Shown: positions 1-50,979 of the stretch, piece after piece
Layout: every line of letters starts with the position of its first letter
Numbering within the stretch: the stretch's first letter is position 1
Sequence record: PZ445502.1
DNA length: 50,979 nt
Strand: one strand, 5' to 3'
Source of the DNA: a phage
Translations under genes and position numbers: made by a program
The notes under the pieces: model-generated
Seen by the model: the letters and a program-made list of their open reading frames with translations, nothing else
What the model was told of the DNA's origin: nothing
Databases searched by the model: none

Positions 1-1569
1 ATGATCATATGGGAAGATTTGACGGCAGCGCAAAAGCGAGCCATTAAAGAAATCAGTGAGCATTCATTCGAAAAGATGATCAGAATCTGGTTCCAGTTAT
101 TGCAGGGGCAAAAATTCCAGAGCAACTGGCATTTTAGCTTATTGTGCAGTGAGGTAGAGAAGATCATCAATGGAGAGTCGCAGAATGTGATTTTCAATAT
201 TACGCCAGGTAGCGGCAAGACTGAGATTTTCTCGATCCACATGTCACCCTACGCGTCATTGAAAAGCCGGAAGGTGAGAAACCTTAACCTTTCGTTTAGT
301 GATGGACTTGTCCAGCAAAACAGCAACAGGATAAAGGAGATTATCGGTTCTCCTGAGTGGCAAGAGCTATGGCCAGGAAAACTGGCAAAGGCGAGTGCAA
401 AAGATCTCATAGTTACGGATGGCGGCAAGGTTAAATTGCAAGTTAACTCACGATCTATTGGCGGACAGGTAACGGGTTTGCGTGGCGGCTATATGGACGA
501 TGGTTTTACTGGTATGCTGGTTCTTGACGATCCAGACAAGCCGGATGATATGCTTTCTAAGGTCAAGCGTGAGGCGATCCACATGAGGTTAAAAAACACA
601 GTGCGATCGCGTCGAATGAAAGACACTACGCCGATTGTTATGGTGCAACAGCGACTACACGTTAATGATTCCACCTGGTTTATGCTTAATGGCGGGATGG
701 GTGGTATTGAGTTTAAAGTTGTGAGTATTCCGGCGCTGGTTACGAAAGAATACCGCGAAACGCTTCCTGATTGGTTGAAGCCTGAATTTGATCGTGATGT
801 TCTGTCAAGTAAGCCAGTGATGATAGATGGCGTTGCTCATTATTCATTTTGGCCTGCAAAGGAAAGCGCGGAGGAATTGCTTGCATTGCGGAATGCAGAT
901 CCTTACACGTTCGCCAGCCAATACCAACAACAACCAATCGCGCTTGGCGGCAACGTGTTTAAAACAGAGTGGTTCCAGTATTACGGCAGAGGCGAAAAAT
1001 GCGCACTTCCTAAACCGGATCGCTTTGAATACACATTTATTACTGGAGATACAGCACAGAAGGCCGGAGAGCTTAACGACTATTCAGTTTTTTGTTATTG
1101 GGGGATGTATAAAAATCGCGTTTACTTCATTGATGGCATTCGCGGCAAGTGGGAAGCGCCAGATCTTGAATTAAATTTTATTGCCTTCGTTAATCAGTGC
1201 TGGAAGCGCAATAAGGAGTGTGGCAGCTTGCGACGTATTCACATTGAGGATAAGGCCAGCGGCACGGGTTTGATTCAGGGGGCCAAAAAGAAGATCCCGA
1301 TTGATATAAATCCCGTTCAGCGAAGCAATGACAAGGTAACGCGAGCAATGGACGCCGCGCCAGTAATGAGGGCCGGACGTGTGGCACTGCCAGAAAATCA
1401 TCCCATGCTGCCTGAGATACTGGCAGAGGTTGCAGCATTCACTTTTGATGATTCTCATCCCCATGATGATATTGTCGATAATATAGTTGATGCTGTTAAC
1501 GTCGAAATGAATTTGGCAGACGATCCGGTAGCAAGGATGAAAAAGCTGGCTGGTCTACGCAATAAATAG
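1..1569 (+). CDS. terL: terminase large subunit
   Basis: 522 aa; Walker A-like ITPGSGKTE and Walker B-like MLVLDDPDKPDD; first gene of the structural module; ATG at window position 1. Confidence 0.85.
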   Translation: MIIWEDLTAAQKRAIKEISEHSFEKMIRIWFQLLQGQKFQSNWHFSLLCSEVEKIINGESQNVIFNITPGSGKTEIFSIHMSPYASLKSRKVRNLNLSFSDGLVQQNSNRIKEIIGSPEWQELWPGKLAKASAKDLIVTDGGKVKLQVNSRSIGGQVTGLRGGYMDDGFTGMLVLDDPDKPDDMLSKVKREAIHMRLKNTVRSRRMKDTTPIVMVQQRLHVNDSTWFMLNGGMGGIEFKVVSIPALVTKEYRETLPDWLKPEFDRDVLSSKPVMIDGVAHYSFWPAKESAEELLALRNADPYTFASQYQQQPIALGGNVFKTEWFQYYGRGEKCALPKPDRFEYTFITGDTAQKAGELNDYSVFCYWGMYKNRVYFIDGIRGKWEAPDLELNFIAFVNQCWKRNKECGSLRRIHIEDKASGTGLIQGAKKKIPIDINPVQRSNDKVTRAMDAAPVMRAGRVALPENHPMLPEILAEVAAFTFDDSHPHDDIVDNIVDAVNVEMNLADDPVARMKKLAGLRNK

Positions 1570-1585
1570 CACTAATTGCTAAAAA
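1565..1585 (+). promoter_or_regulatory. variant copy of the conserved intergenic motif (AATAGCACTAATTGCTAAAAA), followed by TATATAAT and a hairpin
   Basis: overlaps the terL stop TAG; 4 mismatches to the consensus; -10-like box only ~8 nt downstream, so it does not fit the usual spacing. Confidence 0.4.
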
Positions 1586-1596
1586 GTTATATAATC

Positions 1597-1624
1597 AAGG
1601 CTGGATTTTTCCAGCCTTTTTTAT
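1597..1624 (+). terminator. rho-independent terminator-like hairpin between terL and portal
   Basis: AAGGCTGG-attttt-CCAGCCTT followed by a T-run. Confidence 0.5.
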
Positions 1625-1639
1625 TATGGAGATTTGACG

Positions 1640-2932
1640 ATGAGCGAAAAAACAAGGCTAGTTAAGGCCGATGGATACAACGAGATTTTCAAGGGTAGTA
1701 AGGGCAATGGGCGTGTAGAGTTGCCTTTCTTTATGCAGGGGTTCGAATACACCACGCACGCTGATTTTTACATTCGCGACGGCCTAGCAAAACGAATCAT
1801 CGACGTTGTTCCAGAAGAAATGGTGACGCCTGGATTTAATATTGATGGCGTGGAAGATGAGGAAAGTTTTAGATCTTTGTGGGATGAGAAGCGACTAAAC
1901 GATAAAATCATTGATGCGCTTTGCTGGTCGCGTCTTTTTGGTGGCGCTGCAATCGTGGCAATCGTCCAGGATGGCAGGGCGTTAAAGTCACCTGTAGCGC
2001 CCGGTGCAATCCTTGAAGATGTTCGCGTTTACGATCGCTTTCAGGTTCGCGTAGAAAAGCGCGAAACTAATCCACGCAAGGTGCGATATGGCGAGCCGTT
2101 AATTTACACCATTTCACCTGGTGCGGACTTGCCAGAATATCAGGTTCACTATTCGCGAGTCTGTATTATCGACGGTGAGCGGCTACCAAATCAGCGACGT
2201 CAATCAAATGATGGGTGGGGTGAATCGATCCTGAATAAGCGACTAGTTGAGGCCATTTGTGATTATAACTACTGCGAAAACTTAGCAACTCAATTGTTGC
2301 GACGTAAGCAACAGGCGGTATGGAAAGCTAAAGGTCTTGCTGATCTTTGTGATGATGATGATGGTGTTAACGCTGCACGTTTGCGCCTTGCTCAAGTTGA
2401 TGATGAGGGTGGCGTAGGCCGCGCGATCGGCATTGATGCGGAAGATGAGGAATATGATGTTTTAAATTCTGATATTTCCGGCGTCGATTCATTCCTGGAA
2501 AAGAAGATGGATCGCATTGTATCTCTTTCCGGCATCCATGAAATCATCCTCAAAAACAAGAACGTTGGCGGTGTTAGCGCGAGCCAAAACACGGCGCTTG
2601 AAACCTTCTACAAGCTGATCGATCGAAAGCGAAAGGAAGAATACAAACCAATCCTTGAATTTCTGATCCCGTTCCTGATTCAAGAGGAAGAATGGAGTAT
2701 TCAGTTTGCGCCGTTAAGCGTTCCCAGCGAAAAGGACCAGGCCGAGATCTTGAACAAGAATATTGATTCTTTGAGCAAGGCTATTGACGGTCAATTCATG
2801 GATGCAGATGAGGCACGCGACACATTGCGAGCCATTGCGCCTAACGTTAAACTAAAAGACGGCAATAACATTAAATTACCTGAGCAGGACGTAGAGCCGG
2901 AGCCAGGAACAACCGAGGGTAACGATCAATGA
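1640..2932 (+). CDS. portal protein
   Basis: 430 aa immediately after terL; GGAG 9 nt upstream of ATG 1640 (track begins at TTG 1634); acidic C-terminus. Confidence 0.75.
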   Translation: MSEKTRLVKADGYNEIFKGSKGNGRVELPFFMQGFEYTTHADFYIRDGLAKRIIDVVPEEMVTPGFNIDGVEDEESFRSLWDEKRLNDKIIDALCWSRLFGGAAIVAIVQDGRALKSPVAPGAILEDVRVYDRFQVRVEKRETNPRKVRYGEPLIYTISPGADLPEYQVHYSRVCIIDGERLPNQRRQSNDGWGESILNKRLVEAICDYNYCENLATQLLRRKQQAVWKAKGLADLCDDDDGVNAARLRLAQVDDEGGVGRAIGIDAEDEEYDVLNSDISGVDSFLEKKMDRIVSLSGIHEIILKNKNVGGVSASQNTALETFYKLIDRKRKEEYKPILEFLIPFLIQEEEWSIQFAPLSVPSEKDQAEILNKNIDSLSKAIDGQFMDADEARDTLRAIAPNVKLKDGNNIKLPEQDVEPEPGTTEGNDQ

Positions 2933-3684
2933 TAGTGAAAGGCGTCGTTAAACAATGGCGCTTTCCTGAGGCAAGCGAGCGGCAATTGCGCCGCTCAATT
3001 CAGGAGGCGATAAGGGATCTTGTTGTGCTGATGCGCAGCAAAACAAAGGAAATGAAATTTGACGCGGACACCGAAGAAATCAACGCCGCAGAGGATGAGA
3101 TTAGTAGCTTCGCGTTAAAGCTAATAGCTGGCATCGCCGCATCACTTCCGGCTATCGGTCTTGCTGTTTATAAATTCAACTCGAAGCAATTTATTAACGT
3201 AGCCAAATCAACGGGAGGCAAGTCAAATTCAGCCGTTATCATTCTTATGGCTATTGGGGCCAATGCGAATGAGAGTTGGTATAGGACGCTATACGGTCAA
3301 TGGCATGACATGACGATCGCATCTCTTCAAAAGCTATTTGGAAACATCGTGTCTGACTGGTCAACCAATATTAGATTGGCAAACTTTCGCGGAATGAGAG
3401 ATAGCCAGGTTAATGAATTGGCTGGTAAGAGGTTCGCAGTGTATAGCTCTTGGGGTAAGACAAGGGCGGAAAACATCATAGGCGCTTGGAATAGTAGACT
3501 CATGCGCCAGCGTCTTTATGATTCAAAAGTAACTCATTATTTTTGGCATGGTATGCTTGATGACAGAGAGCGATTGCAGCATGTACAATGGGAAGGTAAG
3601 CGCATTGCGCTAGATTCTGAACATGATTTTCCTGGTGAGCCTTTCGGTTGTCGTTGTTGGGCCATACCAGATTGGAACAGTTAA
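2929..3684 (+). CDS. head morphogenesis / minor head protein
   Basis: 251 aa; ATGA start-stop overlap with portal; position typical of an SPP1 gp7 / Mu F-like gene. Confidence 0.5.
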   Translation: MIVKGVVKQWRFPEASERQLRRSIQEAIRDLVVLMRSKTKEMKFDADTEEINAAEDEISSFALKLIAGIAASLPAIGLAVYKFNSKQFINVAKSTGGKSNSAVIILMAIGANANESWYRTLYGQWHDMTIASLQKLFGNIVSDWSTNIRLANFRGMRDSQVNELAGKRFAVYSSWGKTRAENIIGAWNSRLMRQRLYDSKVTHYFWHGMLDDRERLQHVQWEGKRIALDSEHDFPGEPFGCRCWAIPDWNS

Positions 3685-3694
3685 GAGGTATTAA

Positions 3695-4810
3695 ATGAAG
3701 GCAAAACAAAGATTTGATAGCGCCAAAGTAAAGGCGCACTTTGATGATAACGGGTTTTTAGTTGATCGCCCTATCGTGGCGCGAATTGGTTTACAAGTCT
3801 ATCAGACTCCTTTCGGTGAGCGCCGAGAATTTCGCCCTGCGTCAGAAGTATTCAAGGCCGACTCGCTCGCCACCTTTGCAGGGAAGCCGGTCACGGTTGG
3901 TCACGTCACGGTAACGCCAGAAAATGCCGAAAAGGTTGTGGTTGGTTCTTGTGCTGGCGCTGGTGTGCCTAACGGGATCGGCGTAGAGGTTCCGTTAAGC
4001 ATTTACTCAAAACGAGCAATCGAAAGCGCAAAGAAGCGAGACACGGCTGAAATTTCAGTTGGTTATACATCGGTTGATATTGATAAACCAGGCTGGGGCA
4101 ATAATAAAACTGGTGAGTATGTTTTCGATGAGGACGTTAGCGAAGACTGGAAACCTGATTCTCCTGATTGGGTTAAGTTTGATGCAATCCAGACTGAAAT
4201 CAAGGTAAACCACATCGCGCTAGTTTTCCGAGGTCGAGCTGGCATTGCAAAATTAAACCTTGATAGCCAGCAAGATTTTCCGTATAGTGACGACGTTATT
4301 AACAACAAAGAGGATCAAATCATGACTGTAAAAATTAAACTGGATGGCGCTGTAGAGTTTGACGTGCCGAAAGCGGTTGCGGATCACATTGAATCACTGA
4401 AAGCTGATACCAAAGCTCAGAAAGAAAAGGCTGACAGCCTTGAAGCTGAGCGAGACGCACTGCAAACCAAAGTAGATGGCATTCAGGATCAGATTGATGC
4501 CGCAGTCAAGAAGGCCAAAGAAGATGCCGAGCAATATGCTCAATTAGTGGCAGACGCTAAAGAGTTAGGCATCAAGTGCGACGGCCTGGATGCGAAAGCA
4601 ATCAAGGTTGCATACATCAAGGAAGTTATGGGCAATGACGTTTCTGATAAAACTGATGCCTATATCGAAACAGCTTTCGACATCGCCAAAAACTCTGATA
4701 AAATGGCGGCGCAGCGTAAGAGCATTAAAGGTGACTCTTTCGCGAATGAAAAGCAGGATGACGCAGGTTCTAAGCTGAATCCTAACGCTCGTTTTGAGAA
4801 ACTGAAATAA
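3695..4810 (+). CDS. putative head scaffolding / maturation protein
   Basis: 371 aa; C-terminal coiled-coil-like K/E/A/D-rich region; located between morphogenesis gene and capsid genes. Confidence 0.45.
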   Translation: MKAKQRFDSAKVKAHFDDNGFLVDRPIVARIGLQVYQTPFGERREFRPASEVFKADSLATFAGKPVTVGHVTVTPENAEKVVVGSCAGAGVPNGIGVEVPLSIYSKRAIESAKKRDTAEISVGYTSVDIDKPGWGNNKTGEYVFDEDVSEDWKPDSPDWVKFDAIQTEIKVNHIALVFRGRAGIAKLNLDSQQDFPYSDDVINNKEDQIMTVKIKLDGAVEFDVPKAVADHIESLKADTKAQKEKADSLEAERDALQTKVDGIQDQIDAAVKKAKEDAEQYAQLVADAKELGIKCDGLDAKAIKVAYIKEVMGNDVSDKTDAYIETAFDIAKNSDKMAAQRKSIKGDSFANEKQDDAGSKLNPNARFEKLK

Positions 4811-4822
4811 GGAGTAATTAAA

Positions 4823-5332
4823 ATGGCTAAAATTGGAGCAAGTTATTTTGACACTATGGCGCGTGCGCTTCCTGGTCAGGTATCCGATACTTCGGCATAT
4901 AACATCGACGGCGCTTGTGTTCTTGACAAGGAAGACGGCATCCCAATCCTGGTTGGCGTGGCTGTTAAGCTAAAAGGCGTTGACTCAATGGGTAATAAGC
5001 TGATCGACGCTATTTCTGGTAGTGGTGATGTTCCTTATGGCGTTGGCATCCGTTCGCACTTTCAAACTACGGCTGATAATGGACGAATGGTTTATGAGGC
5101 TGGCGGCGGAATCAACGTTATGACAGAGGGCCGCGTTTGGATGGTTGGCGATGATACCGACAAGAGCAAAAAACCATCGTATCGTGAGCCTGTAAAAATT
5201 GATGAAAACACTGGCAAGGTGAAAAGTGCTGGCACTATCAATACCAACTGGATTTACACGGGAGATAAAACCACATTTGGAACTGGCGATGATGTGTTGA
5301 CTTTGTTTGAAGTTCAGGTCTTCCCAAGCTAA
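4823..5332 (+). CDS. head protein, paralog 1 (possible decoration protein)
   Basis: 169 aa; strong SD; shares an N-terminal YNIDG-containing segment with the next gene; terminator follows. Confidence 0.4.
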   Translation: MAKIGASYFDTMARALPGQVSDTSAYNIDGACVLDKEDGIPILVGVAVKLKGVDSMGNKLIDAISGSGDVPYGVGIRSHFQTTADNGRMVYEAGGGINVMTEGRVWMVGDDTDKSKKPSYREPVKIDENTGKVKSAGTINTNWIYTGDKTTFGTGDDVLTLFEVQVFPS

Positions 5333-5337
5333 AATTA

Positions 5338-5362
5338 AGGCGCTCGCTTGAGCGCCTTTTTT
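5338..5362 (+). terminator. rho-independent terminator
   Basis: GGCGCTCGCTTGAGCGCC hairpin followed by TTTTTT. Confidence 0.6.
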
Positions 5363-5382
5363 ATTATGTAAGGAGAAATGAA

Positions 5383-6165
5383 ATGGCTAAAGATTATTCA
5401 TCTGTTATGGGTCTTTCTTGCCCTGGTTGTTTGGTTGATTCTACTCGCTACAATATTGATGGAACTGGCGTTTGCGGATCTGAGTCGATCATTGCTGGCA
5501 AAGTTGTTTTCTTCAAAGAGAGAGTGGAAGGTTATAACATATTTGTTGATCATAAAGAGTATGATGCTGTGGTTGCTGGTGTTGCTATAAGGAGCAATAT
5601 CACGACAACGGTTAACGAGGAAGACGGATACTCTGACTATAAGGAAGGAGATTCTATCAATATTTTAACAAGAGGGGTTGTATGGTGCTTAACTCAAACG
5701 ATTGAGTCTGCGCCTGAACATGGCGATCTTGTTTATGTTAACAATGATGGTTTTGTAGCAAAAAGTGATGGCGATGAAATCGTCGATGGCTGGATTTTTA
5801 CTGGTGACTTCTACAAGTTTGATGAAACAATGAACATAGTCGGAGTCAGAATAACGCCGCTTCATCATAGAAAATACCTTCTTACTGGTGCGATCATTGA
5901 GGCCGAAGATGGCTACATAGAGGGAACAGAGACGATTAATAACGTTCAATTAAAGGTAACGGTTGTTCCTACTTGGGCTGATGACAAAACGGGTCAGTGG
6001 ACAATTACAAACGAGCAAGATCCAAAGGTTGCCAGCGTTAGCCGTACAGGTCTTGTTGTTCCTACTGGTGTAGGAGGCAGAGTTAACGTCAACTGGACTG
6101 CTAATGATGGTTCTGGAGTTGCTGACCAGTTTGATATTGTATTTACGAAAACCGCTGGCGAATAA
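5383..6165 (+). CDS. head protein, paralog 2 with Ig-like C-terminal region (possible decoration protein)
   Basis: 260 aa; N-terminus similar to 4823..5332; C-terminal beta-rich T/V/G segment. Confidence 0.4.
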   Translation: MAKDYSSVMGLSCPGCLVDSTRYNIDGTGVCGSESIIAGKVVFFKERVEGYNIFVDHKEYDAVVAGVAIRSNITTTVNEEDGYSDYKEGDSINILTRGVVWCLTQTIESAPEHGDLVYVNNDGFVAKSDGDEIVDGWIFTGDFYKFDETMNIVGVRITPLHHRKYLLTGAIIEAEDGYIEGTETINNVQLKVTVVPTWADDKTGQWTITNEQDPKVASVSRTGLVVPTGVGGRVNVNWTANDGSGVADQFDIVFTKTAGE

Positions 6166-6192
6166 CTAATAGCATAAAAAAACATTGCACGT

Positions 6193-6209
6193 TTAACAAA
6201 AAGTGCTAT
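6193..6209 (+). promoter_or_regulatory. conserved motif, opposite orientation (TTAACAAAAAGTGCTAT), upstream of the major capsid gene
   Basis: exact core match; followed by a hairpin with T-run and then GGAGG before ATG 6256. Confidence 0.45.
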
Positions 6210-6215
6210 CATCTA

Positions 6216-6241
6216 GGCCGTTACATTTAACGGCCTTTTTT
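6216..6241 (+). terminator. hairpin plus T-run between motif and capsid gene
   Basis: GGCCGTTACATTTAACGGCC followed by TTTTTT. Confidence 0.45.
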
Positions 6242-6255
6242 ATGGAGGAAGCAAA

Positions 6256-7227
6256 ATGGCTAAAAAATACGATGAATTAGATGCTACCATTGTAGCAAAT
6301 CATTTACAGGTTCAGGGCGTTAAGGGTGATGCTTCTGATATGGGTATTTGGACCGCTCAGGAGCTACACAAGATCCGTTCAACGGCATACGAGAAAGAGT
6401 ATCCGGCAGGTTCCGCACTTCGCGTATTCCCTGTAACAAACGAGCTTTCTGATACTGATAAGACTTTTGAGTATCAGACTTTTGATAAGGTTGGCTACGC
6501 GAAAATTATCGCCGACTACACCGACGATCTGCCGACTGTGGACGCGCTGATGACTTCTGAGTTTGGCAAAGTGTTCCGCCTGGGTAACGCTTTTCTGATC
6601 TCCATTGATGAGATTAAAGCAGGTCAGCGAACTGGCAAGAGCCTGTCAACTCGCAAGGCTAACGCTGCGCAAAATGCGCATGATCAGTTGATTAACTTCC
6701 TGGTGTTCAAAGGTTCCAAGCCTCATAAGATCGTTTCCGTTTTCGATCACCCTAACCTTACGAAAATTGTTTCTAAAGGATGGATGAGCCAGGATGGAAA
6801 CACCAAGTTCCCTGATGTGGCAAGCGATGAACTGGAGGCCGCAATCGAAACGATCGAGGAAGTAACAAAAGGCCAGCACCGCGCGACTAGCATCCTGATC
6901 CCGCCGTCCATGCGCAAAGTCCTGACGGTTCGAATGGAAAATACCACTGAAAGTTATCTGGAATACTTCCAGAAGCAAAACGGCGGCATCACTATCGACT
7001 CTATCGCAGAGCTTGAGGATATTGACGGCAAAGGTACTAAAGGTTGCTTGGTTTACGAAAAAGATCCAATGAACATGAGCATTGAGATTCCAGAAGCGTT
7101 TAACATGCTTCCGGCGCAGCCAAAAGACCTTCATTTCAAGGTTCCTTGCACTTCCAAGTGTACTGGCCTTACGATTTACCGTCCGTTTACGATGGTGCTT
7201 ATTACTGGCTTGAAAAAGTCAGTTTAA
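6256..7227 (+). CDS. major capsid protein
   Basis: 323 aa; GGAGG SD; flanked by strong terminators; size and position fit an HK97-fold coat protein. Confidence 0.65.
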   Translation: MAKKYDELDATIVANHLQVQGVKGDASDMGIWTAQELHKIRSTAYEKEYPAGSALRVFPVTNELSDTDKTFEYQTFDKVGYAKIIADYTDDLPTVDALMTSEFGKVFRLGNAFLISIDEIKAGQRTGKSLSTRKANAAQNAHDQLINFLVFKGSKPHKIVSVFDHPNLTKIVSKGWMSQDGNTKFPDVASDELEAAIETIEEVTKGQHRATSILIPPSMRKVLTVRMENTTESYLEYFQKQNGGITIDSIAELEDIDGKGTKGCLVYEKDPMNMSIEIPEAFNMLPAQPKDLHFKVPCTSKCTGLTIYRPFTMVLITGLKKSV

Positions 7228-7237
7228 TTAGATAACA

Positions 7238-7266
7238 TGGGGAGCCTTAAGGGTTCCCCTTTTTTA
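7238..7266 (+). terminator. rho-independent terminator
   Basis: GGGGAGCCTTAAGGGTTCCCC hairpin followed by TTTTTT. Confidence 0.65.
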
Positions 7267-7283
7267 TTTATGGAGTACACAAA

Positions 7284-7550
7284 ATGAGCAAAACTTTAAA
7301 ACTTAAAGTAACTGGCGTTTGCATGATTATTATGGACGGTAAGCGTTATCATCCTGGTGATGAAATTGAAATTGAATCAGATCGCATTAATGATTCCGCA
7401 ATTGAATACCTGATCGCTCGCGGCGATGTGGAAGTTAAAGACAATTACGAAATTAACGAGCAAATCAAGGAGAAAGCGGAGAAGAAGCGCAAAAAAGATC
7501 CTACCGAGGGCAAGAGCCGCAAAGAGCTAGAGGATGGCGGCGAATATTAA
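7284..7550 (+). CDS. hypothetical protein, lysine/glutamate-rich C-terminus
   Basis: 88 aa; SD-like sequence upstream. Confidence 0.4.
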
Positions 7551-7594
7551 TAATTGGGGCGCTTATGCGCCCCTTGTCATATCTGGAGAAAAAA

Positions 7595-8014
7595 ATGGTA
7601 GATGAATTTTACACAGACGCTGAAATCGTTCAGCAAATCGTAAAGTTGGCCCCACCAATGCAGCAGGTTGATCCCGATTTAATTGTGGCATGGATTGAGA
7701 TTGCTAAAGAATTTGTTTGCAAAAAACGGTTTAAAAACTCATACCCGAAAGCGGTTGCGCTTTACACTCTTCACCTTATGACCTTAGACGGGGCAATGAA
7801 ACAGGAAGGTGAAAGCGTAGAAAGCTATTCCCGCCGCGTTGCCTCGTTCACTCTGACTGGTGAGTTTAGTCAGACGTTTGATCGAATTTCTTCCGATACA
7901 AGCGGAAAGCAGATCCGACAAACGCCGTGGGGCAAAATGTACGAAGTGTTAAACCGTAAGCACGGTGGCGGCTTTGGCCTTGTAACTGGATTGCGCCGGA
8001 GATGTTGCCGATGA
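7595..8014 (+). CDS. head-tail connector / head completion protein
   Basis: 139 aa from ATG 7595 with GGAG upstream; track start 7565 lies inside a hairpin; gene order. Confidence 0.45.
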
Positions 8015-8385
8015 ACTACAATGAGATTGCAAGAATGGCTACGGCTGGGATTAACTTTTTCAGCGACGCTAACGGTATGTTTAAGTGCATCACGCAGCAG
8101 GGAGGGGTTGAGATTATCGGCGGAGAGGAAGTTACCAAGCCGGAGATTTCAGTGATGATAAAGGGGCTTGTTAGATCCCCGAAAGCTAGAGAGGTTGACG
8201 GTGAAACAATCAGAGTAACAGACAAGTTGGGGATATTCACCAATGAAACTGAGATCAAAAATGGTTATCAGATTGAAATTGATGGCGATCGTTACGTTGT
8301 CGTTGAAGCAAGACCAGTCAGGCAGACTAACATCACGGCAGCTTATCGTCCGATATTAAGGAGGATTGCAGTGCATGGCGGATAA
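8002..8385 (+). CDS. head-tail adaptor / neck protein
   Basis: 127 aa; overlaps upstream gene; gene order. Confidence 0.4.
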
Positions 8386-8818
8386 TTATAAGATCAGGGA
8401 ATTTCACGGTGATATAAGCAGGTGGATTGATTCAGTAAGCAGCGGCCTTGTTGATTGCGTTGAAATGTTCGCGACAAACGTCCACGAGGATCTTGTAAAG
8501 CGTTCGCCAGTTGATACGGGCCGATATAAAGCTAACTGGCAGGTAACAGCAAACAAGCCGCCGCTATATGCTCTCAATCAATACGATCGCGATGGTAGTA
8601 AAACCATTGCAGAAGGCAAGCGAGCAATATATGCAATCATGCGGGGCGGTGGCGCGGTGCGGTCAATCTATTTTTCAAACATGCTTATTTACGCCAATGC
8701 GCTTGAATACGGGCATTCAAAACAAGCGCCGTCCGGCGTGCTGGGAATCGTGGCGGTAAAGCTGCGATCCTATATGACTAAGGCAATAAAGGATTCGAGG
8801 GCAAAAAATGCACTATGA
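8366..8818 (+). CDS. neck / tail component (HK97 gp10-like)
   Basis: 150 aa; gene order; overlapping starts. Confidence 0.4.
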   Translation: MQCMADNYKIREFHGDISRWIDSVSSGLVDCVEMFATNVHEDLVKRSPVDTGRYKANWQVTANKPPLYALNQYDRDGSKTIAEGKRAIYAIMRGGGAVRSIYFSNMLIYANALEYGHSKQAPSGVLGIVAVKLRSYMTKAIKDSRAKNAL

Positions 8819-9209
8819 TTTAATGTTAGCGGCAAGAAAGGCGCTGTCGGCGGAATATGAATCACGATTCAAGATCGCCTATGAAAACGTTGATTTTGTT
8901 CCGCCTGGTGATGGTTCGATGTGGTTAAAATTTGACTACATGGAAGCCGACACAGATCGCATATCTCTTGATAGAAAATGCGTTTCTTATATCGGATTGG
9001 TTCAGGTTGGAATTGTTATGCCTCCTGGCGGCGGCACTGATAAAGCGCGTTTGCTGGCTAAAGAGATTGCGAGATTTTTCTATGATGGTAGAATGTTTGA
9101 AACTGGCTATATTAGCGAGGGGGCAAACGTCCACGCATTACTAAAAAGTGAAACAGGTTGGTTCTTACCGATCCGTTTCAGTGTTAGGCTTGACACAAAG
9201 GAGGAATAA
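8808..9209 (+). CDS. tail completion / tail terminator protein
   Basis: 133 aa; directly upstream of the major tail gene. Confidence 0.4.
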   Translation: MHYDLMLAARKALSAEYESRFKIAYENVDFVPPGDGSMWLKFDYMEADTDRISLDRKCVSYIGLVQVGIVMPPGGGTDKARLLAKEIARFFYDGRMFETGYISEGANVHALLKSETGWFLPIRFSVRLDTKEE

Positions 9210-9211
9210 TC

Positions 9212-9874
9212 ATGCACTTGCCTAATGGTTCTCAAATTTTCATCGGCGTTAATATGGGTGAGCCAATTAGCGCGACTCAAATCAGCAATGCTGATAATCC
9301 TGTTTTTACAACCGAAAACACTCAAAGCATCAAAAAAGGCGCTTATGTTCTTATTGAAACATCTTCTTGGGGCAAACTTGTTAGTCGAGTGCTTCGAGTT
9401 AAGGAAGTATCAGATAATGCAAGTGTTACTCTTGAGGGTGTTAGCACTAAAGATACAAACGTATTTCCAGAAGGGCAGAACACAGCAACTTTCCGAGAAG
9501 TGAAATCTTGGGTAGAGGTTCCTTGCGTACAGGATCTTGCGCAGGACGGCGGCGAGCAACAGTATTACACTTATCAGTGTTTGGCTGATGACCAGGAGCA
9601 GCAGTTACCGACCTACAAGAGCGCGGTTTCTCTTACCTACACTTTCGCTCATGAATATGATAACCCGATTTATCCGATCTTGCGCGAGGCTGAGGAATCC
9701 GGCGACGTAACCGCTTTGCGTATGTACGTGCCGAAAGCTAAAGAGATGCGTTGCTGGGCTGGCGTATTGTCTTTTAATGACATTCCGCAAACCACTATGA
9801 ACGAAATGGAAACTGTTTCCCTTTCTGTATCTCTGAAAGGCCGATTCACGTTCTTACCTTCCGACGTTAAGTAA
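9212..9874 (+). CDS. major tail protein
   Basis: 220 aa; AGGAGG SD; followed by a strong terminator and then the chaperone and tape measure genes. Confidence 0.6.
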   Translation: MHLPNGSQIFIGVNMGEPISATQISNADNPVFTTENTQSIKKGAYVLIETSSWGKLVSRVLRVKEVSDNASVTLEGVSTKDTNVFPEGQNTATFREVKSWVEVPCVQDLAQDGGEQQYYTYQCLADDQEQQLPTYKSAVSLTYTFAHEYDNPIYPILREAEESGDVTALRMYVPKAKEMRCWAGVLSFNDIPQTTMNEMETVSLSVSLKGRFTFLPSDVK

Positions 9875-9878
9875 AACA

Positions 9879-9900
9879 AGGGGCGTTGCGCCCCTTTTTT
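9879..9900 (+). terminator. rho-independent terminator
   Basis: GGGGCGTTGCGCCCC hairpin followed by TTTTTT. Confidence 0.65.
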
Positions 9901-9942
9901 CATTCCTGTAAAATCAATCTATCAAATAAATTAATTCCACTT

Positions 9943-9959
9943 TTAACAAAAAGTGCTAT
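9943..9959 (+). promoter_or_regulatory. conserved motif, opposite orientation, directly upstream of the SD of the tail chaperone gene
   Basis: TTAACAAAAAGTGCTAT followed by AAGGAG and ATG 9974. Confidence 0.45.
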
Positions 9960-9973
9960 AAGGAGATCTTAAG

Positions 9974-10291
9974 ATGGCAAAGATGAAACTAACGTTAGGC
10001 CCACTGCCTGATTTTAAGCTGCCTGTTTCTTTCGTGCTTCCAAATGGTGATGAGCAAGTTATTGTTTTTACCGTGCGCCACAAGAAGGCAAGCGAAATTC
10101 ACGAACGATACACGGCAGAAAAGCCGATGAGCGACGTAGAAATGATCACCTTCCTTGCTTCCGGTTGGGATCTGGAAGATGAATTTAACGAGGAAAACGT
10201 TGCTAAATTGCTGGATTATTACCCGTCTGCGTCATTATCGCTGACTGGTCATTATATGAAAGCACTTGCGGGGCAGCGGGTAAAAAACTAA
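9974..10291 (+). CDS. tail assembly chaperone (G-like)
   Basis: 105 aa immediately upstream of the tape measure gene; ends in a slippery heptamer. Confidence 0.65.
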   Translation: MAKMKLTLGPLPDFKLPVSFVLPNGDEQVIVFTVRHKKASEIHERYTAEKPMSDVEMITFLASGWDLEDEFNEENVAKLLDYYPSASLSLTGHYMKALAGQRVKN

Positions 10292-10608
10292 AGCGGGCGG
10301 TTTACCTGTTTTACCTCAAGCCGCCAACTGACGCACAATTAGAGGCCGTCGGCCTATCCCGTTCAGACTACGAAGGGGAGGAGCCGCCGGAGGTAATTTT
10401 TGATGAATCAATGTTTCAATCTTGGGATCTGTTTTGCGCTATGCAGACGCAATGGAGATCGACTAGCGGCAGTGTGTATGGGTTCGACTATAACGTTTTG
10501 CCTATGCTTTTTGACATTTACAAGATTGAGGATCGGGAGATGGCGCTAAATGATTTGCGCATCATGGAACAAAAGGCGCTAGAAATGATTCATTCAAACA
10601 AAACATAA
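9974..10608 (+). CDS. tail assembly chaperone GT-like fusion made by -1 programmed frameshift at A_AAA_AAC (about 10282-10288)
   Basis: the -1 frame is open from about 10207 to 10608 and overlaps the end of the G frame; slippery heptamer sits just before the G stop. Confidence 0.5.
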
Positions 10609-10628
10609 GCGCCGCGAGGCGCTTTTTT
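10607..10628 (+). terminator. terminator-like hairpin between GT and tape measure
   Basis: GCGCCGCGAGGCGC hairpin followed by TTTTTT. Confidence 0.45.
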
Positions 10629-10647
10629 AATATCTGGAGGTTTTAAA

Positions 10648-13329
10648 ATGGCTGAAAAATACGCTGGCCTAACGCTAGGCGTTGACGTGTCGCAGGTCAA
10701 CAATGCTGTTAAATCATTGCAGCAATTCAAGAAGGCAAACGACGACGCAAAAAAAAGCGTTAATGAATTTGTTGATTCTGAGGTTGTGGCGCGACAGCAA
10801 GCAAAACAGTTTGCCGAAGAACTGGCGCGCCAGAAAGCAGAATTTAAGAAAATCCAGGAGTCAATTGATCCCACCGCGTCAAAGATGGATAAGCTGCGAA
10901 AGGCAGCGACACAGCTTGATGCGCTATGGAAAAAGGGCATTGTTCCTGATGAGACTTTTTTTGAGCTTGGATCAATTCTTGAGACGCAGCAAAACAAGCT
11001 GATCGCAACAAAAAAAGCGATGACGGAGGAAGGCCGCGCGGCGCTTGAGGAATCAAAGAACAAAGCGCGTGCAGCGGAAGAGGCTAAAAAATTCGTCCAG
11101 GCTTTGCGTGAGCAGGAAGAAGCAGCCGGAAAAAGCAAGTCTGAATTGCTGGAAATGAAAGCGGCACAGCTTGGTGTTAGCCAGGAGGCAGCGCCTTACA
11201 TCGCAAGGCTGAAAGAGCAGGAAAAGCAGATCCAAAAACTTGGAATTTCTACGGGCCAATACAAACAAGCAATGGCGCAATTGCCAATGCAGATCACAGA
11301 CGTGGTGACTTCACTTGCTTCTGGAATGCCTGTTTGGTTGGTCGCAATCCAGCAGGGCGGACAGATTAAGGATTCTTTTGGTGGCGCATCCAATGCTTTA
11401 AAAGCGTTGCTATCTTTCCTGAATCCGGTAAACGTGGCGTTTGGCTTGCTTTCCGGTACGCTGGCAATTGCTGCATATAATGCCTACAAAACACAGACAG
11501 AGTTTGAGGCAATTAAAAAAACCGTTCAGGAAACAACTGGCTTGACTGGTGATTTTGCCGAAAAGATTGCTACCGGAATACAGGAGCTTTCCGACAAGAC
11601 AGGCGAAAGCGCCGAAGATCTTGCAAAGGCTTACATCACTACGAAAGACGGCGCGAGCGAGGCGATTAAAAAACTGGTTGACGTTGGCATGACTTATGAT
11701 GACGCAAAAAAGAAAGTCAACGAGTACAAGGGCGCGTCTAGCTTTGTCAGCTTGAATAACGAAATTGCAAACCACAAAAACAAAGTCCTTGAGTTGGGCG
11801 ATTCGTGGTATGAGGTTTTGAAAGCGAAGCGTGATTACGCTTCCCCGTCCGGCGGCCTGTTAGGTAAGGAGCTTGGCTATGTTAACCCTATGCTTAAGTT
11901 TGCACTTAACACTTATGAAGACATTGGAAAGGTCGTAAAAGATGCGAATAAGGACATGGCGGAACGAGCGGAGCGAATCGACAAAGAAAACCTGGCCTTA
12001 AACAGAGTGCGCGCAGCACAGGAGGCTTTAAACAAAGCTATTGAGGATCAGAAAAATGTGGCGCGTTCGGCTGATGAAGAACTGAAAAAGCGCGCGGCTG
12101 AAAACGTGGAGTTTAGGCGCAAAGAGCTTGAGGAAATCAAGAAGCAGGAGCAGAAAAAGAAAGAGGCTAAAGGTGGAATAGTTCGCGGCCCGACTGAGCA
12201 GCTTGATAAAGAGTTGTACGTTTTAAAAGCGCAACTGGAGATGCTTAAAGAGCATCGCACTGTTAACGATGTTATTTCTCGCCAGCGTAAATCATTATGG
12301 AGTATCGAAAAGCAGATCGAGATCCTGGAGGAAGCGCAGAGCAAGCGTAAATTGACCGGAGCGGAACAGGCGCTACTAAACGAGCAAAAAGCCGTTCTTG
12401 AAATGGCAAGGCAAAAAGCGGAGCTAGGGGATCAGATTGTTTTACAGGAGCGCAAAAACAAGCTGGAGCAAGATAGCATTAAGTTTATCCGTGAAACTCA
12501 GGCGGCTATTGATGTGCTTGGCCTTAAGCAACTTGGCTACACTGAAAAGCAGATCGAGCGTGAGCTAGAGTTACGCAAGCTGCGCACCGACTACGAGGCG
12601 CAAGGCGGAAGCGTTAGCGATGAAGTTTTTCAGCAAATGGAGGCGAAACTTAAGCAGTATTATCAGACACAGGATGAGGTTCAAGGCAACTGGTTGGCAG
12701 GAGCAAAAAACGCATGGGAGATGTTCGCGCAAGATGCAAACAATGCATATGGCAATGTTCAGCAGATCGCAAGCGAGGCGTTAAACGGCCTTACAAACCA
12801 ATTAGCGAATTTTATCGCTACTGGCAAGGCAAACTTTAAAGACTTCTCGACGGCTATCATCAAAATGATTATTCAGATGATTACGAAAATGGTTGTCTTT
12901 AATGCGTTATCTGGCCTGATGGGTGGTCAAACCTGGACGATGGGGAGCTTGCTTAAGAATATTGGCGGATTTGCTGGCGGTGGATACACTGGCGACGGCG
13001 GGAAGTATGAGCCAGCCGGAATTGTCCATAAAGGTGAATTTGTCATGACGAAGGAGGCGACGCAGCGTATCGGGGTAGGAAACTTGTACCGCATGATGCG
13101 AGGCTATGCTAACGGCGGCGTTGTTGGTAGTTCCGGCTATACTGGCGGTGGCGCTGTAACTGGTGGAGCACCTCAATTTAACATCGGCGGGATTGATGTT
13201 AGCATCACTAACGGAAACGATCCGAAGGGCATCGAAACTGGTGTTAAGATGATCTTTACTGATATGATTAAACGTTCCTGTATGCAGGGCGGCGAGGTTT
13301 ACGAATTTGTTATGAGCAAGCGAGGTTGA
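10648..13329 (+). CDS. tail tape measure protein
   Basis: 893 aa; long coiled-coil-rich K/E/A/Q stretch; Gly-rich C-terminal region; position after G/GT. Confidence 0.85.
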   Translation: MAEKYAGLTLGVDVSQVNNAVKSLQQFKKANDDAKKSVNEFVDSEVVARQQAKQFAEELARQKAEFKKIQESIDPTASKMDKLRKAATQLDALWKKGIVPDETFFELGSILETQQNKLIATKKAMTEEGRAALEESKNKARAAEEAKKFVQALREQEEAAGKSKSELLEMKAAQLGVSQEAAPYIARLKEQEKQIQKLGISTGQYKQAMAQLPMQITDVVTSLASGMPVWLVAIQQGGQIKDSFGGASNALKALLSFLNPVNVAFGLLSGTLAIAAYNAYKTQTEFEAIKKTVQETTGLTGDFAEKIATGIQELSDKTGESAEDLAKAYITTKDGASEAIKKLVDVGMTYDDAKKKVNEYKGASSFVSLNNEIANHKNKVLELGDSWYEVLKAKRDYASPSGGLLGKELGYVNPMLKFALNTYEDIGKVVKDANKDMAERAERIDKENLALNRVRAAQEALNKAIEDQKNVARSADEELKKRAAENVEFRRKELEEIKKQEQKKKEAKGGIVRGPTEQLDKELYVLKAQLEMLKEHRTVNDVISRQRKSLWSIEKQIEILEEAQSKRKLTGAEQALLNEQKAVLEMARQKAELGDQIVLQERKNKLEQDSIKFIRETQAAIDVLGLKQLGYTEKQIERELELRKLRTDYEAQGGSVSDEVFQQMEAKLKQYYQTQDEVQGNWLAGAKNAWEMFAQDANNAYGNVQQIASEALNGLTNQLANFIATGKANFKDFSTAIIKMIIQMITKMVVFNALSGLMGGQTWTMGSLLKNIGGFAGGGYTGDGGKYEPAGIVHKGEFVMTKEATQRIGVGNLYRMMRGYANGGVVGSSGYTGGGAVTGGAPQFNIGGIDVSITNGNDPKGIETGVKMIFTDMIKRSCMQGGEVYEFVMSKRG

Positions 13330-13682
13330 TAATGAAGCTGGATCAGTTTAAGTGGTGCACGCAGGTTCAGAACGGTGGCGGGTCCATGACGTCATCAAAT
13401 AACGATCGAGAGATTGCATTCGGTAACGGATACACACAGGTAGCATCTGGAGGCTTTAACACAATCCGGCGAGAGTTTAGCATTGTTTACGCTGGGCTTG
13501 ATTACAGAGATGTTGTCAAGTTCCTAAATGAGCACAGACTAAAACCTTTCTTGTGGATCATGCCTGATGGAAGCCCTGGATTGTTCAGAGTGAAAAGCGG
13601 TAGCGTCGGCCTTACTCCATTGTCGCCAACCGTTCAGGAAGTAAAAGCCACTTTTACGGAGCAATTTACATCAATGCAGTAA
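13326..13682 (+). CDS. minor tail protein (lambda gpM-like)
   Basis: 118 aa; ATGA overlap with the tape measure gene; gene order. Confidence 0.6.
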   Translation: MIMKLDQFKWCTQVQNGGGSMTSSNNDREIAFGNGYTQVASGGFNTIRREFSIVYAGLDYRDVVKFLNEHRLKPFLWIMPDGSPGLFRVKSGSVGLTPLSPTVQEVKATFTEQFTSMQ

Positions 13683-13684
13683 TT

Positions 13685-13711
13685 TAAAGCCGCCTTTGTG
13701 CGGCTTTTTTC
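13685..13711 (+). terminator. rho-independent terminator
   Basis: AGCCGCCTTTGTGCGGCT hairpin followed by TTTTTT. Confidence 0.55.
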
Positions 13712-13744
13712 TTGATGTTACAATGAGCAAAAAGGAGGTAGAAA

Positions 13745-14506
13745 ATGGCTAATAAAGAATCAGGTAGAGTTGAATTTGAGAACTGCCTACAAAGTTTGTA
13801 CCCAGGCGAAATTATAACGCTTGTAGAGATTGACGGGACGAAGTTCGGAGCAAATATTTACCGATTTCACAATGAGAACATCTCTTATACTGCCGAGGAA
13901 TTAATGCAAGCGCAGCAAACCGGAATCTTGCCGCCGAAAGATATTATTTTTCAGGGTGATGTTTACGGAGCGCGGCCTTTCGGTGTGAGCGGGATTAACT
14001 TCACAAGTAACGGCAGGGCAGATAAGCCTCAGCTTATAGTGTCAAACCTTGACAGCAGGGTTAGCGCCATGATCAGAAATTACAATGGCATGATGCAAGC
14101 AAAGGTGACTTTCTGGATCACGGCAAAGGAATTTATAGGAGAAGGCGGAGCAATCAAAGATGGCGCTTACAGAAAATTGGTTTATTACATTGAGCGACCA
14201 AGCCAGTATAATAGAGAGGTGGCGAAATTTGATCTGACATCGCCTTACGATATGGATGGATTAATGATCCCGCCGCGCATCACTCAAAGCGTTTGCTATT
14301 GGGCGCAAAGGGGGTGGTACAGGAGCGGAAAGGGTTGCTCTTATAACGGATCGGCAATGTTCGATAAAGACAATAATCCAGTAACAGATCCATCACAAGA
14401 CTATTGCGCAGGAACTGTAACGGCTTGCAAATTGAGATTCGGTCAGCAAAACGAGTTGGATTTCGGCGGTTGCGCGGTGGCGTCACTGCTACGGAGGAAT
14501 CAATAA
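13745..14506 (+). CDS. minor tail protein (lambda gpL-like)
   Basis: 253 aa; Cys-rich C-terminal segment; gene order. Confidence 0.65.
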   Translation: MANKESGRVEFENCLQSLYPGEIITLVEIDGTKFGANIYRFHNENISYTAEELMQAQQTGILPPKDIIFQGDVYGARPFGVSGINFTSNGRADKPQLIVSNLDSRVSAMIRNYNGMMQAKVTFWITAKEFIGEGGAIKDGAYRKLVYYIERPSQYNREVAKFDLTSPYDMDGLMIPPRITQSVCYWAQRGWYRSGKGCSYNGSAMFDKDNNPVTDPSQDYCAGTVTACKLRFGQQNELDFGGCAVASLLRRNQ

Positions 14507-15237
14507 TGATTAGTGCAAAAATTAAACTTGAAATAATGCAGCACGTTAAAGAGGAATACCCTAAAGAGGCTTGCGGCGTCATAACTCAAAAGTCACGGGT
14601 ACAGAAATATCACCGCATAACCAACGTGCATGACGATCCAGAAAATCACTTTGAAATGGACGCCGTAGAATACGCTGAATCGCTCGACAAAGGCGAATTA
14701 ATCGCGGTGGTGCATTCCCATTGCGGGGATGGTGCTAGTACGATACCGAGCGCGCACGACTCATGTATGTGCGATGAAATGGGTGTGTCGTGGATTATAG
14801 TGTCATGGCCCGAAGGTGATATGAGAATTGTCGAGCCGCAGGAGAGGCCGCTTATCGGTCGCCCGTGGTCGCTGGGGTCGTTCGATTGCTGGGGTCTTAT
14901 CATGGCATGGCATAAACAGCACGGAGTAGTATTGAATGACTTCCGAAAGCCTTACGAGTGGTGGAAGTCAGAATATGGTGAAAATCTTTACCAGGATAAT
15001 TATTTGAAAGAGGGATTTGTTGAAACTAACGAGCCTCCAAAACCTGGTGATATGGTGATTATGCAACTATCATCACCAGTCTGGAATCATGCGGGAATTT
15101 ATTTGGGTAACAACCAGCTATTACATCATGCGTTTGGAAAGCTATCTCGCATCGACTTGTATTCTGGATGGTATCAGGAGCACACTGTAAAAATTTGTCG
15201 ACATAAGGATCTGAAATATGACATTGAAAGTAATTAA
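14506..15237 (+). CDS. tail assembly protein (lambda gpK-like, JAMM/MPN plus NlpC/P60-like)
   Basis: ATG 14506 with GGAGG upstream, TAATG overlap with the preceding stop; HSH..D metal-site-like and Cys/His motifs. Confidence 0.65.
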   Translation: MISAKIKLEIMQHVKEEYPKEACGVITQKSRVQKYHRITNVHDDPENHFEMDAVEYAESLDKGELIAVVHSHCGDGASTIPSAHDSCMCDEMGVSWIIVSWPEGDMRIVEPQERPLIGRPWSLGSFDCWGLIMAWHKQHGVVLNDFRKPYEWWKSEYGENLYQDNYLKEGFVETNEPPKPGDMVIMQLSSPVWNHAGIYLGNNQLLHHAFGKLSRIDLYSGWYQEHTVKICRHKDLKYDIESN

Positions 15238-15814
15238 GCTATCTGGTTCCCTGGGGCGTAGATTTGGCGTCTTTCACAAAATGGCGGTTGACTCATACCC
15301 CGAAGCAATACGTGCGTTATCTTCCCAGGTTGAAGGGTTCAAAGACTACATGCAAAGCGAAGTAGGATCGCGCATGAAGTACGCTGTATTCGTTGACGGT
15401 AAAAACGTTGGTCAGCATGATGAAAAATCATGGAAGTGCGCGCGAGAGGTTCGAATAGTTCCCGTTCCAACTGGTTCTAAGTCCGGCGGCCTGTTTAATG
15501 TTGTTCTTGGCGCTGCAATTATGGCCACTGCGTTCTTTACTGGTGGTGCAAGTCTTGCTGCTATGGGCGCTTTTGCATCTTCCGCATTTATGATGGGTGG
15601 TGCTATCGCGCTTGGCGGTGTCATGCAAATGATCTCGCCGCAGCAGGGAGGAATGAAACTGCAAAGCCAATCAGCAGAAAATAAGCCTTCTTACGCTTTC
15701 GGCGGTGCTGTAAATACCACGGCGGCAGGTTATCCGGTTCCTTTGCCATATGGATATAGGACAGTAGGCGGCGCAATCTGGTCGGCTGGCAGCTACGCAG
15801 AAGATAAAGCATAA
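15218..15814 (+). CDS. tail assembly protein (lambda gpI-like)
   Basis: 198 aa; Gly/Ala-rich hydrophobic C-terminal half; gene order. Confidence 0.6.
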   Translation: MTLKVIKLSGSLGRRFGVFHKMAVDSYPEAIRALSSQVEGFKDYMQSEVGSRMKYAVFVDGKNVGQHDEKSWKCAREVRIVPVPTGSKSGGLFNVVLGAAIMATAFFTGGASLAAMGAFASSAFMMGGAIALGGVMQMISPQQGGMKLQSQSAENKPSYAFGGAVNTTAAGYPVPLPYGYRTVGGAIWSAGSYAEDKA

Positions 15815-15845
15815 AAAAATACCCGCCTTGCGCGGGTTTTTTTGT
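15813..15845 (+). terminator. rho-independent terminator
   Basis: ACCCGCCTTGCGCGGGT hairpin followed by a T-run. Confidence 0.55.
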
Positions 15846-15892
15846 GCATTTATAATGTGCAAACCAAGAAACAGCACAAAAGGTTAAAAGTC

Positions 15893-18800
15893 ATGGCTAA
15901 ATATATGATAAGCGGCAGTAAGGGCGGAAGCAAAAAGCCATACGTGCCAAAAGAGATGGAAGATAACCTGATCTCGATAAACAAGATTAAAGTTTTGCTG
16001 GCTGTATCTGATGGCGAGTGCGATCCAGATTTCACGTTGCGCGATCTTTATCTTGATGATGTTCCGGTTATTGCCAGCGATGGCACTGTTAACTACGAGG
16101 GAGTTACGGCTGAATATCGACCGGGTACGCAGACGCAAGATTACATCCAGGGTTTTACTGACACATCAAGTGAGGTGACAGTTGCAAGAGATATTACCGG
16201 AGACAATCCTTATGTTATTTCTGTTACAAATAAAAATCTATCTGCGGTAAGAATAAAGATCCTGATGCCAGTAGGCATAAAACAGGAGGATAACGGCGAT
16301 CTTGTTGGCGTAAGGGTTGAGTATGCCGTAGATATGGCTATTGATGGCGGTTCTTATAGCGAGGTTATGAGAGATGTAATTGACGGCAAGACAAGATCAG
16401 GATACGACCGCAGCAGAAGGATTGATCTTCCTAAGTTTGATGAGCGCGTTTTAATCCGAGTAAAGCGACTGACTCCAGACAGCACATCTTCAAAGGTAAC
16501 TGATAAAATCAAGCTGCAAAGTTACGCTGAGGTTGTTGATGCAAAATTCCGTTATCCTCTGACTGGCCTTGTATTCGTAGAATTTGACAGTGAATTGTTT
16601 CCTACGCAAATCCCTAACATTTCTATAAAAAAGAAATGGAAGATTATTAATGTGCCAAGCAACTATGATCCAATATCAAGAGAATATCACGGGTCATGGG
16701 ATGGGACTTTTAAAAAAGCGTGGTCAAATAATCCCGCTTGGGTTCTTTATGATCTGGTGACAAATCAGCGTTATGGACTTGATCAGCGAGAGTTAGGAAT
16801 ACAGATCGACAAGTGGAGCTTATACGAGGCGGGCGTTTACTGTGATCAGAAAGTTCCAGACGGTAAGGGCGGTACTGAGCCTCGCTACCTATGCGATGTG
16901 GTGATTCAGAATCAAGTTGAGGCTTATCAGCTAATCCGTGACATTTGCTCAATCTTTCGCGGAATGAGTTTTTGGAATGGTGAGAGCTTATCAATCGTGA
17001 TTGATAAGCCACGCGATCCATCATACGTGTTTACTAATGAAAACGTCATCAACGGTGATTTTCAGTACACAACCGCAAGCGAAAAAAGCATGTACACGCA
17101 GTGTAACGTGACGTTTGACGACGAACAAAACATGTATCAGCAGGACGTAGAGGGTGTTTTTGATACTGAGGCGGCATTACGATTTGGATACAATCCAACA
17201 AGCATTACAGCGATCGGGTGCACACGCAGGAGCGAAGCGAATCGTCGCGGTCGGTGGGTTTTGAAAACAAACCTTAGAAGCACTACTGTAAACTTTGCTA
17301 CCGGACTAGAGGGGATGATTCCATCAATAGGTGATGTTATTGCTATCGCTGATAATTTTCAGAGTAGCAACCTAACGTTAAACCTATCGGGCCGAGTAAT
17401 GGAAGTTTCAGGATTGCAGGTTTTCGTTCCGTTTAAGGTTGATGCTCGCCCTGGTGATTTTATTATCATCAACAAGCCGGACGGCAAGCCAGTTAAGCGC
17501 ACGATCTCAAAGGTTAGCGCAGACGGAAAAACCATAGAGTTAAATATTGGATTTGGTTTTGATGTTAAGCCTGATACTGTTTTTGCGATTGACCGTACTG
17601 ATCTTGCGTTGCAGCAATACGTTGTGACAACTATCAGCAAGGGTGATGACGAAAACGAGTTTACCTATTCAATCACGGCTGTGGAGTACGATCCGAACAA
17701 ATACGACGAGATTGATTATGGCGTAAACATTGATGACAGGCCGACTTCAATTGTTCAGCCTGACGTGATGGCAGCGCCTGAGAACGTTAAGATCTCATCT
17801 TATTCTCGCGTCGTGCAGGGCGTTAGCGTTGAGACTATGGTTGTTTCATGGGATAAGGTTCCTTACGCATCGCTTTATGAAATGCAGTGGCGAAAAGGTG
17901 ATGGTAACTGGCTGAATACGCCGCAGACCGCTAACAAAGAGATAGAGGTAGAAGGGATTTATTCAGGCAACTACCAAGTAAGGGTGAGATCCGTTTCTGC
18001 AAGCGGTAACGCTTCCCCGTGGTCAAAGATTGCAACCGCCACTCTGACAGGTAAAGTTGGCGAGCCAGGAGCGCCGATTAATCTTACGGCTTCTGATAAT
18101 GAAGTTTTTGGCATTCGTGTCAAATGGGGTATGCCGGAAGGATCAGGCGATACGGCTTACATTGAGCTTCACCAATCGCCAGACGGAACGGTTGAAAACT
18201 CAAGTCTGCTTACGCTGATTCCATATCCTCAATATGAGTATTGGCATAGCACGTTACCAGCGGGGCAAGTTGTATGGTATAGAATCCGCAGCGTTGACAG
18301 AATAGGCAACGTTTCCAGTTGGACTGACTTTGTTCGCGGTATGGCGTCAGATGATGTTGAATCTGTTTTGGGCGACATTCTGGACAAGATTTTTGATACA
18401 GAAGCTGGTCAAGAAATCAAAGAGAACGCCATAGACAGCGCCAATAAAATCAAAGACCAGGCACAATCAATCATACAGAACGCGTTGGCAAATGATGCAG
18501 ATGTGAAGTGGACGCGAGTGCAAAACGGAAAGCGCAAGGCTGAATATGGTCATGCTCTTGAGCTTATCGCCAATGAAACAGAAGCGCGCGTAACTCAAAT
18601 CGAAGAGTTAAGGGCATCAATTGATGGCGAGATAACATCAAGCATCAAGACAGTGCAGGAGGCAATTGCCACTGAATCAGAGACGCGAGCGACTCAAATT
18701 CAGCAGCTTGATTCTAAATTCACAAAAGAAATCGACGGCGTGCGCAAGGATACTTCTGCAAGCATTAGCGATGTAAGGCAGACAATCACTAACGAGTCAG

Positions 18801-19471
18801 AAGCGCGCGCTCAGGCCGTTCAGCAGCTTGACGCTAAGTTCACGAAAGAGATAAACGACCTTGACGGAGTTATCAAAACAGAAGTCGAGGCTAACATCTC
18901 AGAAGTGAAACAGGCGATCGCCAATGAGACAGAGGCAAGGGTTCAGGCTGACCAGGCATTAACAGCACGATTTGGCGACGTTGAATCTGCATTGGTTGAA
19001 AAGTTGGATTCTTGGGCGAGCGTTGATTCAGTTGGCGCTAAATACGCTATGAAGCTTGGCCTTACTTACAAAGGCCAGCAATACAGCGCAGGAATGGTGA
19101 TGCAGCTTTCGCAGGGTTCATCCGGCCTTATCTCGCAAATTTTGTTTGATGCTAACAGGTTCGCCATTATGACTAGCTCTACTGGAGGGACTTTTACTTT
19201 GCCTTTCGTGGTTGAGAATAATCAGGTTTTCATTAATAGTCTTTTGGTTAAGAACGGTTCAATCACTAATGCGATGATTGGTAATGTGATTCAGTCAAAC
19301 AACTTTGTTCAAAACCAGCAAGGATGGAGGCTTGATAAAAACGGAATCTTTGAGAATTACGGATCAACGCCAGGAGAAGGAGCTACTAAATTCACCAATG
19401 AGGGATTGAAGGTAAAAGATGCAAACGGAGTATTGAGGGTTGAAGTCGGAAGGATTACCGGAAGCTGGTAA
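15893..19471 (+). CDS. central tail fibre / host specificity protein (lambda gpJ-like)
   Basis: about 1192 aa from ATG 15893 (track begins at TTG 15842); fibronectin-III-like segments; four ~33-aa repeats near the C-terminus; last gene of the tail module. Confidence 0.8.
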   Translation: MAKYMISGSKGGSKKPYVPKEMEDNLISINKIKVLLAVSDGECDPDFTLRDLYLDDVPVIASDGTVNYEGVTAEYRPGTQTQDYIQGFTDTSSEVTVARDITGDNPYVISVTNKNLSAVRIKILMPVGIKQEDNGDLVGVRVEYAVDMAIDGGSYSEVMRDVIDGKTRSGYDRSRRIDLPKFDERVLIRVKRLTPDSTSSKVTDKIKLQSYAEVVDAKFRYPLTGLVFVEFDSELFPTQIPNISIKKKWKIINVPSNYDPISREYHGSWDGTFKKAWSNNPAWVLYDLVTNQRYGLDQRELGIQIDKWSLYEAGVYCDQKVPDGKGGTEPRYLCDVVIQNQVEAYQLIRDICSIFRGMSFWNGESLSIVIDKPRDPSYVFTNENVINGDFQYTTASEKSMYTQCNVTFDDEQNMYQQDVEGVFDTEAALRFGYNPTSITAIGCTRRSEANRRGRWVLKTNLRSTTVNFATGLEGMIPSIGDVIAIADNFQSSNLTLNLSGRVMEVSGLQVFVPFKVDARPGDFIIINKPDGKPVKRTISKVSADGKTIELNIGFGFDVKPDTVFAIDRTDLALQQYVVTTISKGDDENEFTYSITAVEYDPNKYDEIDYGVNIDDRPTSIVQPDVMAAPENVKISSYSRVVQGVSVETMVVSWDKVPYASLYEMQWRKGDGNWLNTPQTANKEIEVEGIYSGNYQVRVRSVSASGNASPWSKIATATLTGKVGEPGAPINLTASDNEVFGIRVKWGMPEGSGDTAYIELHQSPDGTVENSSLLTLIPYPQYEYWHSTLPAGQVVWYRIRSVDRIGNVSSWTDFVRGMASDDVESVLGDILDKIFDTEAGQEIKENAIDSANKIKDQAQSIIQNALANDADVKWTRVQNGKRKAEYGHALELIANETEARVTQIEELRASIDGEITSSIKTVQEAIATESETRATQIQQLDSKFTKEIDGVRKDTSASISDVRQTITNESEARAQAVQQLDAKFTKEINDLDGVIKTEVEANISEVKQAIANETEARVQADQALTARFGDVESALVEKLDSWASVDSVGAKYAMKLGLTYKGQQYSAGMVMQLSQGSSGLISQILFDANRFAIMTSSTGGTFTLPFVVENNQVFINSLLVKNGSITNAMIGNVIQSNNFVQNQQGWRLDKNGIFENYGSTPGEGATKFTNEGLKVKDANGVLRVEVGRITGSW

Positions 19472-19500
19472 AAAAAGGGGGCATAGCCCCCTTTAATTTT
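19470..19500. terminator. bidirectional rho-independent terminator between convergent genes
   Basis: AAAAAAA-GGGGGCATAGCCCCC-TTTAATTTT. Confidence 0.65.
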
Positions 19501-20113
19501 AATCATAGTGTGATGCATTTATAACCAAAACAGATGAAGCGGTGTAAATACCAACAGGTCCAGGAGTTTGTGCAACCTGCCTAGAAAAAGAGTAGATCCC
19601 GTTACCATACGCGGCAGCTTGAGACTCAAAAATCATGAATCCACCTAAAGCCGGATTAGGAACAGAGTTTAATGCTGTCAGTGATGGCATTATGGCGCAA
19701 GGATAGCCCATGTTAACATCAAATGCGATCCCGCTTACTCCTACTTGCTTTGCATCTAGCGGCCTCATTTTTCCATGATAAACCATTTCACCATGAGCAT
19801 TATAAAACGCTATGCCGTGACTACCTGGGGGAGTCACCATATTACTAAAAGCATAAACAATAACCTCACCCTGATTATCAGATCTATCAAGTCTTATTGC
19901 GTGCCTTCCACCATTGTTAAATTGCGTGAATGATATGTATGATTTAGCGGTCAATCTAACAAAGAAAAAACATACCCTATCAACAGGAATTGACGAAGTA
20001 AAAACGGTTCCGGTATTAGCAGATATTACGGCCCGATCAATTAGATTAACTGGAGTGAAATCTGGACTTAACCATAACGATCCGTCTGATTTTTTTATAC
20101 TCATCCCGTACAT
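19499..20113 (-). CDS. hypothetical protein (candidate receptor-binding accessory protein)
   Basis: 204 aa from ATG with GGGGGTGA SD (track begins at TTG 20125); sits between the gpJ-like gene and the lipoprotein gene. Confidence 0.45.
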   Translation of the reverse strand: MYGMSIKKSDGSLWLSPDFTPVNLIDRAVISANTGTVFTSSIPVDRVCFFFVRLTAKSYISFTQFNNGGRHAIRLDRSDNQGEVIVYAFSNMVTPPGSHGIAFYNAHGEMVYHGKMRPLDAKQVGVSGIAFDVNMGYPCAIMPSLTALNSVPNPALGGFMIFESQAAAYGNGIYSFSRQVAQTPGPVGIYTASSVLVINASHYD

Positions 20114-20115
20114 TA

Positions 20116-20394
20116 TCACCCCCAAAAAGTATATATATATCTTGAATCAGATCCAGAAAGCCCACTCCATGTAACGGTGTCGCCACTCACCCCTAAGTTT
20201 GGTGCGCCAGGGTCGCCACCACGCCAGGAATTCATGCCAACATATATTGCTTTCAATGATTTACCTGGCGGCCTGTTTTGGTAAGTCTTGCTACCTGATG
20301 GCTGAGTGAATTTATCAAGGAAGAAAACAGGCGTTAAAAGTCCTGTAACTTCCCTTCCTCGATCGTCATATATTGCATAACCATATTGCGCCAT
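20116..20394 (-). CDS. hypothetical protein
   Basis: 92 aa; GAGGTG SD; in operon with the lipoprotein gene. Confidence 0.45.
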   Translation of the reverse strand: MAQYGYAIYDDRGREVTGLLTPVFFLDKFTQPSGSKTYQNRPPGKSLKAIYVGMNSWRGGDPGAPNLGVSGDTVTWSGLSGSDSRYIYTFWG

Positions 20395-20663
20395 TAATTA
20401 CACCTCAAATCAATAAATTTACTTTCATTTTGCCAACGGTTGATAAATTTAACTTCTTTATTGTCAACGCTCAACCTGTATTGCTTTTGGCTGAATCTGT
20501 TTTCGCGGACTGCATTAATTTTGACTTCATGGAATCCGTTAACAGGGAATGTTTTAACGTTAAATTTTGCCGTGCAATCGATCTCCTTGAAGTTGCCAGT
20601 AGGCGACGCTGCGCATCCTGTCAGAGCGGCTACAGTGGCGATAACTGCGATTAACTTTTTCAT
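20394..20663 (-). CDS. small outer-membrane lipoprotein, Cor/Llp-like superinfection exclusion candidate
   Basis: 89 aa; signal peptide with lipobox LTGC; AAGGAG SD; next to the tail fibre region. Confidence 0.55.
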   Translation of the reverse strand: MKKLIAVIATVAALTGCAASPTGNFKEIDCTAKFNVKTFPVNGFHEVKINAVRENRFSQKQYRLSVDNKEVKFINRWQNESKFIDLRCN

Positions 20664-20694
20664 CTTTATATCTCCTTAGTTGTTGTTGTTTTCA

Positions 20695-20740
20695 ACTATA
20701 CACGATCTTGGGCATCGCGTTTAGCAAAAAGTGCTATTTG
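20695..20740 (-). promoter_or_regulatory. motif-class promoter (motif, ~21 nt, TATAGT) reading toward the lipoprotein operon
   Basis: minus strand reads AATAGCACTTTTTGCTAAAC then 21 nt then TATAGT. Confidence 0.5.
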
Positions 20741-21105
20741 TTATTTTTTGTTTTCCGGTGTTATCGAATTTAAGACGGCGTAAATTTAGCGCAAATTTTA
20801 TCCAACACAAGAACAATAAACAATCAATAAAATAGATATATACATATAAAATCAATAGTTTATTTATTTATGTATGTATATTTGTTTTTTCTTGTTGTCT
20901 GCGTTTCTTGTGGTTTTGGTTGTTTGTGGTGATTTTTCTTTCTGAGTATCTGTATGTGCCATCATTCATGTGTATGTATATAATCCGGCGTATCTGAGAG
21001 AACAGGGGAACAAGAAAAATAACACATATTAATCATTAACTTATGAGTCAAATCTGTTTTCTTGCCATCTGAGAACGTTTAGAAAACAGAAAAAACAAAA
21101 CAGCT

Positions 21106-21134
21106 ATTGACTAAATCAACCAAATGGCTACAAT
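21106..21134 (+). promoter_or_regulatory. sigma70-like promoter (TTGACT-N16-TACAAT)
   Basis: near-consensus hexamers at canonical spacing about 30 nt upstream of ATG 21165. Confidence 0.5.
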
Positions 21135-21164
21135 GCACGCATAAAGCAACAAGGAGCATTAAAG

Positions 21165-22220
21165 ATGAGTGATTTTAACGCCTACACTAGCGAAGAAATG
21201 AGCAACGAGCTTTATCATGATCCTAACGCGTGGACGGCTGAATATGTCAGCGGTTCCAGCCTGGCGGAGATTTACAGCACTTGCCCGGCGTACTGGAAGT
21301 ACAAGCCGCGCCAGGAAACTAAAGCACTTGTTTTCGGTACGCAGTCGCATACCAACTTTGAAAGCAAGGAGCTATTCGAAAAAACATATCGCCGCGCACC
21401 GTCGCAGGATGATTTTAAAGATCTGATCACTAGCCAAACGGCGTTAGCATCAAAGCTGAAATCTTTTGGCCTGAAAGGTACGACGGGTAAACAATACCCT
21501 GAATTACTGGAAATGCTGTACAAGTGCGGCGAGGATCTCAATGTGTGGTGGCTTATCGAAATGATGGCAGAATGCCAGGCCGCAGCGGACGGAGTGCAGT
21601 TAATAGACGCTAAAGATTATGATGCCTGTGTAGCGATGCGGCGCGTACTTGAGGCCATACCGGAGCATAACGCTTGCATGAACAGCCCAACCGCGCAGCG
21701 TGAAATGTCAATATTTGGGATCATCAACGGCGTAAAAGTAAAAGTGCGTCTTGATCACGTTGACGTAAACAAGGATGTAAAGGCAACAATCATTAACGGT
21801 TACGACGAAAAAGGCAGGCCGATTTATGAAGAAGTCACCTATCCAGAAGCGGTGATTATCACTGACTACAAAACAACGGTTAGCGCAAATCCGGTTGACT
21901 TCCAGCGCCTGGCTTACAATCACGGCTATTATCTTAAAATGGCTTTGCAACATGACTTATTCAAAAAGGCGTATCCAGACGAGGAAAGGCCAGTAATTGT
22001 AAGATTGCTTGCGCAGGAGAAGAAAGAGCCTTACTTGCCGCTTGCTTTCCGCATGAATATTGAGCAATTGAAGATCGGGCGCATCCAGTACATGAGCGTG
22101 ATCAACAAGTTCAACGTTTGCCAGCAGTTAGATGAATGGCCTTCGTATGCAAACGGACAACCAGAAATTGATCTTGATACTCCTGATTGGGTTCGTGCTC
22201 AATTCAGGCAGTATCTGTGA
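21165..22220 (+). CDS. putative recombination exonuclease (PD-(D/E)XK-type)
   Basis: 351 aa; ITDYKTT-type motif; first gene of an exonuclease / annealing protein / SSB block. Confidence 0.5.
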   Translation: MSDFNAYTSEEMSNELYHDPNAWTAEYVSGSSLAEIYSTCPAYWKYKPRQETKALVFGTQSHTNFESKELFEKTYRRAPSQDDFKDLITSQTALASKLKSFGLKGTTGKQYPELLEMLYKCGEDLNVWWLIEMMAECQAAADGVQLIDAKDYDACVAMRRVLEAIPEHNACMNSPTAQREMSIFGIINGVKVKVRLDHVDVNKDVKATIINGYDEKGRPIYEEVTYPEAVIITDYKTTVSANPVDFQRLAYNHGYYLKMALQHDLFKKAYPDEERPVIVRLLAQEKKEPYLPLAFRMNIEQLKIGRIQYMSVINKFNVCQQLDEWPSYANGQPEIDLDTPDWVRAQFRQYL

Positions 22221-22292
22221 CAAACTAAACAAATAGCTAAACTTTTATAATGGTTGGTGATATAATTCACCAACCAGATAACGGGAGAATGA

Positions 22293-22949
<657 letters not shown>

Positions 22950-22950
22950 T

Positions 22951-22977
22951 AAACGGGGCGCTTGCGCCCCTTTTGTC
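22951..22977 (+). terminator. terminator-like hairpin
   Basis: GGGGCGCTTGCGCCCC followed by TTTTGT. Confidence 0.45.
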
Positions 22978-22992
22978 ATAGGAGAAAACAAA

Positions 22993-23445
22993 ATGCACGT
23001 TATTACAGGTGAGATTCGAAAAGAGCCAAAAGTAAAGCAAATGCCTAACGGCAGCACGCTATATGTTATTGAGCTTTCCGAGCGATACAAAGACCGAGAA
23101 GGAAATTGGCAGTATACAAACTATGTGTTTTTCTTTAACGCGAAAACAGACGGCCTGAATGGTTGGTATGCCGAGGCGTTCCAGGTAGGCAAGGTTGTTT
23201 CTGTTTCCTGCGATACCTTGCGAGTTGAAACGCGAGAATACAACGGAAAGATTTACAGCACCGTGCAGCCTGGCGGATTTGCAAACTTGCTATTTAGCCA
23301 GAGAGGTGAAAGCCAGCAACAATATCAGCAGCGAACGCAAGGAGGCTGGGGGCAACCACAACAGCAACAGCAACAAAATACTCAACAGCAGCCGCAGCAA
23401 AGCAATCAGCCTCCGATTGACTTTGACGATGATATACCATTCTGA
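22993..23445 (+). CDS. ssb: single-stranded DNA-binding protein
   Basis: 150 aa from ATG 22993 with GGAG upstream; Gln-rich linker; C-terminal tail DFDDDIPF as in E. coli SSB. Confidence 0.85.
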   Translation: MHVITGEIRKEPKVKQMPNGSTLYVIELSERYKDREGNWQYTNYVFFFNAKTDGLNGWYAEAFQVGKVVSVSCDTLRVETREYNGKIYSTVQPGGFANLLFSQRGESQQQYQQRTQGGWGQPQQQQQQNTQQQPQQSNQPPIDFDDDIPF

Positions 23446-23449
23446 TAAC

Positions 23450-23480
23450 AAAATGCCCCGCATATGCGGGGCATTTTTTA
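23450..23480. terminator. bidirectional rho-independent terminator
   Basis: AAAA-TGCCCCGCATATGCGGGGCA-TTTTTT between convergent ssb and fibre genes. Confidence 0.65.
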
Positions 23481-24215
23481 GTCTAACGTGGTTGGTTTGT
23501 TTACCAGTGCCGCTACAACCGCTTTTAGCTCGTCAATTTCTTTTCTCATCTCATCGTTTTCCGCTTTCAGTTTCTTAACGTGGTGAATCAGTGGAACAGT
23601 TAGGCGGTCATACATAACGCCTTCCGCCACCATGCCATTACTTGAAGCAATGGCAGGATCTTCTCCTTCTTGCAGCGGTCGCCAGTGAACGTACTCCGGA
23701 GCAATTTCTCCAACCTCTTCCGCGATTAGCCCGTACCATCCCCAATCTTTACGGTCGCTTTCACAAGTTGACCGATACCACACAGGACGCATTTCAAGCA
23801 TCAGATCCGCATATTCATCAATAACCGATTCTACGCTGCGCTTATAACGAGAAGAGGAAGTTGAGCGTAAAACTTGCGACACTCCAGCATTTGGATCAAG
23901 CCATAAGTTTGCTGATTGAGCGGTTGTGTTAATATTAAATAAATAAAATGCATCGTTACCAGTTAGGGGGTAAAAACTCCCACTATACCTTCCGCTACCC
24001 AACTCGGATGATAGATCAGTTTGTTTTAGATACGGTTTCAACTTATTGTCAACATCAGCAGTTGATGCTTTTCCTGCAACATCCTGTTTTAGTGTCGAAA
24101 CATCACTTTTCAGCTTCGTTATATCACCAGGAATAGTAGCAACATCCTGTTTTATCGTAGAAACATCATTTTTCAGCTTCGTTATATCACTAGGTATAAC
24201 AGTGACTGTAGCCAT
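23478..24215 (-). CDS. short tail fibre with C-terminal intramolecular chaperone (peptidase S74-like) domain
   Basis: 245 aa; two tandem 21-aa repeats at the N-terminus from a ~63-bp DNA repeat; C-terminal region resembling the self-cleaving fibre chaperone domain. Confidence 0.55.
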   Translation of the reverse strand: MATVTVIPSDITKLKNDVSTIKQDVATIPGDITKLKSDVSTLKQDVAGKASTADVDNKLKPYLKQTDLSSELGSGRYSGSFYPLTGNDAFYLFNINTTAQSANLWLDPNAGVSQVLRSTSSSRYKRSVESVIDEYADLMLEMRPVWYRSTCESDRKDWGWYGLIAEEVGEIAPEYVHWRPLQEGEDPAIASSNGMVAEGVMYDRLTVPLIHHVKKLKAENDEMRKEIDELKAVVAALVNKPTTLD

Positions 24216-24227
24216 TTTCCTAACTCC

Positions 24228-24506
24228 TTAAGCCCATTCTCTAATCGGCTGATCTAACTCAACCACGTAGCCGTTAAAAATTACGGCATCAAACTTATCA
24301 TCAATGATTCGCACATTGACGAAATAGCCGTCGTTCTTTCGCGCAATCTCATCGCCATCGTCAGATCGTGCAATTACTGTGTAAGTATTGCCGATTACAT
24401 CGAGCAGGATTGCATCCTGAATGGATTCGTTTTCGTTCCATTCAATTTCTTCCAGAAAGGCGGAAAAATCCGCCTTGTCTAAAAATTTCAGTGTTAAATC
24501 ACGCAT
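24228..24506 (-). CDS. hypothetical protein (possible fibre assembly factor)
   Basis: 92 aa from ATG 24506, TAATG overlap with the stop of the upstream fibre gene. Confidence 0.4.
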   Translation of the reverse strand: MRDLTLKFLDKADFSAFLEEIEWNENESIQDAILLDVIGNTYTVIARSDDGDEIARKNDGYFVNVRIIDDKFDAVIFNGYVVELDQPIREWA

Positions 24507-26482
24507 TATACAATTTCCCCCAATTGATGATCTGTTAGTGCCTTGTGCCATATACGGAAGTTTCTAACGTGCCCGAAAAGATGGCGTTCGCCCGTAGTTG
24601 TTTGTCCGCCAATCCTTATAGTAGCCGTTGATTCTATGTATCTCCATTCCGTTTTTGTTTCGCTTGATATTCTGGCATTACTTACACAGCAATTATTGTA
24701 ATCACTCTTTACTCTCATTCCCATGATCATCTTTTTTAGTTTTGCATTCTCGTAAACCCTTCTGTTTGATCCACCTATATCGCAATAAGGGAATCCATCA
24801 TTATCGCCCTCGGCAGATCCGAAAGCAAGAATAATTGCCGCACCAGATTGATGACCTACAGTATCAAAAACACGAGGCGCAGCATTTGGCGTTATACTCC
24901 AGTTTTTATTAGCTTCCACAAGAACTGTAAACGGCAAATTGTAAAGGTTGTTTTTTATTGGCACTGAAACCATATCGCTTGCCCTTGTTACTGGATTTTC
25001 TTCTGTAATTATGAAAGAAGAGGCACAAGATCCTCCCTCAACTTGTGGAGTTGCAATATAAATGTAATCATCCGCGCCAGTGCCCACTCCTTTTGCCGGG
25101 GCATACTGAACCATTCCACCTATCATATTTTCTGTATCAAGTGCCTTAATTGTCGCCTCAAAAAAGATCCATTTGCTTGCTTCATCTTTAACAGCCCTTG
25201 CAGTAATACGATTTGCAGCGACGCCAGTTTTTTCAATTGATAAATCTGTCAGATTTACGTAAGCATCACCCAAAAATGCATAAGCAGATCCATCGTAGTT
25301 TTCAAATCGTAATCGGCATCTTAAATTTGGAGTCCCACTTTGCGCCCTGCATGATATGGTTACATACTTTTCATTTCCTGTTACATCAAAACCTCTACTG
25401 CCGGAAACGGTTACTATGTTAATCGCTGAAGTTTGCCCTACCATTTCTGGTTTTAATGTAAATTTTGCGTACTGGAATCCGAAATTATCCACACCTGATC
25501 TAGCTAAGATCATATTTGATGACTTGTTCCATTTTGAAGGATTGACGCTATTTATAAGAAGGTTTGTTCTTTGCCCCTCAATGAGCAGACCATCCTTTTC
25601 AAATCTAGGTTCATCAATAGCAGCATTAGTAAGCACCCCAGACTTATTAATGTAAGTAGCGGTTGATGCGCGTTTAAACTTAACAATCTTGTCACCTGGC
25701 ATCGTGATCTCATCGTCACCTATAACAATCTTTTTATATGACGGAGAGAATCCGGTGATCATATCCAGGGAATCATTAAACGGTATCCACACGTCCGGCA
25801 ACGGTTGCAATAAATCTTTGTAAGGTTCTGCGGCCTGCTTTGCGTATTCCTCCGCTTGATCTCGCGCACTTTCAGCTCCTGCCTTTGCAGTGTTCGCAGC
25901 GTCACGCGCGGATTCAGCGCCTTTTCTTGCAGTTTCAGCGCCAGTCTTTGCAGTGTTTGCAGCGTCGCGCGCGGATTCAGCGGCAGCCTTTGCAGTGTCA
26001 GCACCTTTCTTGCTATTCTCTGCATTTGTTGCGCTTGTCTTTGCGTTATTCTCGCTAGTTTTAGCTGCCTTCTGGCTTGCTGCGGCTGCGTCAGCATTTG
26101 TCTTTACGTCTTCCTGGATCTTCTGTAGCTTATCCCAATCAAAATCCTTGATGATCTCAATAAATCCAGCAAACTCCGATTCCTTCCCCTGGTAATAACG
26201 CAACGTTTCCGCTACGTCTTGCGCAAGACCGTCAACCGTTAACGAGTCATGAAGCAAGATCAGGTAATTTGTCTTCTGTACTACCGCGCCGCCAGTAGTA
26301 ATTGCGCGAATGCTTGTATCGCTAATCACTTCTGTAATCACAGCAGCTTGCAAAGGTTGAGAAAGAAAGAAAATAGTTGCACCTGGGCGAATCAAGGTTA
26401 ATTGCTCACGCCATTTTGTACCGTAACCAGTTACATATCCTTGCGCGTCCATAGACGCTTGGCCTTGTCTGTAAATCGCCAT
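24506..26482 (-). CDS. long tail fibre protein with Ala-rich repeat region
   Basis: 658 aa from ATG 26482 with AGGAGG SD (track begins at 26506); N-terminal region with repeated AKxxAExARDAANTAK units; beta-rich C-terminal part. Confidence 0.55.
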   Translation of the reverse strand: MAIYRQGQASMDAQGYVTGYGTKWREQLTLIRPGATIFFLSQPLQAAVITEVISDTSIRAITTGGAVVQKTNYLILLHDSLTVDGLAQDVAETLRYYQGKESEFAGFIEIIKDFDWDKLQKIQEDVKTNADAAAASQKAAKTSENNAKTSATNAENSKKGADTAKAAAESARDAANTAKTGAETARKGAESARDAANTAKAGAESARDQAEEYAKQAAEPYKDLLQPLPDVWIPFNDSLDMITGFSPSYKKIVIGDDEITMPGDKIVKFKRASTATYINKSGVLTNAAIDEPRFEKDGLLIEGQRTNLLINSVNPSKWNKSSNMILARSGVDNFGFQYAKFTLKPEMVGQTSAINIVTVSGSRGFDVTGNEKYVTISCRAQSGTPNLRCRLRFENYDGSAYAFLGDAYVNLTDLSIEKTGVAANRITARAVKDEASKWIFFEATIKALDTENMIGGMVQYAPAKGVGTGADDYIYIATPQVEGGSCASSFIITEENPVTRASDMVSVPIKNNLYNLPFTVLVEANKNWSITPNAAPRVFDTVGHQSGAAIILAFGSAEGDNDGFPYCDIGGSNRRVYENAKLKKMIMGMRVKSDYNNCCVSNARISSETKTEWRYIESTATIRIGGQTTTGERHLFGHVRNFRIWHKALTDHQLGEIV

Positions 26483-26497
26483 TTGTAAAATCCTCCT

Positions 26498-26516
26498 AAA
26501 TAGCACTTTTTGCTAA
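26498..26516 (+). promoter_or_regulatory. conserved motif, directly upstream (opposite orientation) of the SD of the long fibre gene
   Basis: plus strand AATAGCACTTTTTGCTAA; minus strand reads TTAGCAAAAAGTGCTAT then TTAGGAGG then ATG. Confidence 0.45.
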
Positions 26517-26547
26517 TGACAATGCAGATAATAGCATTTTCAAGTGC

Positions 26548-26580
26548 AAAAAAAAACCCCGCATAAGCGGGGCAATACTA
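26548..26580 (-). terminator. rho-independent terminator downstream of primase
   Basis: minus strand CCCCGCTTATGCGGGG followed by a T-run. Confidence 0.6.
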
Positions 26581-26588
26581 GCGGAGTT

Positions 26589-27518
26589 TTATAGCAGTGA
26601 TTCAGGCTTGTAGATTTTTCTTTCTACGCCCTGTTTAAAATTATCGTTAACAGGCATCATTATGTCAAGCCCTCTTTCCTCTGCCGCGATTATCACATCA
26701 CGATCATCTTTCCGGCAGACTACGCGCATTCTTCTTTCTCCTTTATATCTATGCGCAACCATTTCAAGATTTGAAGGAGTAAAACAGGCCCACACCTCTT
26801 GACCAGTTGATAAATGAACATGCTGAGAATCAACCCAATCAAGGCACAAATAGATCGTCTTATCTGTGCTACCTGTTTTAACAACAGATCCGCGCGTGTA
26901 GTCGCGAGCTAAAAACCAATCCTTTCCATCCTCATCAATGAAAAGCACGTTACACATTTCATCATCCAGCCCGTCATCATGCACCAGGTGACAAGGTAGC
27001 GCGTGAATGTATCGACCATCCTTGACGCCGCAATCATAATGACAATCTTCCGGCGGATATATCCCCTCATAAACGCTTAAAGGTGTGCGATCGAATTTTA
27101 ATGTTTTTGCCATCACTTTTTCGCAACATTCATGACTTGCCTGTTTCCCGAACGAGTAACCAGAAGAACGCGAAGCGCGTTTGTTTGCTCTGATCCTGTA
27201 ATCTTGTGGCACTTTTCCGAGGAATCGGCCCAAAATGTTGATGGCCTCGCTGTAAGGTTCGCCAGTTAATTTCATTAACCAACCGATCCCCGTGTCGTTG
27301 CCGCATACGTTGCAGATCGCGCCGCCGTCGCCCTCTTCATTTAGCTTATCAGTCCACCTAAAACGATCCTTACCGCCGCAGTGTGGGCAAGGTTGATGCT
27401 TTTTGTTGAAAACATCGCTATGCAGTCCGCAAATGCTTTGTAGTGCTTCACGCCATAACCCCTTCATATATGGCAAAACATCTTCTTTCTGATAGGTCAT
27501 AAAGTTTTCAGTATTCAT
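26589..27518 (-). CDS. DNA primase-like protein
   Basis: about 309 aa from ATG 27518 with GAGGT SD; zinc-ribbon CPHCGG...CNVCG; adjacent to the helicase region. Confidence 0.5.
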   Translation of the reverse strand: MNTENFMTYQKEDVLPYMKGLWREALQSICGLHSDVFNKKHQPCPHCGGKDRFRWTDKLNEEGDGGAICNVCGNDTGIGWLMKLTGEPYSEAINILGRFLGKVPQDYRIRANKRASRSSGYSFGKQASHECCEKVMAKTLKFDRTPLSVYEGIYPPEDCHYDCGVKDGRYIHALPCHLVHDDGLDDEMCNVLFIDEDGKDWFLARDYTRGSVVKTGSTDKTIYLCLDWVDSQHVHLSTGQEVWACFTPSNLEMVAHRYKGERRMRVVCRKDDRDVIIAAEERGLDIMMPVNDNFKQGVERKIYKPESLL

Positions 27519-27573
27519 GGCAAACCTCAATAAAAAAGCCCAGCAAATATTATCATTTCGCTGAGCCTTATCA

Positions 27574-28050
27574 TTAGCTATTTGTGCTGTTATCACCTTT
27601 GTAGAATCGTCCGCCTGGTTCGTAGTCTGAATTCTTGACTACGCGCAACATTTCGTATTTGTCGCAACGGGTAGTAAGAGGCTTACCGTTAGAATCAAAC
27701 CGCAGATCTGGACGACAAAATGATGCGCGGTATCCTTTGCATCCATTATATTTGTAGTCGTTATGCACCTTTTGTGCTCCAGCGGCTGAAATCATACCAC
27801 GCTTTCGCCATTGGTTAACGACTTGCTGAGATACGCGTAGACGTCGAGCCATAGCAGGAACACCGCCATAATACTCGATCAGAATATCCAAGCGAGATTT
27901 CAGGCTTGCTTTTACCTCATCTCGCAGGATAAGAAATCCGGTTCGGTGTTTTCGTGGCTTTTTGTCTTTACCTCGTCGCGTTCCGTTGTTACCGTTAATA
28001 GTGCGCTTGTCGATCTCACCCGTAGACACCGCAATTCGTGCATCTTTCAT
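27574..28050 (-). CDS. putative HTH DNA-binding protein
   Basis: 158 aa; helix-turn-helix-like segment VPAMARRLRVSQQVVNQWRKRG; GAGGTGA SD. Confidence 0.4.
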   Translation of the reverse strand: MKDARIAVSTGEIDKRTINGNNGTRRGKDKKPRKHRTGFLILRDEVKASLKSRLDILIEYYGGVPAMARRLRVSQQVVNQWRKRGMISAAGAQKVHNDYKYNGCKGYRASFCRPDLRFDSNGKPLTTRCDKYEMLRVVKNSDYEPGGRFYKGDNSTNS

Positions 28051-28061
28051 CTAGTCACCTC

Positions 28062-28105
28062 ATAGCATTTTTTGTTAAAACAGTTTATTGTAATGAGTCT
28101 ATTAT
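28062..28105 (+). promoter_or_regulatory. motif-class promoter (motif, ~21 nt, TATTAT) for the helicase operon
   Basis: ATAGCATTTTTTGTTAAAAC then TATTAT; the same element lies just upstream of the SD of the divergent HTH gene. Confidence 0.5.
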
Positions 28106-28137
28106 ATACTCCAAATGGCATTTTTTAAAGGTTTAAG

Positions 28138-30135
28138 ATGATTCCAAATATCGAAAAACAAATATCAGCGTTAGGCGAGGCAGTAATAAAAAGCATCCAA
28201 GAGCGATTCACGGTTGGCAATATAGTGCCTTATCCTTATCAGTGCGTTGCGTATGCCGAGATCGCAAAGCGCATGAAAAACTATGAGCATCCTTTCTTTG
28301 TTAAGGCTTCTGTGTCGGCTGGCAAAACATTGATGTTTGCGATGGTTGCGGCGCAATGCCGAAAAATGGGATTGAAAATGATGGTCCTTGCTCGCCAGGC
28401 TGAAATTGTTGATCAGGATTCGGAAGAGATCAGCAATCTTGGAGTGCCAAACTCAATCTATTGCGCCGGACTGAAAACAAAAAGCGCATACTTTCCGATC
28501 GTGGTCGGTTCTGAGGGCACTGTAGTAAACGGATTGTTTAAGTCGTTAGGTGATTATGTTCCGCACGTTATCGGTATTGATGAATGTCACCAGGTGGATT
28601 GGGAGGATCTCGCGGACGCGATAGAAAATAATGAATCTTACCAGCAGATGACCACTAAGAAGGATTTGCCAGTGCTGATTGGAGAAGAACAGCAATTTGA
28701 TTCCAATGGCGATCCAATGTTCGGAACAGGACGCACACAGTACACCGTAATAATCATGGAAATGATGCGCAGGTGTCGCGAGGCATACGGGCACGAATTG
28801 CGAATATTCGGTATGACTGGATCTGAATTTCGCGGCGTGGTTCCAATACTGGTTGAAGATAAGAACAAAAAGGGATTCTGGCGTGAGCAGGTGACTAACA
28901 TAGACACAAACTACTTAATCAAATTCGGTTCGGTAGTGCCAACAAACTTCGGCGACGTAGGCGACCTGGGTTATGACCTTTCAGAGTTCGAAGCCAGTAG
29001 CGAGGATGGCGTTTCAGACTTTGACGCTAAAACATTGCGCAAGATGGAAGAAAAGATCCATCAAGACGCAACAATGACACAGAAAATCATGGCTAAAGTC
29101 CATGAGATATGCAAAGACAGGAACGGAGTTTTAGTTACATGCGCAGGGGAAAGACACTGCAAGGAGGCCGCCGCCGCACTGCCGCCAGGCGTTGAATACA
29201 GGATCATAACTGGCAAGACTGGAGATAATCAGCGTAAAGAGTGGCTGAGGGAGGCATACGAGGGAAAAGTAAAATACATCTTCCAGGTACAGGCGCTTAC
29301 CACTGGCGTTAACGTTCCGTTTTGGGATACTTCGGTAATACTGAGAAAGATAGGATCTCTAACATTGCTTATCCAGCTTTTGGGGCGCGGTATGCGACTG
29401 CTTAAGCAATGGCACATTGAGCAGGGATTCAAGAAAAAAGACCATCTTGTATTGGATTTTGCCGGTACTATGGATGAGTTAGGGGATTTGTATTTCGATC
29501 CAATCCTTGAGCAAGCGCAATTCCAAAAGAGATTTACAAACGGGAAAGAGCCTAAGACTTGTCCGATATGTGGAACGCTAAACAGCTTTTACGCTCGCCG
29601 ATGTATGCACGTAGACGATAACGGGAAGAGATGCGAGCATTTTTGGACTTACAGAATTTGCGAGGACCAGGTAGATCCGAGAACGAAAAAGATAATCAAG
29701 CGCGGTTGCGGAACAAAAAACGACGTAGTGGCGAGAGTATGCCGTTGTTGCGATATTTCTCTTGTCGATCCTAACGAGAAGTTAAGCGGTAAGCACTACA
29801 CCAAAAACGATTGGTGCAACGTTAAATCTTTCCGCGTTGATATGACGAAAAACCAGAAAGGAATTATTTTTTGCTATGAGCTTGAGGCCAACGGCGACAC
29901 GTTCAAGGCATACGAAAGATTTTTCCCTGAGTCAGAAAGCAACATTTGCAGGACGATATGGAGAAAAATAGCATTGCAGCACATACCGGATCGCAAGATT
30001 GCTGGTATGGTGGCGAGCTATAGAAATGCGCGTAAAATAATGTCATACGCTCATCACATCATGCCGCCTGTACGAGTAACGCATCGCAAAAACGGCAAAG
30101 GTGAGGATAACATTGCAAAACGGGAGTTTGTTTAA
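28138..30135 (+). CDS. SF2 DNA helicase with C-terminal Cys-rich zinc-binding region
   Basis: 665 aa; Walker A SAGKT; DECH box; multiple CxxC pairs near the C-terminus. Confidence 0.75.
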   Translation: MIPNIEKQISALGEAVIKSIQERFTVGNIVPYPYQCVAYAEIAKRMKNYEHPFFVKASVSAGKTLMFAMVAAQCRKMGLKMMVLARQAEIVDQDSEEISNLGVPNSIYCAGLKTKSAYFPIVVGSEGTVVNGLFKSLGDYVPHVIGIDECHQVDWEDLADAIENNESYQQMTTKKDLPVLIGEEQQFDSNGDPMFGTGRTQYTVIIMEMMRRCREAYGHELRIFGMTGSEFRGVVPILVEDKNKKGFWREQVTNIDTNYLIKFGSVVPTNFGDVGDLGYDLSEFEASSEDGVSDFDAKTLRKMEEKIHQDATMTQKIMAKVHEICKDRNGVLVTCAGERHCKEAAAALPPGVEYRIITGKTGDNQRKEWLREAYEGKVKYIFQVQALTTGVNVPFWDTSVILRKIGSLTLLIQLLGRGMRLLKQWHIEQGFKKKDHLVLDFAGTMDELGDLYFDPILEQAQFQKRFTNGKEPKTCPICGTLNSFYARRCMHVDDNGKRCEHFWTYRICEDQVDPRTKKIIKRGCGTKNDVVARVCRCCDISLVDPNEKLSGKHYTKNDWCNVKSFRVDMTKNQKGIIFCYELEANGDTFKAYERFFPESESNICRTIWRKIALQHIPDRKIAGMVASYRNARKIMSYAHHIMPPVRVTHRKNGKGEDNIAKREFV

Positions 30136-30554
30136 TGGCTATAACTGATAAAGGAGATTATCTTGAGTTTTACGAAAGAGATCCAACCGACACTAGAAAG
30201 GAAGTTAATCACCAGATAGATAGCTTTCAGTGGTTGACTTATGCTCATCCTTACTTGCTGGCGTGGCATACGGTAAACGAGAATGAGAAGTCTAAAGCAA
30301 CGGCGATGATTGATCAGCAGTCCGGCTTGGTTAAGGGTGTAAGCGATTTCATCATCCTGATTGGTTTAAACGGAAAATACCCATTTGCAGCGATTGAGAT
30401 CAAACGAGTGAATAAATCAGGCAAGGGTAAAGCATCACCAGTCAGCGATGAACAAAAGGCTTTTTTGCGTCGAGTTCGCAGCTTAGGAGGATTCGCTGCG
30501 GTCGCCTACGGATTTAATCAGTTTAAGTTGGCTATTGAATACATGCTTAAATAG
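30135..30554 (+). CDS. VRR-NUC domain nuclease
   Basis: 139 aa; acidic/Lys motif IEIKRVNKSGKG...Q..FL typical of VRR-NUC; ATGA overlap with helicase. Confidence 0.5.
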   Translation: MAITDKGDYLEFYERDPTDTRKEVNHQIDSFQWLTYAHPYLLAWHTVNENEKSKATAMIDQQSGLVKGVSDFIILIGLNGKYPFAAIEIKRVNKSGKGKASPVSDEQKAFLRRVRSLGGFAAVAYGFNQFKLAIEYMLK

Positions 30555-30594
30555 CACTTTTTGTTAAAACTTGCGCGATGGATTGCGCCATAAT
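30550..30594 (+). promoter_or_regulatory. motif-class promoter (motif, 22 nt, CATAAT)
   Basis: overlaps the stop TAG; GCGC inverted repeat in the spacer. Confidence 0.5.
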
Positions 30595-30633
30595 TCAATA
30601 ACACGAGATAGCTTTTAATAGCGGAGAAATGAA

Positions 30634-31359
30634 ATGGCTAAAGATATTTTAGATAAAGACACCCATGACGCATTCGTTAGCTTTGAGCAGTTGGAGAGAG
30701 AAACATTTATAGGGAATGCCCTTGCAACTGGAGGCCATTACCAGGCAGTAAAGCCAAATCAATATTATAAGGTAAGCGGCAACCGATACGCTGGAAGCAC
30801 TACGCCGGACGTTGTGCGCGATATGTGGAGCACACCTCAAGAGATCGTGGAGTGGATGGAATCAGAATTTGGCGAATACGATCTCGACGCGGCAGCAAGC
30901 CAGGAAAACGCAGTTTGCGAGAAGTTCTATAGCAAGGAAACAAACTGCTTAAAGCGTTGGTGGGGTAGCAACAAGCACGTATGGCTTAACCCGCCGTACA
31001 GCAACCCAACTCCATTTATCAAGAAAGCAATTGAGCAAATGGAGCACAACAACCAAATTGATGTTTTGTTGCCATCCGACAACTCTACAGCATGGTTTTA
31101 TGAGGCGCAGAAAAACGCGGCTGAAATCATCTGGATCACTGGCGAGGTTTACGAAGAGGGGGGAGTGGAATATTCCCGCACCGGAAGAATCGCCTTTGTG
31201 TCTGGATTGACTGGCGAGCCTGTACAGGGCAACAATAAGGGGAGCGTGATTTTTGTCATGCGTAAACTTAAAGAAGGCGAAGAGCAGAAAACGCGATACG
31301 TTAAGATCAGCGATATTTGTCCTTCTGTTACCGAACGCCGAGCACGCAAACGGAGTTAA
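30634..31359 (+). CDS. DNA N6-adenine methyltransferase (Dam-like)
   Basis: 241 aa; NPPY motif (WLNPPYSNP). Confidence 0.75.
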   Translation: MAKDILDKDTHDAFVSFEQLERETFIGNALATGGHYQAVKPNQYYKVSGNRYAGSTTPDVVRDMWSTPQEIVEWMESEFGEYDLDAAASQENAVCEKFYSKETNCLKRWWGSNKHVWLNPPYSNPTPFIKKAIEQMEHNNQIDVLLPSDNSTAWFYEAQKNAAEIIWITGEVYEEGGVEYSRTGRIAFVSGLTGEPVQGNNKGSVIFVMRKLKEGEEQKTRYVKISDICPSVTERRARKRS

Positions 31360-31363
31360 TACG

Positions 31364-31603
31364 ATGGAAAAAGAGAGAAGCGTTTTACTTAATGAGGATG
31401 GCGAATTTCTTTTATATCGCGCTATGGTGTGCGACTGTATGGAAAAAAATTCGTTCGTTAAGCCATATATTGATTGCGATTTGTGGGAGTTTTCCGGCTG
31501 CCTGGATATGAGTTTTGAGGAAACTAGAAAACATCCTCTTGAAAAATGGCATGAAATAATTGCTAAAGACCTGCAAGAATTTTACGATTCAGCGATCAAA
31601 TAG
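31364..31603 (+). CDS. hypothetical protein
   Basis: 79 aa from ATG 31364, 4 nt after the Dam stop; ends with AAA TAG inside the motif. Confidence 0.45.
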   Translation: MEKERSVLLNEDGEFLLYRAMVCDCMEKNSFVKPYIDCDLWEFSGCLDMSFEETRKHPLEKWHEIIAKDLQEFYDSAIK

Positions 31604-31643
31604 CACTTTTTGTTAAAACGCCCGGCCTAGTGTCGGGCATAAT
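31599..31643 (+). promoter_or_regulatory. motif-class promoter (motif, 22 nt, CATAAT)
   Basis: GCCCGGC...GTCGGGC inverted repeat in the spacer. Confidence 0.5.
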
Positions 31644-31675
31644 TATTTCAACGAAACAAACATGAGGAAATAAAA

Positions 31676-31855
31676 ATGGTAGTATTCGATAAACGCGCTT
31701 TTAATCTTGCTCAAGAGGTGGCAAAAGGTTCAGTGGATGGCGGTTCAAAGGAAGGATTCCAGTTTGATTGGGAGATCGCAATGTTTTTACTGAAAGTTGC
31801 ATACGGTCACGCACCAATTGAACAAGCGGAGGCATATTATAAGCATGAAGGTTGA
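31676..31855 (+). CDS. hypothetical small protein
   Basis: 59 aa, not in the ORF track; GAGGAAA SD; overlaps the next start. Confidence 0.4.
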   Translation: MVVFDKRAFNLAQEVAKGSVDGGSKEGFQFDWEIAMFLLKVAYGHAPIEQAEAYYKHEG

Positions 31856-32087
31856 GCAAGGAAGAGATGCGGTATGGAATCACGCTAAAGAATGCGGTAT
31901 TGCCGACGACATAAAGAAGATCGCGCAATACTTTGATATTGCAGATGTGAGCATAATTAGCGGCGACAAGATGACTTTCCTCAAGGAAAGGCCGCGAAAA
32001 ATGGTAAGAGTTCCAGCAGTTCCAACAAAAATTGATTTCAAAGAGGCAATGGCTAAAATCCGAGAGCCTCGCAAATATTATAAATGA
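31845..32087 (+). CDS. hypothetical protein
   Basis: 80 aa from ATG 31845 with GGAGG upstream. Confidence 0.4.
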   Translation: MKVEQGRDAVWNHAKECGIADDIKKIAQYFDIADVSIISGDKMTFLKERPRKMVRVPAVPTKIDFKEAMAKIREPRKYYK

Positions 32088-32181
32088 GGATAGTTATCAT
32101 GTGGCGCTTGTTTGTTCTACCGTTACCCGTTATCATCGCTGTTACAGTTATGTACCATATAGTGATGAGATAGGTAGCAGA

Positions 32182-33297
32182 ATGAAAAATGTAAAAATTA
32201 CAGATGAGCAATTCAAGATCGAACGGGCGGCGGGTAAGACATATAAACAGATCGCTCAAGAGTACGGAATGAATGTGAGAAGCGTCGAGCGTCGCGCGGC
32301 GCGTCTTGCAAAGCAAGGCCAGGTATCCACCATTGGAGCGCCTGGTTTTGGCGTTCATGGTGAGTCAGTAATGACTGACAAAGAAGGCAACATAATCCTA
32401 AAGTGGACTAAAACCAGCAAGGATAAAGAGCAATTAGAAGCATTAATGCGCGCAGCAATGGAGGCATTTAGCGAGGAAGTTCCGCGATTAGATCCGGTCC
32501 CATTACAGGAGCGCGACTATAACGAAACGCTTTCCTTGTATCCGATCTTTGACATGCACTTAGGCGCTATGGCCCATAAGCACGAATGCGGCGAAAATTG
32601 GGATACTGCCACGGCAGAGCGCGTTATGAATAACTTTATCGACTATGCTTTAATGTGCGCACCGGATAGCGAAAAGGCTGTCATCCTGATTGGTGGCGAT
32701 ATGCTGCATAGCGACGGCCTGGAGGCGGTTACACCTGCAAGCGGTCACGTACTGGATCAAGATAGTCGATATGCAAAATTGGTTTACGTTGCCATCCGTG
32801 CAATGCGACGCGCAATCAATAAAATGTTGTTAAAGCATAAACATGTTGAAGTCCAGATCGTAGAGGGCAATCATGACCAATCAGGAATGATTTGGCTACG
32901 CGCAGCAATGGCGGCAGCATATGAAAACGATCCGCGCGTTTACGTTGATGTTTCCCCTCGCGTTGTGCACCACACGCAATACGGAAAAACTTTCCTTGCG
33001 TACCATCACGGGCACACAGTGCGTAAACCGGAGACTTTGCTAATGATGTGCGCGTCAGATTGGCGGGAGGACTTCGGAAACTCAAAAACGATGTATGCGC
33101 ACGTAGGGCACTGGCATCACCAGACCGTGACAGAAACGTCGCTTGGCATCGTTGAGGTGCATAGCACCCTGGCTGCAAAAGACGCATACGCCGCGCGAGG
33201 TGGCTGGAGATCTCGACGCCGTGCGGCGGTTATCATTTACGACAAAGAGCATGGAGAAGTGGGGCGATTTGTTCACTATCCAGAAATGATGAATTGA
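32182..33297 (+). CDS. metallophosphoesterase (calcineurin-like) with N-terminal HTH-like segment
   Basis: GDMLHSDG, GNHDQSG and GHWHH metal-site-like motifs; N-terminal 70 aa basic/HTH-like. Confidence 0.5.
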   Translation: MKNVKITDEQFKIERAAGKTYKQIAQEYGMNVRSVERRAARLAKQGQVSTIGAPGFGVHGESVMTDKEGNIILKWTKTSKDKEQLEALMRAAMEAFSEEVPRLDPVPLQERDYNETLSLYPIFDMHLGAMAHKHECGENWDTATAERVMNNFIDYALMCAPDSEKAVILIGGDMLHSDGLEAVTPASGHVLDQDSRYAKLVYVAIRAMRRAINKMLLKHKHVEVQIVEGNHDQSGMIWLRAAMAAAYENDPRVYVDVSPRVVHHTQYGKTFLAYHHGHTVRKPETLLMMCASDWREDFGNSKTMYAHVGHWHHQTVTETSLGIVEVHSTLAAKDAYAARGGWRSRRRAAVIIYDKEHGEVGRFVHYPEMMN

Positions 33298-33342
33298 TGA
33301 ATTTTTATTTAAATCAATGACAAATTAAATCAAAAACTTGCA

Positions 33343-33372
33343 AGGGGGCGGCGTTTGTCGCCTCTTTTTTTT
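33343..33372 (+). terminator. terminator-like hairpin plus T-run
   Basis: GGCGGCG..TCGCC followed by nine T. Confidence 0.45.
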
Positions 33373-33442
33373 GTTTAATTTTTTACCATGTGCGTTTATC
33401 ATGCGGTCAATATATTGACTTTAATTAATATGGAGAATAAAA

Positions 33443-33658
33443 ATGAAAGATTTTATTAACGCAGCTACCGCCGGATCTGGCGGTTCATCTATCGCAAGCG
33501 CCGCTACAGGGCAGTTAACCATTGCTATTGCCAGTTTTGTTTTAATGGCTGCATTCGGTGCGTGGGGCGCTTACCTTCGCTGGCGTGATAGTAAAAAATT
33601 CCACGAGGCGATCGAAAAAGGTGATATTCAAAAAGCTATTGAGATCAGGGGCAAGTAA
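33443..33658 (+). CDS. holin
   Basis: 71 aa; single hydrophobic helix; charged C-terminus; directly upstream of the endolysin. Confidence 0.55.
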
Positions 33659-34149
33659 TGAGCATAAAGAACAGGGTAGCGGCGGCGGCCTTTGGCGTTG
33701 CGGTTGCCTTGACTTCTCCACTTCTTGAAGAGATCGAAGGGGTAAGATACAAGCCATACAAAGATATTGCGGGAGTATGGACGGTTTGCGCAGGAATCAC
33801 CGGACCCGATGTTATCCTGGGGAAAACGTACACTAAAAAAGAGTGTGATGCTTTGTTGGCTAAGCATATCCAGGTTGCTAAAAAGGAAGTTGACAAGCAA
33901 GTTAAGGTTTACATTCCTGATAGTATGCGTGCAGCAATGTACTCATTCACTTACAATGCAGGTGTGGGAGCTTTCAGAAATTCAACAATGCTGAAACTCA
34001 TCAACCAGGGGAAATTAAACGAGGCTTGCGATCAGCTTTATCGTTGGACTTATTACCATAACCCAAAAACAGGAAAGCGAGAGAAGTCTAAAGGCTTGCT
34101 TAACAGGCGCAAGGTCGAATACAAATATTGCACAATGGATCTTAAATGA
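33658..34149 (+). CDS. SAR endolysin (T4-lysozyme-type muramidase)
   Basis: 163 aa; N-terminal weakly hydrophobic signal-anchor-release segment; catalytic E-D-T spacing in EEIEG...YKD...T. Confidence 0.7.
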
Positions 34150-34541
34150 TGAAGAAATTTTTACTTACACCAATCGCAATGGCGGTGATCTTGTCTGGAT
34201 GTTCAAGCGTTACGCCACTGACCGGATTAATCGGCAGTAAGCCGGAAATCACAGCGCAGGCTGGCGCGGAGAACGTGAAGCAGACAGTTGGCATTACAGC
34301 AAGGCAGGACGCCAGCACAAAACAGGAAACCACAATAAAGGAATCTGCGGTTGACAAGGTGGACACGTCCAGCAAGAAGGATTTCACAACATCAACCATT
34401 CAGGCCAATACCATCAAGGCAGACAAAATTCAGGTCGTGCAGGGTAATAACGGCAGATGGTACGATCCAGTAATCATATGCGTGGTTGTGTTTCTTGTGC
34501 TGATTTGTCTTTACTGGATAGAAAAGAAAAAGGAGGCTTAA
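34146..34541 (+). CDS. unimolecular spanin (lipoprotein with C-terminal transmembrane helix)
   Basis: 131 aa; lipobox LSGC at the N-terminus and C-terminal TM helix, as in the T1 u-spanin. Confidence 0.6.
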
Positions 34542-34556
34542 CGCCTCCTTTATTTT
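34518..34556. terminator. bidirectional rho-independent terminator
   Basis: AAAAAGGAGGCTTAACGCCTCCTTT flanked by A-run and T-run, between convergent operons. Confidence 0.65.
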
Positions 34557-34780
34557 TATGCGTCGGGCCACATATGGCTTTCGTTTGTTGGCTTGTTCGA
34601 TTCGTCGTACTTCCTTACTTCAATGCTGCAAGTGTCGCCGTATAGTCCTGCAATCTTGCGCTCATTTTCAACCGCCGATTGCTCACTCCAGCCTGAATCC
34701 TTATCGTAAACTGTCGGGATTTCAGAAGAAGATCCATTTGCATGATTGTATACGCGAACTACTAAAAACTTGCTGGACAT
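34556..34780 (-). CDS. hypothetical protein
   Basis: 74 aa from ATG 34780 with AAGGA SD (track start 34831 lies upstream). Confidence 0.4.
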   Translation of the reverse strand: MSSKFLVVRVYNHANGSSSEIPTVYDKDSGWSEQSAVENERKIAGLYGDTCSIEVRKYDESNKPTNESHMWPDA

Positions 34781-34817
34781 AATTTTTCCTTTTTGGTTGT
34801 TTCGTTTCGATGAAACA

Positions 34818-34862
34818 AATATACCCGACACAAGGTCGGGAGTTTTAACAAAAAATGCTATT
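34818..34862 (-). promoter_or_regulatory. motif-class promoter (motif, 22 nt, TATATT)
   Basis: CCCGAC...GTCGGG inverted repeat in the spacer. Confidence 0.5.
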
Positions 34863-35052
34863 CCATACGCTTTACTGTAACCAATAACACACCATCATCA
34901 TTGCATAAAACGTGTTCATTGGTGCTAAAAGCGCGCATATCTGAATAAAGCAGCGTAAGTAACGCATGAATAAAATCCTCATGTGATATTGAATTTACGG
35001 CGCAGTGCTTCAAGATCTTGTCTATTAGCTTTTGCCTGGAACAATTCATCAT
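34858..35052 (-). CDS. hypothetical protein (uncertain; overlaps the upstream gene)
   Basis: 64-aa ORF whose stop TAG lies inside the motif like other genes; overlaps 34979..35374 by 74 nt. Confidence 0.25.
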   Translation of the reverse strand: MMNCSRQKLIDKILKHCAVNSISHEDFIHALLTLLYSDMRAFSTNEHVLCNDDGVLLVTVKRME

Positions 35053-35374
35053 CGCCCATCTCCCCTATTCTAGCCATATCCCTGATCCAGTCGTTGCGCA
35101 TACCATCCAGGCTATACAATTCGAATCCGAAAGGCCGCTTTGACGATCCTTTGGACCAGTATTTTCCGCAGACTCCATCTATATAACCAGCCGTCATCAT
35201 TCTTGCGCAAAATTCCTTAGATGCAAGGCTGGCGAACATTCGCGGCGTAAGTCCGGCGGCCCGTGCGAGCCGCTCACATTCTCTATGCTGATAGATAAAT
35301 TTGGCTATGTGCTGCCTGTTAAACCAATCGTATGACTCACACCATTTATACAGATCAAGCAAAAACATAATCAT
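34979..35374 (-). CDS. hypothetical protein
   Basis: 131 aa; ATGA-type coupling to the upstream NTPase gene. Confidence 0.45.
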   Translation of the reverse strand: MIMFLLDLYKWCESYDWFNRQHIAKFIYQHRECERLARAAGLTPRMFASLASKEFCARMMTAGYIDGVCGKYWSKGSSKRPFGFELYSLDGMRNDWIRDMARIGEMGDDELFQAKANRQDLEALRRKFNIT

Positions 35375-36951
35375 CCCAGCAGTATTGGATTGACAAAAAT
35401 AACACCATTAATCACACAAACATAATTTCTTTCTTCCAGCATTGGCAGTAAGTGCCCTTCTATCCTTTTCATTACGCCAGCCTGACCAACGAAAGGTTTT
35501 ACCTTTCTCGCTGATTCGTACAGGGCGCGAATATTCAGGATCCCTTTGTTAGCCTTGCCGTGCCTCGTGATCAATTCAATCAATTTACCCATTTCAGCAT
35601 CATCACCAGCATAACCAGAAGCATTGGCGGCGCTAATGTATGTTTTGCTCAATTCCTGAAACATGATCAACGCCTCTTGCATTGTTTCCACGTCGATCTC
35701 TTTCGACTTCTGCGGGTATCCGGCAGGATTAAACCAGTTACGGATAACATGCAGGACGGAAGCAAGCCTGATCACCTGTTTATCCATTTTACCCAGCGCA
35801 CCGCGTAACATTGTATGAGAATACTTTCCTCCGTCTGCAAGATGCGGTTCCATATCCTGGCGAGCAATGTTGAGCACTCGCATAGCTGAACGGCTTATTT
35901 TCAGCGATATATTTGATTCGCTCATGATGTTATGCACCAATTGATAATATTGGGCTTTCAATTCAGAATCCACCGCCTCATAGGTAGAATCACCATTTTC
36001 ATCAATGAATGAGCGACGGCCTAAGAATGATTCCTCGCGGACCAACAAAAAACGCTCACTAACACCGATGCCTCGCGAACCAGCGTCCATGATTCCGCTT
36101 ATCGTTTCATCCTGGGCTATAACGCTCATACATCCAAGCGCGCGAAAACTCATATTATTGTCAGCATTAGCACGGGCAATTGATACGTGACCATTATCCC
36201 ACGCCTTAAGCACTAACTCACTGTTAGTCTTCCTTTCGCTATTTGCATAGGTCAAACCTAACAGACTGTTAATACTTGTTGCTTCATCAGAAATTACGGC
36301 AAAGTTACCTTGCTTGTTGTTGATTTTCGCCAAGCCTTCTGGAGTTGTATCTGAAACAGGAAAAGTTATATCACACATTTTTTCCAGCTTTTCCTCCAGA
36401 TCCTCTTTTTCCTGGTATAGAGATTCCATATCAGCGCCGGATCTTTCGCTTTTCATCTCCTTTGCAAGACCTGCCAGCTTTGCCTGTATTTTCTTTCTTT
36501 CCTTGCGGCGTTGCTCGTTGATCTTCTCAACTTCCGCAATCATCGGAGCAATAGCCATGCTGTTGATCGCAGATTTACCAGTTGACGGCGGCTGGCTTGT
36601 AACGACGTAAAGCGCAGTCGGCTGATCGGTTCCGTGATAGTCAACCGTAAAGCGTCCAAGCATAGCGGCAGAAATGCAGCCGATAAAGTGCATGTAAGCC
36701 GATGATTCAGGGAATTGAACGGATCGCGCAATGCTGCGTGATAACTTGCCGACAACATCAATATCATTACCAAGAGAAATAACGGGGTAGCGATCGTGAC
36801 CGCTATTCACATCCTTTACGTCGCCCCAAAAGCTGGACGACTGGCGATAGCCGTTAGCCTGAATTGATACGCGAACTGGTGAAAGGTTCTGGCTTTCAGC
36901 CATAGCGATTATTTGCTGTGGAGTTAATTTGTTCGTTTCTAATGAAAACAT
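35371..36951 (-). CDS. P-loop NTPase of unknown function
   Basis: 526 aa; Walker A SQPPSTGKSA and Walker B-like FAVISDEAT; AAGGAG SD; largest early gene. Confidence 0.55.
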   Translation of the reverse strand: MFSLETNKLTPQQIIAMAESQNLSPVRVSIQANGYRQSSSFWGDVKDVNSGHDRYPVISLGNDIDVVGKLSRSIARSVQFPESSAYMHFIGCISAAMLGRFTVDYHGTDQPTALYVVTSQPPSTGKSAINSMAIAPMIAEVEKINEQRRKERKKIQAKLAGLAKEMKSERSGADMESLYQEKEDLEEKLEKMCDITFPVSDTTPEGLAKINNKQGNFAVISDEATSINSLLGLTYANSERKTNSELVLKAWDNGHVSIARANADNNMSFRALGCMSVIAQDETISGIMDAGSRGIGVSERFLLVREESFLGRRSFIDENGDSTYEAVDSELKAQYYQLVHNIMSESNISLKISRSAMRVLNIARQDMEPHLADGGKYSHTMLRGALGKMDKQVIRLASVLHVIRNWFNPAGYPQKSKEIDVETMQEALIMFQELSKTYISAANASGYAGDDAEMGKLIELITRHGKANKGILNIRALYESARKVKPFVGQAGVMKRIEGHLLPMLEERNYVCVINGVIFVNPILLG

Positions 36952-36979
36952 TCGTTAGCTTCTCCTTTGTGGGCCGTAA

Positions 36980-37025
36980 ATTTTAACGGCCCAATACTAC
37001 CCCGTTTTGTCAAAAAGTGCTATTT
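36980..37025 (-). promoter_or_regulatory. motif-class promoter with TTGACA in the motif, 22 nt, TAAAAT
   Basis: minus strand AATAGCACTTTTTGACAAAAC; hairpin GGGCCGTTAAAATTTACGGCCC encloses the -10 box. Confidence 0.5.
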
Positions 37026-37241
37026 GATCCGCTCTATTGCAACCAGAAGTCGATCAGGATGGCGGTCGCTATAGCATTCCCCCATGATCCCATCCTTAAA
37101 CGTAAAGTAAAGAGCCTTATGATATGAAAAACCAATCAGCCAACCTACCGCCGTTTTTTTGATGGGCCTGACTATATCGCCAGGCTTGAAAGTCTTTGTG
37201 GTAGAATTCGTTACTTTGTAACGGTTTTCACTGTTTATCAC
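37020..37241 (-). CDS. hypothetical protein
   Basis: 73 aa; stop TAG inside the motif. Confidence 0.4.
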   Translation of the reverse strand: MINSENRYKVTNSTTKTFKPGDIVRPIKKTAVGWLIGFSYHKALYFTFKDGIMGECYSDRHPDRLLVAIERIK

Positions 37242-37624
37242 AGATATTTACCCTCAAAAAGATAACAGCCGCCAGCAGAGAATCCGACCTCTTCACGGTA
37301 CAGGTTCCAGCGGTCGCCGCACTCATCAAAAACATAACCCGCAACGCTTCCAAGCGGTCGCCCTTTCTCGATCTGGTATCGCTTTCCCTGCTTAAAGTGC
37401 TTTTTGCACGGCATGTTATGATCTACAAACGTGCAAAGAACGGTTTTTGTGTTAATGACGCGGTAATCATCTCGGTTTGCTGGAAGCCAGCGGCTACCCT
37501 TAACAAGCGTCTTAACCTGGAATTCTTCCACCTCGATCACATCATTACTTCCTGCAATCTTCTGATAAACCGTTTTAAATCGGCCTTTCATCAATACGTT
37601 GGTTTCATTACAGATAACATTCAT
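37238..37624 (-). CDS. hypothetical protein
   Basis: 128 aa; overlaps the downstream start by 4 nt. Confidence 0.4.
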   Translation of the reverse strand: MNVICNETNVLMKGRFKTVYQKIAGSNDVIEVEEFQVKTLVKGSRWLPANRDDYRVINTKTVLCTFVDHNMPCKKHFKQGKRYQIEKGRPLGSVAGYVFDECGDRWNLYREEVGFSAGGCYLFEGKYL

Positions 37625-37652
37625 GATCAGATCTCCTTTGTTTGTTCGATGT

Positions 37653-37699
37653 GATTATGCCAGGTTTTTACACCTGGCTTTTAACAAAAAGTGCTATTT
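37653..37699 (-). promoter_or_regulatory. motif-class promoter (motif, 22 nt, CATAAT)
   Basis: GCCAGGT...ACCTGGC inverted repeat abutting the -10 box. Confidence 0.5.
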
Positions 37700-38410
37700 T
37701 GAGTTTGACTCAAAGACGGCGCGAGCAAAGCCGCGCGGAGTGAGGGAGCGGATCATCTTTGTGCGCGATGACTTGCCGCCAGTTTTGGCCCAGCCTGGAT
37801 TATCTTTGTCTTTCTCTTTCGGCAGGATTAAAGCGCGTGGAGGAATAACAAAGCCGTTGCCAGTCCAGAGGCATGTTTTCTTAAAATAGCGATCCCGCGC
37901 CGGAATAATATCAGGGAAGTCGGGATGTTTATCATCTTCCGGCAGATAGCCAGCGTAATCGCACGGATGGAACGTATAATCAGGCTTTCGCCATAACGTT
38001 GACAACTTGCCAACCGGATTTTCGATCATGTATGGAACACCGAAATAATCAGCTATATCAGCCGCGATTCTGCAAGTGTCGGCGGCCTCATCCTGGAAAG
38101 ATGGATTTTTAAGGCGCTTTTTAGCCCAATGGCGAGATCCGCTATTTGCAAGGTCGGTGCATGGTGGGAAGGCCATAATAAAATCAGGATTGCCCCACTC
38201 ATTATTGATTGCCTTAACATAAAAAGCATCATCAATCCAGACGTTAACGTATTCGATATTCTCATGCTGTATGCGCACTGACTGGTAATCACCGTGATCG
38301 CCGCCGTCAGCATTAAAGCAAATGCACTTATAGCCATTATCAGCCCAATCTTTAACGGCTTTACCAGATCCATCAAATAGGGAGAATATTAAACCTTTAT
38401 ACATCGTCAT
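37694..38410 (-). CDS. putative DNA methyltransferase (C5-cytosine-methyltransferase-like motifs)
   Basis: about 238 aa from ATG 38410 with GAGGTA SD; FSLFDGSG, FPPC and ENPVG motifs resembling motifs I, IV and VI. Confidence 0.4.
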   Translation of the reverse strand: MTMYKGLIFSLFDGSGKAVKDWADNGYKCICFNADGGDHGDYQSVRIQHENIEYVNVWIDDAFYVKAINNEWGNPDFIMAFPPCTDLANSGSRHWAKKRLKNPSFQDEAADTCRIAADIADYFGVPYMIENPVGKLSTLWRKPDYTFHPCDYAGYLPEDDKHPDFPDIIPARDRYFKKTCLWTGNGFVIPPRALILPKEKDKDNPGWAKTGGKSSRTKMIRSLTPRGFARAVFESNSK

Positions 38411-38414
38411 TACC

Positions 38415-38639
38415 TCAAAACGGAAAACAGCGCGCACAACCAGGATCGAAATCGCATCCACAATCATTAACAATCATAGTGGGATCTGCAAATATTGCGC
38501 TTGATTCAAGATCCATATCCATATCACCTAAAGCCTCATCAAGAGTCTTAATTTTATATGCCACTTCAAGCGCCGACTCTTTATTTAGTCCGGCATCTTC
38601 TGCCATTTGAAGGCGCTCAAAAAATCCGTCTTGACTCAT
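38415..38639 (-). CDS. hypothetical acidic protein
   Basis: 74 aa; AAGGGG SD. Confidence 0.4.
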   Translation of the reverse strand: MSQDGFFERLQMAEDAGLNKESALEVAYKIKTLDEALGDMDMDLESSAIFADPTMIVNDCGCDFDPGCARCFPF

Positions 38640-38752
38640 CGCATAATCCCCTTAATAACAGCCAAGATAATAGCCAGGCCAGCAGCAGTAACCAAAAAGC
38701 CAACCGCGCCAATAATCGAATAAAAAAAGAAATCAATAGCTTTATCTATCAT
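38636..38752 (-). CDS. small hydrophobic membrane protein
   Basis: 38 aa, not in the ORF track; GAGGTGG SD; single TM helix; ATGA overlap with the downstream gene. Confidence 0.35.
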   Translation of the reverse strand: MIDKAIDFFFYSIIGAVGFLVTAAGLAIILAVIKGIMR

Positions 38753-38764
38753 TTCCACCTCATT

Positions 38765-38786
38765 TAAAAGGCGGCAAAACGCCGCC
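38765..38786 (-). terminator. terminator-like hairpin
   Basis: minus strand GGCGGCGTTTTGCCGCC followed by TTTT. Confidence 0.4.
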
Positions 38787-38793
38787 ATATTAA

Positions 38794-39021
38794 TTAAAGA
38801 GCACGCCAACTTTGAATATAGAAAGCGTTTTCTTCCAGTAATTCTTTTAACTGATCTTTATTGCATTTGCGCACCTTACCTCCTGGATGAATACCAATAA
38901 GATAGCCGCCCTTTCCCTCGGTGATAGTGATTTGGCTAATTCCGCAGGACTTATCAAGTTTTACAGCCACGCGGTGATGAGCGTCAATAGTTGACATAAT
39001 GTTTAAAACTTTTGCTTTCAT
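38794..39021 (-). CDS. hypothetical protein
   Basis: 75 aa ORF. Confidence 0.4.
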   Translation of the reverse strand: MKAKVLNIMSTIDAHHRVAVKLDKSCGISQITITEGKGGYLIGIHPGGKVRKCNKDQLKELLEENAFYIQSWRAL

Positions 39022-39129
39022 TTAAATATCCTCAATTGAAATATGAATGGCGTCGTGCTCTTTTCCCGTCGCCGCCGTAATGGTCATTTGCAACCGCTAC
39101 CATCCAAGCATTTTTGAAAATAAATAGCC

Positions 39130-39342
39130 TCATTTCTTATTTTTCATCTTAAATTTATGGCCCGGAACACCAGCGCCAATATAGCCATCGTTGTATTCCA
39201 TTAAATAAAGGTGAAGACCATTATCTGAAATTACATGAGGATCTTCTTTGAGATTTCCCATTAGTGGATATTCTTTTTCGCGCGTGAATTTCCAAATTGA
39301 GTTATAAGTTTCTACGCATTTAAGTTTTAATTGCTTTGCCAT
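39130..39342 (-). CDS. hypothetical protein
   Basis: 70 aa ORF. Confidence 0.4.
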   Translation of the reverse strand: MAKQLKLKCVETYNSIWKFTREKEYPLMGNLKEDPHVISDNGLHLYLMEYNDGYIGAGVPGHKFKMKNKK

Positions 39343-39623
39343 TATACGATCCCAGCTACGTTAAAACTTACAGCCTTTGTTGCGCCAAATACATAAGCCT
39401 CAACAGCGCCGCCAAATACACGAATTTTACCCTGGCCGTACTGCGCATTCATATTTCGCCAAACCGTTCTATTGGAGCAGAATGCGCTACCAGTCTTAAT
39501 AAGCGTATCCATCTCTTTTCTTAGATCGCGATAGTCAAGCCAGAATCTAAAGGCGCGCTGTTTAATTCGCGCCGCCTTGATTTTTTCTCTTGCGCTATTG
39601 AAATCATTCTTTTCGTATGCCAT
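39342..39623 (-). CDS. hypothetical protein
   Basis: 93 aa; coupled to flanking genes by 1-nt overlaps. Confidence 0.4.
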   Translation of the reverse strand: MAYEKNDFNSAREKIKAARIKQRAFRFWLDYRDLRKEMDTLIKTGSAFCSNRTVWRNMNAQYGQGKIRVFGGAVEAYVFGATKAVSFNVAGIV

Positions 39624-39820
39624 TAAATGATCTCCATGTATGTTTCAAAGCCATTTAACTTGAACAGGCCGTTTTCACATTTGCGCACGTTCCAAGTTAG
39701 CCCTGAGTGGTACGCCTCCATATCATCAAGGTCAATGGTGATTTCAGCACCTTTCTTAAACAAACCTTTTTCGTGAGACTTGTCGCGCTTAACAACTTTA
39801 ACATCAACCTGATTTTCCAT
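39623..39820 (-). CDS. hypothetical protein
   Basis: 65 aa ORF. Confidence 0.4.
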   Translation of the reverse strand: MENQVDVKVVKRDKSHEKGLFKKGAEITIDLDDMEAYHSGLTWNVRKCENGLFKLNGFETYMEII

Positions 39821-39851
39821 CTTTAAATCCTCGTTTGTTGTCGATGCGCTT

Positions 39852-39897
39852 ACTATACCAATCAGCAGCGCATCGTTTTTAACAAAAAGTGCTATTT
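39852..39897 (-). promoter_or_regulatory. motif-class promoter (motif, 22 nt, TATAGT)
   Basis: minus strand AATAGCACTTTTTGTTAAAAA then 22 nt then TATAGT. Confidence 0.5.
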
Positions 39898-40159
39898 AGT
39901 CCAGAAATTCGATTTCACGCTCTCCAGTTAACGGATCTACAAGCCAGAATCCGAGCGGTTCGCCGTGAGCACCGCCATAGAATCCAAGCGCCGCCAGATC
40001 TTCACCTTTAACGAATACCAGGTTTCCGCTGCGGCTTACGTGAGACACGTTAACGATAACCGGAAATGTGCGATCCTTAAATGCAGGCCGCAGGGCGTAA
40101 CACCCGTTATTGAGCAAACGTGCTTTGCGCTTAACTGGAATAGGTGCATTAATTTTCAT
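39896..40159 (-). CDS. hypothetical protein
   Basis: 87 aa; AAGGAG SD; stop TAA abuts the motif. Confidence 0.45.
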   Translation of the reverse strand: MKINAPIPVKRKARLLNNGCYALRPAFKDRTFPVIVNVSHVSRSGNLVFVKGEDLAALGFYGGAHGEPLGFWLVDPLTGEREIEFLD

Positions 40160-40171
40160 GGTTATTACTCC

Positions 40172-40384
40172 TTATCGTAAAGATTTAAAGACGTATAGTT
40201 TATTGCGGTAACTATATATCCGCATTGTTATTTCTCGCAGCGCAATATATTCCTTCCTGTTTTCCGGCAGACTGGCTAGCAACAACAGGCAGTATTTATA
40301 AGCGCGGTCAAGATTCCTTTCCGTGCCCATGCAATATCCCTTATTGCGCCTGGAGCGGTACAGCCATAACAATTTCTTGAACAT
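40172..40384 (-). CDS. hypothetical protein (uncertain)
   Basis: 70 aa from ATG with GGGAGGA SD; the track's longer 132-aa version is rejected. Confidence 0.3.
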   Translation of the reverse strand: MFKKLLWLYRSRRNKGYCMGTERNLDRAYKYCLLLLASLPENRKEYIALREITMRIYSYRNKLYVFKSLR

Positions 40385-40385
40385 T

Positions 40386-40595
40386 TCAGATCCTCCCATA
40401 CAGATCGCAAACTTCATTGATAAAGCAGCGTTGAGACTCTTTATCCTGCTTCTCAAACATCGCACGGCACTCATAGCGGTGATTATGCACGATGACAACA
40501 ACCATATTTTCAGGCGCTGACGGGTGACGCGCGGAAGCGTCGCAGATTGAAACATCCATACCCATCTCACGGGCTTTCTTGATCACATCCAACAT
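40386..40595 (-). CDS. hypothetical protein
   Basis: 69 aa from ATG 40595 with GGAG upstream (track begins at TTG 40619). Confidence 0.4.
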   Translation of the reverse strand: MLDVIKKAREMGMDVSICDASARHPSAPENMVVVIVHNHRYECRAMFEKQDKESQRCFINEVCDLYGRI

Positions 40596-40849
40596 TTTTT
40601 CTTCTCCTGCAATAAGCAAACATCATTGATAAAATCAGCACGGCCCTTAATGTTGCTGATGTGGAACGTCTTTTCAGCGTACAGGCCATTACCTTCAATC
40701 ACGATCATTACGCGAGTCGGTTTATTCACGGGCGCACGAGAAAAGGGTTGGCGCACCGGAAGAAATTTAGTCATCACATCCAGGTTAGAACTGGCGGCCC
40801 TGCAAAATGCCTCCGCCAGATCCAAATCATTTTCGGTAATCACCGCCAT
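40583..40849 (-). CDS. hypothetical protein
   Basis: 88 aa from ATG 40849, TAATG overlap with the upstream stop. Confidence 0.4.
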   Translation of the reverse strand: MAVITENDLDLAEAFCRAASSNLDVMTKFLPVRQPFSRAPVNKPTRVMIVIEGNGLYAEKTFHISNIKGRADFINDVCLLQEKKKCWM

Positions 40850-41121
40850 TACTTCTTGATCTCCTTGCTGATAAATTTCAGCACCTGGCGCAAGAAAACC
40901 TCGTTGTTGATAGTCGCTGGCAATTCTTCTTTCACTTCTTGCGGCAGATAGATATTGCCGTGCCAGGTCAAGCAATCGTAGTTGATACGATAAGAGCAAA
41001 GCCACTCGCAATCGTTATCTGCTTCCCAAATGCAGAGTTGCAGAACATCGCCAAAATCTTCAACAGTCAGATCCAGACCGTGACGCTTAGCGAAATTGAA
41101 AGTGGTTTTGCTGATGTTCAT
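40849..41121 (-). CDS. hypothetical protein, first gene of the minus-strand early operon
   Basis: 90 aa; GGAGA SD. Confidence 0.45.
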   Translation of the reverse strand: MNISKTTFNFAKRHGLDLTVEDFGDVLQLCIWEADNDCEWLCSYRINYDCLTWHGNIYLPQEVKEELPATINNEVFLRQVLKFISKEIKK

Positions 41122-41152
41122 TGCTATCTCCTGTGCGGTTCGTTTCGATGTG

Positions 41153-41200
41153 TGTAATGTACCCGATCAGGTGGCCTGAGTTTTAACAAAAAGTGCTATT
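41153..41200 (-). promoter_or_regulatory. motif-class promoter (motif, 22 nt, TACATT) at the head of the minus-strand early operon
   Basis: minus strand AATAGCACTTTTTGTTAAAAC then 22 nt then TACATT. Confidence 0.5.
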
Positions 41201-41754
41201 TGACGGTTAGCGCCAGGATTGCGATCGAAATAATCAAAAGTAATCATTCGTAATCAAATCACGTCAAAATGATGATTGCCTTTGCAAATTTGATGAGAAA
41301 AGTAATCACGTTTAATCATTGGTTGCAGGGGAGATAGTGAAACCCTCCCCTCTTGCCTCACTTTTTCGCCTGGCTGTCAGTGGTTGTTGTCTTTTGTTCA
41401 CCCCTGTTACCGATTTCAGGCGGCGTGTTTCCGCGCGGTTTTCCGGTGTAGCGAAAACGGAAAAAACAAAGAAAATCCTCTATAATACATTGAAAATAAA
41501 GATTATTTATTTATATATATCTATAATGTTTTCTTTTTGTTCTCACTGTTACAGTGCTTTTTGTTGGTTATGGTGTGGTTGTGTGTGGGTATATATGGAT
41601 AGTTGCGCGCGCGGCGGATTGCATATGTATATATACTTTTTCCGGCGGATTGCGTTAACAGAGTGAACAGAAAAATAACAGCCGCGAAATCAATAACTTG
41701 CGCATGATTTTGTAGTTTTTCGATATTGGTAACGTTTTGAATACAACAAAAACA

Positions 41755-41783
41755 TTGACACGCACCAAATAGCTTTTATAATG
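41755..41783 (+). promoter_or_regulatory. sigma70-like promoter (TTGACA-N16-TATAAT) for the plus-strand early operon
   Basis: consensus hexamers at canonical spacing about 30 nt upstream of ATG 41814. Confidence 0.55.
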
Positions 41784-41813
41784 CGCCAACAGTCAACAAC
41801 TGGAGGAAAGGAA

Positions 41814-42278
41814 ATGGAACAGAAGACCACTAAGGACTATTGCGATTGGCTTCGCGAGCTTGGTCGCCGCCTGGCTAGTGGCGATATTGAAGAGTATAAA
41901 ATGTCACTAATTGACCTGGCCGGAATGTTAAGCGGTGACGACTGCTACAAGATCACGCGCAGTTCATCCTACAGCCGGACCATTATCAACCGCGTTCCAG
42001 AAGTAAGGGCCGCAGGTCGGGTAAGCATCAAGGTAGAGGAAACGGAAGATGATAAATTTTACGTTTTCCGCATGGTCCGCGAATCGAAAAGGAAAATCAT
42101 CACACCCGAAGAATTGCCAGCCATCAAGGCAAGGGCGATCAAAAAGTTTGCCGATCGCATACTGGCAGCAATCCCGAATATCGTTGACCTGGAAGGGGAT
42201 AAACTGGCTGGGGCTTGCGAGGGCGTAAGCCGCTACCAGGATATGATCCGCGAAATCATCAAAGAGGAAGAGCAATGA
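41814..42278 (+). CDS. hypothetical protein, first early gene
   Basis: 154 aa from ATG 41814 with GGAGG SD. Confidence 0.45.
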   Translation: MEQKTTKDYCDWLRELGRRLASGDIEEYKMSLIDLAGMLSGDDCYKITRSSSYSRTIINRVPEVRAAGRVSIKVEETEDDKFYVFRMVRESKRKIITPEELPAIKARAIKKFADRILAAIPNIVDLEGDKLAGACEGVSRYQDMIREIIKEEEQ

Positions 42279-42547
42279 AAAAGGCATTAATCAGCGTTTT
42301 GGCGGCAATGGCATTCCTGACCGGATGCAAAGAAGATGGCGCGCATGTTGGCAATGTGCAGATGGCTAACCCTGGCGATGACTACAGCGTAAGGGAGCTA
42401 TTCACCGCTGACGGTTGCACCGTTTACCGATTCTATGACGATCGCACTGTTTACTTCACCAACTGCAAGGGCGCTACTAGCTGGGAAGTGTCGAAAAGCA
42501 ATGGCAAAGGCACGAAGACAGAACATATGACCGTCGAGACAAAATAG
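42275..42547 (+). CDS. small lipoprotein (second lipoprotein; Llp/Cor-like candidate)
   Basis: 90 aa; signal peptide with lipobox LTGC; ATGA overlap with the upstream gene. Confidence 0.5.
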   Translation: MKKALISVLAAMAFLTGCKEDGAHVGNVQMANPGDDYSVRELFTADGCTVYRFYDDRTVYFTNCKGATSWEVSKSNGKGTKTEHMTVETK

Positions 42548-42587
42548 CACTTTTTGTTAAAACGCCAGGCGCGAAGCCTGGCATAAT
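42543..42587 (+). promoter_or_regulatory. motif-class promoter (motif, 22 nt, CATAAT)
   Basis: GCCAGGC...GCCTGGC inverted repeat abutting the -10 box. Confidence 0.5.
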
Positions 42588-42619
42588 AGCCTCATCGAAA
42601 CGAGATTGAGGAAACAAAA

Positions 42620-42805
42620 ATGGCACGTCGCATCACCAAAGACCTTAAAGTCCTGAACAAAGAAAACGTAGTTAAAATCCTGGTTATCTGGGGCTACAAC
42701 GAAGAAACAGCAAAGCAGAAGGTAGAGGCAGGTTATGACCTGGCTGTAAAAGCAATGCCAAACGACGACGCCAAAGGCATTGCAAACTATGTAGCGTTCT
42801 TTTAA
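42620..42805 (+). CDS. hypothetical protein
   Basis: 61 aa; GAGGA SD. Confidence 0.4.
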   Translation: MARRITKDLKVLNKENVVKILVIWGYNEETAKQKVEAGYDLAVKAMPNDDAKGIANYVAFF

Positions 42806-42820
42806 TTAGCGGGTGAATAA

Positions 42821-43006
42821 ATGAAAACGAAATTAGTCCATAAATCAGAAATCAAGATCGGCGATACTGTGATTCACAACGGCGAGCTTAGAACGGTTGG
42901 CAAAGAGTCAATAAGCCACGATGAATTTATGGGGATCTTGTTGTTCGGTGACTCTTATCGTCTTGGTTACAAGATGGTTGAGCTTGTGGAAGAGGTAAAA
43001 TTCTAA
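42821..43006 (+). CDS. hypothetical protein
   Basis: 61 aa ORF. Confidence 0.4.
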   Translation: MKTKLVHKSEIKIGDTVIHNGELRTVGKESISHDEFMGILLFGDSYRLGYKMVELVEEVKF

Positions 43007-43050
43007 ATAGCACTTTTTGTTAAAACTCAAAAGCGATAACCAGGCATAAT
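43005..43050 (+). promoter_or_regulatory. motif-class promoter (motif, 22 nt, CATAAT)
   Basis: shares CCAGGCATAAT with the promoters near 42543 and 37653. Confidence 0.5.
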
Positions 43051-43252
43051 ACACACATAGACGGGCGGCAAGGATTGCTGCGGGAGAGGAGTAACGCAGG
43101 GGCTTGATCGAAGTGTCAGGATTCCCAACCGTGAGGCCAGAACTATCACACTCGCCACCAGGCAGAACGCTAGATAGGTCACTGAGCTGAGGCTACCGAC
43201 GAAGTGAAGCCCGTCACCAAAGATTAAACGGTTATTTATGTTAAAGGGGTTA

Positions 43253-43435
43253 ATGATGGATAAGATCATCAAAATGAGCGAAGTCAAGCCGGGAATGATG
43301 GTTAAGTTTGCTGGCAAATATCGCCTAGTGCTGGATAACTGCCGCAAAGAGAACATTCTTACCATTCGTGTAAATGGCAAGGCGCAGCTATTCGCCCCTA
43401 GCGCAGATATTGACGTTGAAGTTAGAATTAAGTAA
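43253..43435 (+). CDS. hypothetical protein
   Basis: about 60 aa from ATG 43253 with AAGGGG SD. Confidence 0.4.
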   Translation: MMDKIIKMSEVKPGMMVKFAGKYRLVLDNCRKENILTIRVNGKAQLFAPSADIDVEVRIK

Positions 43436-43450
43436 TTAGGAGGAAACACC

Positions 43451-44344
43451 ATGTTAAAACTTGCTGACATTAAATTCCCGATCACCTTCGAATCTCGCGG
43501 AATTGGTCATTACATTTTTACTGATGAAAAAACATGCCATAAGGTTGATTTGCATAGCTACAAGCGTGCGCCATCAAGCATGGAGATTGATCACTTCATT
43601 GATGCGCATAACAAGCACTACAACTCGCTTAAAGACTACGGCTACGCAATGCCAGGATATACCAGCTTCCACTACAAGCCATACAAGGGCCAGGTGTTAC
43701 CAGTTCGCTCACCGGAACGCGCAGAGATTCCGATGGTCAATATGAAAACCTGCGACTACAAAAAGCTGTGGTGCTTAAGTGTGGACAATATCAAGTATCC
43801 GATCACGTTCCACACAACTGGTAACTCAACGATTCGCTTCACATCACGCGACAATGGCGTTTATAGCGATGGTCAGAAATCAGGGTTGAAAGTTGATTTC
43901 TTTGTCAATGCTCACAACGATTTCAATCCGCACAACGAAAAAGATAAAGTGTACTACGTGGAAGACATTACAAAACACTTATTTGGAGAAACTCCATTCG
44001 GCGGCGGTAAGACGTCAATTCAGCAAATCATTGGCGATGAGATCCACAAAGCGGCTGCCGAAATGAAAGCGCCTGGAGGCTGGCGTATTGACAAGAGCGC
44101 CTTTGCAAATCAAGAAATCGTAACGCAGGGCGCAATTGAAGATATGCCAGTTGCAGCCACGCTAAAAGGAGTCCGGCTTGATGATGGTGTGTGGTTTGAA
44201 GTAACGGCTACACCAAAGACGTTCGAGATTCATGATGACGTTGTTATTCTTCTGCTTCACTACGGCGGCGCAAAAAACCGCACCGTTGCAGGTGAGATCA
44301 GCATCAAGCGCGGAACGATGGTTAAGTGGAAGGTCAAAGTGTAA
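43451..44344 (+). CDS. hypothetical early protein with internal tandem duplication
   Basis: 297 aa; segments around residues 5-60 and 110-165 are clear repeats (IKFPITFESRG... versus IKYPITFHTTG...). Confidence 0.5.
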   Translation: MLKLADIKFPITFESRGIGHYIFTDEKTCHKVDLHSYKRAPSSMEIDHFIDAHNKHYNSLKDYGYAMPGYTSFHYKPYKGQVLPVRSPERAEIPMVNMKTCDYKKLWCLSVDNIKYPITFHTTGNSTIRFTSRDNGVYSDGQKSGLKVDFFVNAHNDFNPHNEKDKVYYVEDITKHLFGETPFGGGKTSIQQIIGDEIHKAAAEMKAPGGWRIDKSAFANQEIVTQGAIEDMPVAATLKGVRLDDGVWFEVTATPKTFEIHDDVVILLLHYGGAKNRTVAGEISIKRGTMVKWKVKV

Positions 44345-44387
44345 ATAGCACGAATTGTTAAAACTCAAATGTGGGGCCAGGTATAAT
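44343..44387 (+). promoter_or_regulatory. motif-class promoter, GAATTG variant (motif, 21 nt, TATAAT)
   Basis: AATAGCACGAATTGTTAAAAC; hairpin TGGGG...CCCCA encloses the TATAAT. Confidence 0.5.
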
Positions 44388-44417
44388 TGCCCCACTTTCA
44401 ACGAAGGAGATAAAACG

Positions 44418-44636
44418 ATGTACATTAGCAAGAAGATGAAATGTGTTTCCGTTAACTATGCTTGCTCTGGCATGTTCAAGCCTGGCGAAATCTATACGGC
44501 GCAAAAACTGAAATCATCAACCGGATCTTTTTACGTGAGCAATAATAAGGGGCATCGCATGTTCCTGAACGGCGGCGAAGGCACTAAGGTTATGGCGCAC
44601 GCTATGGTAATTGCTGAATTTGAGGAAGTGAAATAA
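44418..44636 (+). CDS. hypothetical protein
   Basis: 72 aa from ATG 44418 with AAGGAG SD. Confidence 0.4.
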   Translation: MYISKKMKCVSVNYACSGMFKPGEIYTAQKLKSSTGSFYVSNNKGHRMFLNGGEGTKVMAHAMVIAEFEEVK

Positions 44637-44818
44637 TGGATGATTTTACTCGGCTTGTTCTCGGCTGGATTGTGTTTCTTTTTGCGTGGCTTATCCACTG
44701 TGCGAGATATAAATTCAGACTGAGCTATGATAATTCATTCGTTATGACCTGCTTCAGTATTCCAGGATGGATCATTTTACTTTTGGCTACTGCTGAATAC
44801 ATCCATAAAACATTTTAA
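44636..44818 (+). CDS. small membrane protein
   Basis: 60 aa; two hydrophobic helices. Confidence 0.4.
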   Translation: MDDFTRLVLGWIVFLFAWLIHCARYKFRLSYDNSFVMTCFSIPGWIILLLATAEYIHKTF

Positions 44819-44828
44819 GGATTAATAT

Positions 44829-45368
44829 ATGAAAAAATACACTTTCGAACTATGGGGCAAGAAATACGAATTAATGACCAGCAAGCCGATTGTTATCGTT
44901 GATCTGGATGGTACGCTATCGGACGGATCGCATCGTTTGCACTTGCTGCCAACCGAAAACTTGCACCTTACGGAATCGTGGAGCGAATTTAACAGAGCAG
45001 CCGCCGGAGATTCACCGATTAAAAGCACGATAGCGGTTATTAACGGTTTATGGGTGTCGGGATTTGCCATCGTCATCTTGACCGGACGTAGCGACGAGGT
45101 TCGCTATAAAACCTGCAAATGGTTGAATGAGAACGGTGTGAAGTTTGACGAAATCATCATGCGCCGCCAGGAGGACAACCGAAAGGATACGGTTATTAAA
45201 GAAGAAGCCTTGCGCGCCATTGGCCTGGACAGCATTGTTTGCGCCTTTGACGATTCGCCGAACGTGGTTAAGCACTTCCGCAGCCTGGGGATCACAACCT
45301 ATCAGGTCACGGAATACGACAAGCCACACGCTCACCTGCAATCTCACGGAGTGGAGTGTTTAAAATGA
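44829..45368 (+). CDS. HAD-superfamily phosphatase (5'-nucleotidase or polynucleotide-phosphatase-like)
   Basis: 179 aa; HAD motif I VDLDGTL, motif II ILTGR, motif IV FDDSPN. Confidence 0.55.
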   Translation: MKKYTFELWGKKYELMTSKPIVIVDLDGTLSDGSHRLHLLPTENLHLTESWSEFNRAAAGDSPIKSTIAVINGLWVSGFAIVILTGRSDEVRYKTCKWLNENGVKFDEIIMRRQEDNRKDTVIKEEALRAIGLDSIVCAFDDSPNVVKHFRSLGITTYQVTEYDKPHAHLQSHGVECLK

Positions 45369-45526
45369 CTTGGTTGCTTTTAATCTTTGTCACAAGTTAC
45401 AACTCCGCAGCTATTGAGTCGCAGGAGTTCCACGGCGAATCAAGATGCCAGGAGGCGCGAAAGCAAGTTATTCTCCACATGTCAGATAGTGGGAAGGATG
45501 TAACAGCGTTATGCGTTCGTAAATAG
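45365..45526 (+). CDS. small protein with N-terminal hydrophobic segment
   Basis: 53 aa, not in the ORF track; ATGA overlap with the upstream gene; ends AAA TAG inside the motif. Confidence 0.35.
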   Translation: MTWLLLIFVTSYNSAAIESQEFHGESRCQEARKQVILHMSDSGKDVTALCVRK

Positions 45527-45566
45527 CACTTTTTGCAAAAACAGATTATCGGGCTTGCGGTATAGT
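45522..45566 (+). promoter_or_regulatory. motif-class promoter (TTGCAA variant, 22 nt, TATAGT)
   Basis: GGGCTT...AAGCCC inverted repeat encloses the -10 box. Confidence 0.5.
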
Positions 45567-45597
45567 AAGCCCATAAACAACAAACGAGGATTAAATC

Positions 45598-45861
45598 ATG
45601 GCTAACAAGATTGAGTTTTTTAAAGCGGTGGACGTTATCGACGGCGCGCCTAGCTTCTTTGCCATCCATTCTATTGACGGCAAGGATATTGGGTACAACG
45701 TTATCCTTAGAGATGGAATCTCAAAACTTAGTGACCTGGTAGGTCGAGTTGTGTCATACGGTAAATGTTCACACCCCGATTCGAAACGAGAGCCACGCCG
45801 CCGCGACATGGTAGAGCCTGTTCTGCTTTACACTCTGGTAGTAGAAGGAGAAAATAAATGA
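45598..45861 (+). CDS. hypothetical protein
   Basis: 87 aa; GAGGA SD. Confidence 0.4.
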   Translation: MANKIEFFKAVDVIDGAPSFFAIHSIDGKDIGYNVILRDGISKLSDLVGRVVSYGKCSHPDSKREPRRRDMVEPVLLYTLVVEGENK

Positions 45862-46043
45862 TTTGGTTACTTGCTTTTTTGGTTGTTTTTCTTTACATTT
45901 CAGGCTTGTTTACGTTCCGCGCGTTGGTGAAATATTCTGACGCGACAGACAAAGACGATAAAATCGTTCTCGCTTTCTGGTTTGTTTGGGTGTGGTTAGC
46001 AATTTACGAGATCATCAGAGACAAACAGAAATTTGAGTGGTGA
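45858..46043 (+). CDS. small membrane protein
   Basis: 61 aa; two hydrophobic helices; ATGA overlap. Confidence 0.4.
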   Translation: MIWLLAFLVVFLYISGLFTFRALVKYSDATDKDDKIVLAFWFVWVWLAIYEIIRDKQKFEW

Positions 46044-46098
46044 TTCTTGCTATGGCGCATTCATGCAGTGCGCCATGTTGAGAAAACCTAAAGGGGAA

Positions 46099-46251
46099 AT
46101 GATGCGTAACTTTGAAAAAATCATTACCAAAAAGAAGCGTCGCGGGTACGATGAGCATGTTGAGCTTGTGAAAAAGCAACGCAAGAAGCGCAACGAAGAC
46201 AAGAAGCGCGGGAAAAAATTTAATGCGATTTTTCGCTATGGAGGAAACTAA
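46099..46251 (+). CDS. small highly basic protein
   Basis: about 50 aa from ATG 46099 with AAGGGG SD; Lys/Arg-rich. Confidence 0.35.
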   Translation: MMRNFEKIITKKKRRGYDEHVELVKKQRKKRNEDKKRGKKFNAIFRYGGN

Positions 46252-46443
46252 ATGCAATTGCCACCATTTAACGAAAAAAGCGAAGAGATTGCCAAAACTG
46301 CATGTCACCTTCGAGAGCTTGCCGACATGATAGAGCGCGGTAAGGTTATGATTGTCAATATGACTATCAAAAGCGAGAATAGAAATTTCAAGGTTTTAAG
46401 CGAGACAACAGAAATTACTGTGTTGAAAGCAAGGGGAGAATAA
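46252..46443 (+). CDS. hypothetical protein
   Basis: 63 aa; GGAGG SD. Confidence 0.4.
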   Translation: MQLPPFNEKSEEIAKTACHLRELADMIERGKVMIVNMTIKSENRNFKVLSETTEITVLKARGE

Positions 46444-46445
46444 TC

Positions 46446-47036
46446 ATGAAGCGAGACATTATTATCCTTAATGGGCCGCCTGGTTGTGGAAAGGACACTA
46501 TTGCAGCTTACCTAACGGGCCATCGTTACCCAGCGGTTAAGGCGTCATTCAAACAGCCGATGTTCGATATTGCGTTTTCCATGCTGGGCGTGTACCGATA
46601 CGATGAATTTATGGACCTGTACAACGACCGAGAACAAAAAGAAAGGCCTCAAGTTATCTTAGGCGGCAAGTCACCTCGACAATTCATGATCTGGATTAGC
46701 GAGGATGTAATGAAGCCAGTTTTTGGAGATCACTATTTCGGGCGTCGAATGGTTGAAGAGATTCACGAGATGTACCGAGATTTGGCGGTTGTGATCAGTG
46801 ATGGCGGATTCCCCGAAGAAATCAAGCCGCTCGTTAAGGCGGGGCATGAGGTGCATATTTGCCGATTGCATCGCGACGGCTTCACGTTTGCTGGCGATTC
46901 GAGAGACTACATTGACCTGAGCGGTTATCACTATCGAATCCATCACTATGACTTCCACTTGCAGGACGGCAAGCCGGAACTGGCTGTAAACGAGATCGTC
47001 AATGCAGTCAAATGGAAGCACACACAGATTAAATAG
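46446..47036 (+). CDS. P-loop nucleotide kinase (dNMP-kinase-like)
   Basis: 196 aa; N-terminal P-loop ILNGPPGCGKDT. Confidence 0.5.
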   Translation: MKRDIIILNGPPGCGKDTIAAYLTGHRYPAVKASFKQPMFDIAFSMLGVYRYDEFMDLYNDREQKERPQVILGGKSPRQFMIWISEDVMKPVFGDHYFGRRMVEEIHEMYRDLAVVISDGGFPEEIKPLVKAGHEVHICRLHRDGFTFAGDSRDYIDLSGYHYRIHHYDFHLQDGKPELAVNEIVNAVKWKHTQIK

Positions 47037-47077
47037 CACGAATTGCTAAACGCGGGGTTATCGGCCCCGCTATAATG
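47032..47077 (+). promoter_or_regulatory. motif-class promoter, GAATTG variant (22 nt, TATAAT)
   Basis: GCGGGG...CCCCGC inverted repeat abutting the TATAAT. Confidence 0.5.
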
Positions 47078-47106
47078 CTCGCATCAACAATCAAGAGGAA
47101 ATCACA

Positions 47107-47487
47107 ATGGTTAACATCCGAAAAATCCGCGTCGGCACTAAATTCTTAGTTACTTATGCCATTCCAGATAGCGGAATGAAGAAGGGCCAGATTGTTAAGG
47201 TTGATAGCAAAAGATCCGGAATCCCTAGTATCAATGGCTATCTAATCAATAGAGATCTTGGATTCGACGGCTTCGCTATCCGTGCGCTTGAGGGTATTGT
47301 TGCCACTCTTAAGCGAATCACTAATCATCGCGGCTGCCCAATCAAGACGATTAAAGCGCCAGTAAATTACGGCAAACTGGATAATCGTCGAATCCGCCGC
47401 CTGGCGCGTAACGCGTTAAAATTCCGTGGCGTAGGCGATGATTTCTACTATGGATACAAGAGGATTGCGCGCAATGCTGGGAAATAA
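47107..47487 (+). CDS. hypothetical protein
   Basis: 126 aa ORF. Confidence 0.4.
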   Translation: MVNIRKIRVGTKFLVTYAIPDSGMKKGQIVKVDSKRSGIPSINGYLINRDLGFDGFAIRALEGIVATLKRITNHRGCPIKTIKAPVNYGKLDNRRIRRLARNALKFRGVGDDFYYGYKRIARNAGK

Positions 47488-47586
47488 CAATAACGCAACG
47501 AATCCTAAGCCACCTTTTGATTTTCATTCCGCAATGATTGCGGTATTATCAATGCTACTTTTTCTTTATAGCATGAGGGCGCTACT

Positions 47587-47835
47587 ATGGTTTTTAACGC
47601 ATTGAAACGACTGTTTAAGCCGGAATACCGGATCGTGTTTTGCCGAGACTGTTCTACTTATCATGTGCAGCGACGCAGCTTAGGCGGCAATTGGCACTAT
47701 GTTACAGATGACTTTTTCGGCATCATTGCCACTGAATTTAAGTATTACAGTGATGCTTATATGTACGTGAAGAAGCGCCACCGCTTACGCAAGTGTCGTT
47801 TTTCCGTGCTGATTCACGTTAATGATTGTTACTGA
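47587..47835 (+). CDS. hypothetical Cys-containing protein
   Basis: 82 aa; GAGGG SD. Confidence 0.4.
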   Translation: MVFNALKRLFKPEYRIVFCRDCSTYHVQRRSLGGNWHYVTDDFFGIIATEFKYYSDAYMYVKKRHRLRKCRFSVLIHVNDCY

Positions 47836-47842
47836 GGTTAAA

Positions 47843-48025
47843 ATGAAAACTGGTATTATTATTCTTTTTCTGATCCTTTTCGGCAGTCATTTAACCATTA
47901 ACTACGAGGGCATTATGGCATTTTGGGGCAACTTGATGATGTTTGCCGCTGGTTCGATTGCTGGCTACTCTGACGGGAAAAAGGATGGCGTTCGCAAGAT
48001 GCTGATGGGGCTTAAACAAAAATAA
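47843..48025 (+). CDS. small membrane protein
   Basis: about 60 aa from ATG 47843 with GAGGT SD; two hydrophobic helices. Confidence 0.4.
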   Translation: MKTGIIILFLILFGSHLTINYEGIMAFWGNLMMFAAGSIAGYSDGKKDGVRKMLMGLKQK

Positions 48026-48036
48026 GGGGATCTGAA

Positions 48037-48327
48037 ATGGCAAACAAAACTTACCGCAAACTACTGGTTAACGCTTTTGAAAATATCGCGCAGTGTAACA
48101 AGTGGAACGACTCTAAACACTCGCCAGTCACAATGAAGCGCGCAGGATTCAAAAATGCTCGTTCATGGGCGCGAGCTTTCGCAGCTTGCTATATGCCGGA
48201 TGGCGGACTAGGGGTGATGAACGATTTTTTGATCAACATGATAGAGGAAGCGGCGCGAGAGGATCGACCGCTGACACAGCGAGATTTTGACGACTTCGCG
48301 CGCGATGAGCTTTACTATCTGAGCTAA
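48037..48327 (+). CDS. hypothetical protein
   Basis: 96 aa; AAGGGG SD. Confidence 0.4.
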   Translation: MANKTYRKLLVNAFENIAQCNKWNDSKHSPVTMKRAGFKNARSWARAFAACYMPDGGLGVMNDFLINMIEEAAREDRPLTQRDFDDFARDELYYLS

Positions 48328-48370
48328 TAGCACTTTTTGTTAAAACTTCCGCAAGGGCATTTGGTAAAGT
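48326..48370 (+). promoter_or_regulatory. motif-class promoter (motif, 22 nt, TAAAGT)
   Basis: AAGGGCA...TGCCCTT inverted repeat encloses the -10 box. Confidence 0.5.
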
Positions 48371-48402
48371 GCCCTTATTGAAGCGAAACAGAGGAAAGCG
48401 CA

Positions 48403-48615
48403 ATGAAAATCAAAATCACCAAAATCGACACTATCAACGGCGACGGATCAATCACTCTTGAGCAATGTGGCCTGGTTGTTGGTGATGTGCTGGAAGTTGA
48501 CGGACATTTCAGCGACGGATCTTATTGTGTTATTGCGCCGCGTAACAGCGAGTTTATCAAGGCTGGCGACAATATTAGTGTTAACCATGAAGAATGCGAG
48601 GTAGTAGAAGAATGA
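48403..48615 (+). CDS. hypothetical acidic protein
   Basis: 70 aa; GAGGA SD. Confidence 0.4.
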   Translation: MKIKITKIDTINGDGSITLEQCGLVVGDVLEVDGHFSDGSYCVIAPRNSEFIKAGDNISVNHEECEVVEE

Positions 48616-48875
48616 TCACGATTAACCTGTCAGAGCAGCAAGCGCGCATTATGTTAGCGGCCTTTGGCTGGCGAGATGATGACGGCATCCAGGCAACGGT
48701 TAAAATTCCTGAGCAAGTGGCCCGTGAAGTTTTCAGCCAGCTAGAACACGCATTTGATCCTGCTGGGACTGAGCAAGCGGAAGCTGCCGCATGGTTCGGA
48801 GAGAATGGATACAGAGATCAGCAAGTCGAAAACTGGAAGCGCATAAACGAGACTATGGAGGAATCAGGTTTATGA
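48612..48875 (+). CDS. hypothetical protein
   Basis: 87 aa from ATG 48612, ATGA overlap. Confidence 0.4.
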   Translation: MITINLSEQQARIMLAAFGWRDDDGIQATVKIPEQVAREVFSQLEHAFDPAGTEQAEAAAWFGENGYRDQQVENWKRINETMEESGL

Positions 48876-49186
48876 TTTACATTCACTACTACCAAATCGG
48901 AACTAACGAGAACAAGAAAGAGCATCGTTTCATCCATGATGATTTGGACAAGGCAAAGGCGCAGCAACAGGTTTTAGGAGGTGTCATTCAGGCTTTTGAG
49001 CCTGTAGAAGATATTGAGTACCGCGAGCATTTAAAAGATGTTGTTATTGATGAGATCTCTTGCTTGATTGATGATATGACAAATCACGGCCCTTGTTCCC
49101 CGTGGGAAGATGCAGGATCTGTAACGTGGGATAAGGCCAAAGTTAAGACGCTAAACAACTTCCGAGAGATTCTCGACGGTTTTTAA
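48872..49186 (+). CDS. hypothetical protein
   Basis: 104 aa from ATG 48872, ATGA overlap. Confidence 0.4.
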   Translation: MIYIHYYQIGTNENKKEHRFIHDDLDKAKAQQQVLGGVIQAFEPVEDIEYREHLKDVVIDEISCLIDDMTNHGPCSPWEDAGSVTWDKAKVKTLNNFREILDGF

Positions 49187-49256
49187 TTAAAAACGCATAG
49201 CCGTTAGAGCGCCTAAATCGCATTCTAACGAGCTATTTTTCTGGTAAGGTGATTTA

Positions 49257-49385
49257 ATGGATGAGTACAAACAACCTTCGCAATGGTGCAAAGAGAAGCA
49301 GGAGGAAGCACTTGAGCGCGGAGATGTAGAAGAAGCTATGAACTATTTCAAACTTGCGGAAGAATGGAAGGGGAGAGGATACTGA
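49257..49385 (+). CDS. small hypothetical protein
   Basis: 42 aa, not in the ORF track; AAGGTGA SD; TGATG overlap with the next gene. Confidence 0.3.
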   Translation: MDEYKQPSQWCKEKQEEALERGDVEEAMNYFKLAEEWKGRGY

Positions 49386-49615
49386 TGTTCGGCATGAACG
49401 AGGCGCAATTCAACGCAGCTAAACGCCAGGCTAAAAAGTGCGGCGAGGCAATGAAAGCGGATGTGGAAAAGCGCGGGAAGTATGTTGATGAAGTAATGAA
49501 GGGCATCATTGCAGAACACTACCAGCCAATCGCGCCAATGTTGACGATCACTCAATTCATTTGGCTATGTGGTTACTTGCGCGGACGTTGGGGGAACGCT
49601 TTCGACAGGGAATGA
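49385..49615 (+). CDS. hypothetical protein
   Basis: 76 aa from ATG 49385. Confidence 0.4.
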   Translation: MFGMNEAQFNAAKRQAKKCGEAMKADVEKRGKYVDEVMKGIIAEHYQPIAPMLTITQFIWLCGYLRGRWGNAFDRE

Positions 49616-49777
49616 TTGACAACTCTTTCCTGATTGGTTAGCATGGCGTCGTTTACATAAGAGCGGCTTGGTCCGAACGCGTGACGCGATAGTCACACAA
49701 CAACGGCGATATGCAGGAGGTTTTTGCAATGCAAAATAATCCGTAAGACGTATCGCCTTTTTTAATGGAGATTCAAA

Positions 49778-50011
49778 ATGATCAAATACAAATTAACCGT
49801 TTCTTTCCGTGATACCGTTATTCATCCTTTCCACAATAGCTTTGTTAACAGCTTTACAGTAGAAGCGACAGAGGATCAGTTGGACGGTGACGAAACTTGC
49901 ATTTCTATTGGAAATGTTGCTTACCCGATTCACAACATTACCAGCATTAAGCGTGAGGTTGTCGCTGATGAATTACAAAGTGAAGATGACGATCCGGCGA
50001 ATGGGGCGTAA
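49778..50011 (+). CDS. hypothetical acidic protein
   Basis: 77 aa; GGAG SD; preceded by a leader with a mini-ORF and hairpin. Confidence 0.4.
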   Translation: MIKYKLTVSFRDTVIHPFHNSFVNSFTVEATEDQLDGDETCISIGNVAYPIHNITSIKREVVADELQSEDDDPANGA

Positions 50012-50149
50012 TTGCCAATCCTGCAAACAGGAATATGAATGCGTAGTTGATGCTCTTGATGAACTGGAAGCGGTAGCAAAAGCAAAAGAGCAATCGGGCG
50101 CTAATCCTGAAACACATCAATTTTCAATTAATCTTGTGAGGGCTTTACA

Positions 50150-50374
50150 ATGATCGCATTATCTTTCTGCATTGGTTTTATCATGGCTATCATTATCTTT
50201 TCCGTTGTCATGCGCTTTGCTTATAAGTTCGTGATTAATAAAGGTTGGTACGCTTCTGCAATCTGGAGCGAAAAACAAAAGAAATGGCTTGTCCGTGGTC
50301 AATACCTGATGATCGGCAGCAAGATCCTAAATTCCATTCGAGCCAAAGATGGAAAAGTAAAATATACAGCTTAA
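50150..50374 (+). CDS. small membrane protein
   Basis: 74 aa; N-terminal TM helix; terminator follows. Confidence 0.4.
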   Translation: MIALSFCIGFIMAIIIFSVVMRFAYKFVINKGWYASAIWSEKQKKWLVRGQYLMIGSKILNSIRAKDGKVKYTA

Positions 50375-50406
50375 AAATTACCCGCCGCACGGCGGGTTTT
50401 TTATTG
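50374..50406 (+). terminator. rho-independent terminator
   Basis: ACCCGCCGCACGGCGGGT hairpin followed by TTTTTT. Confidence 0.65.
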
Positions 50407-50452
50407 CCCGTTGTCTGGTATAATCAGGCATCTAACCAAAGGAGGATTAATA

Positions 50453-50979
50453 ATGGCTAAAAATGTTGAGCCTGCTGTAAAGGCATTAAATTTCAAAGAG
50501 TTATACAATAAAACTTATGGCGATATTGTCACGCTAAACAACCGCCACAAGTACACGCCGGAACAGGTTTTTGATATGGCGATCCGCTATTTCACTTGGG
50601 CTGAAGAGAATCACATCCAGGCGGCTGAAACTGCTTCCTTTCAGGGTGACGTGTACGAGAGCAGAGTTTACAAGCCTCGCGTTTTCACGGTTAACGGATT
50701 CAGCTTGTATCTCGGCGTGACTGAGGCTGCCGTAAGCAAATGGCGTAAAGAGCCTGGATTCTGCGATGTGATGGAGTTTGTTGATAAAGTAATTTACGAG
50801 CAAAAATTCCAGCTTGCGGCAAATAACATGATTAACGCTGGATTTATCGGTAAAGAGATCGGAGTAGAGAAGCCAGCAACAGTGAGCGTTGAAGCGAGCG
50901 CGGCAGCTAATGCAAGCATTGACGCAGTAACTGCCGATGAGGTGAAAGAGGCTGTGATTGATATTCTGGAGCAACTTTA
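50453..50979 (+). CDS. terS: terminase small subunit, 3' end runs off the window
   Basis: GGAGG SD; HTH-like segment FSLYLGVTEAAVSKWRK; open to the last base; the final TA plus window base 1 would give TAATG coupling to terL. Confidence 0.6.
   Translation, partial: MAKNVEPAVKALNFKELYNKTYGDIVTLNNRHKYTPEQVFDMAIRYFTWAEENHIQAAETASFQGDVYESRVYKPRVFTVNGFSLYLGVTEAAVSKWRKEPGFCDVMEFVDKVIYEQKFQLAANNMINAGFIGKEIGVEKPATVSVEASAAANASIDAVTADEVKEAVIDILEQL

What the first reader, a model, noticed from the sequence alone, without database searches (positions are those of the whole stretch)
9943..9973. The same motif in opposite orientation sits directly upstream of the Shine-Dalgarno of four genes
Reading in gene sense, TTAACAAAAAGTGCTAT lies 2-4 nt before the SD of the tail chaperone gene (9943), the long tail fibre gene (minus strand near 26498) and the HTH gene (minus strand near 28062). 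It also lies ~45 nt before the major capsid SD (6193), separated by a hairpin. In this orientation the proposed promoter would fire antisense, into the upstream late gene or its terminator. Either the element is a bidirectional or antisense promoter, or its transcribed copy in the 5' UTR acts as a translational operator for structural genes.
Basis: partly seen in the sequence, partly recalled or inferred. Interest (0 to 1): 0.65.

Follow-up and report, generated by a model that had tools for sequence, protein, structure and literature searches.

The report
Host marbox sites inside phage late promoters
The repeated motif in this T1-like coliphage matches the binding site (marbox) of the host stress regulators MarA, SoxS and Rob. 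The four "backwards" copies lie inside or face-to-face with ordinary promoters of structural genes, which suggests a switch between two modes of transcription.

Summary
The window is a T1-like phage, 99.7% identical to Escherichia phage tunus. The motif is the family's known 21-nt repeat, whose function is unassigned in the literature. Its reverse complement, ATAGCACTTTTTGTTAAAAC, matches the published marbox consensus 15/15. It scores in the top fifth of sites bound in vivo by MarA/SoxS/Rob/RamA. Fifteen copies sit 17-18 nt upstream of a -10 hexamer with no -35, the same geometry as the E. coli micF class II promoter. No AraC-type protein is encoded, so host MarA/SoxS/Rob is the inferred reader.

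The four reversed copies are not one thing:
- **28062** is the class II promoter of the divergent helicase operon. Its -10 overlaps the -10 of the HTH gene's sigma-70 promoter.
- **9943** drives a conserved antisense class II promoter (TAnnnT at exactly 18 nt in 19/19 distinct relatives). It faces a conserved sigma-70 promoter for the tail-assembly genes.
- **6193** fills the spacer of a conserved capsid sigma-70 promoter and has no antisense -10.
- **26500** is a weak marbox at about +2 to +21 of an extended -10 fibre promoter.

I infer reciprocal control: the regulator turns on early and middle promoters and hinders these four. An RNA operator is unsupported. Nothing was tested experimentally.

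The parts
9940..9959 (-). 20-bp marbox ATAGCACTTTTTGTTAAAAG (read on the minus strand). The finding's motif is 9943-9959.
   Evidence: The 15-mer core matches GCAHWWWWTGYYAAA exactly. It scores 16.3 bits, about the 84th percentile of 87 ChIP-defined sites. It is conserved in T1 and the E. coli-phage clades.
9916..9921 (-). -10 hexamer TAGATT of the antisense class II promoter, 18 nt from the marbox. The inferred start is about 9908-9909, reading leftward.
   Evidence: TAnnnT is present in 19/19 distinct relatives at exactly 18 nt. Positions 3-5 and the 18-nt spacer vary freely. The spacing is the same as at micF.
9886..9914 (+). Sense sigma-70 promoter of the tail chaperone and tape-measure genes: -35 TTGCGC (9886-9891, in the terminator loop), 17 nt, -10 TAAAAT (9909-9914). 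The inferred start is about 9921.
   Evidence: TTGC[GC]C-17-TA[ACG]AAT is conserved in 18-19 of 19 distinct relatives. It falls below the simple scan threshold in this window (8/12).
9878..9896 (.). Bidirectional terminator hairpin after the major tail gene. It would end the antisense RNA at about 40 nt.
   Evidence: It is called on both strands. The RNA fold of 9915-9868 on the minus strand gives z = -3.4.
6190..6209 (-). 20-bp marbox ATAGCACTTTTTGTTAAACG, filling the spacer of the capsid promoter.
   Evidence: The core matches the consensus exactly. A marbox with 0 mismatches is present in 35 of 68 distinct relatives. No antisense -10 is present: T6 in 2/68.
6171..6212 (+). Sense sigma-70 capsid promoter: A-tract, -35 TTGCAC (6185-6190), 16-nt spacer containing TGC (6204-6206), -10 TATCAT (6207-6212). 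The inferred start is about 6219.
   Evidence: 68 of 72 distinct relatives fit TTGnnn-16 nt (with TGn)-TAT..T. The KP36 record annotates the homologous site as a promoter. The scan tool does not call it here because the -35 matches only 3/6.
6215..6236 (+). Terminator-like hairpin plus T-run, beginning 3 nt after the capsid -10. The inferred start falls inside its 5' arm.
   Evidence: Called. The read-through RNA folds strongly (-18.6 kcal/mol, z = -2.4). RNA starting at 6219 keeps only a 5-bp stem.
26500..26519 (+). Weak marbox ATAGCACTTTTTGCTAATGA, at about +2 to +21 of the fibre promoter.
   Evidence: It scores 10.3 bits, the 39th percentile of ChIP sites. The AAT in place of AAA is conserved in relatives. 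No -10 lies at 17-18 nt.
26528..26536 (-). Extended -10 promoter TGCTATTAT of the long tail fibre gene (ATG at 26482). It follows the primase terminator at 26556-26573.
   Evidence: In the clades that carry the fibre-site marbox, AATG[CA]TA[TGA]AAT or TATTAT is conserved. The TLS-like clade has TTGCAT-17-CATAAT instead. The terminator is called.
28062..28105 (+). Class II promoter of the helicase operon: marbox ATAGCATTTTTTGTTAAAAC (28062-28081), 18 nt, -10 TATTAT (28100-28105). The helicase ATG is at 28138.
   Evidence: It is conserved in 17 distinct relatives including T1, with a TAnnAT hexamer at 17-18 nt.
28101..28129 (-). Sigma-70 promoter of the HTH regulator gene: TTTAAA-17-TATAAT. Its -10 (28101-28106) overlaps the helicase -10 by 5 bp on the other strand.
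   Evidence: Called by the scan tool at 10/12. TLS P57 and the KP36 'promoter' are the homologous sites. The overlap is conserved.

Best explanation
**What the motif is.** The motif is a marbox, the asymmetric 20-bp site read by the monomeric host regulators MarA, SoxS and Rob (RamA in Klebsiella). In its usual orientation it replaces the -35 element of about 15 class II promoters that drive the non-structural genes.

**What the four reversed copies are.** They are marboxes that fall inside the RNA-polymerase footprint of a sigma-70-type promoter reading the other way.
- **28062:** the marbox promoter serves the helicase operon. Its -10 overlaps, on the opposite strand, the -10 of the HTH gene promoter.
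- **9943:** the marbox drives a non-coding antisense promoter. Its -10 abuts the -10 of the tail-assembly promoter, and its roughly 40-nt RNA ends at the bidirectional terminator.
- **6193:** the marbox occupies the spacer, the TG of the extended -10 and the first 3 nt of the -10 of the capsid promoter.
- **26500:** a weaker marbox covers about +2 to +21 of the fibre promoter.

**Inferred mechanism.** Regulator-loaded polymerase uses the marbox promoters. In doing so, or by the regulator binding alone, it excludes polymerase from these four sigma-70 promoters. The same factor therefore turns early and middle genes on and holds the capsid, tail-assembly, fibre and regulator promoters down. Relief may come when replicating phage DNA titrates the regulator.

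**Shown versus inferred.** The sequence match, the geometry and the conservation are shown. The binding protein, the transcription starts and the sign of regulation are inferred.
For: **Marbox identity**
- GCACTTTTTGTTAAA matches the published consensus GCAHWWWWTGYYAAA 15/15.
- The window has 15 exact and 8 one-mismatch copies, against 2.4 +/- 1.6 expected.
- A weight matrix built from 87 Salmonella ChIP-seq sites scores the phage copies 15.2-18.6 bits, roughly the 78th-100th percentile of real sites.
- At 15 bits or more there are 19 sites here, 19 in T1, 15 in KP36 and 0 in lambda. Randomised sequence gives 0.6.
- Some copies are identical to sites bound in vivo, for example GCACTTTTTGCAAAA.
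- Outside the 15-mer used to pick the sites, information stays high over the three 5' flanking bases and falls to background beyond the 20-bp box.

**Promoter geometry**
- The 20-mer is followed by 17-18 nt and then TAnnnT in the window, T1 and KP36.
- At micF the distance is 18 nt and the box is centred at -41.5.
- No AraC-type protein is encoded.

**Reversed sites**
- Chaperone site: 19/19 conservation of both opposed -10 hexamers at fixed spacing.
- Capsid site: the promoter pattern fits 68/72 distinct relatives, with the marbox in the spacer, and KP36 annotates the site as a promoter.
- HTH/helicase site: the opposed -10 hexamers are conserved in 17 distinct sequences.
Against: **No experiment bears on this.**
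- Binding, transcription starts and the direction of regulation are all untested.

- Rob is largely aggregated and inactive in standard conditions, and MarA and SoxS need induction, yet T1-like phages are propagated on laboratory E. coli K-12.
- The phage copies are far more uniform than host marboxes, including at positions the host consensus leaves free. This could point to a different, phage-encoded reader.

**The four reversed sites do not all fit equally well.**
- A marbox inside a core promoter can also activate, as at flgBP2 at -16 to -30.
- In KP36-like phages the capsid promoter persists while its marbox decays to 3-4 mismatches. The marbox is therefore dispensable for that promoter.
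- The fibre copy is a poor marbox: 10.3 bits here and 7.8 bits in relatives.
- The sense promoters at 6193 and 9943 fall below the simple scan threshold in this window.
Confidence: 0.55

Rival explanations
1. The motif is read by a phage-encoded DNA-binding protein, not by host MarA/SoxS/Rob. That protein could be the conserved Cro/YdaS-like HTH protein at 27574-28050 or an unannotated small early protein. The reversed copies would then be operators of the stoperator type.
For: - The phage copies are almost identical to one another, more so than host marboxes.
- A conserved regulator gene sits next to one copy.
- The TLS authors proposed stoperators or enhancer sites.
- Most early proteins have no known function.
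Against: - The site is asymmetric, with two blocks one helical turn apart. That fits a two-HTH monomer, not a Cro-like dimer.
- No AraC-like protein is detectable.
- The match to the host consensus, to ChIP sites and to micF spacing would have to be coincidence.
- Variation among copies sits at the positions that the marbox consensus leaves free.
Confidence: 0.15
2. The transcribed copy in the 5' UTR acts at the RNA level on translation or stability of the adjacent gene.
For: - At 9943, 26500 and 28062 the motif lies in the inferred 5' UTR, 0-2 nt from the Shine-Dalgarno sequence.
- The fibre copy is a poor marbox yet is conserved in sequence in three clades.
Against: - The capsid copy lies upstream of the inferred capsid start.
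- The UTR folds are not better than shuffles, and Rfam gives no match.
- The distance from motif to ATG varies from 12 to 23 nt among chaperone-site relatives.
- Adjacency to the Shine-Dalgarno sequence follows from the face-to-face promoter geometry in a compact intergenic space.
Confidence: 0.1
3. Marboxes inside late promoters activate rather than hinder them, for example by distorting DNA next to the -10 as MarA does at flgBP2. All phage promoters would then depend positively on the regulator.
For: - At flgBP2 the marbox lies at -16 to -30 in reverse orientation and the promoter is activated.
- yadG is activated from a reverse-orientation site that overlaps its -35.
- The capsid marbox core lies at about -27 to -13.
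Against: - flgBP2 is a defective sigma-28 promoter. The phage capsid promoters have TTG at the -35, an extended -10 and an A-tract, so they need no help.
- The marbox GCAC block covers the extended -10 TG.
- The KP36-like promoter keeps working elements without the marbox.
- pbpG, a sigma-70 promoter with a marbox in its spacer, is repressed.
Confidence: 0.12
4. The A/T-rich motif is an UP element for the alpha subunit C-terminal domain of RNA polymerase, with no specific regulator. The reversed copies would be by-products.
For: - The TLS authors raised the resemblance.
- The centre of the motif is T5/A4-rich and lies at about -45 to -32.
Against: - The least variable positions are G/C ones. 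In one search's table G and A of GCAC are invariant, though those columns were part of the site-selection pattern; TLS's independently found repeats show the same conserved ATAGCAC block.
- UP elements lie upstream of a -35, which these promoters lack.
- This reading does not explain the fixed 18-nt distance or the conservation of the reversed copies.
Confidence: 0.05

Closest known systems
Marbox and class II MarA/SoxS/Rob-dependent promoters (E. coli micF)
   Same: - The site is an asymmetric 20 bp with GCAC and YYAAA blocks.
- The phage box is identical to the micF box ACAGCACTGAATGTCAAAAC at 15 of 20 positions.
- Both are in forward orientation and replace the -35.
- Both lie 18 nt from the -10 hexamer, centred near -41.5.
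   Different: - The sites are in a virulent phage genome, at a density of 19 strong sites per 51 kb.
- They are much more uniform than host sites.
- Binding and regulator dependence are untested.
The 21-nt direct repeat of phage TLS, said to be present also in T1, Rtp and Rogue1 (PMC11447400)
   Same: It is the same element: aaATAGCACnnnTTGnTAAAA, found at 21 sites. TLS DR7 is the capsid-site copy on the opposite strand.
   Different: That paper left the function open (stoperator, enhancer site or UP element). It described the repeats as lying in the direction of transcription. It did not relate them to the marbox or analyse the reversed copies.
Promoters repressed by MarA/SoxS/Rob through a marbox inside the core promoter (pbpG; also rob, purA and hdeA from my own knowledge)
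   Same: The capsid-site marbox lies in the promoter spacer, as at pbpG.
   Different: The phage site also overlaps the extended -10 TG and the first bases of the -10. Repression is inferred, not shown.
Face-to-face promoter pairs and short antisense RNAs in phages: coliphage 186 pR/pL, P22 Pant/Psar, lambda oop RNA (from my own knowledge)
   Same: Opposed promoters whose polymerases cannot both be accommodated. A short non-coding RNA ends at a terminator.
   Different: - Here the -10 hexamers abut (1 bp apart) or overlap (5 bp).
- The choice of direction would be set by a host activator that replaces -35 recognition.
T4 middle promoters (MotA box with AsiA; from my own knowledge)
   Same: An activator box replaces the -35 hexamer of sigma-70 promoters across a phage genome.
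   Different: In T4 the activator is encoded by the phage and its box is centred at -30. Here the inferred activator is a host protein and the box is centred near -41.

Membership tests
Marbox (MarA/SoxS/Rob/RamA binding site) | Asymmetric site matching GCAHWWWWTGYYAAA within a 20-bp box | tested here: met
   There are 15 exact and 8 one-mismatch copies, against 2.4 expected. Flanking information falls to background at the box edges. The fibre copy (26503) has one mismatch at a nearly invariant A.
Marbox (MarA/SoxS/Rob/RamA binding site) | Scores within the range of sites bound in vivo | tested here: met
   Scored with a weight matrix from 87 ChIP-seq sites, the copies reach 15.2-18.6 bits (roughly the 78th-100th percentile). 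The copy at 26503 scores 10.3 bits (39th percentile). Lambda has 0 sites at 15 bits or more.
Marbox (MarA/SoxS/Rob/RamA binding site) | Bound by MarA, SoxS or Rob protein | not testable with these tools
   This needs EMSA, footprinting or ChIP.
Class II MarA/SoxS/Rob promoter | Forward marbox overlapping a poor -35, at the micF distance from a -10 hexamer | tested here: met
   Met for 15 forward copies, for the helicase promoter at 28062 and for the antisense promoter at 9943.
Class II MarA/SoxS/Rob promoter | The same feature, tested at the 6193 and 26500 copies | tested here: not met
   At 6193 the hexamer at 18 nt is TATTAG, and T6 is present in only 2/68 relatives. At 26500 it is TTTCAA.
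Class II MarA/SoxS/Rob promoter | Transcription depends on the activator | not testable with these tools
   This needs in vitro transcription or mutant hosts.
Marbox-repressed core promoter (pbpG type) | Marbox overlaps the spacer or -10 of a sigma-70 promoter | tested here: met
   At 6193 the box (6190-6209) lies between the -35 (6185-6190) and the -10 (6207-6212). The pattern fits 68/72 relatives. Whether it represses was not tested.
RNA operator or structured 5' UTR element | Stable or conserved RNA structure, or a known RNA family | tested here: not met
   Fold z-scores are -0.3, -0.9 and +2.0. Rfam finds no match at gathering thresholds.
T1-family 21-nt direct repeat (TLS DR1-18) | Consensus aaATAGCACnnnTTGnTAAAA, in intergenic positions | tested here: met
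UP element | A/T-only tract upstream of a -35 hexamer | tested here: not met
   The G and C positions of the GCAC block are among the least variable (TLS repeats). The hexamer at the -35 position (AAAACN) matches TTGACA at 2 of 6 positions (sequence).
L5-type stoperator | Many copies bound by a phage repressor, acting on elongation in one orientation | tested here: inconclusive
   No candidate repressor with matching specificity was found. Late-region copies occur in both orientations.

The most novel reading that the evidence does not exclude
T1-like phages have tied their whole transcription programme to the host's MarA/SoxS/Rob stress regulators. About 15 class II marbox promoters drive early and middle genes. 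Marboxes embedded in, or opposed to, the sigma-70 promoters of the capsid, tail-assembly, fibre and regulator genes give reciprocal control. Phage development would then respond to antibiotic, bile or oxidative signals. Titration of the regulator by replicating phage DNA could act as the early-to-late timer.
Probability: 0.35. Interest if true: 0.85.

Novelty: new variant of a known kind. Interest (0 to 1): 0.7.

Why it matters
How T1-like phages order their gene expression is unresolved in the literature I could search. They encode no RNA polymerase or sigma factor, only a handful of sigma-70 promoters are predicted, and the family-wide repeat has had no assigned function.

Reading the repeat as a marbox gives a concrete and cheap set of tests: Rob, MarA and SoxS binding, triple-mutant hosts, and chemical inducers.

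If the reading is right, infection by a very common family of coliphages and Klebsiella phages is coupled to the mar/sox/rob regulon that governs antibiotic tolerance. That bears on phage-antibiotic combinations, on phage behaviour in bile-rich gut conditions, and on T1 contamination of cultures.

The opposed -10 arrangement would also be a compact example of an activator choosing the direction of transcription.

Tried and rejected
- **T7-type single-subunit polymerase promoter.** The resemblance ...GTGCTATAAGGAGA was rejected. No polymerase gene is present (the TLS paper says the same), and most copies point away from genes in that orientation.
- **Sigma-54 -24/-12 reading of TAGCAC-N-TTGC.** The invariant GG is absent and the spacing is wrong (reading of the sequence).
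- **TTGTTA as a sigma-70 -35.** The spacer to the -10 would be 21-22 nt, which is too long.
- **A sense extended -10 (TGCTAT...) in every reversed copy.** Only the capsid site keeps T6 and a -35 at the right distance.
- **A protein-coding target for the 9943 antisense promoter.** The 77-aa ORF at 9670-9903 loses its ATG in relatives such as L005.
- **A phage-encoded MarA-like protein.** A Pfam scan of 50 ORFs and a tblastn search with MarA, SoxS and Rob found none.
- **Literature linking T1-like phages to marbox, MarA, SoxS or Rob.** None was found in the searchable library. Subscription papers, including the 2004 T1 and 2006 Rtp genome papers, could not be read.

Full report
**What the window is.** The 50,979-bp window is essentially a complete genome of a T1-like siphovirus. 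It is 99.7% identical over the structural region to Escherichia phage tunus (Drexlerviridae, Tempevirinae, Warwickvirus). Structural genes run rightward from 1 to about 19.5 kb. The rest is replication, recombination, methylase, lysis and many small genes, arranged in blocks on both strands.

**Checking the observation.**
- TTAACAAAAAGTGCTAT is exact at 6193 and 9943 on the plus strand.
- It has one mismatch at 26500 and at 28062 on the minus strand.
- There are 18 copies at 3 or fewer mismatches, against 0.25 expected.
- In gene sense it ends 0-2 nt before the ribosome-binding sites of the tail chaperone (ATG 9974), long fibre (ATG 26482) and HTH (ATG 28050) genes.
- It ends 46 nt before the capsid ATG (6256), with a terminator-like hairpin at 6215-6236 in between.
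- The description holds.

**The common orientation.** Fifteen copies, read as ATAGCACTTTTTGTTAAAAC, share one layout:
- They lie between genes on the same strand, often with the upstream gene's TAG stop codon inside ATAG.
- They are followed by 17-18 variable nucleotides, then a -10 hexamer (CATAAT, TATAGT, TATAAT and similar).
- A short leader, a ribosome-binding site and an ATG follow.
- No usable -35 is present: the hexamer at that position, AAAACN, matches TTGACA at 2 of 6 positions.
- T1 and Klebsiella phage KP36 have the same arrangement, with 22 and 16 sites.
- The repeat is already described for TLS as a 21-nt direct repeat, aaATAGCACnnnTTGnTAAAA. Its function was left open (stoperator, enhancer site or UP element), and it is said to be present also in T1, Rtp and Rogue1.

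**Identity of the motif.**
- The core GCACTTTTTGTTAAA matches the published marbox consensus GCAHWWWWTGYYAAA at 15 of 15 positions.
- The window holds 15 exact and 8 one-mismatch matches, against 2.4 +/- 1.6 expected.
- The phage copies score 15.2-18.6 bits, roughly the 78th to 100th percentile of those real sites. The copy at 1569 equals the matrix optimum.
- At 15 bits or more there are 19 sites here, 19 in T1, 15 in KP36 and none in lambda. Randomised sequence gives 0.6.
- Several phage variants are identical to sites bound in vivo.
- Information content remains high over the three 5' flanking bases, which were not used in selecting the sites, and falls to background beyond the 20-bp box.
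- The E. coli micF promoter is the textbook class II case. It has the box ACAGCACTGAATGTCAAAAC, 15 of 20 positions identical to the phage box.
- The micF box lies 18 nt before TAGAAT and is centred at -41.5. The phage promoters have this same geometry.
- Class II promoters are defined by a forward marbox overlapping a poor -35.
- The phage encodes no detectable AraC-family protein. A Pfam scan of 50 ORFs found none. A tblastn search with MarA, SoxS and Rob gave a best E-value of 0.4. My MarA query was checked against PDB entry 1BL0.
- The neighbouring HTH protein is Cro/YdaS-like, which does not suit an asymmetric two-block site.
- I therefore infer that host MarA, SoxS or Rob reads these sites. 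This is an inference from sequence, not a demonstration.

**Site 28062.**
- The intergenic region is divergent. On the plus strand the marbox (28062-28081) is followed by 18 nt and TATTAT (28100-28105), then the helicase ATG at 28138.
- It is an ordinary class II promoter.
- On the minus strand the scan tool calls TTTAAA-17-TATAAT (28129-28101) for the HTH gene.
- The two -10 hexamers overlap by 5 bp on opposite strands.
- The overlap is conserved in 17 distinct related sequences, including T1 and TLS-like phages.
- The HTH transcript therefore begins upstream of the marbox and carries its complement just before its ribosome-binding site.

**Site 9943.** Nineteen distinct related sequences, including T1, share a fixed layout:
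- the terminator of the major tail gene, with TTGC[GC]C in its loop;
- 17 nt;
- TA[ACG]AAT on the sense strand (19/19);
- 1 nt;
- TAnnnT on the antisense strand (19/19, with positions 3-5 varying freely);
- exactly 18 nt of unconserved sequence;
- the marbox.

This is the signature of two functional -10 hexamers, a sense sigma-70 promoter for the tail-assembly genes and an antisense class II promoter. Their polymerases cannot both be bound.
- In this window the antisense start (about 9908) is followed by the hairpin at 9896-9878, which the tool also calls as a terminator on the minus strand. The product would be about 40 nt.
- The 77-aa ORF there is not conserved.
- The TLS-like and KP36-like clades lack this marbox.

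**Site 6193.**
- Sixty-eight of 72 distinct related sequences fit an A-tract, TTGnnn, a 16-nt spacer containing TGn, and TAT..T (TATCAT, TATATT, TATTAT or TATTCT).
- The KP36 record annotates the homologous stretch as a promoter.
- The reversed marbox occupies the last base of the -35, the whole spacer including the extended -10 TG, and the first three bases of the -10.
- Its core has no mismatch in 35 distinct sequences from the E. coli-phage clades and T1, and 1-2 mismatches in a clade with 56% capsid identity. It decays to 3-4 mismatches in KP36-like phages, where the promoter elements remain.
- The hexamer at the antisense position lacks T6 in 66/68 sequences, so there is no antisense promoter.
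- The hairpin begins 3 nt after the -10, so the promoter's own transcripts would lack part of the 5' arm.
- In this window the -35 matches only 3/6, and the simple scan does not call the promoter.

**Site 26500.**
- Downstream of the primase terminator (26573-26556) there is an extended -10, TGCTATTAT (26536-26528). Equivalents occur in the related clades, and the TLS-like clade has TTGCAT-17-CATAAT instead.
- The marbox begins 8 nt after the -10, at about +2 to +21.
- It ends in AAT rather than AAA. It scores 10.3 bits here and 7.8 bits in relatives.
- It is absent from several clades, and no -10 lies at 17-18 nt.
- This is the weakest of the four cases.

**Other late-region copies.**
- A forward marbox lies 4-5 nt before the TATAAT of the portal promoter (1566-1585). 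It is conserved in many clades but absent in T1 and KP36.
- A forward marbox-like site lies 2 nt before the ATG of the large tail-tip gene (15871-15890).
- Orientation is therefore not uniform. What is shared is the position, within about -37 to +38 of a sigma-70 promoter.

**Mechanism.**
- Shown: the sequence identity, the geometry and the conservation.
- Inferred: regulator-loaded polymerase uses the marbox promoters, because in class II complexes the regulator displaces sigma region 4 from the -35.
- Inferred: at the opposed pairs (28062, 9943) this excludes polymerase from the sigma-70 promoter.
- Inferred: at 6193 and 26500, regulator binding alone would clash with polymerase.
- The sign of regulation is not certain. 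MarA activates the sigma-28 promoter flgBP2 from -16 to -30.
- A timer based on titration of the regulator by replicating phage DNA is speculation.

**Caveats.**
- No experimental data bear on this.
- Rob is largely aggregated under standard conditions.
- The phage copies are unusually uniform.
- Related sequences share ancestry, so the counts are not independent events.
- Older subscription papers on T1 and Rtp could not be read.

Noticed in passing
window 1566-1640: A forward marbox (ATAGCACTAATTGCTAAAAA, the optimum of the ChIP-derived matrix) lies 4 nt before a TATAAT. That TATAAT is followed at once by a terminator-like hairpin and the portal gene. [quoted passage not shown]
   Followed up: partly
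window 15840-15900: A forward marbox-like site, ACAGCACAAAAGGTTAAAAG (14.8 bits), lies 14 nt after a TATAAT and 2 nt before the ATG of the large tail-tip gene. It is the counterpart of TLS repeat DR8.
   Followed up: partly
window 47033-47076: An additional class II promoter missed by the 17-mer search: ATAGCACGAATTGCTAAACG, 18 nt, TATAAT, upstream of the gene at 47107. It is the 'GAATT' variant of the repeat.
   Followed up: yes
window 43045-43240: The marbox promoter at 43007 is followed by about 190 nt with no ORF of 50 aa or more before the next gene. Rfam gives no match. It could be a long leader or an unannotated small RNA or peptide.
   Followed up: partly
window 20740-21160: An AT-rich non-coding gap of about 430 nt lies between divergent operons. 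It holds many short direct and inverted repeats and is a possible replication origin or regulatory region.
   Followed up: partly
window 28113-28123 (minus strand): The palindrome AAATGcCATTT sits in the spacer of the HTH gene promoter. AATGCCATTT is kept in this clade, the L085-type clade and TLS-like phages, but not in the L089-L095 clades or T1. It is a candidate operator for the Cro/YdaS-like regulator.
   Followed up: no
window 31620-31638, 34824-34841, 37660-37677, 42564-42582 and others: The 18-nt spacers between marbox and -10 often contain GC-rich hairpins. T1's record annotates several such hairpins as rho-independent terminators. Their role is unexplained.
   Followed up: no
window 30551, 31600, 34845, 37007, 37681, 42544, 45523: The TAG stop codon of the upstream gene lies inside the ATAG that begins the marbox, so coding sequence and promoter overlap.
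   Followed up: partly

What the first reader, a model, noticed from the sequence alone, without database searches (positions are those of the whole stretch)
10280..10291. Programmed -1 frameshift site at the end of the tail chaperone gene
The G-like ORF ends ...CGG GTA AAA AAC TAA. The heptamer A_AAA_AAC (about 10282-10288) fits the X_XXY_YYZ slippery pattern. The -1 frame is open from about 10207 to 10608 and is otherwise entered only at an ATG far downstream (10411). A slip would produce a ~211-aa GT-like fusion directly upstream of the tape measure gene, as in lambda.
Basis: partly seen in the sequence, partly recalled or inferred. Interest (0 to 1): 0.5.

Follow-up and report, generated by a model that had tools for sequence, protein, structure and literature searches.

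The report
Phage tail-chaperone programmed -1 frameshift site
This is the usual "G/GT" ribosomal slip site that long-tailed phages use to make a little of a longer tail-assembly chaperone; it is almost certainly real, but is already recognised in close relatives and so is ordinary.

Summary
The 105-aa chaperone ORF (9974-10291, Pfam Phage_TAC_4) ends GTA AAA AAC TAA. A_AAA_AAC (10282-10288) is in the right phase. The -1 frame is open to 10608, and a slip gives a 211-aa fusion just upstream of the tape measure gene.

The heptamer alone is weak evidence: 16 in-phase heptamers occur in 12 structural genes. Comparison with relatives decides it. In 93 related loci, 73 keep AAAAAAC plus an abutting stop. 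Its synonymous third positions are invariant while neighbouring ones are saturated. Third-position variation switches from the G frame to the -1 frame exactly at the heptamer. The 41 codons before the first ATG (10411) are conserved as protein and belong to the DUF1799 domain. A Ralstonia phage has G_GGA_AAC TGA at the same spot.

The window is a T1-like Warwickvirus (Drexlerviridae). Relatives (Stevie, Sanco, Solomon, U136B) already annotate or describe this frameshift. The five near-identical Warwickvirus records I opened do not, so what is missing is annotation.

The only mild oddities: A_AAA_AAC is weak in E. coli reporters (0.16-0.74%), and the stop codon always abuts it. Efficiency, exact slip mode and stimulators are untested.

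The parts
9212..9874 (+). Major tail (tube) protein gene; upstream boundary of the chaperone cassette
   Evidence: Pfam Phage_tail_3, E 1.5e-62; annotated as major tail protein in relatives
9878..9903 (+). Intrinsic-terminator-like hairpin plus T-run between the major tail gene and G
   Evidence: Consensus scan; T1 RefSeq annotates a terminator at the equivalent place
9960..9965 (+). Shine-Dalgarno-like AAGGAG, 8 nt before the G start codon
   Evidence: Read directly from the sequence
9974..10291 (+). G-like tail assembly (tape measure) chaperone ORF, 105 aa: the product of standard decoding
   Evidence: Pfam Phage_TAC_4, E 5e-31, full length; PHROG 17368 positions 1-107; the exact protein is in public records as 'tape measure chaperone'/TfmA
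10282..10288 (+). Slippery heptamer A_AAA_AAC, in phase for a tandem -1 slip
   Evidence: AAAAAAC plus an abutting stop is kept in 73 of 93 related loci. Synonymous sites 10282 and 10285 are invariant in 64 unique junctions, while flanking third positions carry 1.4-2.0 bits
10289..10291 (+). G stop codon TAA directly abutting the heptamer; it is also bases 2-3 of the first -1-frame Leu codon plus the next base
   Evidence: The stop abuts the site in all 93 loci (TAA 90, TGA 3). The Leu codon is CTA in 59 of 66 unique junctions, although CTA is only 9% of Leu codons in the window's structural genes
10288..10608 (+). -1 frame extension (T-like domain, 106 aa plus stop), read only after the slip
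   Evidence: Pfam DUF1799 covers profile positions 3-80 only when the residues upstream of ATG 10411 are included. PHROG 17368 positions 109-211. tblastn covers at least 80% of the extension in 1,112 phage records, and from residue 1 in nearly every row listed. Synonymous/nonsynonymous codon differences are 775/506 in this frame against 54/1174 in the G frame
10296..10325 (+). Candidate 3' stimulatory hairpin (8 bp: 10296-10303 with 10318-10325; 14-nt loop), 7 nt after the heptamer
   Evidence: MFE fold. 79.7% of cells are paired in 45 unique relatives, against 31-54% when the partner is slid. But there is no RNAalifold consensus, z is about 0 in the window, and the hairpin is missing in distant clades: inconclusive
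10411..10608 (+). 65-aa ORF that databases annotate as a separate gene; here read as the C-terminal part of the T domain
   Evidence: Annotated separately in JLBYU19, ExeQuayColi and PeterMerian. No SD-like motif 3-18 nt upstream, and the ATG is absent in Webervirus relatives
10607..10630 (+). Intrinsic-terminator-like hairpin plus T-run between the T stop and the tape measure gene
   Evidence: T1 and Stevie records annotate a terminator here
10648..13329 (+). Tape measure protein gene; downstream boundary and presumed client of the chaperones
   Evidence: Pfam TMP_2 and Tape_meas_lam_C

Best explanation
This is a programmed -1 ribosomal frameshift of the conserved siphophage G/GT type, in a T1-like phage (Warwickvirus, Drexlerviridae).

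Most ribosomes translating the chaperone gene (9974-10291) stop at TAA and release the 105-aa G-like protein. A small fraction slip back one base on A_AAA_AAC (10282-10288) and continue in the -1 frame to 10608. This yields a 211-aa G-T fusion: G residues 1-105, then LKRAVYL... if the slip follows decoding of Asn, or ...VKK-LKR... if the Lys tRNA slips first.

By analogy with lambda (inferred, not shown here), the G part binds the tape measure protein and the T part (DUF1799) recruits the major tail protein. The slip rate would then fix the G:GT ratio.

What is shown: the site, its phase, its conservation, the frame switch in the coding signature, and the lack of an independent start. What is inferred: that the slip is ribosomal, its efficiency, the role of the abutting stop codon and the downstream hairpin, and the chaperone function.
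For: 1. Anatomy. The heptamer is in phase, it is the only one in the overlap, the -1 frame is open, and the fusion is 211 aa.

2. Position. The pair lies between the major tail gene and the tape measure gene in a lambda-order tail module: terminator, tube, G, T, H, M, L, K, I, J.

3. Domains. G is Phage_TAC_4. The extension is DUF1799, and its N-terminal 17 profile positions lie upstream of ATG 10411. PHROG 17368 is a 213-position fused family matched end to end by G plus the extension.

4. Conservation of the signal. In 93 related loci, 73 have AAAAAAC plus an abutting stop. Bases 10282 and 10285 are synonymous sites yet invariant, while neighbouring third positions carry 1.4-2.0 bits.

5. 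Frame switch. Mean third-position entropy is 1.67 bits in the G frame upstream (0.76 and 0.52 at positions 1 and 2). Downstream it is 1.33 bits in the -1 frame (0.56 and 0.49). Codon changes in extension codons 2-31 are 775 synonymous to 506 nonsynonymous in the -1 frame, against 54 to 1174 in the G frame.

6. Distant relatives. Phages at 30-42% identity in the T domain (phiES15, SO-1, PaulFeyerabend) keep A_AAA_AAC TAA. A Ralstonia phage has a different canonical heptamer, G_GGA_AAC TGA, at the same place.

7. No start codon with an SD-like motif upstream serves the T ORF. In ORFs that gene callers extended upstream, conservation starts only at KKLKRAVYL.

8. Relatives annotate the joined CDS: Stevie and Sanco and a 210-aa Solomon protein. 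Papers on Stevie and U136B state it.

9. A_AAA_AAC is a proven -1 site in E. coli, in IS1 (Sharma et al. 2014).
Against: - There is no experimental evidence for any T1-like phage in what I could read; everything here is comparative.
- A_AAA_AAC is a weak motif in E. coli reporters: 0.163% without a stimulator, 0.189% with the IS911 stimulators and 0.739% with the IS3 pseudoknot. A_AAA_AAG gives 0.29, 4.3 and 39% in the same assays.
- No convincing stimulator was found. The hairpin is not better than shuffles in the window itself and is not conserved family-wide. There is no conserved SD-like element upstream.
- Fourteen Webervirus loci lack a canonical heptamer (A_AAA GTY/GCC), so the tandem-slip model does not cover the whole family.
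- The exact 211-aa fusion is not in the 15-billion-protein collection.
Confidence: 0.9

Rival explanations
1. Same fusion, different trigger ('shifty stop'). The slip happens when the Asn tRNA sits on AAC in the P site and the slowly decoded stop codon TAA is in the A site. The Asn tRNA re-pairs with AAA and Leu CTA is read next. This is a variant of the main explanation rather than an alternative to it.
For: - The stop codon abuts the site in all 93 loci.
- The -1-frame Leu codon is CTA in 59 of 66 unique junctions, although CTA is only 9% of Leu codons here. The bases that make TAA are therefore constrained beyond what the protein needs.
- The heptamer is intrinsically weak in reporters that lack this stop context.
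- 'Shifty stops' are an established concept (Weiss et al. 1987, listed in PMC5009743).
- The Ralstonia variant G_GGA_AAC TGA keeps A_AAC plus a stop.
Against: - The stop may be kept simply because G must end there.
- Invariance of 10282, the first A of the heptamer, is what a tandem slip requires and a pure P-site A_AAC slip does not.
- Webervirus (AAA GTY TAA) and HBM00 (AAG CAC TAA) cannot slip on their last sense codon.
- Not tested experimentally.
Confidence: 0.25
2. The T ORF is an independent gene, translated from ATG 10411 (65 aa) or another internal start. No fusion is made.
For: Several GenBank records annotate a separate 65-aa CDS, and T1 annotates a 55-aa one. The exact 65-aa protein is in public collections. 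Met42 and Met52 are widely conserved.
Against: - The 41 codons upstream of the ATG are conserved as protein, with -1-frame third-position variation.
- These codons are part of DUF1799 and PHROG 17368.
- No SD-like motif lies 3-18 nt upstream of 10411. The GGAGG at 10389-10393 is 17 nt away.
- The ATG at codon 42 is absent in Webervirus and in L065.
- It does not explain the invariance of the heptamer at synonymous sites.
Confidence: 0.04
3. Transcriptional slippage: RNA polymerase adds an extra A in the A6 run, and the edited mRNA encodes ...VKK-LKR... in one frame.
For: A run of six A is present. The product would be the same length. Four relatives are recorded with A5 instead of A6, which shows the run is error-prone at least for sequencing.
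Against: - From established knowledge (Baranov et al. 2005, cited), productive slippage in bacteria uses runs of about 9 or more A/T. A6 is short.
- The run length is never extended in 93 loci. The flanking C and the stop are conserved, which polymerase slippage does not need.
- The Ralstonia variant G_GGA_AAC has no homopolymer run but is a canonical ribosomal heptamer.
Confidence: 0.03
4. Chance heptamer with no recoding. The downstream conserved ORF is non-functional, or the site is an annotation or sequencing artefact.
For: In-phase heptamers are common in this A-rich genome: 16 in 12 genes, and about an 11% chance within the overlap.
Against: Conservation across 93 loci and more than 1,100 phage records, the frame switch in the substitution pattern, and the heptamer swap in the Ralstonia phage.
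Confidence: 0.01

Closest known systems
Tape measure chaperone frameshift of other T1-like phages: Citrobacter phage Stevie gp15/gp16 (NC_027350); Klebsiella phages Sanco and Solomon; E. coli phage U136B
   Same: Same protein families. Stevie's T extension is 78% identical. Stevie has the identical GTA AAA AAC TAA junction and the same gene order. Joined CDS are annotated in Stevie and Sanco, and Solomon has a 210-aa protein. The frameshift is stated in the Stevie and U136B papers.
   Different: The Warwickvirus records nearly identical to the window that I opened (tonn, swan01, JLBYU19, ExeQuayColi, PeterMerian) do not annotate the fusion. The exact 211-aa fusion is absent from the protein collection. 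Sanco-type Webervirus phages have A_AAA GTY instead of the heptamer.
Phage lambda gpG/gpGT (slip on G_GGA_AAG; G:GT about 30:1)
   Same: Same position between the major tail gene and the tape measure gene, same -1 direction, a short upstream ORF with a C-terminal extension, and flanking genes H, M, L, K, I, J homologous by Pfam. The presumed logic is the same: the G part binds the tape measure protein and the T part binds the tube protein (PMC5009743).
   Different: No detectable sequence similarity and different Pfam families: PF06894/PF06223 against PF08748/PF08809. The heptamer differs. Here the stop abuts the heptamer, whereas lambda T is annotated from 10115, 19 nt before the G stop at 10133. 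No fold-level link could be made.
IS1 insA-insB' frameshift (A_AAA_AAC)
   Same: Same heptamer, same host translation machinery, low-level -1 frameshifting that makes a fusion, and no established stimulator (Sharma et al. 2014).
   Different: A transposase rather than a phage chaperone. I did not compare the IS1 sequence context or the position of its stop codon.
E. coli dnaX (A_AAA_AAG with an upstream SD-like element and a downstream hairpin)
   Same: An A-rich heptamer decoded by the same Lys tRNA, with a hairpin candidate 7 nt downstream.
   Different: The last base is C, not G, and this motif is far less efficient in reporters. There is no conserved SD-like stimulator. The frameshift product is longer here, not shorter.

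Membership tests
Conserved tailed-phage G/GT tail-assembly-chaperone frameshift (Xu, Hendrix & Duda 2004 sense) | Two small ORFs between the major tail protein gene and the tape measure gene | tested here: met
   9212-9874 tube protein; 9974-10291 G; 10288-10608 T; 10648-13329 tape measure
Conserved tailed-phage G/GT tail-assembly-chaperone frameshift (Xu, Hendrix & Duda 2004 sense) | The second ORF overlaps the end of the first in another frame and lacks its own start signal | tested here: met
   The -1 frame is open from 10207. The first start codon is 10411, 41 conserved codons into the domain, with no SD-like motif 3-18 nt upstream
Conserved tailed-phage G/GT tail-assembly-chaperone frameshift (Xu, Hendrix & Duda 2004 sense) | A slippery sequence in the overlap, in the correct phase | tested here: met
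   A_AAA_AAC at 10282-10288, the only in-phase heptamer in the overlap
Conserved tailed-phage G/GT tail-assembly-chaperone frameshift (Xu, Hendrix & Duda 2004 sense) | The site and the two-frame arrangement are conserved among relatives despite sequence divergence | tested here: met
   73 of 93 loci keep AAAAAAC plus a stop; synonymous sites are frozen; the coding signature switches frame at the heptamer; the heptamer is swapped for G_GGA_AAC in a Ralstonia phage
Conserved tailed-phage G/GT tail-assembly-chaperone frameshift (Xu, Hendrix & Duda 2004 sense) | A fusion protein is actually made at a low, fixed ratio, and both products are needed for tail assembly | not testable with these tools
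   Needs a reporter assay, western blot or mass spectrometry of infected cells, and phage genetics
Lambda gpG (Pfam PF06894) / gpT (PF06223) protein families | Sequence homology to lambda G and T | tested here: not met
   BLASTP finds no alignment for G and E = 0.97 for T. Lambda proteins hit PF06894/PF06223, and the window proteins hit PF08748/PF08809
Pfam Phage_TAC_4 (PF08748) + DUF1799 (PF08809) pair; PHROG 17368 (fused form) | Profile matches above the curated cut-offs, covering the whole profiles | tested here: met
   PF08748: 107.9 bits (cut-off 21.1), profile positions 1-124 of 124. PF08809: 48 bits (cut-off 26), profile positions 3-80 of 80. PHROG 17368: positions 1-107 and 109-211 of 213
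Canonical tandem-slippage -1 PRF signal (X_XXY_YYZ plus a stimulator) | X_XXY_YYZ heptamer in the zero frame | tested here: met
Canonical tandem-slippage -1 PRF signal (X_XXY_YYZ plus a stimulator) | A stable RNA structure 5-9 nt downstream, supported by covariation | tested here: inconclusive
   An 8-bp hairpin 7 nt downstream, about -13 kcal/mol, z about 0 in the window and z -3.5 in T1 and Stevie.
Canonical tandem-slippage -1 PRF signal (X_XXY_YYZ plus a stimulator) | An upstream SD-like stimulator (dnaX/IS911 type) | tested here: not met
   There is no conserved purine-rich SD-like element. Third positions 10270-10279 vary freely at 1.75-2.0 bits

The most novel reading that the evidence does not exclude
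The functional signal may not be the heptamer alone. It may be a composite 'X_XXA_AAC plus abutting stop codon' element, conserved from Escherichia to Ralstonia phages. The slowly decoded stop would raise slippage on a heptamer that is otherwise very weak in E. coli (0.16-0.74%), or it would set an unusually low GT:G ratio. That would be a distinct, family-wide flavour of the phage G/GT signal.
Probability: 0.25. Interest if true: 0.35.

Novelty: already known. Interest (0 to 1): 0.15.

Why it matters
Practically, many T1-like (Warwickvirus) genome records, including therapy candidates and the BASEL collection phage PeterMerian, list G and a truncated 65-aa 'hypothetical protein' instead of the 211-aa GT fusion. 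The site defined here (slip at 10282-10288, join at 10288) would correct them.

Biologically it adds nothing new in kind. It is one more instance of the conserved tail-chaperone frameshift.

The one open point is how a heptamer that shifts in under 1% of passages in E. coli reporters serves this role, and whether the invariably abutting stop codon is part of the signal.

Tried and rejected
- **Structure route to link G and T to lambda G and T or to solved chaperones.** AlphaFold2 of G without an alignment gave pLDDT 43.6, which is unusable. The T extension with a 4-sequence alignment gave pLDDT 67. Foldseek then found only members of the same family in BFVD and nothing in the PDB. A sequence search of the PDB was also empty.
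- **The search for homologous proteins with the fused 211-aa query.** It returned only 3 proteins: T ORFs of 123-136 aa extended upstream by gene callers. This was useful only to show that conservation begins at KKLKRAVYL.
- **Downstream hairpin as a proven stimulator.** Rejected as proven. It is present in the window's clade, but there is no alignment-wide consensus and z is about 0 in the window.
- **Upstream SD-like stimulator.** Not conserved.
- **Xu et al. 2004 (Mol Cell)** is not held in the library. I therefore could not check whether T1 itself is in their table. The PRFect supplement does not mention T1.
- **Independent start for T**, rejected.
- **Chance**, rejected on the comparative data.

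Full report
**What the window is.** An 801-base stretch around the finding is 99.5-100% identical to the listed Escherichia phages tonn, tunus, ityhuna, swan01, JLBYU19, ExeQuayColi and others. GenBank classifies these as Drexlerviridae, Tempevirinae, Warwickvirus, that is, T1-like siphophages.

The genes around the finding form a lambda-order tail module:
- tail terminator, 8808-9209
- major tail protein, 9212-9874
- the two small ORFs in question
- tape measure protein, 10648-13329, with lambda-type TMP_2 and Tape_meas_lam_C domains
- homologues of lambda M, L, K, I and J

**Check of the observation.** All statements are correct.
- The 105-aa ORF 9974-10291 ends CGG GTA AAA AAC TAA.
- A_AAA_AAC occupies 10282-10288 with 10282 as a codon third base, which is the phase X_XXY_YYZ requires. 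It is the only in-phase heptamer in the overlap.
- The -1 frame is closed at 10204-10206 and open from 10207 to the stop at 10606-10608.
- Its first ATG/GTG/TTG is at 10411.
- A slip gives 105 + 106 = 211 aa.

On sequence alone this is only suggestive. AAAAAAC occurs 18 times on the + strand. In-phase X_XXY_YYZ heptamers occur 16 times in 3,854 codon positions of 12 structural genes. One would therefore fall in a 28-codon overlap about once in nine trials.

**Protein evidence.**
- G is a full-length Phage_TAC_4 (PF08748, E 5e-31).
- The -1 extension is DUF1799 (PF08809). With the residues upstream of the ATG it covers profile positions 3-80 of 80. The 65-aa ATG-initiated version covers only 20-80.
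- PHROG 17368 is a 213-position family. Its first half is matched by G (positions 1-107) and its second half by the extension (109-211), so it is a family of fused GT proteins.
- tblastn with the 106-aa extension finds 1,137 phage records. In 1,112 of them at least 80% of the extension is covered, and nearly every listed row starts at residue 1, the codon that overlaps the heptamer.
- ORFs that gene callers extended upstream in the -1 frame (123-136 aa) align only from KKLKRAVYL onward. Upstream of that they are unrelated.

**Nucleotide evidence from relatives.** I collected 88 related loci from GenBank phages and IMG/VR and five very distant ones.

| Junction type | Loci (of 93) |
|---|---|
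| AAAAAAC + TAA | 71 |
| AAAAAAC + TGA | 2 |
| AAAAGTY or AAAAGCC + TAA (Webervirus) | 14 |
| One A fewer (A5) | 4 |
| GGGAAAC + TGA (Ralstonia phage) | 1 |
| AAAGCAC + TAA (Klebsiella phage HBM00) | 1 |

- Among 64-66 unique junction sequences, G-frame third positions just upstream (10264-10279) carry 1.4-2.0 bits of entropy. The third positions inside the heptamer carry none (10282, 10285) or 0.4 bits (10288).
- In this genome GTA is only 20% of Val codons, AAA 55% of Lys codons and AAC 60% of Asn codons. The freeze is therefore at the nucleotide level.
- The periodicity of variation switches at the heptamer. Upstream, entropy by G-frame codon position is 0.76/0.52/1.67. Downstream, by -1-frame position, it is 0.56/0.49/1.33.
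- Codon differences from the window in extension codons 2-31 are 775 synonymous to 506 nonsynonymous in the -1 frame. The same bases give 54 to 1174 in the G frame and 136 to 1084 in the +1 frame.
- Phages with only 30-42% identity in the T domain (Cronobacter phiES15, Sodalis SO-1, Escherichia PaulFeyerabend) have GAA AAA AAC TAA. Ralstonia phage YO192_1 has CGG GGA AAC TGA, a different canonical heptamer at the same place.

Such replacement of one slippery heptamer by another, with the geometry kept, is what a functional shift site predicts.

**Independent expression of T.** The first start codon of the -1 ORF is codon 42. It has no SD-like motif 3-18 nt upstream, and the nearest GGAGG (10389-10393) is 17 nt away. 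This ATG is missing in Webervirus relatives and in L065. The 41 conserved codons before it would be unexplained. I put this rival at about 4%.

**Mechanism.** The default is a tandem -1 slip, with the Lys tRNA moving from AAA to AAA and the Asn tRNA from AAC to AAA. Decoding then continues with CTA AAG CGG..., giving ...QRVKN-LKRAVYL....

Sharma et al. (2014) measured this heptamer in E. coli (supplement; text):

| Motif | No stimulator | IS911 stimulators | IS3 pseudoknot |
|---|---|---|---|
| A_AAA_AAC | 0.163% | 0.189% | 0.739% |
| A_AAA_AAG | 0.29% | 4.3% | 39% |

The same heptamer is the proven IS1 shift site, which has no established stimulator. So either GT is made at well under 1% of G, or the context helps.

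Two context features stand out.
- **The abutting stop codon.** It abuts the site in all 93 loci. The -1-frame Leu codon is CTA in 59 of 66 unique junctions, although CTA is 9% of Leu codons. This fits a 'shifty stop' contribution (Weiss et al. 1987, listed in PMC5009743). It could also just reflect a need to end G there.
- **The downstream hairpin.** An 8-bp hairpin (10296-10303 with 10318-10325) starts 7 nt after the heptamer. In T1 and Stevie the equivalent, longer hairpin folds much better than shuffles (z -3.5). In the window z is about 0, and in more distant clades it is absent. Pair counts (79.7% paired against 31-54% when slid) favour it. I call this inconclusive.

No conserved upstream SD-like element exists. 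Transcriptional slippage on A6 is unlikely. The run is short, it is never lengthened, the flanking C and stop are conserved, and the Ralstonia variant has no homopolymer run.

**Function.** In lambda, gpG and the G part of gpGT bind the tape measure protein. The T part binds the major tail protein. The 30:1 ratio is crucial, and neither product is in virions (PMC5009743). Here the same role is inferred from position and family names only.

The proteins are not detectably related to lambda G and T. Attempts to link them by fold failed. The model of the T extension (pLDDT 67) does place secondary-structure elements (strands at 3-6 and 35-38, helices at 15-20 and 25-29) upstream of Met42. This is consistent with that segment being part of the domain.

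**Comparison with what is known, and novelty.** The frameshift is already annotated as a joined CDS in Citrobacter phage Stevie, which belongs to the same subfamily and has an identical junction, and in Klebsiella phage Sanco. A 210-aa fused chaperone of phage Solomon is in UniProt/BFVD. The genome papers of Stevie and U136B mention the conserved frameshift in T1-like phages.

The five Warwickvirus records nearly identical to the window that I opened do not annotate it. T1 RefSeq lists two separate CDS. The exact 211-aa fusion is not in the 15-billion-protein collection, while G and the 65-aa ORF are.

So the finding is a correct call of a known feature that is under-annotated in this genus. 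I found no experimental demonstration for any T1-like phage.

**Verdict.** Novelty: already known. Interest: low (0.15). The residual question is the role of the weak heptamer and its invariably abutting stop codon.

Noticed in passing
window 9878-9903 and 10607-10630: Terminator-like GC hairpins followed by T-runs bracket the G-T cassette, one after the major tail gene and one between T and the tape measure gene. T1 and Stevie records annotate terminators at the same two places. This suggests transcriptional attenuation steps along the tail operon.
   Followed up: partly
L006, L076-L088 (Webervirus relatives), junction equivalent to window 10282-10291: Fourteen Klebsiella-phage relatives have GCA AAA GTY (or GCC) TAA. 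There is no X_XXY_YYZ heptamer, only A_AAA one codon before the end. The -1 T domain is still conserved, and Sanco annotates a joined CDS. The slip mechanism there must differ, for example a Lys-tRNA-only slip.
   Followed up: partly
L043, L044, L063, L073 (= Salmonella phage 36), junction: Four relatives are recorded with five A instead of six (GTA AAA AC TAA). This puts T in the +1 frame relative to G. These are probably homopolymer sequencing errors, but I did not verify that.
   Followed up: no
L093 (Ralstonia phage YO192_1) and L094 (Klebsiella phage HBM00), position 601: Very distant members of the same chaperone family carry CGG GGA AAC TGA (canonical G_GGA_AAC) and CAA AAG CAC TAA (only an A_AAG tetramer). 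In both the stop is at or next to the site.
   Followed up: partly
window 10400-10549 (+), G frame: A 49-aa ORF (TTG 10400, ATG 10403) lies 9 nt after a GGAGG at 10389-10393, inside the T coding region. It is most likely spurious; the GGAGG encodes Pro-Glu-Val of the T domain.
   Followed up: no
public records for window 9974-10291 and 10411-10608: Product naming is inconsistent. G and T are called 'tail length tape measure protein' in RefSeq and PHROGs, TfmA/TfmS in older records, and 'hypothetical protein' elsewhere. Gene callers also emit 100-136-aa T ORFs whose N-termini are junk read from the -1 frame of G.
   Followed up: partly
proteins identical to window 9974-10291 and 10411-10608 in other records: Identical G and 65-aa T proteins occur in assemblies labelled Xanthomonas hyacinthi DSM 19077 and Shigella flexneri. 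An 81%-identical T domain occurs in 'Campylobacter phage A127'. This looks like carry-over or contamination by T1-like coliphages.
   Followed up: no
window 8160, 8803, 10749, 10932, 10956, 11010, 11397, 11706, 12027, 12222, 12705, 14329, 16150, 16627, 18367: Fifteen other in-phase X_XXY_YYZ heptamers lie in structural genes. They include the highly shift-prone A_AAA_AAG at 11706 (tape measure) and 16627 (J-like). I did not check whether any is followed by a conserved -1 ORF.
   Followed up: no

What the first reader, a model, noticed from the sequence alone, without database searches (positions are those of the whole stretch)
20394..20663. Cor/Llp-like small lipoprotein next to the tail fibre genes
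The 89-aa product has a lipoprotein signal peptide (MKKLIAVIATVAALTGC) and is transcribed from a motif-class promoter divergently from the tail module. In T5 (Llp) and in phi80/N15/T1-type phages (Cor), a small lipoprotein in this position inactivates the phage's own outer-membrane receptor. It therefore hints at receptor identity as well as superinfection exclusion.
Basis: partly seen in the sequence, partly recalled or inferred. Interest (0 to 1): 0.5.

Follow-up and report, generated by a model that had tools for sequence, protein, structure and literature searches.

The report
Phage lipoprotein that likely blocks BtuB
This small gene of a T1-like coliphage encodes an outer-membrane lipoprotein, a distant relative of the Cor/Llp proteins, that most likely shuts off the phage's own receptor (the vitamin B12 transporter BtuB) after infection; it is an expected, so far untested, member of a known kind of system.

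Summary
The 89-aa ORF at 20394-20663 (-) is real. It has a canonical lipoprotein signal (LTGC) and a strong ribosome-binding site, and it sits behind one copy of a promoter-like motif found 19 times in the window. One detail of the finding is wrong: the gene is convergent with the tail-tip gene J, not divergent. It is the first gene of a three-gene minus-strand operon that also holds the two receptor-binding-locus genes (92 aa and 204 aa).

The window is a Warwickvirus-like Drexlerviridae genome. The three proteins are 98.5-98.9% identical to those of phage FritzSarasin and 56-72% identical to those of KarlJaspers. Both phages need BtuB experimentally. PeterMerian has a 96% identical J but carries a T1-type Cor locus and uses FhuA.

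The database "Cor" hits come from the signal peptide. With the signal peptide removed, profile-profile comparison still links the mature domain to:
- Cor (P=5e-5, Cys to Cys)
- T5 Llp (P=6e-4)
- BF23 Llp, more weakly (P=3e-3)

Verdict: this is a BtuB-associated branch of the Cor/Llp superinfection-exclusion lipoproteins. It is not a Cor family member in the strict sense, and the function is inferred, not tested. It is a new member of a known kind, of modest interest.

The parts
20695..20733 (-). Promoter-like element. It holds the class motif CACTTTTTGCTAAAC (20719-20733) and the -10-like hexamer TATAGT (20695-20700).
   Evidence: The motif occurs 19 times in the window against 2.9 expected. 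Its geometry is the same in most copies. Both blocks are conserved upstream of the lipoprotein genes of FritzSarasin, KarlJaspers and PeterMerian, and are recognisable in T1 as TTGCAA-17-TACAAT. The generic sigma-70 scan did not call it, because the spacing from TTGCTA to TATAGT is 21 nt.
20672..20677 (-). Ribosome-binding site AAGGAG, 8 nt upstream of the ATG.
   Evidence: Read directly from the sequence. It is conserved in the four Tempevirinae loci aligned (GACGAG in T1).
20394..20663 (-). Gene for the 89-aa lipoprotein precursor, the putative BtuB-directed superinfection-exclusion protein. Signal peptide: residues 1-16. Lipid-modified Cys17: 20613-20615. Conserved Cys30 and Cys88 in the mature part.
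   Evidence: ORF and sequence. Family conservation. Remote homology to Cor/Llp. Fold. 98.9% identical to bas04_0025 of the BtuB-dependent phage FritzSarasin.
20116..20394 (-). Gene for a 92-aa protein of the receptor-binding locus. Its start overlaps the lipoprotein stop (TAATG).
   Evidence: phrog_557, E=4e-20. 98.9% identical to the FritzSarasin protein and 72% to the KarlJaspers protein. It is the counterpart of T1 gp32 / N15 gp22.
19499..20113 (-). Gene for a 204-aa protein, the probable receptor-binding protein of the BtuB-type locus. The mechanical ORF begins at a TTG at 20125; homologues begin at the ATG at 20113.
   Evidence: phrog_425, E=1e-49. 98.5% identical to the FritzSarasin protein and 64% to the KarlJaspers protein. 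About 81 phage records hold a copy at 60% identity or more, close to the number of Drexlerviridae/Dhillonvirus records that carry the lipoprotein. The literature places the receptor-binding protein in this locus.
19474..19494 (.). GC-rich hairpin flanked by A and T runs, between the convergent J gene and the 204-aa gene. Probably a bidirectional terminator.
   Evidence: Terminator scan.
15893..19471 (+). J-like tail-tip gene, to which the locus-encoded receptor-binding protein is thought to attach.
   Evidence: ORF. 96% identical to J of PeterMerian (FhuA), 88.6% to FritzSarasin and 89.6% to KarlJaspers. The last ~30 residues are identical to FritzSarasin.

Best explanation
The gene encodes a small lipoprotein made from a promoter class that otherwise serves only non-structural genes of the phage.

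Proposed mechanism:
1. The precursor is exported and lipidated at Cys17.
2. Because residue +2 is Ala, it is delivered to the inner leaflet of the outer membrane.
3. The roughly 60-residue beta-barrel domain has its ends tied by a Cys30-Cys88 disulphide. It hangs on a ~12-residue tether in the periplasm.
4. It binds the periplasmic face (plug region) of BtuB, the TonB-dependent vitamin B12 transporter that this phage uses as its terminal receptor.
5. By analogy with T5 Llp on FhuA, binding locks the transporter in a state whose extracellular loops no longer accept the phage's receptor-binding protein.
6. The infected cell and its debris then stop adsorbing further BtuB-dependent phages. B12 uptake and killing by BtuB-dependent colicins are probably blocked as well.

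Shown here: the lipoprotein signal, the operon anatomy, remote homology to Cor/Llp, and the match between locus type and BtuB dependence in relatives.

Inferred: outer-membrane location, the disulphide, binding to BtuB, the allosteric mechanism, early expression and the exclusion phenotype.
For: 1. The lipobox, ribosome-binding site and conserved promoter motif are present.
2. The three-gene locus is 98.5-98.9% identical to that of FritzSarasin (Bas04). It has the same layout as the KarlJaspers (Bas06) locus, at 56-72% identity. Both phages have BtuB as their experimentally determined terminal receptor (BASEL S5 table, PMC8594841).
3. PeterMerian (Bas05) has a J protein 96% identical to the window's. 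It carries a T1-type locus with a 75-aa Cor and uses FhuA. The lipoprotein type therefore follows the receptor, not the backbone.
4. The literature agrees. Loci downstream of gpJ encode the receptor-binding protein plus a cognate exclusion protein (PMC8594841). The locus type correlates with FhuA, BtuB, LptD or YncD in 64 T1-like phages (bioRxiv 10.64898/2026.04.02.716166). A BtuB-using Tempevirinae phage was reported to carry a Cor-like protein (PMC13164509).
5. Mature-domain hhalign, with the signal peptide and lipid Cys removed:
   - Cor: score 26.6, P=5e-5, 56 columns from the first to the last conserved Cys.
   - T5 Llp: 21.7, P=6e-4.
   - BF23 Llp: 19.4, P=3e-3.
   - Maxima of 100 column-shuffled templates: 15.3, 18.8 and 20.8. 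Reversed templates: 8.9-9.7.
7. The two-Cys pattern matches the Cys11-Cys58 disulphide that ties the termini of T5 Llp (PMC9586334).
8. Rtp has the same layout, with the lipoprotein gene first and the receptor-binding gene second, convergent with J. Its lipoprotein Rtp45 is a structurally proven exclusion protein bound to the periplasmic side of the receptor LptDE (PMC12685063).
Against: - No experiment on this family was found in the searchable literature.
- The sequence links to Cor and Llp are weak. hhalign probabilities are 67%, 29% and 10%. The BF23 Llp score is reached by about 1 in 100 shuffles.
- The curated Cor model scores 19.2 bits against a cutoff of 31.
- The PHROG Cor hit disappears once the signal peptide is removed.
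- Foldseek against the PDB found nothing significant.
- The model rests on only 13 sequences, with overall pLDDT 72.8.
- Binding to BtuB was not modelled or tested.
- Co-transcription with the receptor-binding genes differs from T1 and T5, where the lipoprotein gene has its own transcription unit.
Confidence: 0.7

Rival explanations
1. It is a canonical Cor protein that inactivates FhuA, as in T1, phi80 and N15.
For: It hits PHROG 1119 'Cor superinfection exclusion protein' at E=8e-8. One GenBank record annotates a 97.8% identical protein as Cor (H61). The strongest remote-homology score is to Cor.
Against: - The PHROG hit is lost without the signal peptide.
- The window's own spanin also hits PHROG 1119, at 1e-5.
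- NCBIfam Cor scores 19.2 bits, below the cutoff of 31.
- BLASTP to T1 Cor aligns residues 1-34 only.
- The two characterised relatives that carry this lipoprotein need BtuB, whereas the relative with a true Cor needs FhuA.
Confidence: 0.05
2. It is an accessory or assembly factor for the receptor-binding proteins and contributes to host specificity, rather than being an exclusion protein.
For: It is translationally coupled to the 92-aa and 204-aa genes in one operon. [quoted passage not shown]
Against: - A lipidated, exported protein is in the wrong compartment to help cytoplasmic tail assembly.
- It is remotely homologous to Cor and Llp.
- In Rtp, which has the same layout, the lipoprotein is a proven exclusion factor.
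- In Privateervirus phages the homologue sits among early metabolic genes, far from tail genes.
Confidence: 0.1
3. It is an envelope lipoprotein that acts on a step other than receptor binding. Examples are blocking DNA entry after adsorption, acting on TonB or another periplasmic partner, or mainly protecting progeny from inactivation on debris.
For: Nothing here shows direct binding to BtuB. Small phage lipoproteins have varied roles. The window holds a second small lipoprotein of unknown function.
Against: The lipoprotein type follows the receptor type across near-identical backbones. That is expected for a receptor-specific binder and not for a general envelope factor. The solved examples, Llp-FhuA and Rtp45-LptDE, both bind the receptor itself.
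Confidence: 0.12
4. It is a chance ORF or a non-functional remnant.
For: Most GenBank records label it only 'hypothetical protein'.
Against: - It has a strong ribosome-binding site and a conserved promoter.
- It is conserved at protein level from 100% down to about 30% identity in 91 phage records, and in 25 cluster representatives among 1.84 billion proteins.
- The lipobox and two further Cys are conserved: invariant in the 13 close homologues and retained by eye in the wider family.

Confidence: 0.01

Closest known systems
Cor lipoproteins of T1, phi80, N15 and HK022 (NCBIfam NF047972; PHROG 1119)
   Same: - A small exported lipoprotein encoded beside the receptor-binding locus downstream of gpJ.
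- A near-identical promoter region and signal peptide in Tempevirinae.
- Two conserved Cys near the ends of the mature domain.
- The best remote-homology score of all families compared: hhalign 26.6, P=5e-5, 56 columns.
   Different: - The mature domain is 14 residues longer (72 against 58).
- It is below the curated Cor cutoff (19.2 against 31 bits).
- BLAST finds no similarity beyond residue 34.
- It is associated with BtuB, not FhuA.
- It is co-oriented and co-transcribed with the two receptor-binding-locus genes. In T1 and PeterMerian those genes lie on the J strand and cor stands alone.
T5 Llp, the lytic conversion lipoprotein (PDB 8A60 in complex with FhuA)
   Same: - A small outer-membrane lipoprotein next to the receptor-binding gene.
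- A Cys pair equivalent to the Cys11-Cys58 disulphide of Llp.
- hhalign 21.7, P=6e-4, above all 100 shuffles.
- A TonB-dependent transporter as the presumed target.
   Different: - It comes from a different phage family and has a different target (BtuB against FhuA).
- HMMER search of PDB sequences found no similarity.
- Foldseek did not recover Llp.
- The structural match is no better than to generic SH3-like barrels.
BF23-type Llp, the 'receptor-blocking protein' of BtuB-dependent T5-like phages (BF23, EPS7, phiR2-01)
   Same: - The same presumed target, BtuB.
- Almost the same length (88 against 89 aa).
- BLASTP 31% identity over residues 1-63.
- Shared motifs: C-T-[AG], VK[ST]F, VR..[DN]RF, G.W....F....C.
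- The phiR2-01 protein is the best named BFVD hit.
   Different: - The mature-only profile score is only borderline: 19.4, P=3e-3, with a shuffle maximum of 20.8.
- tblastn with either protein does not find the other family.
- The companion receptor-binding proteins are very different: pb5-like, about 595 aa, against 204 aa plus 92 aa here.
Rtp45 (Pfam PF24052 Phage_lipoprotein), the LptDE-directed exclusion lipoprotein of Rtp (PDB 9RPS)
   Same: - The same phage family.
- The same layout: lipoprotein gene first, then the receptor-binding gene, both convergent with J.
- The same logic: a periplasmic lipoprotein that alters the extracellular loops of the receptor.
   Different: - No detectable homology: no PF24052 hit and hhalign P=0.085.
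- A different Cys pattern (Cys30-Cys38 hairpin).
- The target is not a TonB-dependent transporter.

Membership tests
Bacterial lipoprotein (signal peptidase II substrate) | An N-terminal signal with a positive n-region, a hydrophobic core and a lipobox [LVI][ASTVI][GAS]C | tested here: met
   The sequence is MKK-LIAVIATVAA-LTGC. The Pfam LPAM_1 match is weak. The pattern scan finds only three such ORFs in the window. The lipobox Cys (preceded by Gly) is invariant in the 13 aligned homologues and a lipobox is present by eye in the 23 wider-family representatives read.
Bacterial lipoprotein (signal peptidase II substrate) | Outer-membrane sorting, shown by the absence of Asp at position +2 | tested here: met
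   The mature N-terminus is C-A-A-S. The sorting rule is from my knowledge of E. coli Lol sorting. Localisation itself was not tested.
Cor (NCBIfam NF047972 lamb_exclu_cor; PHROG 1119) | A score at or above the curated family cutoff | tested here: not met
   NF047972 gives 19.2 bits against a cutoff of 31. T1 Cor gives 55.8.
Cor (NCBIfam NF047972 lamb_exclu_cor; PHROG 1119) | Similarity of the mature domain, not only of the signal peptide | tested here: inconclusive
   The PHROG 1119 hit (E=8e-8) vanishes when residues 1-17 are removed. The spanin also hits it at 1e-5. Mature-only profile-profile comparison still gives P=5e-5, probability 67%, over 56 columns, and the shuffle maximum is 15.3 against 26.6 observed. 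This supports a superfamily-level relation, not family membership.
Cor (NCBIfam NF047972 lamb_exclu_cor; PHROG 1119) | Association with a FhuA-type receptor-binding locus and a FhuA-dependent phage | tested here: not met
   The locus is 98.5-98.9% identical to that of BtuB-dependent FritzSarasin. FhuA-dependent PeterMerian and T1 carry a different lipoprotein and a different layout.
Cor (NCBIfam NF047972 lamb_exclu_cor; PHROG 1119) | Expression abolishes FhuA-dependent phage infection and FhuA-dependent uptake | not testable with these tools
   This needs an expression experiment.
Llp (T5 type) | The fold of Llp as solved in 8A60 | tested here: inconclusive
Llp (T5 type) | An intramolecular disulphide that ties the N- and C-terminal ends of the mature domain | tested here: inconclusive
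   Cys30 and Cys88 are invariant in the 13 close homologues and are retained, by eye, across the wider family. They align with the Cys pair of Cor; the alignment to T5 Llp covers only the first Cys and stops short of the C-terminal one. Llp has a Cys11-Cys58 disulphide. Bond formation itself cannot be tested here.
Llp (BF23 type, BtuB receptor-blocking protein) | Sequence or structure similarity to BF23 Llp | tested here: inconclusive
   BLASTP gives 31% identity over 63 residues, signal peptide included. Mature-only hhalign gives P=0.021 with the narrow profile and P=0.003 with the wide profile, with a shuffle maximum of 20.8 against 19.4 observed. The BFVD hit to the phiR2-01 receptor-blocking protein has E=0.025 and TM 0.44.
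Rtp45 family (Pfam PF24052 Phage_lipoprotein) | A match to PF24052 | tested here: not met
   There is no PF24052 hit at E up to 1. Rtp45 itself scores 128 bits. hhalign gives P=0.085.
Receptor-binding-locus exclusion lipoproteins of small siphophages (functional class, BASEL definition) | Encoded in the variable locus directly downstream of gpJ, together with the receptor-binding protein | tested here: met
   The gene order is J (+), then 204 aa, 92 aa and the lipoprotein (all -), then exonuclease VIII (+). FritzSarasin and KarlJaspers have the same order. The class is defined in PMC8594841.
Receptor-binding-locus exclusion lipoproteins of small siphophages (functional class, BASEL definition) | The allele co-varies with the experimentally determined terminal receptor | tested here: met
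   This type occurs in BtuB phages Bas04 and Bas06, Cor in FhuA phages Bas05 and T1, and Rtp45 with LptD. The sample of characterised phages is small.
Receptor-binding-locus exclusion lipoproteins of small siphophages (functional class, BASEL definition) | Confers exclusion of phages that use the same receptor | not testable with these tools
   No experimental report for this family was found.

The most novel reading that the evidence does not exclude
This BtuB-associated family may be the sequence bridge that joins Cor, T5 Llp and BF23 Llp into one superfamily of disulphide-clamped mini-barrels that jam the plugs of TonB-dependent transporters. It scores better against Cor and against T5 Llp than those two score against each other.

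On this reading, specificity has switched between FhuA and BtuB on a single scaffold. The scaffold moves as a cassette together with the matching receptor-binding genes. The right-hand recombination junction of the cassette lies exactly at the lipobox, so the promoter and signal peptide act as a universal adaptor.

In the BtuB cassette the receptor blocker and the receptor binder would also be made from one transcript that starts at an early-type promoter.
Probability: 0.4. Interest if true: 0.45.

Novelty: new member of a known kind. Interest (0 to 1): 0.3.

Why it matters
- **Receptor prediction.** If confirmed, the gene is a compact marker that predicts BtuB as this phage's terminal receptor.
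- **A natural BtuB inhibitor.** It would add a second, independent lineage of BtuB-directed receptor-blocking lipoproteins beside BF23 Llp. That is useful for comparing how one small fold is retargeted between TonB-dependent transporters.
- **Phage cocktails.** Phages that carry it should exclude other BtuB-dependent phages.
- **Annotation.** Automatic 'Cor' labels on small phage lipoproteins can rest on the signal peptide alone, so they say nothing about which receptor is blocked.

The general principle is already established, by Llp-FhuA, by Rtp45-LptDE and by the BASEL locus analysis. The gain is therefore incremental.

Tried and rejected
- **Pfam scan.** Only sub-threshold matches, to the lipid attachment site and DUF6491.
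- **HMMER against PDB sequences.** Nothing relevant.
- **Foldseek against the PDB.** No hit below E=0.9, and neither Llp nor Rtp45 was recovered.
- **PHROG 'Cor' hit.** First taken as evidence of membership, then rejected. It disappears without the signal peptide, and the spanin gives the same hit.
- **Generic sigma-70 scan.** It found no minus-strand promoter upstream of the gene. The conserved element was found only by aligning related loci and searching for the motif.
- **First mature-only hhalign against BF23 Llp, with the narrow 13-sequence profile.** Only P=0.021. A wider profile was needed.
- **Rtp45 homology.** Rejected.
- **Search for papers linking SECphi27 to BtuB.** None found.
- **The LptD outbreak paper (PMC13035648).** Not relevant to this locus type.
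- **Model coordinates.** Not available to scripts, so the Cys30-Cys88 distance could not be measured.
- **Complex prediction with BtuB.** Not possible with these tools.
Full report
**1. The observation**

The window holds an ATG-initiated ORF of 89 codons at 20394-20663 on the minus strand.
- Its N-terminus, MKKLIAVIATVAALTGC, is a textbook lipoprotein signal with lipobox L-T-G-C. Ala follows the lipid Cys.
- An AAGGAG ribosome-binding site lies 8 nt upstream of the ATG.
- A pattern scan of all six frames finds only three lipoprotein-signal ORFs in the 51 kb: this one, the unimolecular spanin (34146-34541) and a second small lipoprotein (42275-42547).
- The protein occurs in 91 phage records. 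Among 13 homologues of 53-97% identity, 32 columns are invariant, including Cys17, Cys30 and Cys88.

The ORF is therefore a real gene.

- CACTTTTTG(T/C)TAAA(A/C) occurs 19 times at up to 3 mismatches, against 2.9 expected. No shuffle out of 100 reaches 19.
- In 13 of the 19 copies a -10-like hexamer follows TTGNTA at a fixed 22 nt, and in those copies the predicted start codon lies 68-79 nt from the motif start (120 nt in one).
- The copy before this gene is at 20719-20733 (-). TATAGT lies at 20695-20700, at 21-nt spacing, and the ATG is 70 nt from the motif start.
- Both blocks are conserved upstream of the equivalent genes of FritzSarasin, KarlJaspers and PeterMerian. In T1 they read TTGCAA-17-TACAAT.
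- No copy of the motif lies inside the plus-strand structural block at about 10-19.5 kb. This suggests, but does not prove, an early or middle promoter class.

One statement in the finding is wrong. The gene is not divergent from the tail module. It is transcribed towards the J-like tail-tip gene (15893-19471, +) and diverges from the exonuclease VIII gene (21165, +).

**2. Anatomy of the locus**

The lipoprotein gene is the first of three minus-strand genes.
- Its stop codon overlaps the start of a 92-aa gene (TAATG at 20394).
- That gene is followed after 2 nt by a 204-aa gene (19499-20113). The mechanical ORF starts at a TTG at 20125, but homologues start at the ATG.
- A GC-rich hairpin flanked by A and T runs (19474-19494) separates this block from the convergent J gene.
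- The two downstream proteins belong to PHROG 557 and PHROG 425. These are the families of T1 gp32 and gp31, and of N15 gp22 and gp23.

In T1 and in PeterMerian these two genes lie on the J strand, and cor stands alone on the opposite strand. Here, in FritzSarasin and in KarlJaspers, the pair is inverted and lies downstream of the lipoprotein gene. Rtp has the same layout, with rtp45 followed by rtp44.

**3. Identity of the phage and of the receptor**

The window is a complete or nearly complete Warwickvirus-like Tempevirinae (Drexlerviridae) genome. It is 97-98% identical to XY3, tunus, JK16 and relatives.

Identity of the window's three locus proteins, in the order lipoprotein / 92 aa / 204 aa:

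| Phage | Lipoprotein | 92 aa | 204 aa |
|---|---|---|---|
| FritzSarasin (Bas04) | 98.9% | 98.9% | 98.5% |
| KarlJaspers (Bas06) | 56% | 72% | 64% |

- The BASEL S5 table gives BtuB as the experimentally determined terminal receptor of both phages (PMC8594841).
- PeterMerian (Bas05) has a J protein 96% identical to the window's, closer than FritzSarasin's at 88.6%. It carries a T1-type locus with a 75-aa Cor and uses FhuA.
- The BASEL paper states that these loci encode the receptor-binding protein together with a cognate exclusion protein, and that the alleles match the receptor.
- A 2026 preprint with genome-wide screens confirms the correlation for FhuA, BtuB, LptD and YncD. It lists 18 BtuB-specific Drexlerviridae-like phages.
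- The KanT1 paper notes a Cor-like protein in a BtuB-using Tempevirinae BASEL phage.
- The number of phage records with the 204-aa protein at 60% identity or more (about 81) matches the number of Drexlerviridae/Dhillonvirus records with the lipoprotein (about 82). The two appear to travel together.

The receptor indicated is therefore BtuB.

**4. Is it Cor/Llp-like?**

Database labels point to Cor: PHROG 1119 at E=8e-8 and NCBIfam NF047972 at E=9e-4. Most of that signal comes from the signal peptide.
- The PHROG hit disappears when residues 1-17 are removed.
- BLASTP to T1 Cor aligns residues 1-34 only.
- The window's spanin also hits PHROG 1119, at 1e-5.
- The NCBIfam score of 19.2 bits is below the cutoff of 31, whereas T1 Cor scores 55.8.

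DNA alignment explains why. The promoter, ribosome-binding site and signal-peptide coding sequence are almost identical between loci of this type (FritzSarasin, KarlJaspers) and the Cor-type locus of PeterMerian. The sequences diverge completely right after the lipobox Cys codon.

I then tested the mature domains alone.
- An exhaustive profile search gave a small family: 25 cluster representatives at E up to 1e-3 among 1.84 billion proteins.
- By eye, the members share C-[TS]-[AG]-x-[YF], a V-R-x-[DN]-R-[FV]-G core, G-x-W-Q...F and a C-terminal Cys.

Profile-profile comparison of this family, with the signal peptide and lipid Cys removed:

| Template | Score | P | Probability | Maximum of 100 column-shuffled templates |
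|---|---|---|---|---|
| Cor (21 sequences) | 26.6 | 5e-5 | 67% | 15.3 |
| T5 Llp | 21.7 | 6e-4 | 29% | 18.8 |
| BF23 Llp family | 19.4 | 3e-3 | 10% | 20.8 |
| Rtp45 | 11.8 | 0.085 | - | not run |

- The Cor alignment covers 56 columns, from the first to the last conserved Cys.
- Reversed templates score 8.9-9.7.
- Cor against T5 Llp scores only 18.2, and Cor against BF23 Llp only 16.1. This family therefore links the others better than they link to each other.

Structure agrees, weakly.
- The AF2 model has overall pLDDT 72.8, with 10-residue block means of 76-87 over the mature part. It shows a five-strand small barrel.
- Foldseek against the PDB is negative.
- In BFVD the best hits are family members from Providencia and Proteus phages. 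The first named outsider is the 'receptor-blocking protein' of the BtuB-dependent T5-like phage phiR2-01 (E 0.025).
- The Cys30/Cys88 pair corresponds to the Cys11-Cys58 disulphide that ties the termini of Llp.

Conclusion: this is a distinct family within a Cor/Llp superfamily. It is not a Cor member in the strict sense, and it is unrelated to Rtp45.

**5. Most likely mechanism**

By homology, position and co-variation with the receptor, the protein is most likely handled and acts as follows:
1. It is exported and lipidated.
2. It is sent to the inner leaflet of the outer membrane.
3. It binds the periplasmic face of BtuB.
4. Binding stabilises a state whose extracellular loops no longer accept the phage's receptor-binding protein.

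This is the mechanism shown for Llp on FhuA (PMC9586334). It was proposed there to be general for TonB-dependent transporters. The consequences would be exclusion of BtuB-dependent phages, protection of progeny from debris, and probably loss of B12 uptake and of killing by BtuB-dependent colicins.

- Shown here: the signal sequence, the operon, the remote homology and the locus-receptor match.
- Inferred: localisation, the disulphide, binding to BtuB, allostery, timing and phenotype.
- Confidence: about 0.7.

**6. Rivals**

| Rival explanation | Confidence | Main argument against |
|---|---|---|
| A canonical FhuA-directed Cor | 0.05 | Contradicted by sections 3 and 4 |
| An assembly or specificity accessory of the receptor-binding proteins | 0.1 | A lipoprotein is in the wrong compartment, and the Rtp precedent points the other way |
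| An envelope lipoprotein acting after adsorption or on another partner | 0.12 | Receptor-linked allele switching argues against it |
| A chance ORF | 0.01 | Conservation, ribosome-binding site and promoter |

**7. Novelty**

The kind of system is well known, and the BtuB-type locus has already been described by comparative genomics. No experiment on this lipoprotein family turned up, and most records call it hypothetical. It is a new, untested member of a known kind. Interest is modest (0.3).

The more interesting points are secondary:
- its bridging position among Cor, T5 Llp and BF23 Llp;
- the cassette junction at the lipobox;
- co-transcription of the blocker and the binder.

Noticed in passing
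window, 19 sites: 1570, 5753, 6191, 9941, 20719, 26504, 28066, 30555, 31604, 34843, 37005, 37679, 39877, 41181, 42548, 43011, 45527, 47037, 48331: A promoter-like motif class, (AATAG)CACTTTTTGTTAAAA. A -10-like hexamer follows at a fixed 22 nt from TTGNTA in 13 of the 19 copies, which is too far for a canonical -35. Several copies appear, by eye, to have a GC-rich inverted repeat in the spacer. All copies lie outside the plus-strand structural block. The timing of these promoters and the factor that reads them are unknown.
   Followed up: partly
window 42275-42547 (+): A second small lipoprotein gene (90 aa, MKKALISVLAAMAFLTGC...). It belongs to PHROG 6360, of unknown function, and ends immediately upstream of a copy of the promoter motif (42548). 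It could be another envelope-modifying or exclusion factor.
   Followed up: partly
window 34146-34541 (+): The unimolecular spanin (PHROG 1804, E=4e-46) also hits PHROG 1119 'Cor superinfection exclusion protein' at E=1e-5, although the mature part of the finding's own protein shows no such hit. Automatic 'Cor' labels on small phage lipoproteins can therefore be unreliable.
   Followed up: yes
window 20613-20733 (-); L001, L005 and L006 at equivalent positions: The promoter, ribosome-binding site and signal-peptide coding sequence are shared almost base for base between the BtuB-type loci and the Cor/FhuA-type locus of PeterMerian. Divergence begins right after the lipobox Cys codon, so the right-hand junction of the exchangeable receptor cassette lies at the lipobox.
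   Followed up: partly
window 19380-19471 (+), the 3' end of the J gene: The last ~30 residues of J are identical to FritzSarasin (BtuB) but differ from PeterMerian (FhuA), although the rest of J is closer to PeterMerian. KarlJaspers (BtuB) resembles PeterMerian there. The J tip is therefore part of the cassette shared with FritzSarasin, but it is not strictly receptor-specific.
   Followed up: partly
window 19499-20113 (-): The putative receptor-binding protein has full-length homologues at about 44% identity in many Stx-converting phages (for example 933W L0127). It also has homologues at about 42% identity in the ~60-kb phages JenP2 and BRET.
   Followed up: no
L007 6001-6276 (Proteus phage 3H10_20); L008 6001-6276 (Cronobacter phage vB_CsaP_009): Privateervirus phages of about 90 kb carry a homologue of the lipoprotein at about 30% identity. 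It sits among early and metabolic genes (NAD salvage, RNA ligase, tRNAs), far from tail genes. vB_CsaP_009 also has a partial homologue of the 204-aa protein about 32 kb away (H320).
   Followed up: partly
phage records MG065643, MG065649, MG065680, MG065681 and others: Several records of about 50 kb labelled 'Campylobacter phage' carry this T1-like locus, or the Cor locus. They look like Drexlerviridae coliphages and may be mislabelled or contaminant sequences.
   Followed up: no
window 15842-15892 and 20114-20125: The mechanical ORF calls for J (TTG at 15842) and for the 208-aa ORF (TTG at 20125) are probably over-extended. Homologues start at the internal ATGs, at 15893 and 20113.
   Followed up: yes

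What the first reader, a model, noticed from the sequence alone, without database searches (positions are those of the whole stretch)
20664..21164. A ~500-bp AT-rich noncoding strand-switch region that is homologous to a second region at 41.2-41.8 kb
The region contains TTATTTATTTATGTATGTATA, a T/G-rich tract GTGGTTTTGGTTGTTTGTGG, GAACAAGAAAAATAACA and GAAAACAGAAAAAACAAAAC, ending in a sigma70-like promoter TTGACT-N16-TACAAT that drives the exonuclease gene. Each block has a diverged counterpart in 41435-41700 in partly rearranged order, and the right-end promoters are also homologous (ACCAAATGGCTACAAT versus ACCAAATAGCTTTTATAAT). A near DnaA-box TTATCCAACA lies near 20800. Two copies of a large noncoding element at the two points where transcription diverges suggests paired early regulatory regions, candidate replication origins, or both.
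Basis: seen in the sequence. Interest (0 to 1): 0.7.

Follow-up and report, generated by a model that had tools for sequence, protein, structure and literature searches.

The report
Twin noncoding control/origin-like modules in T1-like phage
This T1-like phage carries two related copies of a ~400-bp noncoding module, each with a strong early promoter and an easily melted AT-rich core; all sampled relatives keep both copies, which makes them the best candidates yet for the unidentified replication origins of T1-type phages.

Summary
Region A (20664-21164) and region B (41122-41813) align colinearly, at 66% identity over ~380 columns and a score of 77 against shuffle means of 13-21. No third copy exists.

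The window is a complete Warwickvirus (Drexlerviridae) genome. Every relative examined, from nine lineages including T1, TLS-like, Rtp and KP36, has both copies. A lies upstream of the recE-erf-ssb operon and B upstream of the first early operon.

Copies within a genome resemble each other far more than orthologs do between subfamilies. Each lineage also has short words almost exclusive to its pair.

Each module contains:
- a leftward promoter module of the known 21-nt-repeat type;
- an AT-rich core flanked by inverted T-rich and A-rich boxes, the two least stable duplex stretches in the genome;
- about 250 bp to the right, a σ70 promoter with an A-tract upstream element (B's is the only perfect consensus in the genome).

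There is no DnaA box, GATC cluster, conserved ORF, Rfam match or conserved RNA structure.

Best reading: paired immediate-early control regions (well supported) whose cores are probably phage-specific replication origins (inferred, ~45%). The main rival is a purely transcriptional operator or enhancer.

The parts
20664..20740 (-). Region A, left edge: promoter module of the 21-nt-repeat type for the leftward cor / outer-membrane-protein genes. The repeat is at 20737->20720, the -10-like TATAGT at 20700->20695, followed by the RBS and the ATG at 20663.
   Evidence: Matches the TLS repeat aaATAGCACnnnTTGnTAAAA. Another copy of the same module gives the weak third hit at 39821-39898. Cor family assignment.
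20735..20755 (+). A: T-box 1 (TATTTGTTATTTTTTGTTTTC)
   Evidence: Direct repeat D2 with 20879-20899, 144 bp apart. Inverted repeat with 21082-21104. TTTTTGTT is conserved in 25 relatives.
20807..20819 (+). A: A-box 1 (ACAAGAACAATAA), the left arm flanking the AT core
   Evidence: D7; inverted repeats I1/I2.
20812..20891 (.). A: AT-rich core, 86% AT. It is the least stable 80-bp duplex window in the genome. Imperfect dyad with arms 20819-20851 and 20864-20896. An IHF-consensus string lies at 20850-20862.
   Evidence: (z = 4.9), and (both strands fold about equally, z about -3).
20879..20899 (+). A: T-box 2 (TATTTGTTTTTTCTTGTTGTC), the right arm flanking the core
   Evidence: TT.TTGTT is conserved.
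20903..20935 (+). A: G/T-rich tract on the top strand
   Evidence: Downstream GC skew is +0.35 and T-A skew +0.70. The tract is shared by Tempevirinae and T1 but not by KP36 or Rtp.
20956..20992 (+). A: second TATA box plus CCGGCG (CATGTGTATGTATATAATCCGGCGTA). Includes a predicted GTGCCA-17-TATAAT promoter-like site.
   Evidence: D4; GTATATA: 5 copies against 0.06 expected.
21000..21043 (+). A: A-box 2 (GAACAGGGGAACAAGAAAAATAACA) and the conserved ATCA...TTA block (21031-21043)
   Evidence: I5, D7.
21082..21134 (+). A: A-box 3, an UP-element-like A-tract (21082-21103), followed by the sigma70 promoter TTGACT (21107-21112) - 16 nt - TACAAT (21129-21134). It drives the recE-like exonuclease (ATG 21165), erf and ssb.
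   Evidence: (conserved). TLS P51 is the equivalent promoter. T1 has an annotated promoter at the same place.
41122..41199 (-). Region B, left edge: promoter module of the 21-nt-repeat type for the leftward early operon. The repeat is at 41199->41182, the -10-like TACATT at 41161->41156, and the ATG at 41121.
41200..41383 (.). B-only insert. Contains (G/A/T)TAATCA repeats (41228-41251 and 41300-41323) and a GC-rich hairpin (41327-41351). Function unknown. T1 and Stevie have counterparts; slyngel does not.
   Evidence: (D2).
41385..41410 (+). B: T-box 1 (TGTTGTCTTTTGTTCACCCCTGTTAC)
   Evidence: D1, 142 bp from T-box 2.
41453..41486 (+). B: A-box 1 (GAAAACGGAAAAAACAAAGAAAA) followed by the conserved cTATAAT hexamer (41481-41486) at the left edge of the core
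   Evidence: I3, D5; an exact TATAAT at or next to this edge in 8 of 14 elements.
41461..41540 (.). B: AT-rich core, 85% AT. It is the second least stable 80-bp window in the genome.
   Evidence: z = 4.6; the 40-bp window 41480-41519 ranks first. This is the part most widely conserved among Drexlerviridae.
41527..41590 (+). B: T-box 2 (41527-41552), a short hairpin with T-run (41544-41563), and the G/T-rich tract
   Evidence: The hairpin is not conserved in other elements.
41617..41700 (+). B: second TATA box plus CCGGCG (41617-41648), A-box 2 (41663-41681), and the ATCAATAACTTG block, an IHF-consensus string (41688-41700)
41739..41782 (+). B: A-box 3, UP-like (41739-41754), followed by the sigma70 promoter TTGACA (41755-41760) - 16 nt - TATAAT (41777-41782). 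It drives the first rightward early operon (ATG 41814, DUF7174 protein).
   Evidence: (the only 12/12 consensus match in the window). TLS P01 is the equivalent promoter.
35371..36951 (-). Candidate trans-acting factor (inferred, not shown): a DUF3987 MCM-like replicative helicase with a faster-evolving C-terminal module. It is encoded in the leftward gene block that starts at B.
   Evidence: Literature: (PMC4889955, PMC11724360).
27574..28050 (-). Alternative candidate binder (inferred): a Cro/YdaS-like HTH regulator

Best explanation
A and B are two paralogous copies of a composite noncoding control module that all sampled Drexlerviridae carry in duplicate.

Shown:
- Each copy ends on the right in a sigma70 promoter with an A-tract upstream element. 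This is read as an immediate-early promoter. A fires the recE-erf-ssb operon and B fires the first early operon.
- Each copy starts on the left with a promoter module of the 21-nt-repeat type for the leftward genes, probably dependent on a phage factor.
- About 250 bp upstream of the sigma70 promoter lies an AT-rich core flanked by inverted T-rich and A-rich boxes. The two cores are the most easily melted DNA in the genome.
- The two copies co-evolve within each lineage.

Inferred: the core and its flanking boxes form the phage's replication origin, present twice. In this model a phage-encoded, lineage-specific DNA-binding protein occupies the repeated words on both sides of the core. The leading candidate is the DUF3987 MCM-like helicase through its C-terminal winged-helix module, or one of the neighbouring HTH proteins. 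Early transcription from the adjacent promoters supplies negative supercoiling, and possibly an RNA from the conserved cTATAAT at the core edge. The AT core then opens, and the phage helicase and DnaG-type primase are loaded to recruit host Pol III.

The confidence value refers to the origin inference. The promoter assignments alone I would put at about 0.85.
For: 1. Homology and significance.
2. Both copies are present in all nine lineages sampled: T1, Stevie/CF1, slyngel/PGN590, K50, KP36, Rtp, W011D, v049800 and the window. Own A-vs-B scores are 33-88, against shuffle means of 13-21 where tested.
3. Co-evolution. The own-genome partner ranks first in 6 of 9 lineages in each direction (binomial P about 1e-4, my calculation). 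The gap is overwhelming for K50 (85 vs <=44), KP36 (88 vs <=30) and Rtp (83 vs <=32), while orthologs between subfamilies fall to background.
4. Lineage-specific words nearly exclusive to A/B: KP36 GTAAGAT 13 of 19 genome copies, flanking the core; KP36 ATCTTACC 7 of 8; T1 GTGTAACA 4 of 4; Rtp CCGCGGAA 5 of 5. T1 and Rtp both infect E. coli but use different words, so a host factor is an unlikely reader.
5. Within Webervirus the core is conserved across genomes in both copies, yet A and B are not always identical within a genome. That indicates purifying selection on a specific sequence.
6. The cores are the two least stable 40-, 80- and 150-bp windows in the genome, z = 3.7-4.9.
7. A and B share the same internal plan of 2 T-boxes and 3 A-boxes, with one inverted pair flanking the core.
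8. The phage encodes its own replicative helicase (DUF3987) and a DnaG-type primase. No origin has been identified in T1-like phages.
9. The element is absent from E. coli chromosomes and plasmids.
10. Promoters.
Against: - There are no replication data of any kind.
- In the window itself the repeated boxes are low-complexity T/A tracts that could equally be UP-like or bending sequences. The sharp lineage-specific words are seen in KP36, T1 and Rtp, not here.
- Both copies are retained in every lineage, and the core sits at a nearly constant ~250 bp from the sigma70 promoter. That looks like a local cis-regulatory role rather than redundant origins.
- The strong promoters point away from the core.
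- The window's own A and B cores are only about 66% identical, and each is closer to a copy in another genus (A to Hanrivervirus, score 184-191; B to W011D, score 133). Any recognition must therefore tolerate variation.
- GC skew is uninformative because it follows transcription.
- The helicase-domain divergence result is only weakly suggestive.
Confidence: 0.45

Rival explanations
1. Purely transcriptional control region. The core and boxes are an upstream operator or enhancer array for the two immediate-early operons. A phage regulator (for example the Cro/YdaS-like HTH protein) and host architectural proteins bind there to boost and later shut off early transcription. The two copies stay alike because they answer to the same regulator, as lambda OL/PL and OR/PR do.
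For: - Both elements head immediate-early operons with sigma70 promoters.
- The core-to-promoter distance is conserved: 249 and 250 nt in the window, and 249-283 nt in most Tempevirinae and T1 A copies.
- Both copies are retained in all lineages.
- A-box 3 abuts the -35 hexamer like an UP element.
- Lineage-specific words fit operator-repressor co-evolution.
- An HTH regulator is encoded by the phage.
Against: - The words and the core lie 170-280 bp upstream of the promoters rather than overlapping them.
- Ten or more sites flanking a 50-80-bp AT-rich, minimally stable core is origin-like rather than operator-like.
- The third sigma70 promoter region (28.1 kb, in front of the regulator gene itself) has no copy of the element.
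- The occurrences of the lineage-specific words listed include none in the regulator-helicase intergenic regions of KP36, T1 or Rtp, whose coordinates come. This is my reading of those lists.
- In KP36 and Rtp the A-B similarity covers the core but not the promoter-proximal part.
Confidence: 0.3
2. Recombination or genome-organisation site. The paired cores act as preferred entry or synapsis sites for the phage RecE/Erf system, to start recombination-dependent replication or form concatemers. Alternatively, a protein bridges them to loop the genome.
For: - A lies directly upstream of the recE-erf-ssb operon in every lineage.
- The two copies are direct repeats that stay similar.
- The cores are easily melted DNA.
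Against: - No specific signature was found. There is no Chi site in the genome.
- Crossover between direct repeats 20 kb apart would delete essential genes.
- Lineage-specific flanking words suggest site-specific binding rather than general recombination.
Confidence: 0.08
3. The cores encode small noncoding RNAs or long structured leaders, transcribed from the conserved cTATAAT at the core edge.
For: - A TATAAT sits at or next to the left edge of the core in 8 of 14 elements.
- In B a short hairpin plus T-run follows about 60 nt downstream.
- RNA folding z-scores are about -3 in A.
Against: - No Rfam match appeared even at E <= 1, apart from noise.
- RNAalifold finds no consensus structure in 17 cores.
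- Both strands fold equally well, as expected for DNA dyad symmetry.
- The hairpin/terminator is absent from A and from other lineages.
- There is no -35 element upstream of the hexamer.
Confidence: 0.07
4. No sequence-specific function. The regions are AT-rich spacers and promoter-upstream filler, kept alike only by occasional gene conversion between the two copies.
For: - T1-like phages encode an efficient recombination system.
- KP36 has a stretch of more than 50 nt of perfect identity between its copies.
Against: - The core is conserved across many Webervirus genomes, while A and B can differ within a genome.
- Identity decays gradually away from the core instead of ending at the sharp borders expected of a conversion tract.
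- The same modular plan persists across the whole family.
- The short words are highly enriched.
Confidence: 0.07
5. Region B is the pac site, suggested because several GenBank records, including T1, KP36 and Rtp, are opened inside it.
For: The T1, KP36 and Rtp records are linearised within B.
Against: - A is a paralog located far from any record end.
- The TLS authors assigned pac by similarity to the P22 pac sequence. From my own knowledge the P22 pac lies in its small-terminase gene. The TLS paper gives no coordinate.
- The opening point of a record is a matter of convention.
Confidence: 0.03

Closest known systems
Bacillus phage SPP1 oriL and oriR (from my own knowledge, not tested here)
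   Same: - A virulent siphophage that uses the host Pol III together with its own helicase system.
- It has two homologous origin copies far apart in the genome.
- Each origin consists of repeated initiator-binding boxes next to an AT-rich region.
   Different: - The SPP1 boxes are bound by a dedicated initiator (G38P) and oriL lies inside its gene. Here no initiator has been identified.
- The elements here are intergenic and are fused to early promoters.
- There is no sequence similarity.
Satellite phage P4 ori plus crr, and SaPI origins (from my own knowledge)
   Same: - A helicase-type initiator recognises short iterons through a terminal DNA-binding domain.
- P4 needs two separated cis elements that carry the same iterons.
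- SaPI origins have iterons flanking an AT-rich stretch, with specificity differing by lineage.
   Different: - The helicase here is DUF3987/SF6, not a P4-alpha-type or SaPI Rep protein.
- TGTTCAC-like words occur in some Tempevirinae elements but are not notably enriched in the window.
- Binding has not been tested.
Phage T4 oriF(uvsY) and oriG(34), origins made of a promoter plus a downstream unwinding element (from my own knowledge)
   Same: - A promoter hexamer is followed directly by a DNA-unwinding element.
- There are several origins per genome.
- One origin sits in front of a recombination gene.
- A G-rich non-template tract downstream could stabilise an R-loop.
   Different: - The hexamer here has no recognisable -35 element or activator box.
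- No R-loop or transcript has been shown.
- The G/T-rich tract is absent from KP36 and Rtp.
Phage lambda OL/PL and OR/PR (paired early control regions) and ori-lambda
   Same: - Two homologous early promoter/operator regions co-evolve with a phage regulator.
- ori-lambda has iterons next to an AT-rich region.
   Different: - Both promoters here point the same way.
- The repeated words lie about 250 bp upstream of the promoters instead of overlapping them.
- The TLS authors found no lambda-like iterons in the helicase gene or elsewhere in TLS.
TLS/T1 21-nt direct repeats and TLS promoters P01 and P51 (PMC11447400)
   Same: - The left edges of A and B are copies of this repeat.
- The right-end promoters correspond to TLS P01 and P51.
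   Different: That paper treats the repeats and promoters as separate items. The parts of it I read and searched do not describe the ~400-bp paralogy, the AT core, or its co-evolution. It states that no origin-type repeats (iterons) were found anywhere in the TLS genome.
E. coli oriC-type (DnaA-dependent) origin
   Same: An AT-rich, easily melted segment.
   Different: No consensus DnaA box and no GATC cluster.

Membership tests
oriC-type, DnaA-dependent origin | Cluster of DnaA boxes (TTWTNCACA) | tested here: not met
   The consensus occurs 4 times in the genome and never in A or B. TTATCCAACA is not conserved in 25 relatives.
oriC-type, DnaA-dependent origin | GATC enrichment | tested here: not met
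   1 GATC in A and 2 in B, against a genome density of 3.1 per 500 bp.
Iteron-type phage or plasmid origin (lambda, SPP1, P4, SaPI) | AT-rich DNA-unwinding element | tested here: met
   The cores are the two least stable 40-, 80- and 150-bp windows in the genome, z = 3.7-4.9. This is a nearest-neighbour stability proxy, not an assay.
Iteron-type phage or plasmid origin (lambda, SPP1, P4, SaPI) | Several copies of a short specific word adjacent to or flanking the unwinding element | tested here: inconclusive
   Clear in relatives: KP36 GTAAGAT 13 of 19 genome copies, T1 GTGTAACA 4 of 4, Rtp CCGCGGAA 5 of 5. In the window the repeats are low-complexity T/A-boxes: five per element, and the test pattern gives 10 matches against 2.6 expected, 6 of them in A and none in B.
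Iteron-type phage or plasmid origin (lambda, SPP1, P4, SaPI) | Bound by a cognate initiator; supports replication in cis | not testable with these tools
   Requires EMSA or ChIP and plasmid-amplification or marker-frequency experiments.
Sigma70 early promoter | -35 and -10 hexamers at 16-18 nt spacing, positioned in front of the operon | tested here: met
   A has TTGACT-16-TACAAT (10/12). B has TTGACA-16-TATAAT (12/12, unique in the genome). The -35 starts 58-59 nt before the ATG.
Sigma70 early promoter | Conservation in relatives and independent prediction | tested here: met
   The A promoter is conserved in 25 Tempevirinae. TTGACT-16-TAnAAT is present in T1, Stevie, slyngel and K50. TLS P01 and P51 are the equivalents. 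Promoters are annotated at the same places in T1 and KP36. No TSS data exist.
TLS-type 21-nt direct-repeat module | aaATAGCACnnnTTGnTAAAA upstream of a gene, in the direction of transcription | tested here: met
   Copies at 20737->20720 and 41199->41182 on the minus strand, each followed 19-20 nt later by a -10-like hexamer, then an RBS and ATG.
T4-type origin (promoter plus downstream unwinding element, R-loop) | Promoter immediately upstream of the unwinding element | tested here: inconclusive
   C(T/C)(A)TATAATA lies at or next to the left edge of the core in 8 of 14 elements. There is no -35 element, the region is AT-rich so chance hexamers are common, and it is absent as an exact hexamer from the window's A.
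Structured noncoding RNA (any Rfam family) | Covariance-model match or conserved secondary structure | tested here: not met
   No match at gathering thresholds. Only noise at E <= 1. RNAalifold predicts 0 pairs in 17 sequences.

The most novel reading that the evidence does not exclude
The twin modules are the long-sought replication origins of T1-type phages, and would be the first origins defined for a phage that uses an MCM-like (DUF3987/SF6) helicase. In this reading the helicase, or a partner HTH protein, reads lineage-specific words on both sides of the AT core. Early transcription opens the core, possibly priming through an R-loop on the G/T-rich tract. The two copies work together in cis, like P4 ori and crr, which would explain why no lineage has lost either one.
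Probability: 0.18. Interest if true: 0.75.

Novelty: new member of a known kind. Interest (0 to 1): 0.55.

Why it matters
T1 is one of the seven classical T phages and a notorious laboratory contaminant, yet recent genome papers on its relatives TLS and SU57 report that no origin could be found there, and I found none described for T1-like phages. This work defines two precise, family-wide, co-evolving noncoding modules that can be tested directly as origins and as immediate-early control regions.

It also links three items that were previously noted separately or not at all: the TLS promoters P01 and P51, the 21-nt repeats, and the AT cores.

If the cores are origins, they would show how an MCM-like phage helicase is targeted to DNA. 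They would also give handles for engineering or disabling T1-like phages. If they turn out to be only regulatory, the result still defines the immediate-early switch of the family.

Tried and rejected
- **DnaA-box / oriC-like origin:** rejected. There are no consensus boxes, no GATC cluster, and the near-box is not conserved.
- **Structured RNA:** rejected as the main reading. No Rfam match; both strands fold equally well; no consensus structure.
- **Protein-coding:** rejected. ORFs are sporadic in size, strand and position, so the small ORFs annotated in the KP36, T1 and K50 records are probably spurious.
- **tRNA genes:** none in the window.
- **P4-like TGTTCACC iterons:** a lead from memory. 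TGTTCAC-like words are seen in some Tempevirinae elements, but they are not among the enriched k-mers in the window, so I did not rely on it.
- **Third copy:** none. The weak hit at 39.8 kb is a 21-nt-repeat module, and the third divergent switch has no similarity.
- **GC skew as an origin indicator:** uninformative, because it follows gene orientation.
- **Global 26-sequence alignment for the co-evolution test:** too noisy. Replaced by pairwise local scores.
- **Occurrence outside phages:** none in E. coli genomes or plasmids.
- **PDB sequence search with the helicase:** nothing meaningful.
- **Literature:** four broad searches and several T1-like genome papers gave no description of the paired element.
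- **Anchoring B on the small gene to its right:** failed, only 2 loci. The helicase gene was used as the anchor instead.
- **Exact 15-mer scan of viral contigs:** returned mostly chance hits. Only the ~50-kb contigs with paired hits were used.
Full report
**What the window is.** The 50,979-bp window is a complete genome of a T1-like siphophage. It is 99.6% identical across region A to Escherichia phages tunus, XY3 and EC195; tunus is classified as Drexlerviridae, Tempevirinae, Warwickvirus. Region A (20664-21164) lies between a leftward Cor-like lipoprotein gene and the rightward recE-like exonuclease, erf and ssb genes. Region B (41122-41813) lies between a leftward block of early genes and the first rightward early operon. 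That leftward block includes a DUF3987 helicase gene 4.2 kb away. The first rightward ATG is at 41814, after correcting my initial misreading.

**Checking the observation.** BLASTN aligns A positions 75-434 to B positions 263-633 on the same strand in one colinear block, with 250/381 identities. The local alignment score is 77. Dinucleotide shuffles give 13.5 +/- 1.8, and shuffles within 25-nt blocks, which preserve local composition, give 21.2 +/- 3.7. No other 700-bp tile of the genome on either strand exceeds 31. The similarity is therefore real homology, not low-complexity AT matching, and the order is colinear rather than rearranged. B carries an extra ~180 bp (41200-41383) that A lacks. 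The genome has a third divergent switch at 28051-28137 with no trace of the element.

**The left edges are a known dispersed repeat.** The shared CAAAAAGTGCTATTTG at the left of both regions is the reverse complement of the 21-nt direct repeat aaATAGCACnnnTTGnTAAAA. This repeat was described in TLS, T1 and Rtp, and its function is unknown (PMC11447400). It occurs 19 times in the window against 0.5 expected. In 16 of 19 copies a -10-like hexamer ((c/t)ATAAT, TATAGT and similar) starts 19-20 nt after the 18-nt motif, followed by about 30 nt, an RBS and a start codon. In 7 of 19 the spacer contains a perfect GC-rich stem of at least 5 bp, against 7% of shuffles. This geometry centres the repeat at about -41.5, the position of class II activator sites (my inference). 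The leftward genes at A and B are therefore fronted by such modules, probably dependent on a phage factor. The weak third hit at 39821-39898 is just another such module.

**The right edges are sigma70 promoters.** A ends in TTGACT-16-TACAAT (21107-21134) and B in TTGACA-16-TATAAT (41755-41782). The B promoter is the only 12/12 consensus match in the whole window. Each is preceded by an A-tract box resembling an UP element. The -35 hexamer starts 58-59 nt before the start codon and 249-250 nt after the centre of the AT core. The A promoter and its A-tract are conserved across 25 Tempevirinae sequences. TTGACT-16-TAnAAT is also present in T1, Stevie, slyngel and K50. Independently, the TLS paper lists only three sigma70-type intergenic promoters: P01 before gp01, P51 before the exonuclease gene, and P57 at the third switch. 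P01 and P51 correspond to the right ends of B and A. The reading of A and B as immediate-early control regions is therefore well supported, although no transcription start site has been mapped.

**Anatomy of the central part.** A and B share the same plan.
- A T-rich box of about 20 nt occurs twice, 142-144 bp apart (A: 20735-55 and 20879-99; B: 41385-410 and 41527-52).
- Its complement occurs three times (A: 20807-19, 21009-28 and 21082-104; B: 41453-75, about 41660-85 and 41739-54).
- The inner A-box/T-box pair flanks an AT-rich core as an imperfect inverted repeat.
- To the right follow a G/T-rich tract, a second TATA-rich box with CCGGCG, GAACA repeats, and a conserved ATCA...TTA block.

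The cores (20812-20891 and 41461-41540, 85-86% AT) are the two least stable duplex windows of the genome at 40, 80 and 150 bp (z = 3.7-4.9). Enriched words are TATATA/GTATATA (5-7 copies against 0.06-0.2 expected) and TTGTT/AACAA (21 against 5).

**What the element is not.**
- There is no TTWTNCACA box in A or B, GATC is not enriched (1 and 2 sites), and there is no Chi site in the genome.
- No Rfam family matches at gathering thresholds or credibly at E <= 1, and there is no tRNA.
- Single-strand folding is better than shuffles to a similar degree on both strands (z = -3.0 and -3.4 for A; -1.6 and -2.1 for B). That is the signature of DNA dyad symmetry, not of a strand-specific RNA.
- RNAalifold finds no consensus structure at all in 17 diverse cores.
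- ORFs in the elements vary in size, strand and position. The window's 115-codon ORF in B is missing from its closest B relative.
- The element is absent from 5,426 complete E. coli genomes and from PLSDB plasmids.

**Family-wide duplication and co-evolution.** I retrieved both regions from T1, Citrobacter phage Stevie (Tlsvirus), Salmonella phage slyngel (Hanrivervirus), Klebsiella phage K50_evo29, KP36 (Webervirus) and Rtp (Rtpvirus), and from IMG/VR contigs. Every genome has both. A is always upstream of the exonuclease operon. B is always upstream of the first rightward early operon, and many GenBank records, including T1, KP36 and Rtp, are opened inside B.

Own A-versus-B local scores for the seven reference phages are as follows; block-shuffle means are 13-21 and shuffle maxima 19-34.

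| Phage | Own A-vs-B score |
|---|---|
| Window | 77 |
| T1 | 35 |
| Stevie | 61 |
| slyngel | 53 |
| K50 | 85 |
| KP36 | 88 |
| Rtp | 83 |

Between subfamilies, A-A and B-B similarity falls to background (<=34). Among nine lineage representatives the own-genome partner is the best match in 6 of 9 cases in each direction, where chance gives 1 in 9 (binomial P about 1e-4, my calculation). The margins are very large for K50, KP36 and Rtp. A global 26-sequence alignment was too noisy for this test.

In KP36 and Rtp the shared part is 130-160 bp centred on the AT core, with more than 50 nt of perfect identity in KP36. Across Webervirus contigs the core is conserved in both copies, but A and B are not always identical within a genome. 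This argues for purifying selection on a specific sequence rather than only recent gene conversion.

Each lineage also has short words almost confined to its pair: KP36 GTAAGAT (13 of 19 genome copies, flanking the core) and ATCTTACC (7 of 8), T1 GTGTAACA (4 of 4), and Rtp CCGCGGAA (5 of 5).

In Stevie and KP36, region A lies between co-directional genes. A strand switch is therefore not a defining property of the element.

**Candidate trans-acting factors.**
- The 526-aa protein at 35371-36951 (minus strand) carries DUF3987 (E = 1.7e-44) and belongs to a PHROG annotated as DNA helicase.
- DUF3987 proteins are regarded as MCM-like SF6 replicative helicases of phages with a C-terminal winged-helix domain (PMC4889955). 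One has been shown to unwind DNA 5'->3' (PMC11724360).
- The N- and C-terminal modules of the protein diverge faster than its core across seven lineages (mean identity 0.59 and 0.55 against 0.74). This fits a specificity domain but does not prove one.
- The phage also encodes a DnaG-type primase, an SF2 helicase and a Cro/YdaS-like HTH regulator. No DNA polymerase gene is reported for T1 or TLS.
- Recent genome papers state that no origin could be found in TLS or SU57.

**Interpretation.** The promoter functions at both edges are the secure part. For the core and boxes I favour a replication origin present in two copies. It would combine an unwinding element flanked by sites for a lineage-specific phage protein with activation by adjacent early transcription. 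The conserved C(T/C)(A)TATAATA at or next to the left edge of the core (8 of 14 elements) and the G/T-rich tract downstream (Tempevirinae and T1 only) allow a T4-like promoter-plus-unwinding-element variant.

The main rival is a purely transcriptional upstream operator or enhancer. Three facts favour it: both copies are retained everywhere, the core-to-promoter spacing is constant at about 250 bp, and the window's own boxes are low-complexity. I put the origin reading at about 0.45 and the purely regulatory reading at about 0.30. Recombination site, small RNA, functionless homogenised spacer and pac site share the rest. GC skew cannot help because it follows gene orientation.

**Novelty and limits.** Iteron-plus-AT-rich origins, duplicated origins (SPP1 oriL/oriR, P4 ori/crr) and paired early control regions (lambda) are all known kinds, so this is a new member of a known kind. 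I found no description of the paired module or its co-evolution in the literature I could access. The 2004 T1 genome paper and the older T1 replication papers were not available to me. Comparisons with SPP1, P4, SaPI, T4, lambda and HSV origins rest on my own knowledge and were not tested here.

Noticed in passing
window, 19 sites (for example 30551-30568 +, 42544-42561 +, 37680-37697 -): The TLS-type 21-nt repeat is followed at a fixed 19-20 nt by a -10-like hexamer in 16 of 19 copies. That centres the repeat at about -41.5, like a class II activator site. In 7 of 19 spacers there is a perfect GC-rich stem of at least 5 bp, against 7% of shuffles. This suggests activator-dependent middle promoters, some overlapping terminator-like hairpins. 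The parts of the TLS paper I read and searched do not mention the fixed -10 or the hairpin.
   Followed up: partly
window 6192-6209 (-) and 9942-9959 (-): Two perfect copies of the 21-nt repeat lie antisense to the surrounding rightward structural genes. All other copies point with transcription.
   Followed up: no
window 41200-41383: The B-only insert has about six (G/A/T)TAATCA / TGATT words and a 7-bp GC hairpin (41327-41351). T1 and Stevie have TGATT-rich counterparts in their B regions, and T1 B also has three tandem GATTAACAC units. In slyngel the whole left half is missing and the core abuts the upstream gene.
   Followed up: partly
window 20664-21164 vs 41122-41813; loci L006, L013-L017, L020/L059: Mosaicism. 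The window's A region is closest to Hanrivervirus A regions (scores 184-191), whereas its B region is closest to that of phage W011D (133). The two modules therefore seem to have different recent histories.
   Followed up: partly
phage collection records MG0656xx: Eighteen records labelled 'Campylobacter phage' with host Campylobacter jejuni are ~47-50-kb T1-like genomes that carry these elements. They are probably mislabelled or contaminant coliphages.
   Followed up: no
L008 (KP36) 110-415; L004 (T1) 30110-30250; L007 (K50_evo29) several 30-40-codon CDS: Public records annotate small ORFs inside the A/B elements. These ORFs are not conserved between lineages and are probably spurious.
   Followed up: partly
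L008 (KP36) about 34575-34600, just upstream of the exonuclease gene: In KP36 the exonuclease operon is preceded by a 21-nt-repeat-like sequence (GGATAGCACTTTTTGAC) instead of the TTGACT-16-TAnAAT sigma70 promoter seen in Tempevirinae and T1. The promoter type at A can therefore differ between lineages.
   Followed up: no
window 22894-22923 (+): A strong sigma70-like site (TTGACA-18-TAAAAT, 11/12) lies inside the 3' end of erf, upstream of ssb. It matches a promoter annotated at the equivalent place in T1 (32109-32138).
   Followed up: no
whole window: GATC occurs 317 times, against about 199 expected from sequence length alone, yet only 3 times in the 1.2 kb of A plus B. There is no Chi (GCTGGTGG) on either strand, with about 1.6 expected.
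   Followed up: no
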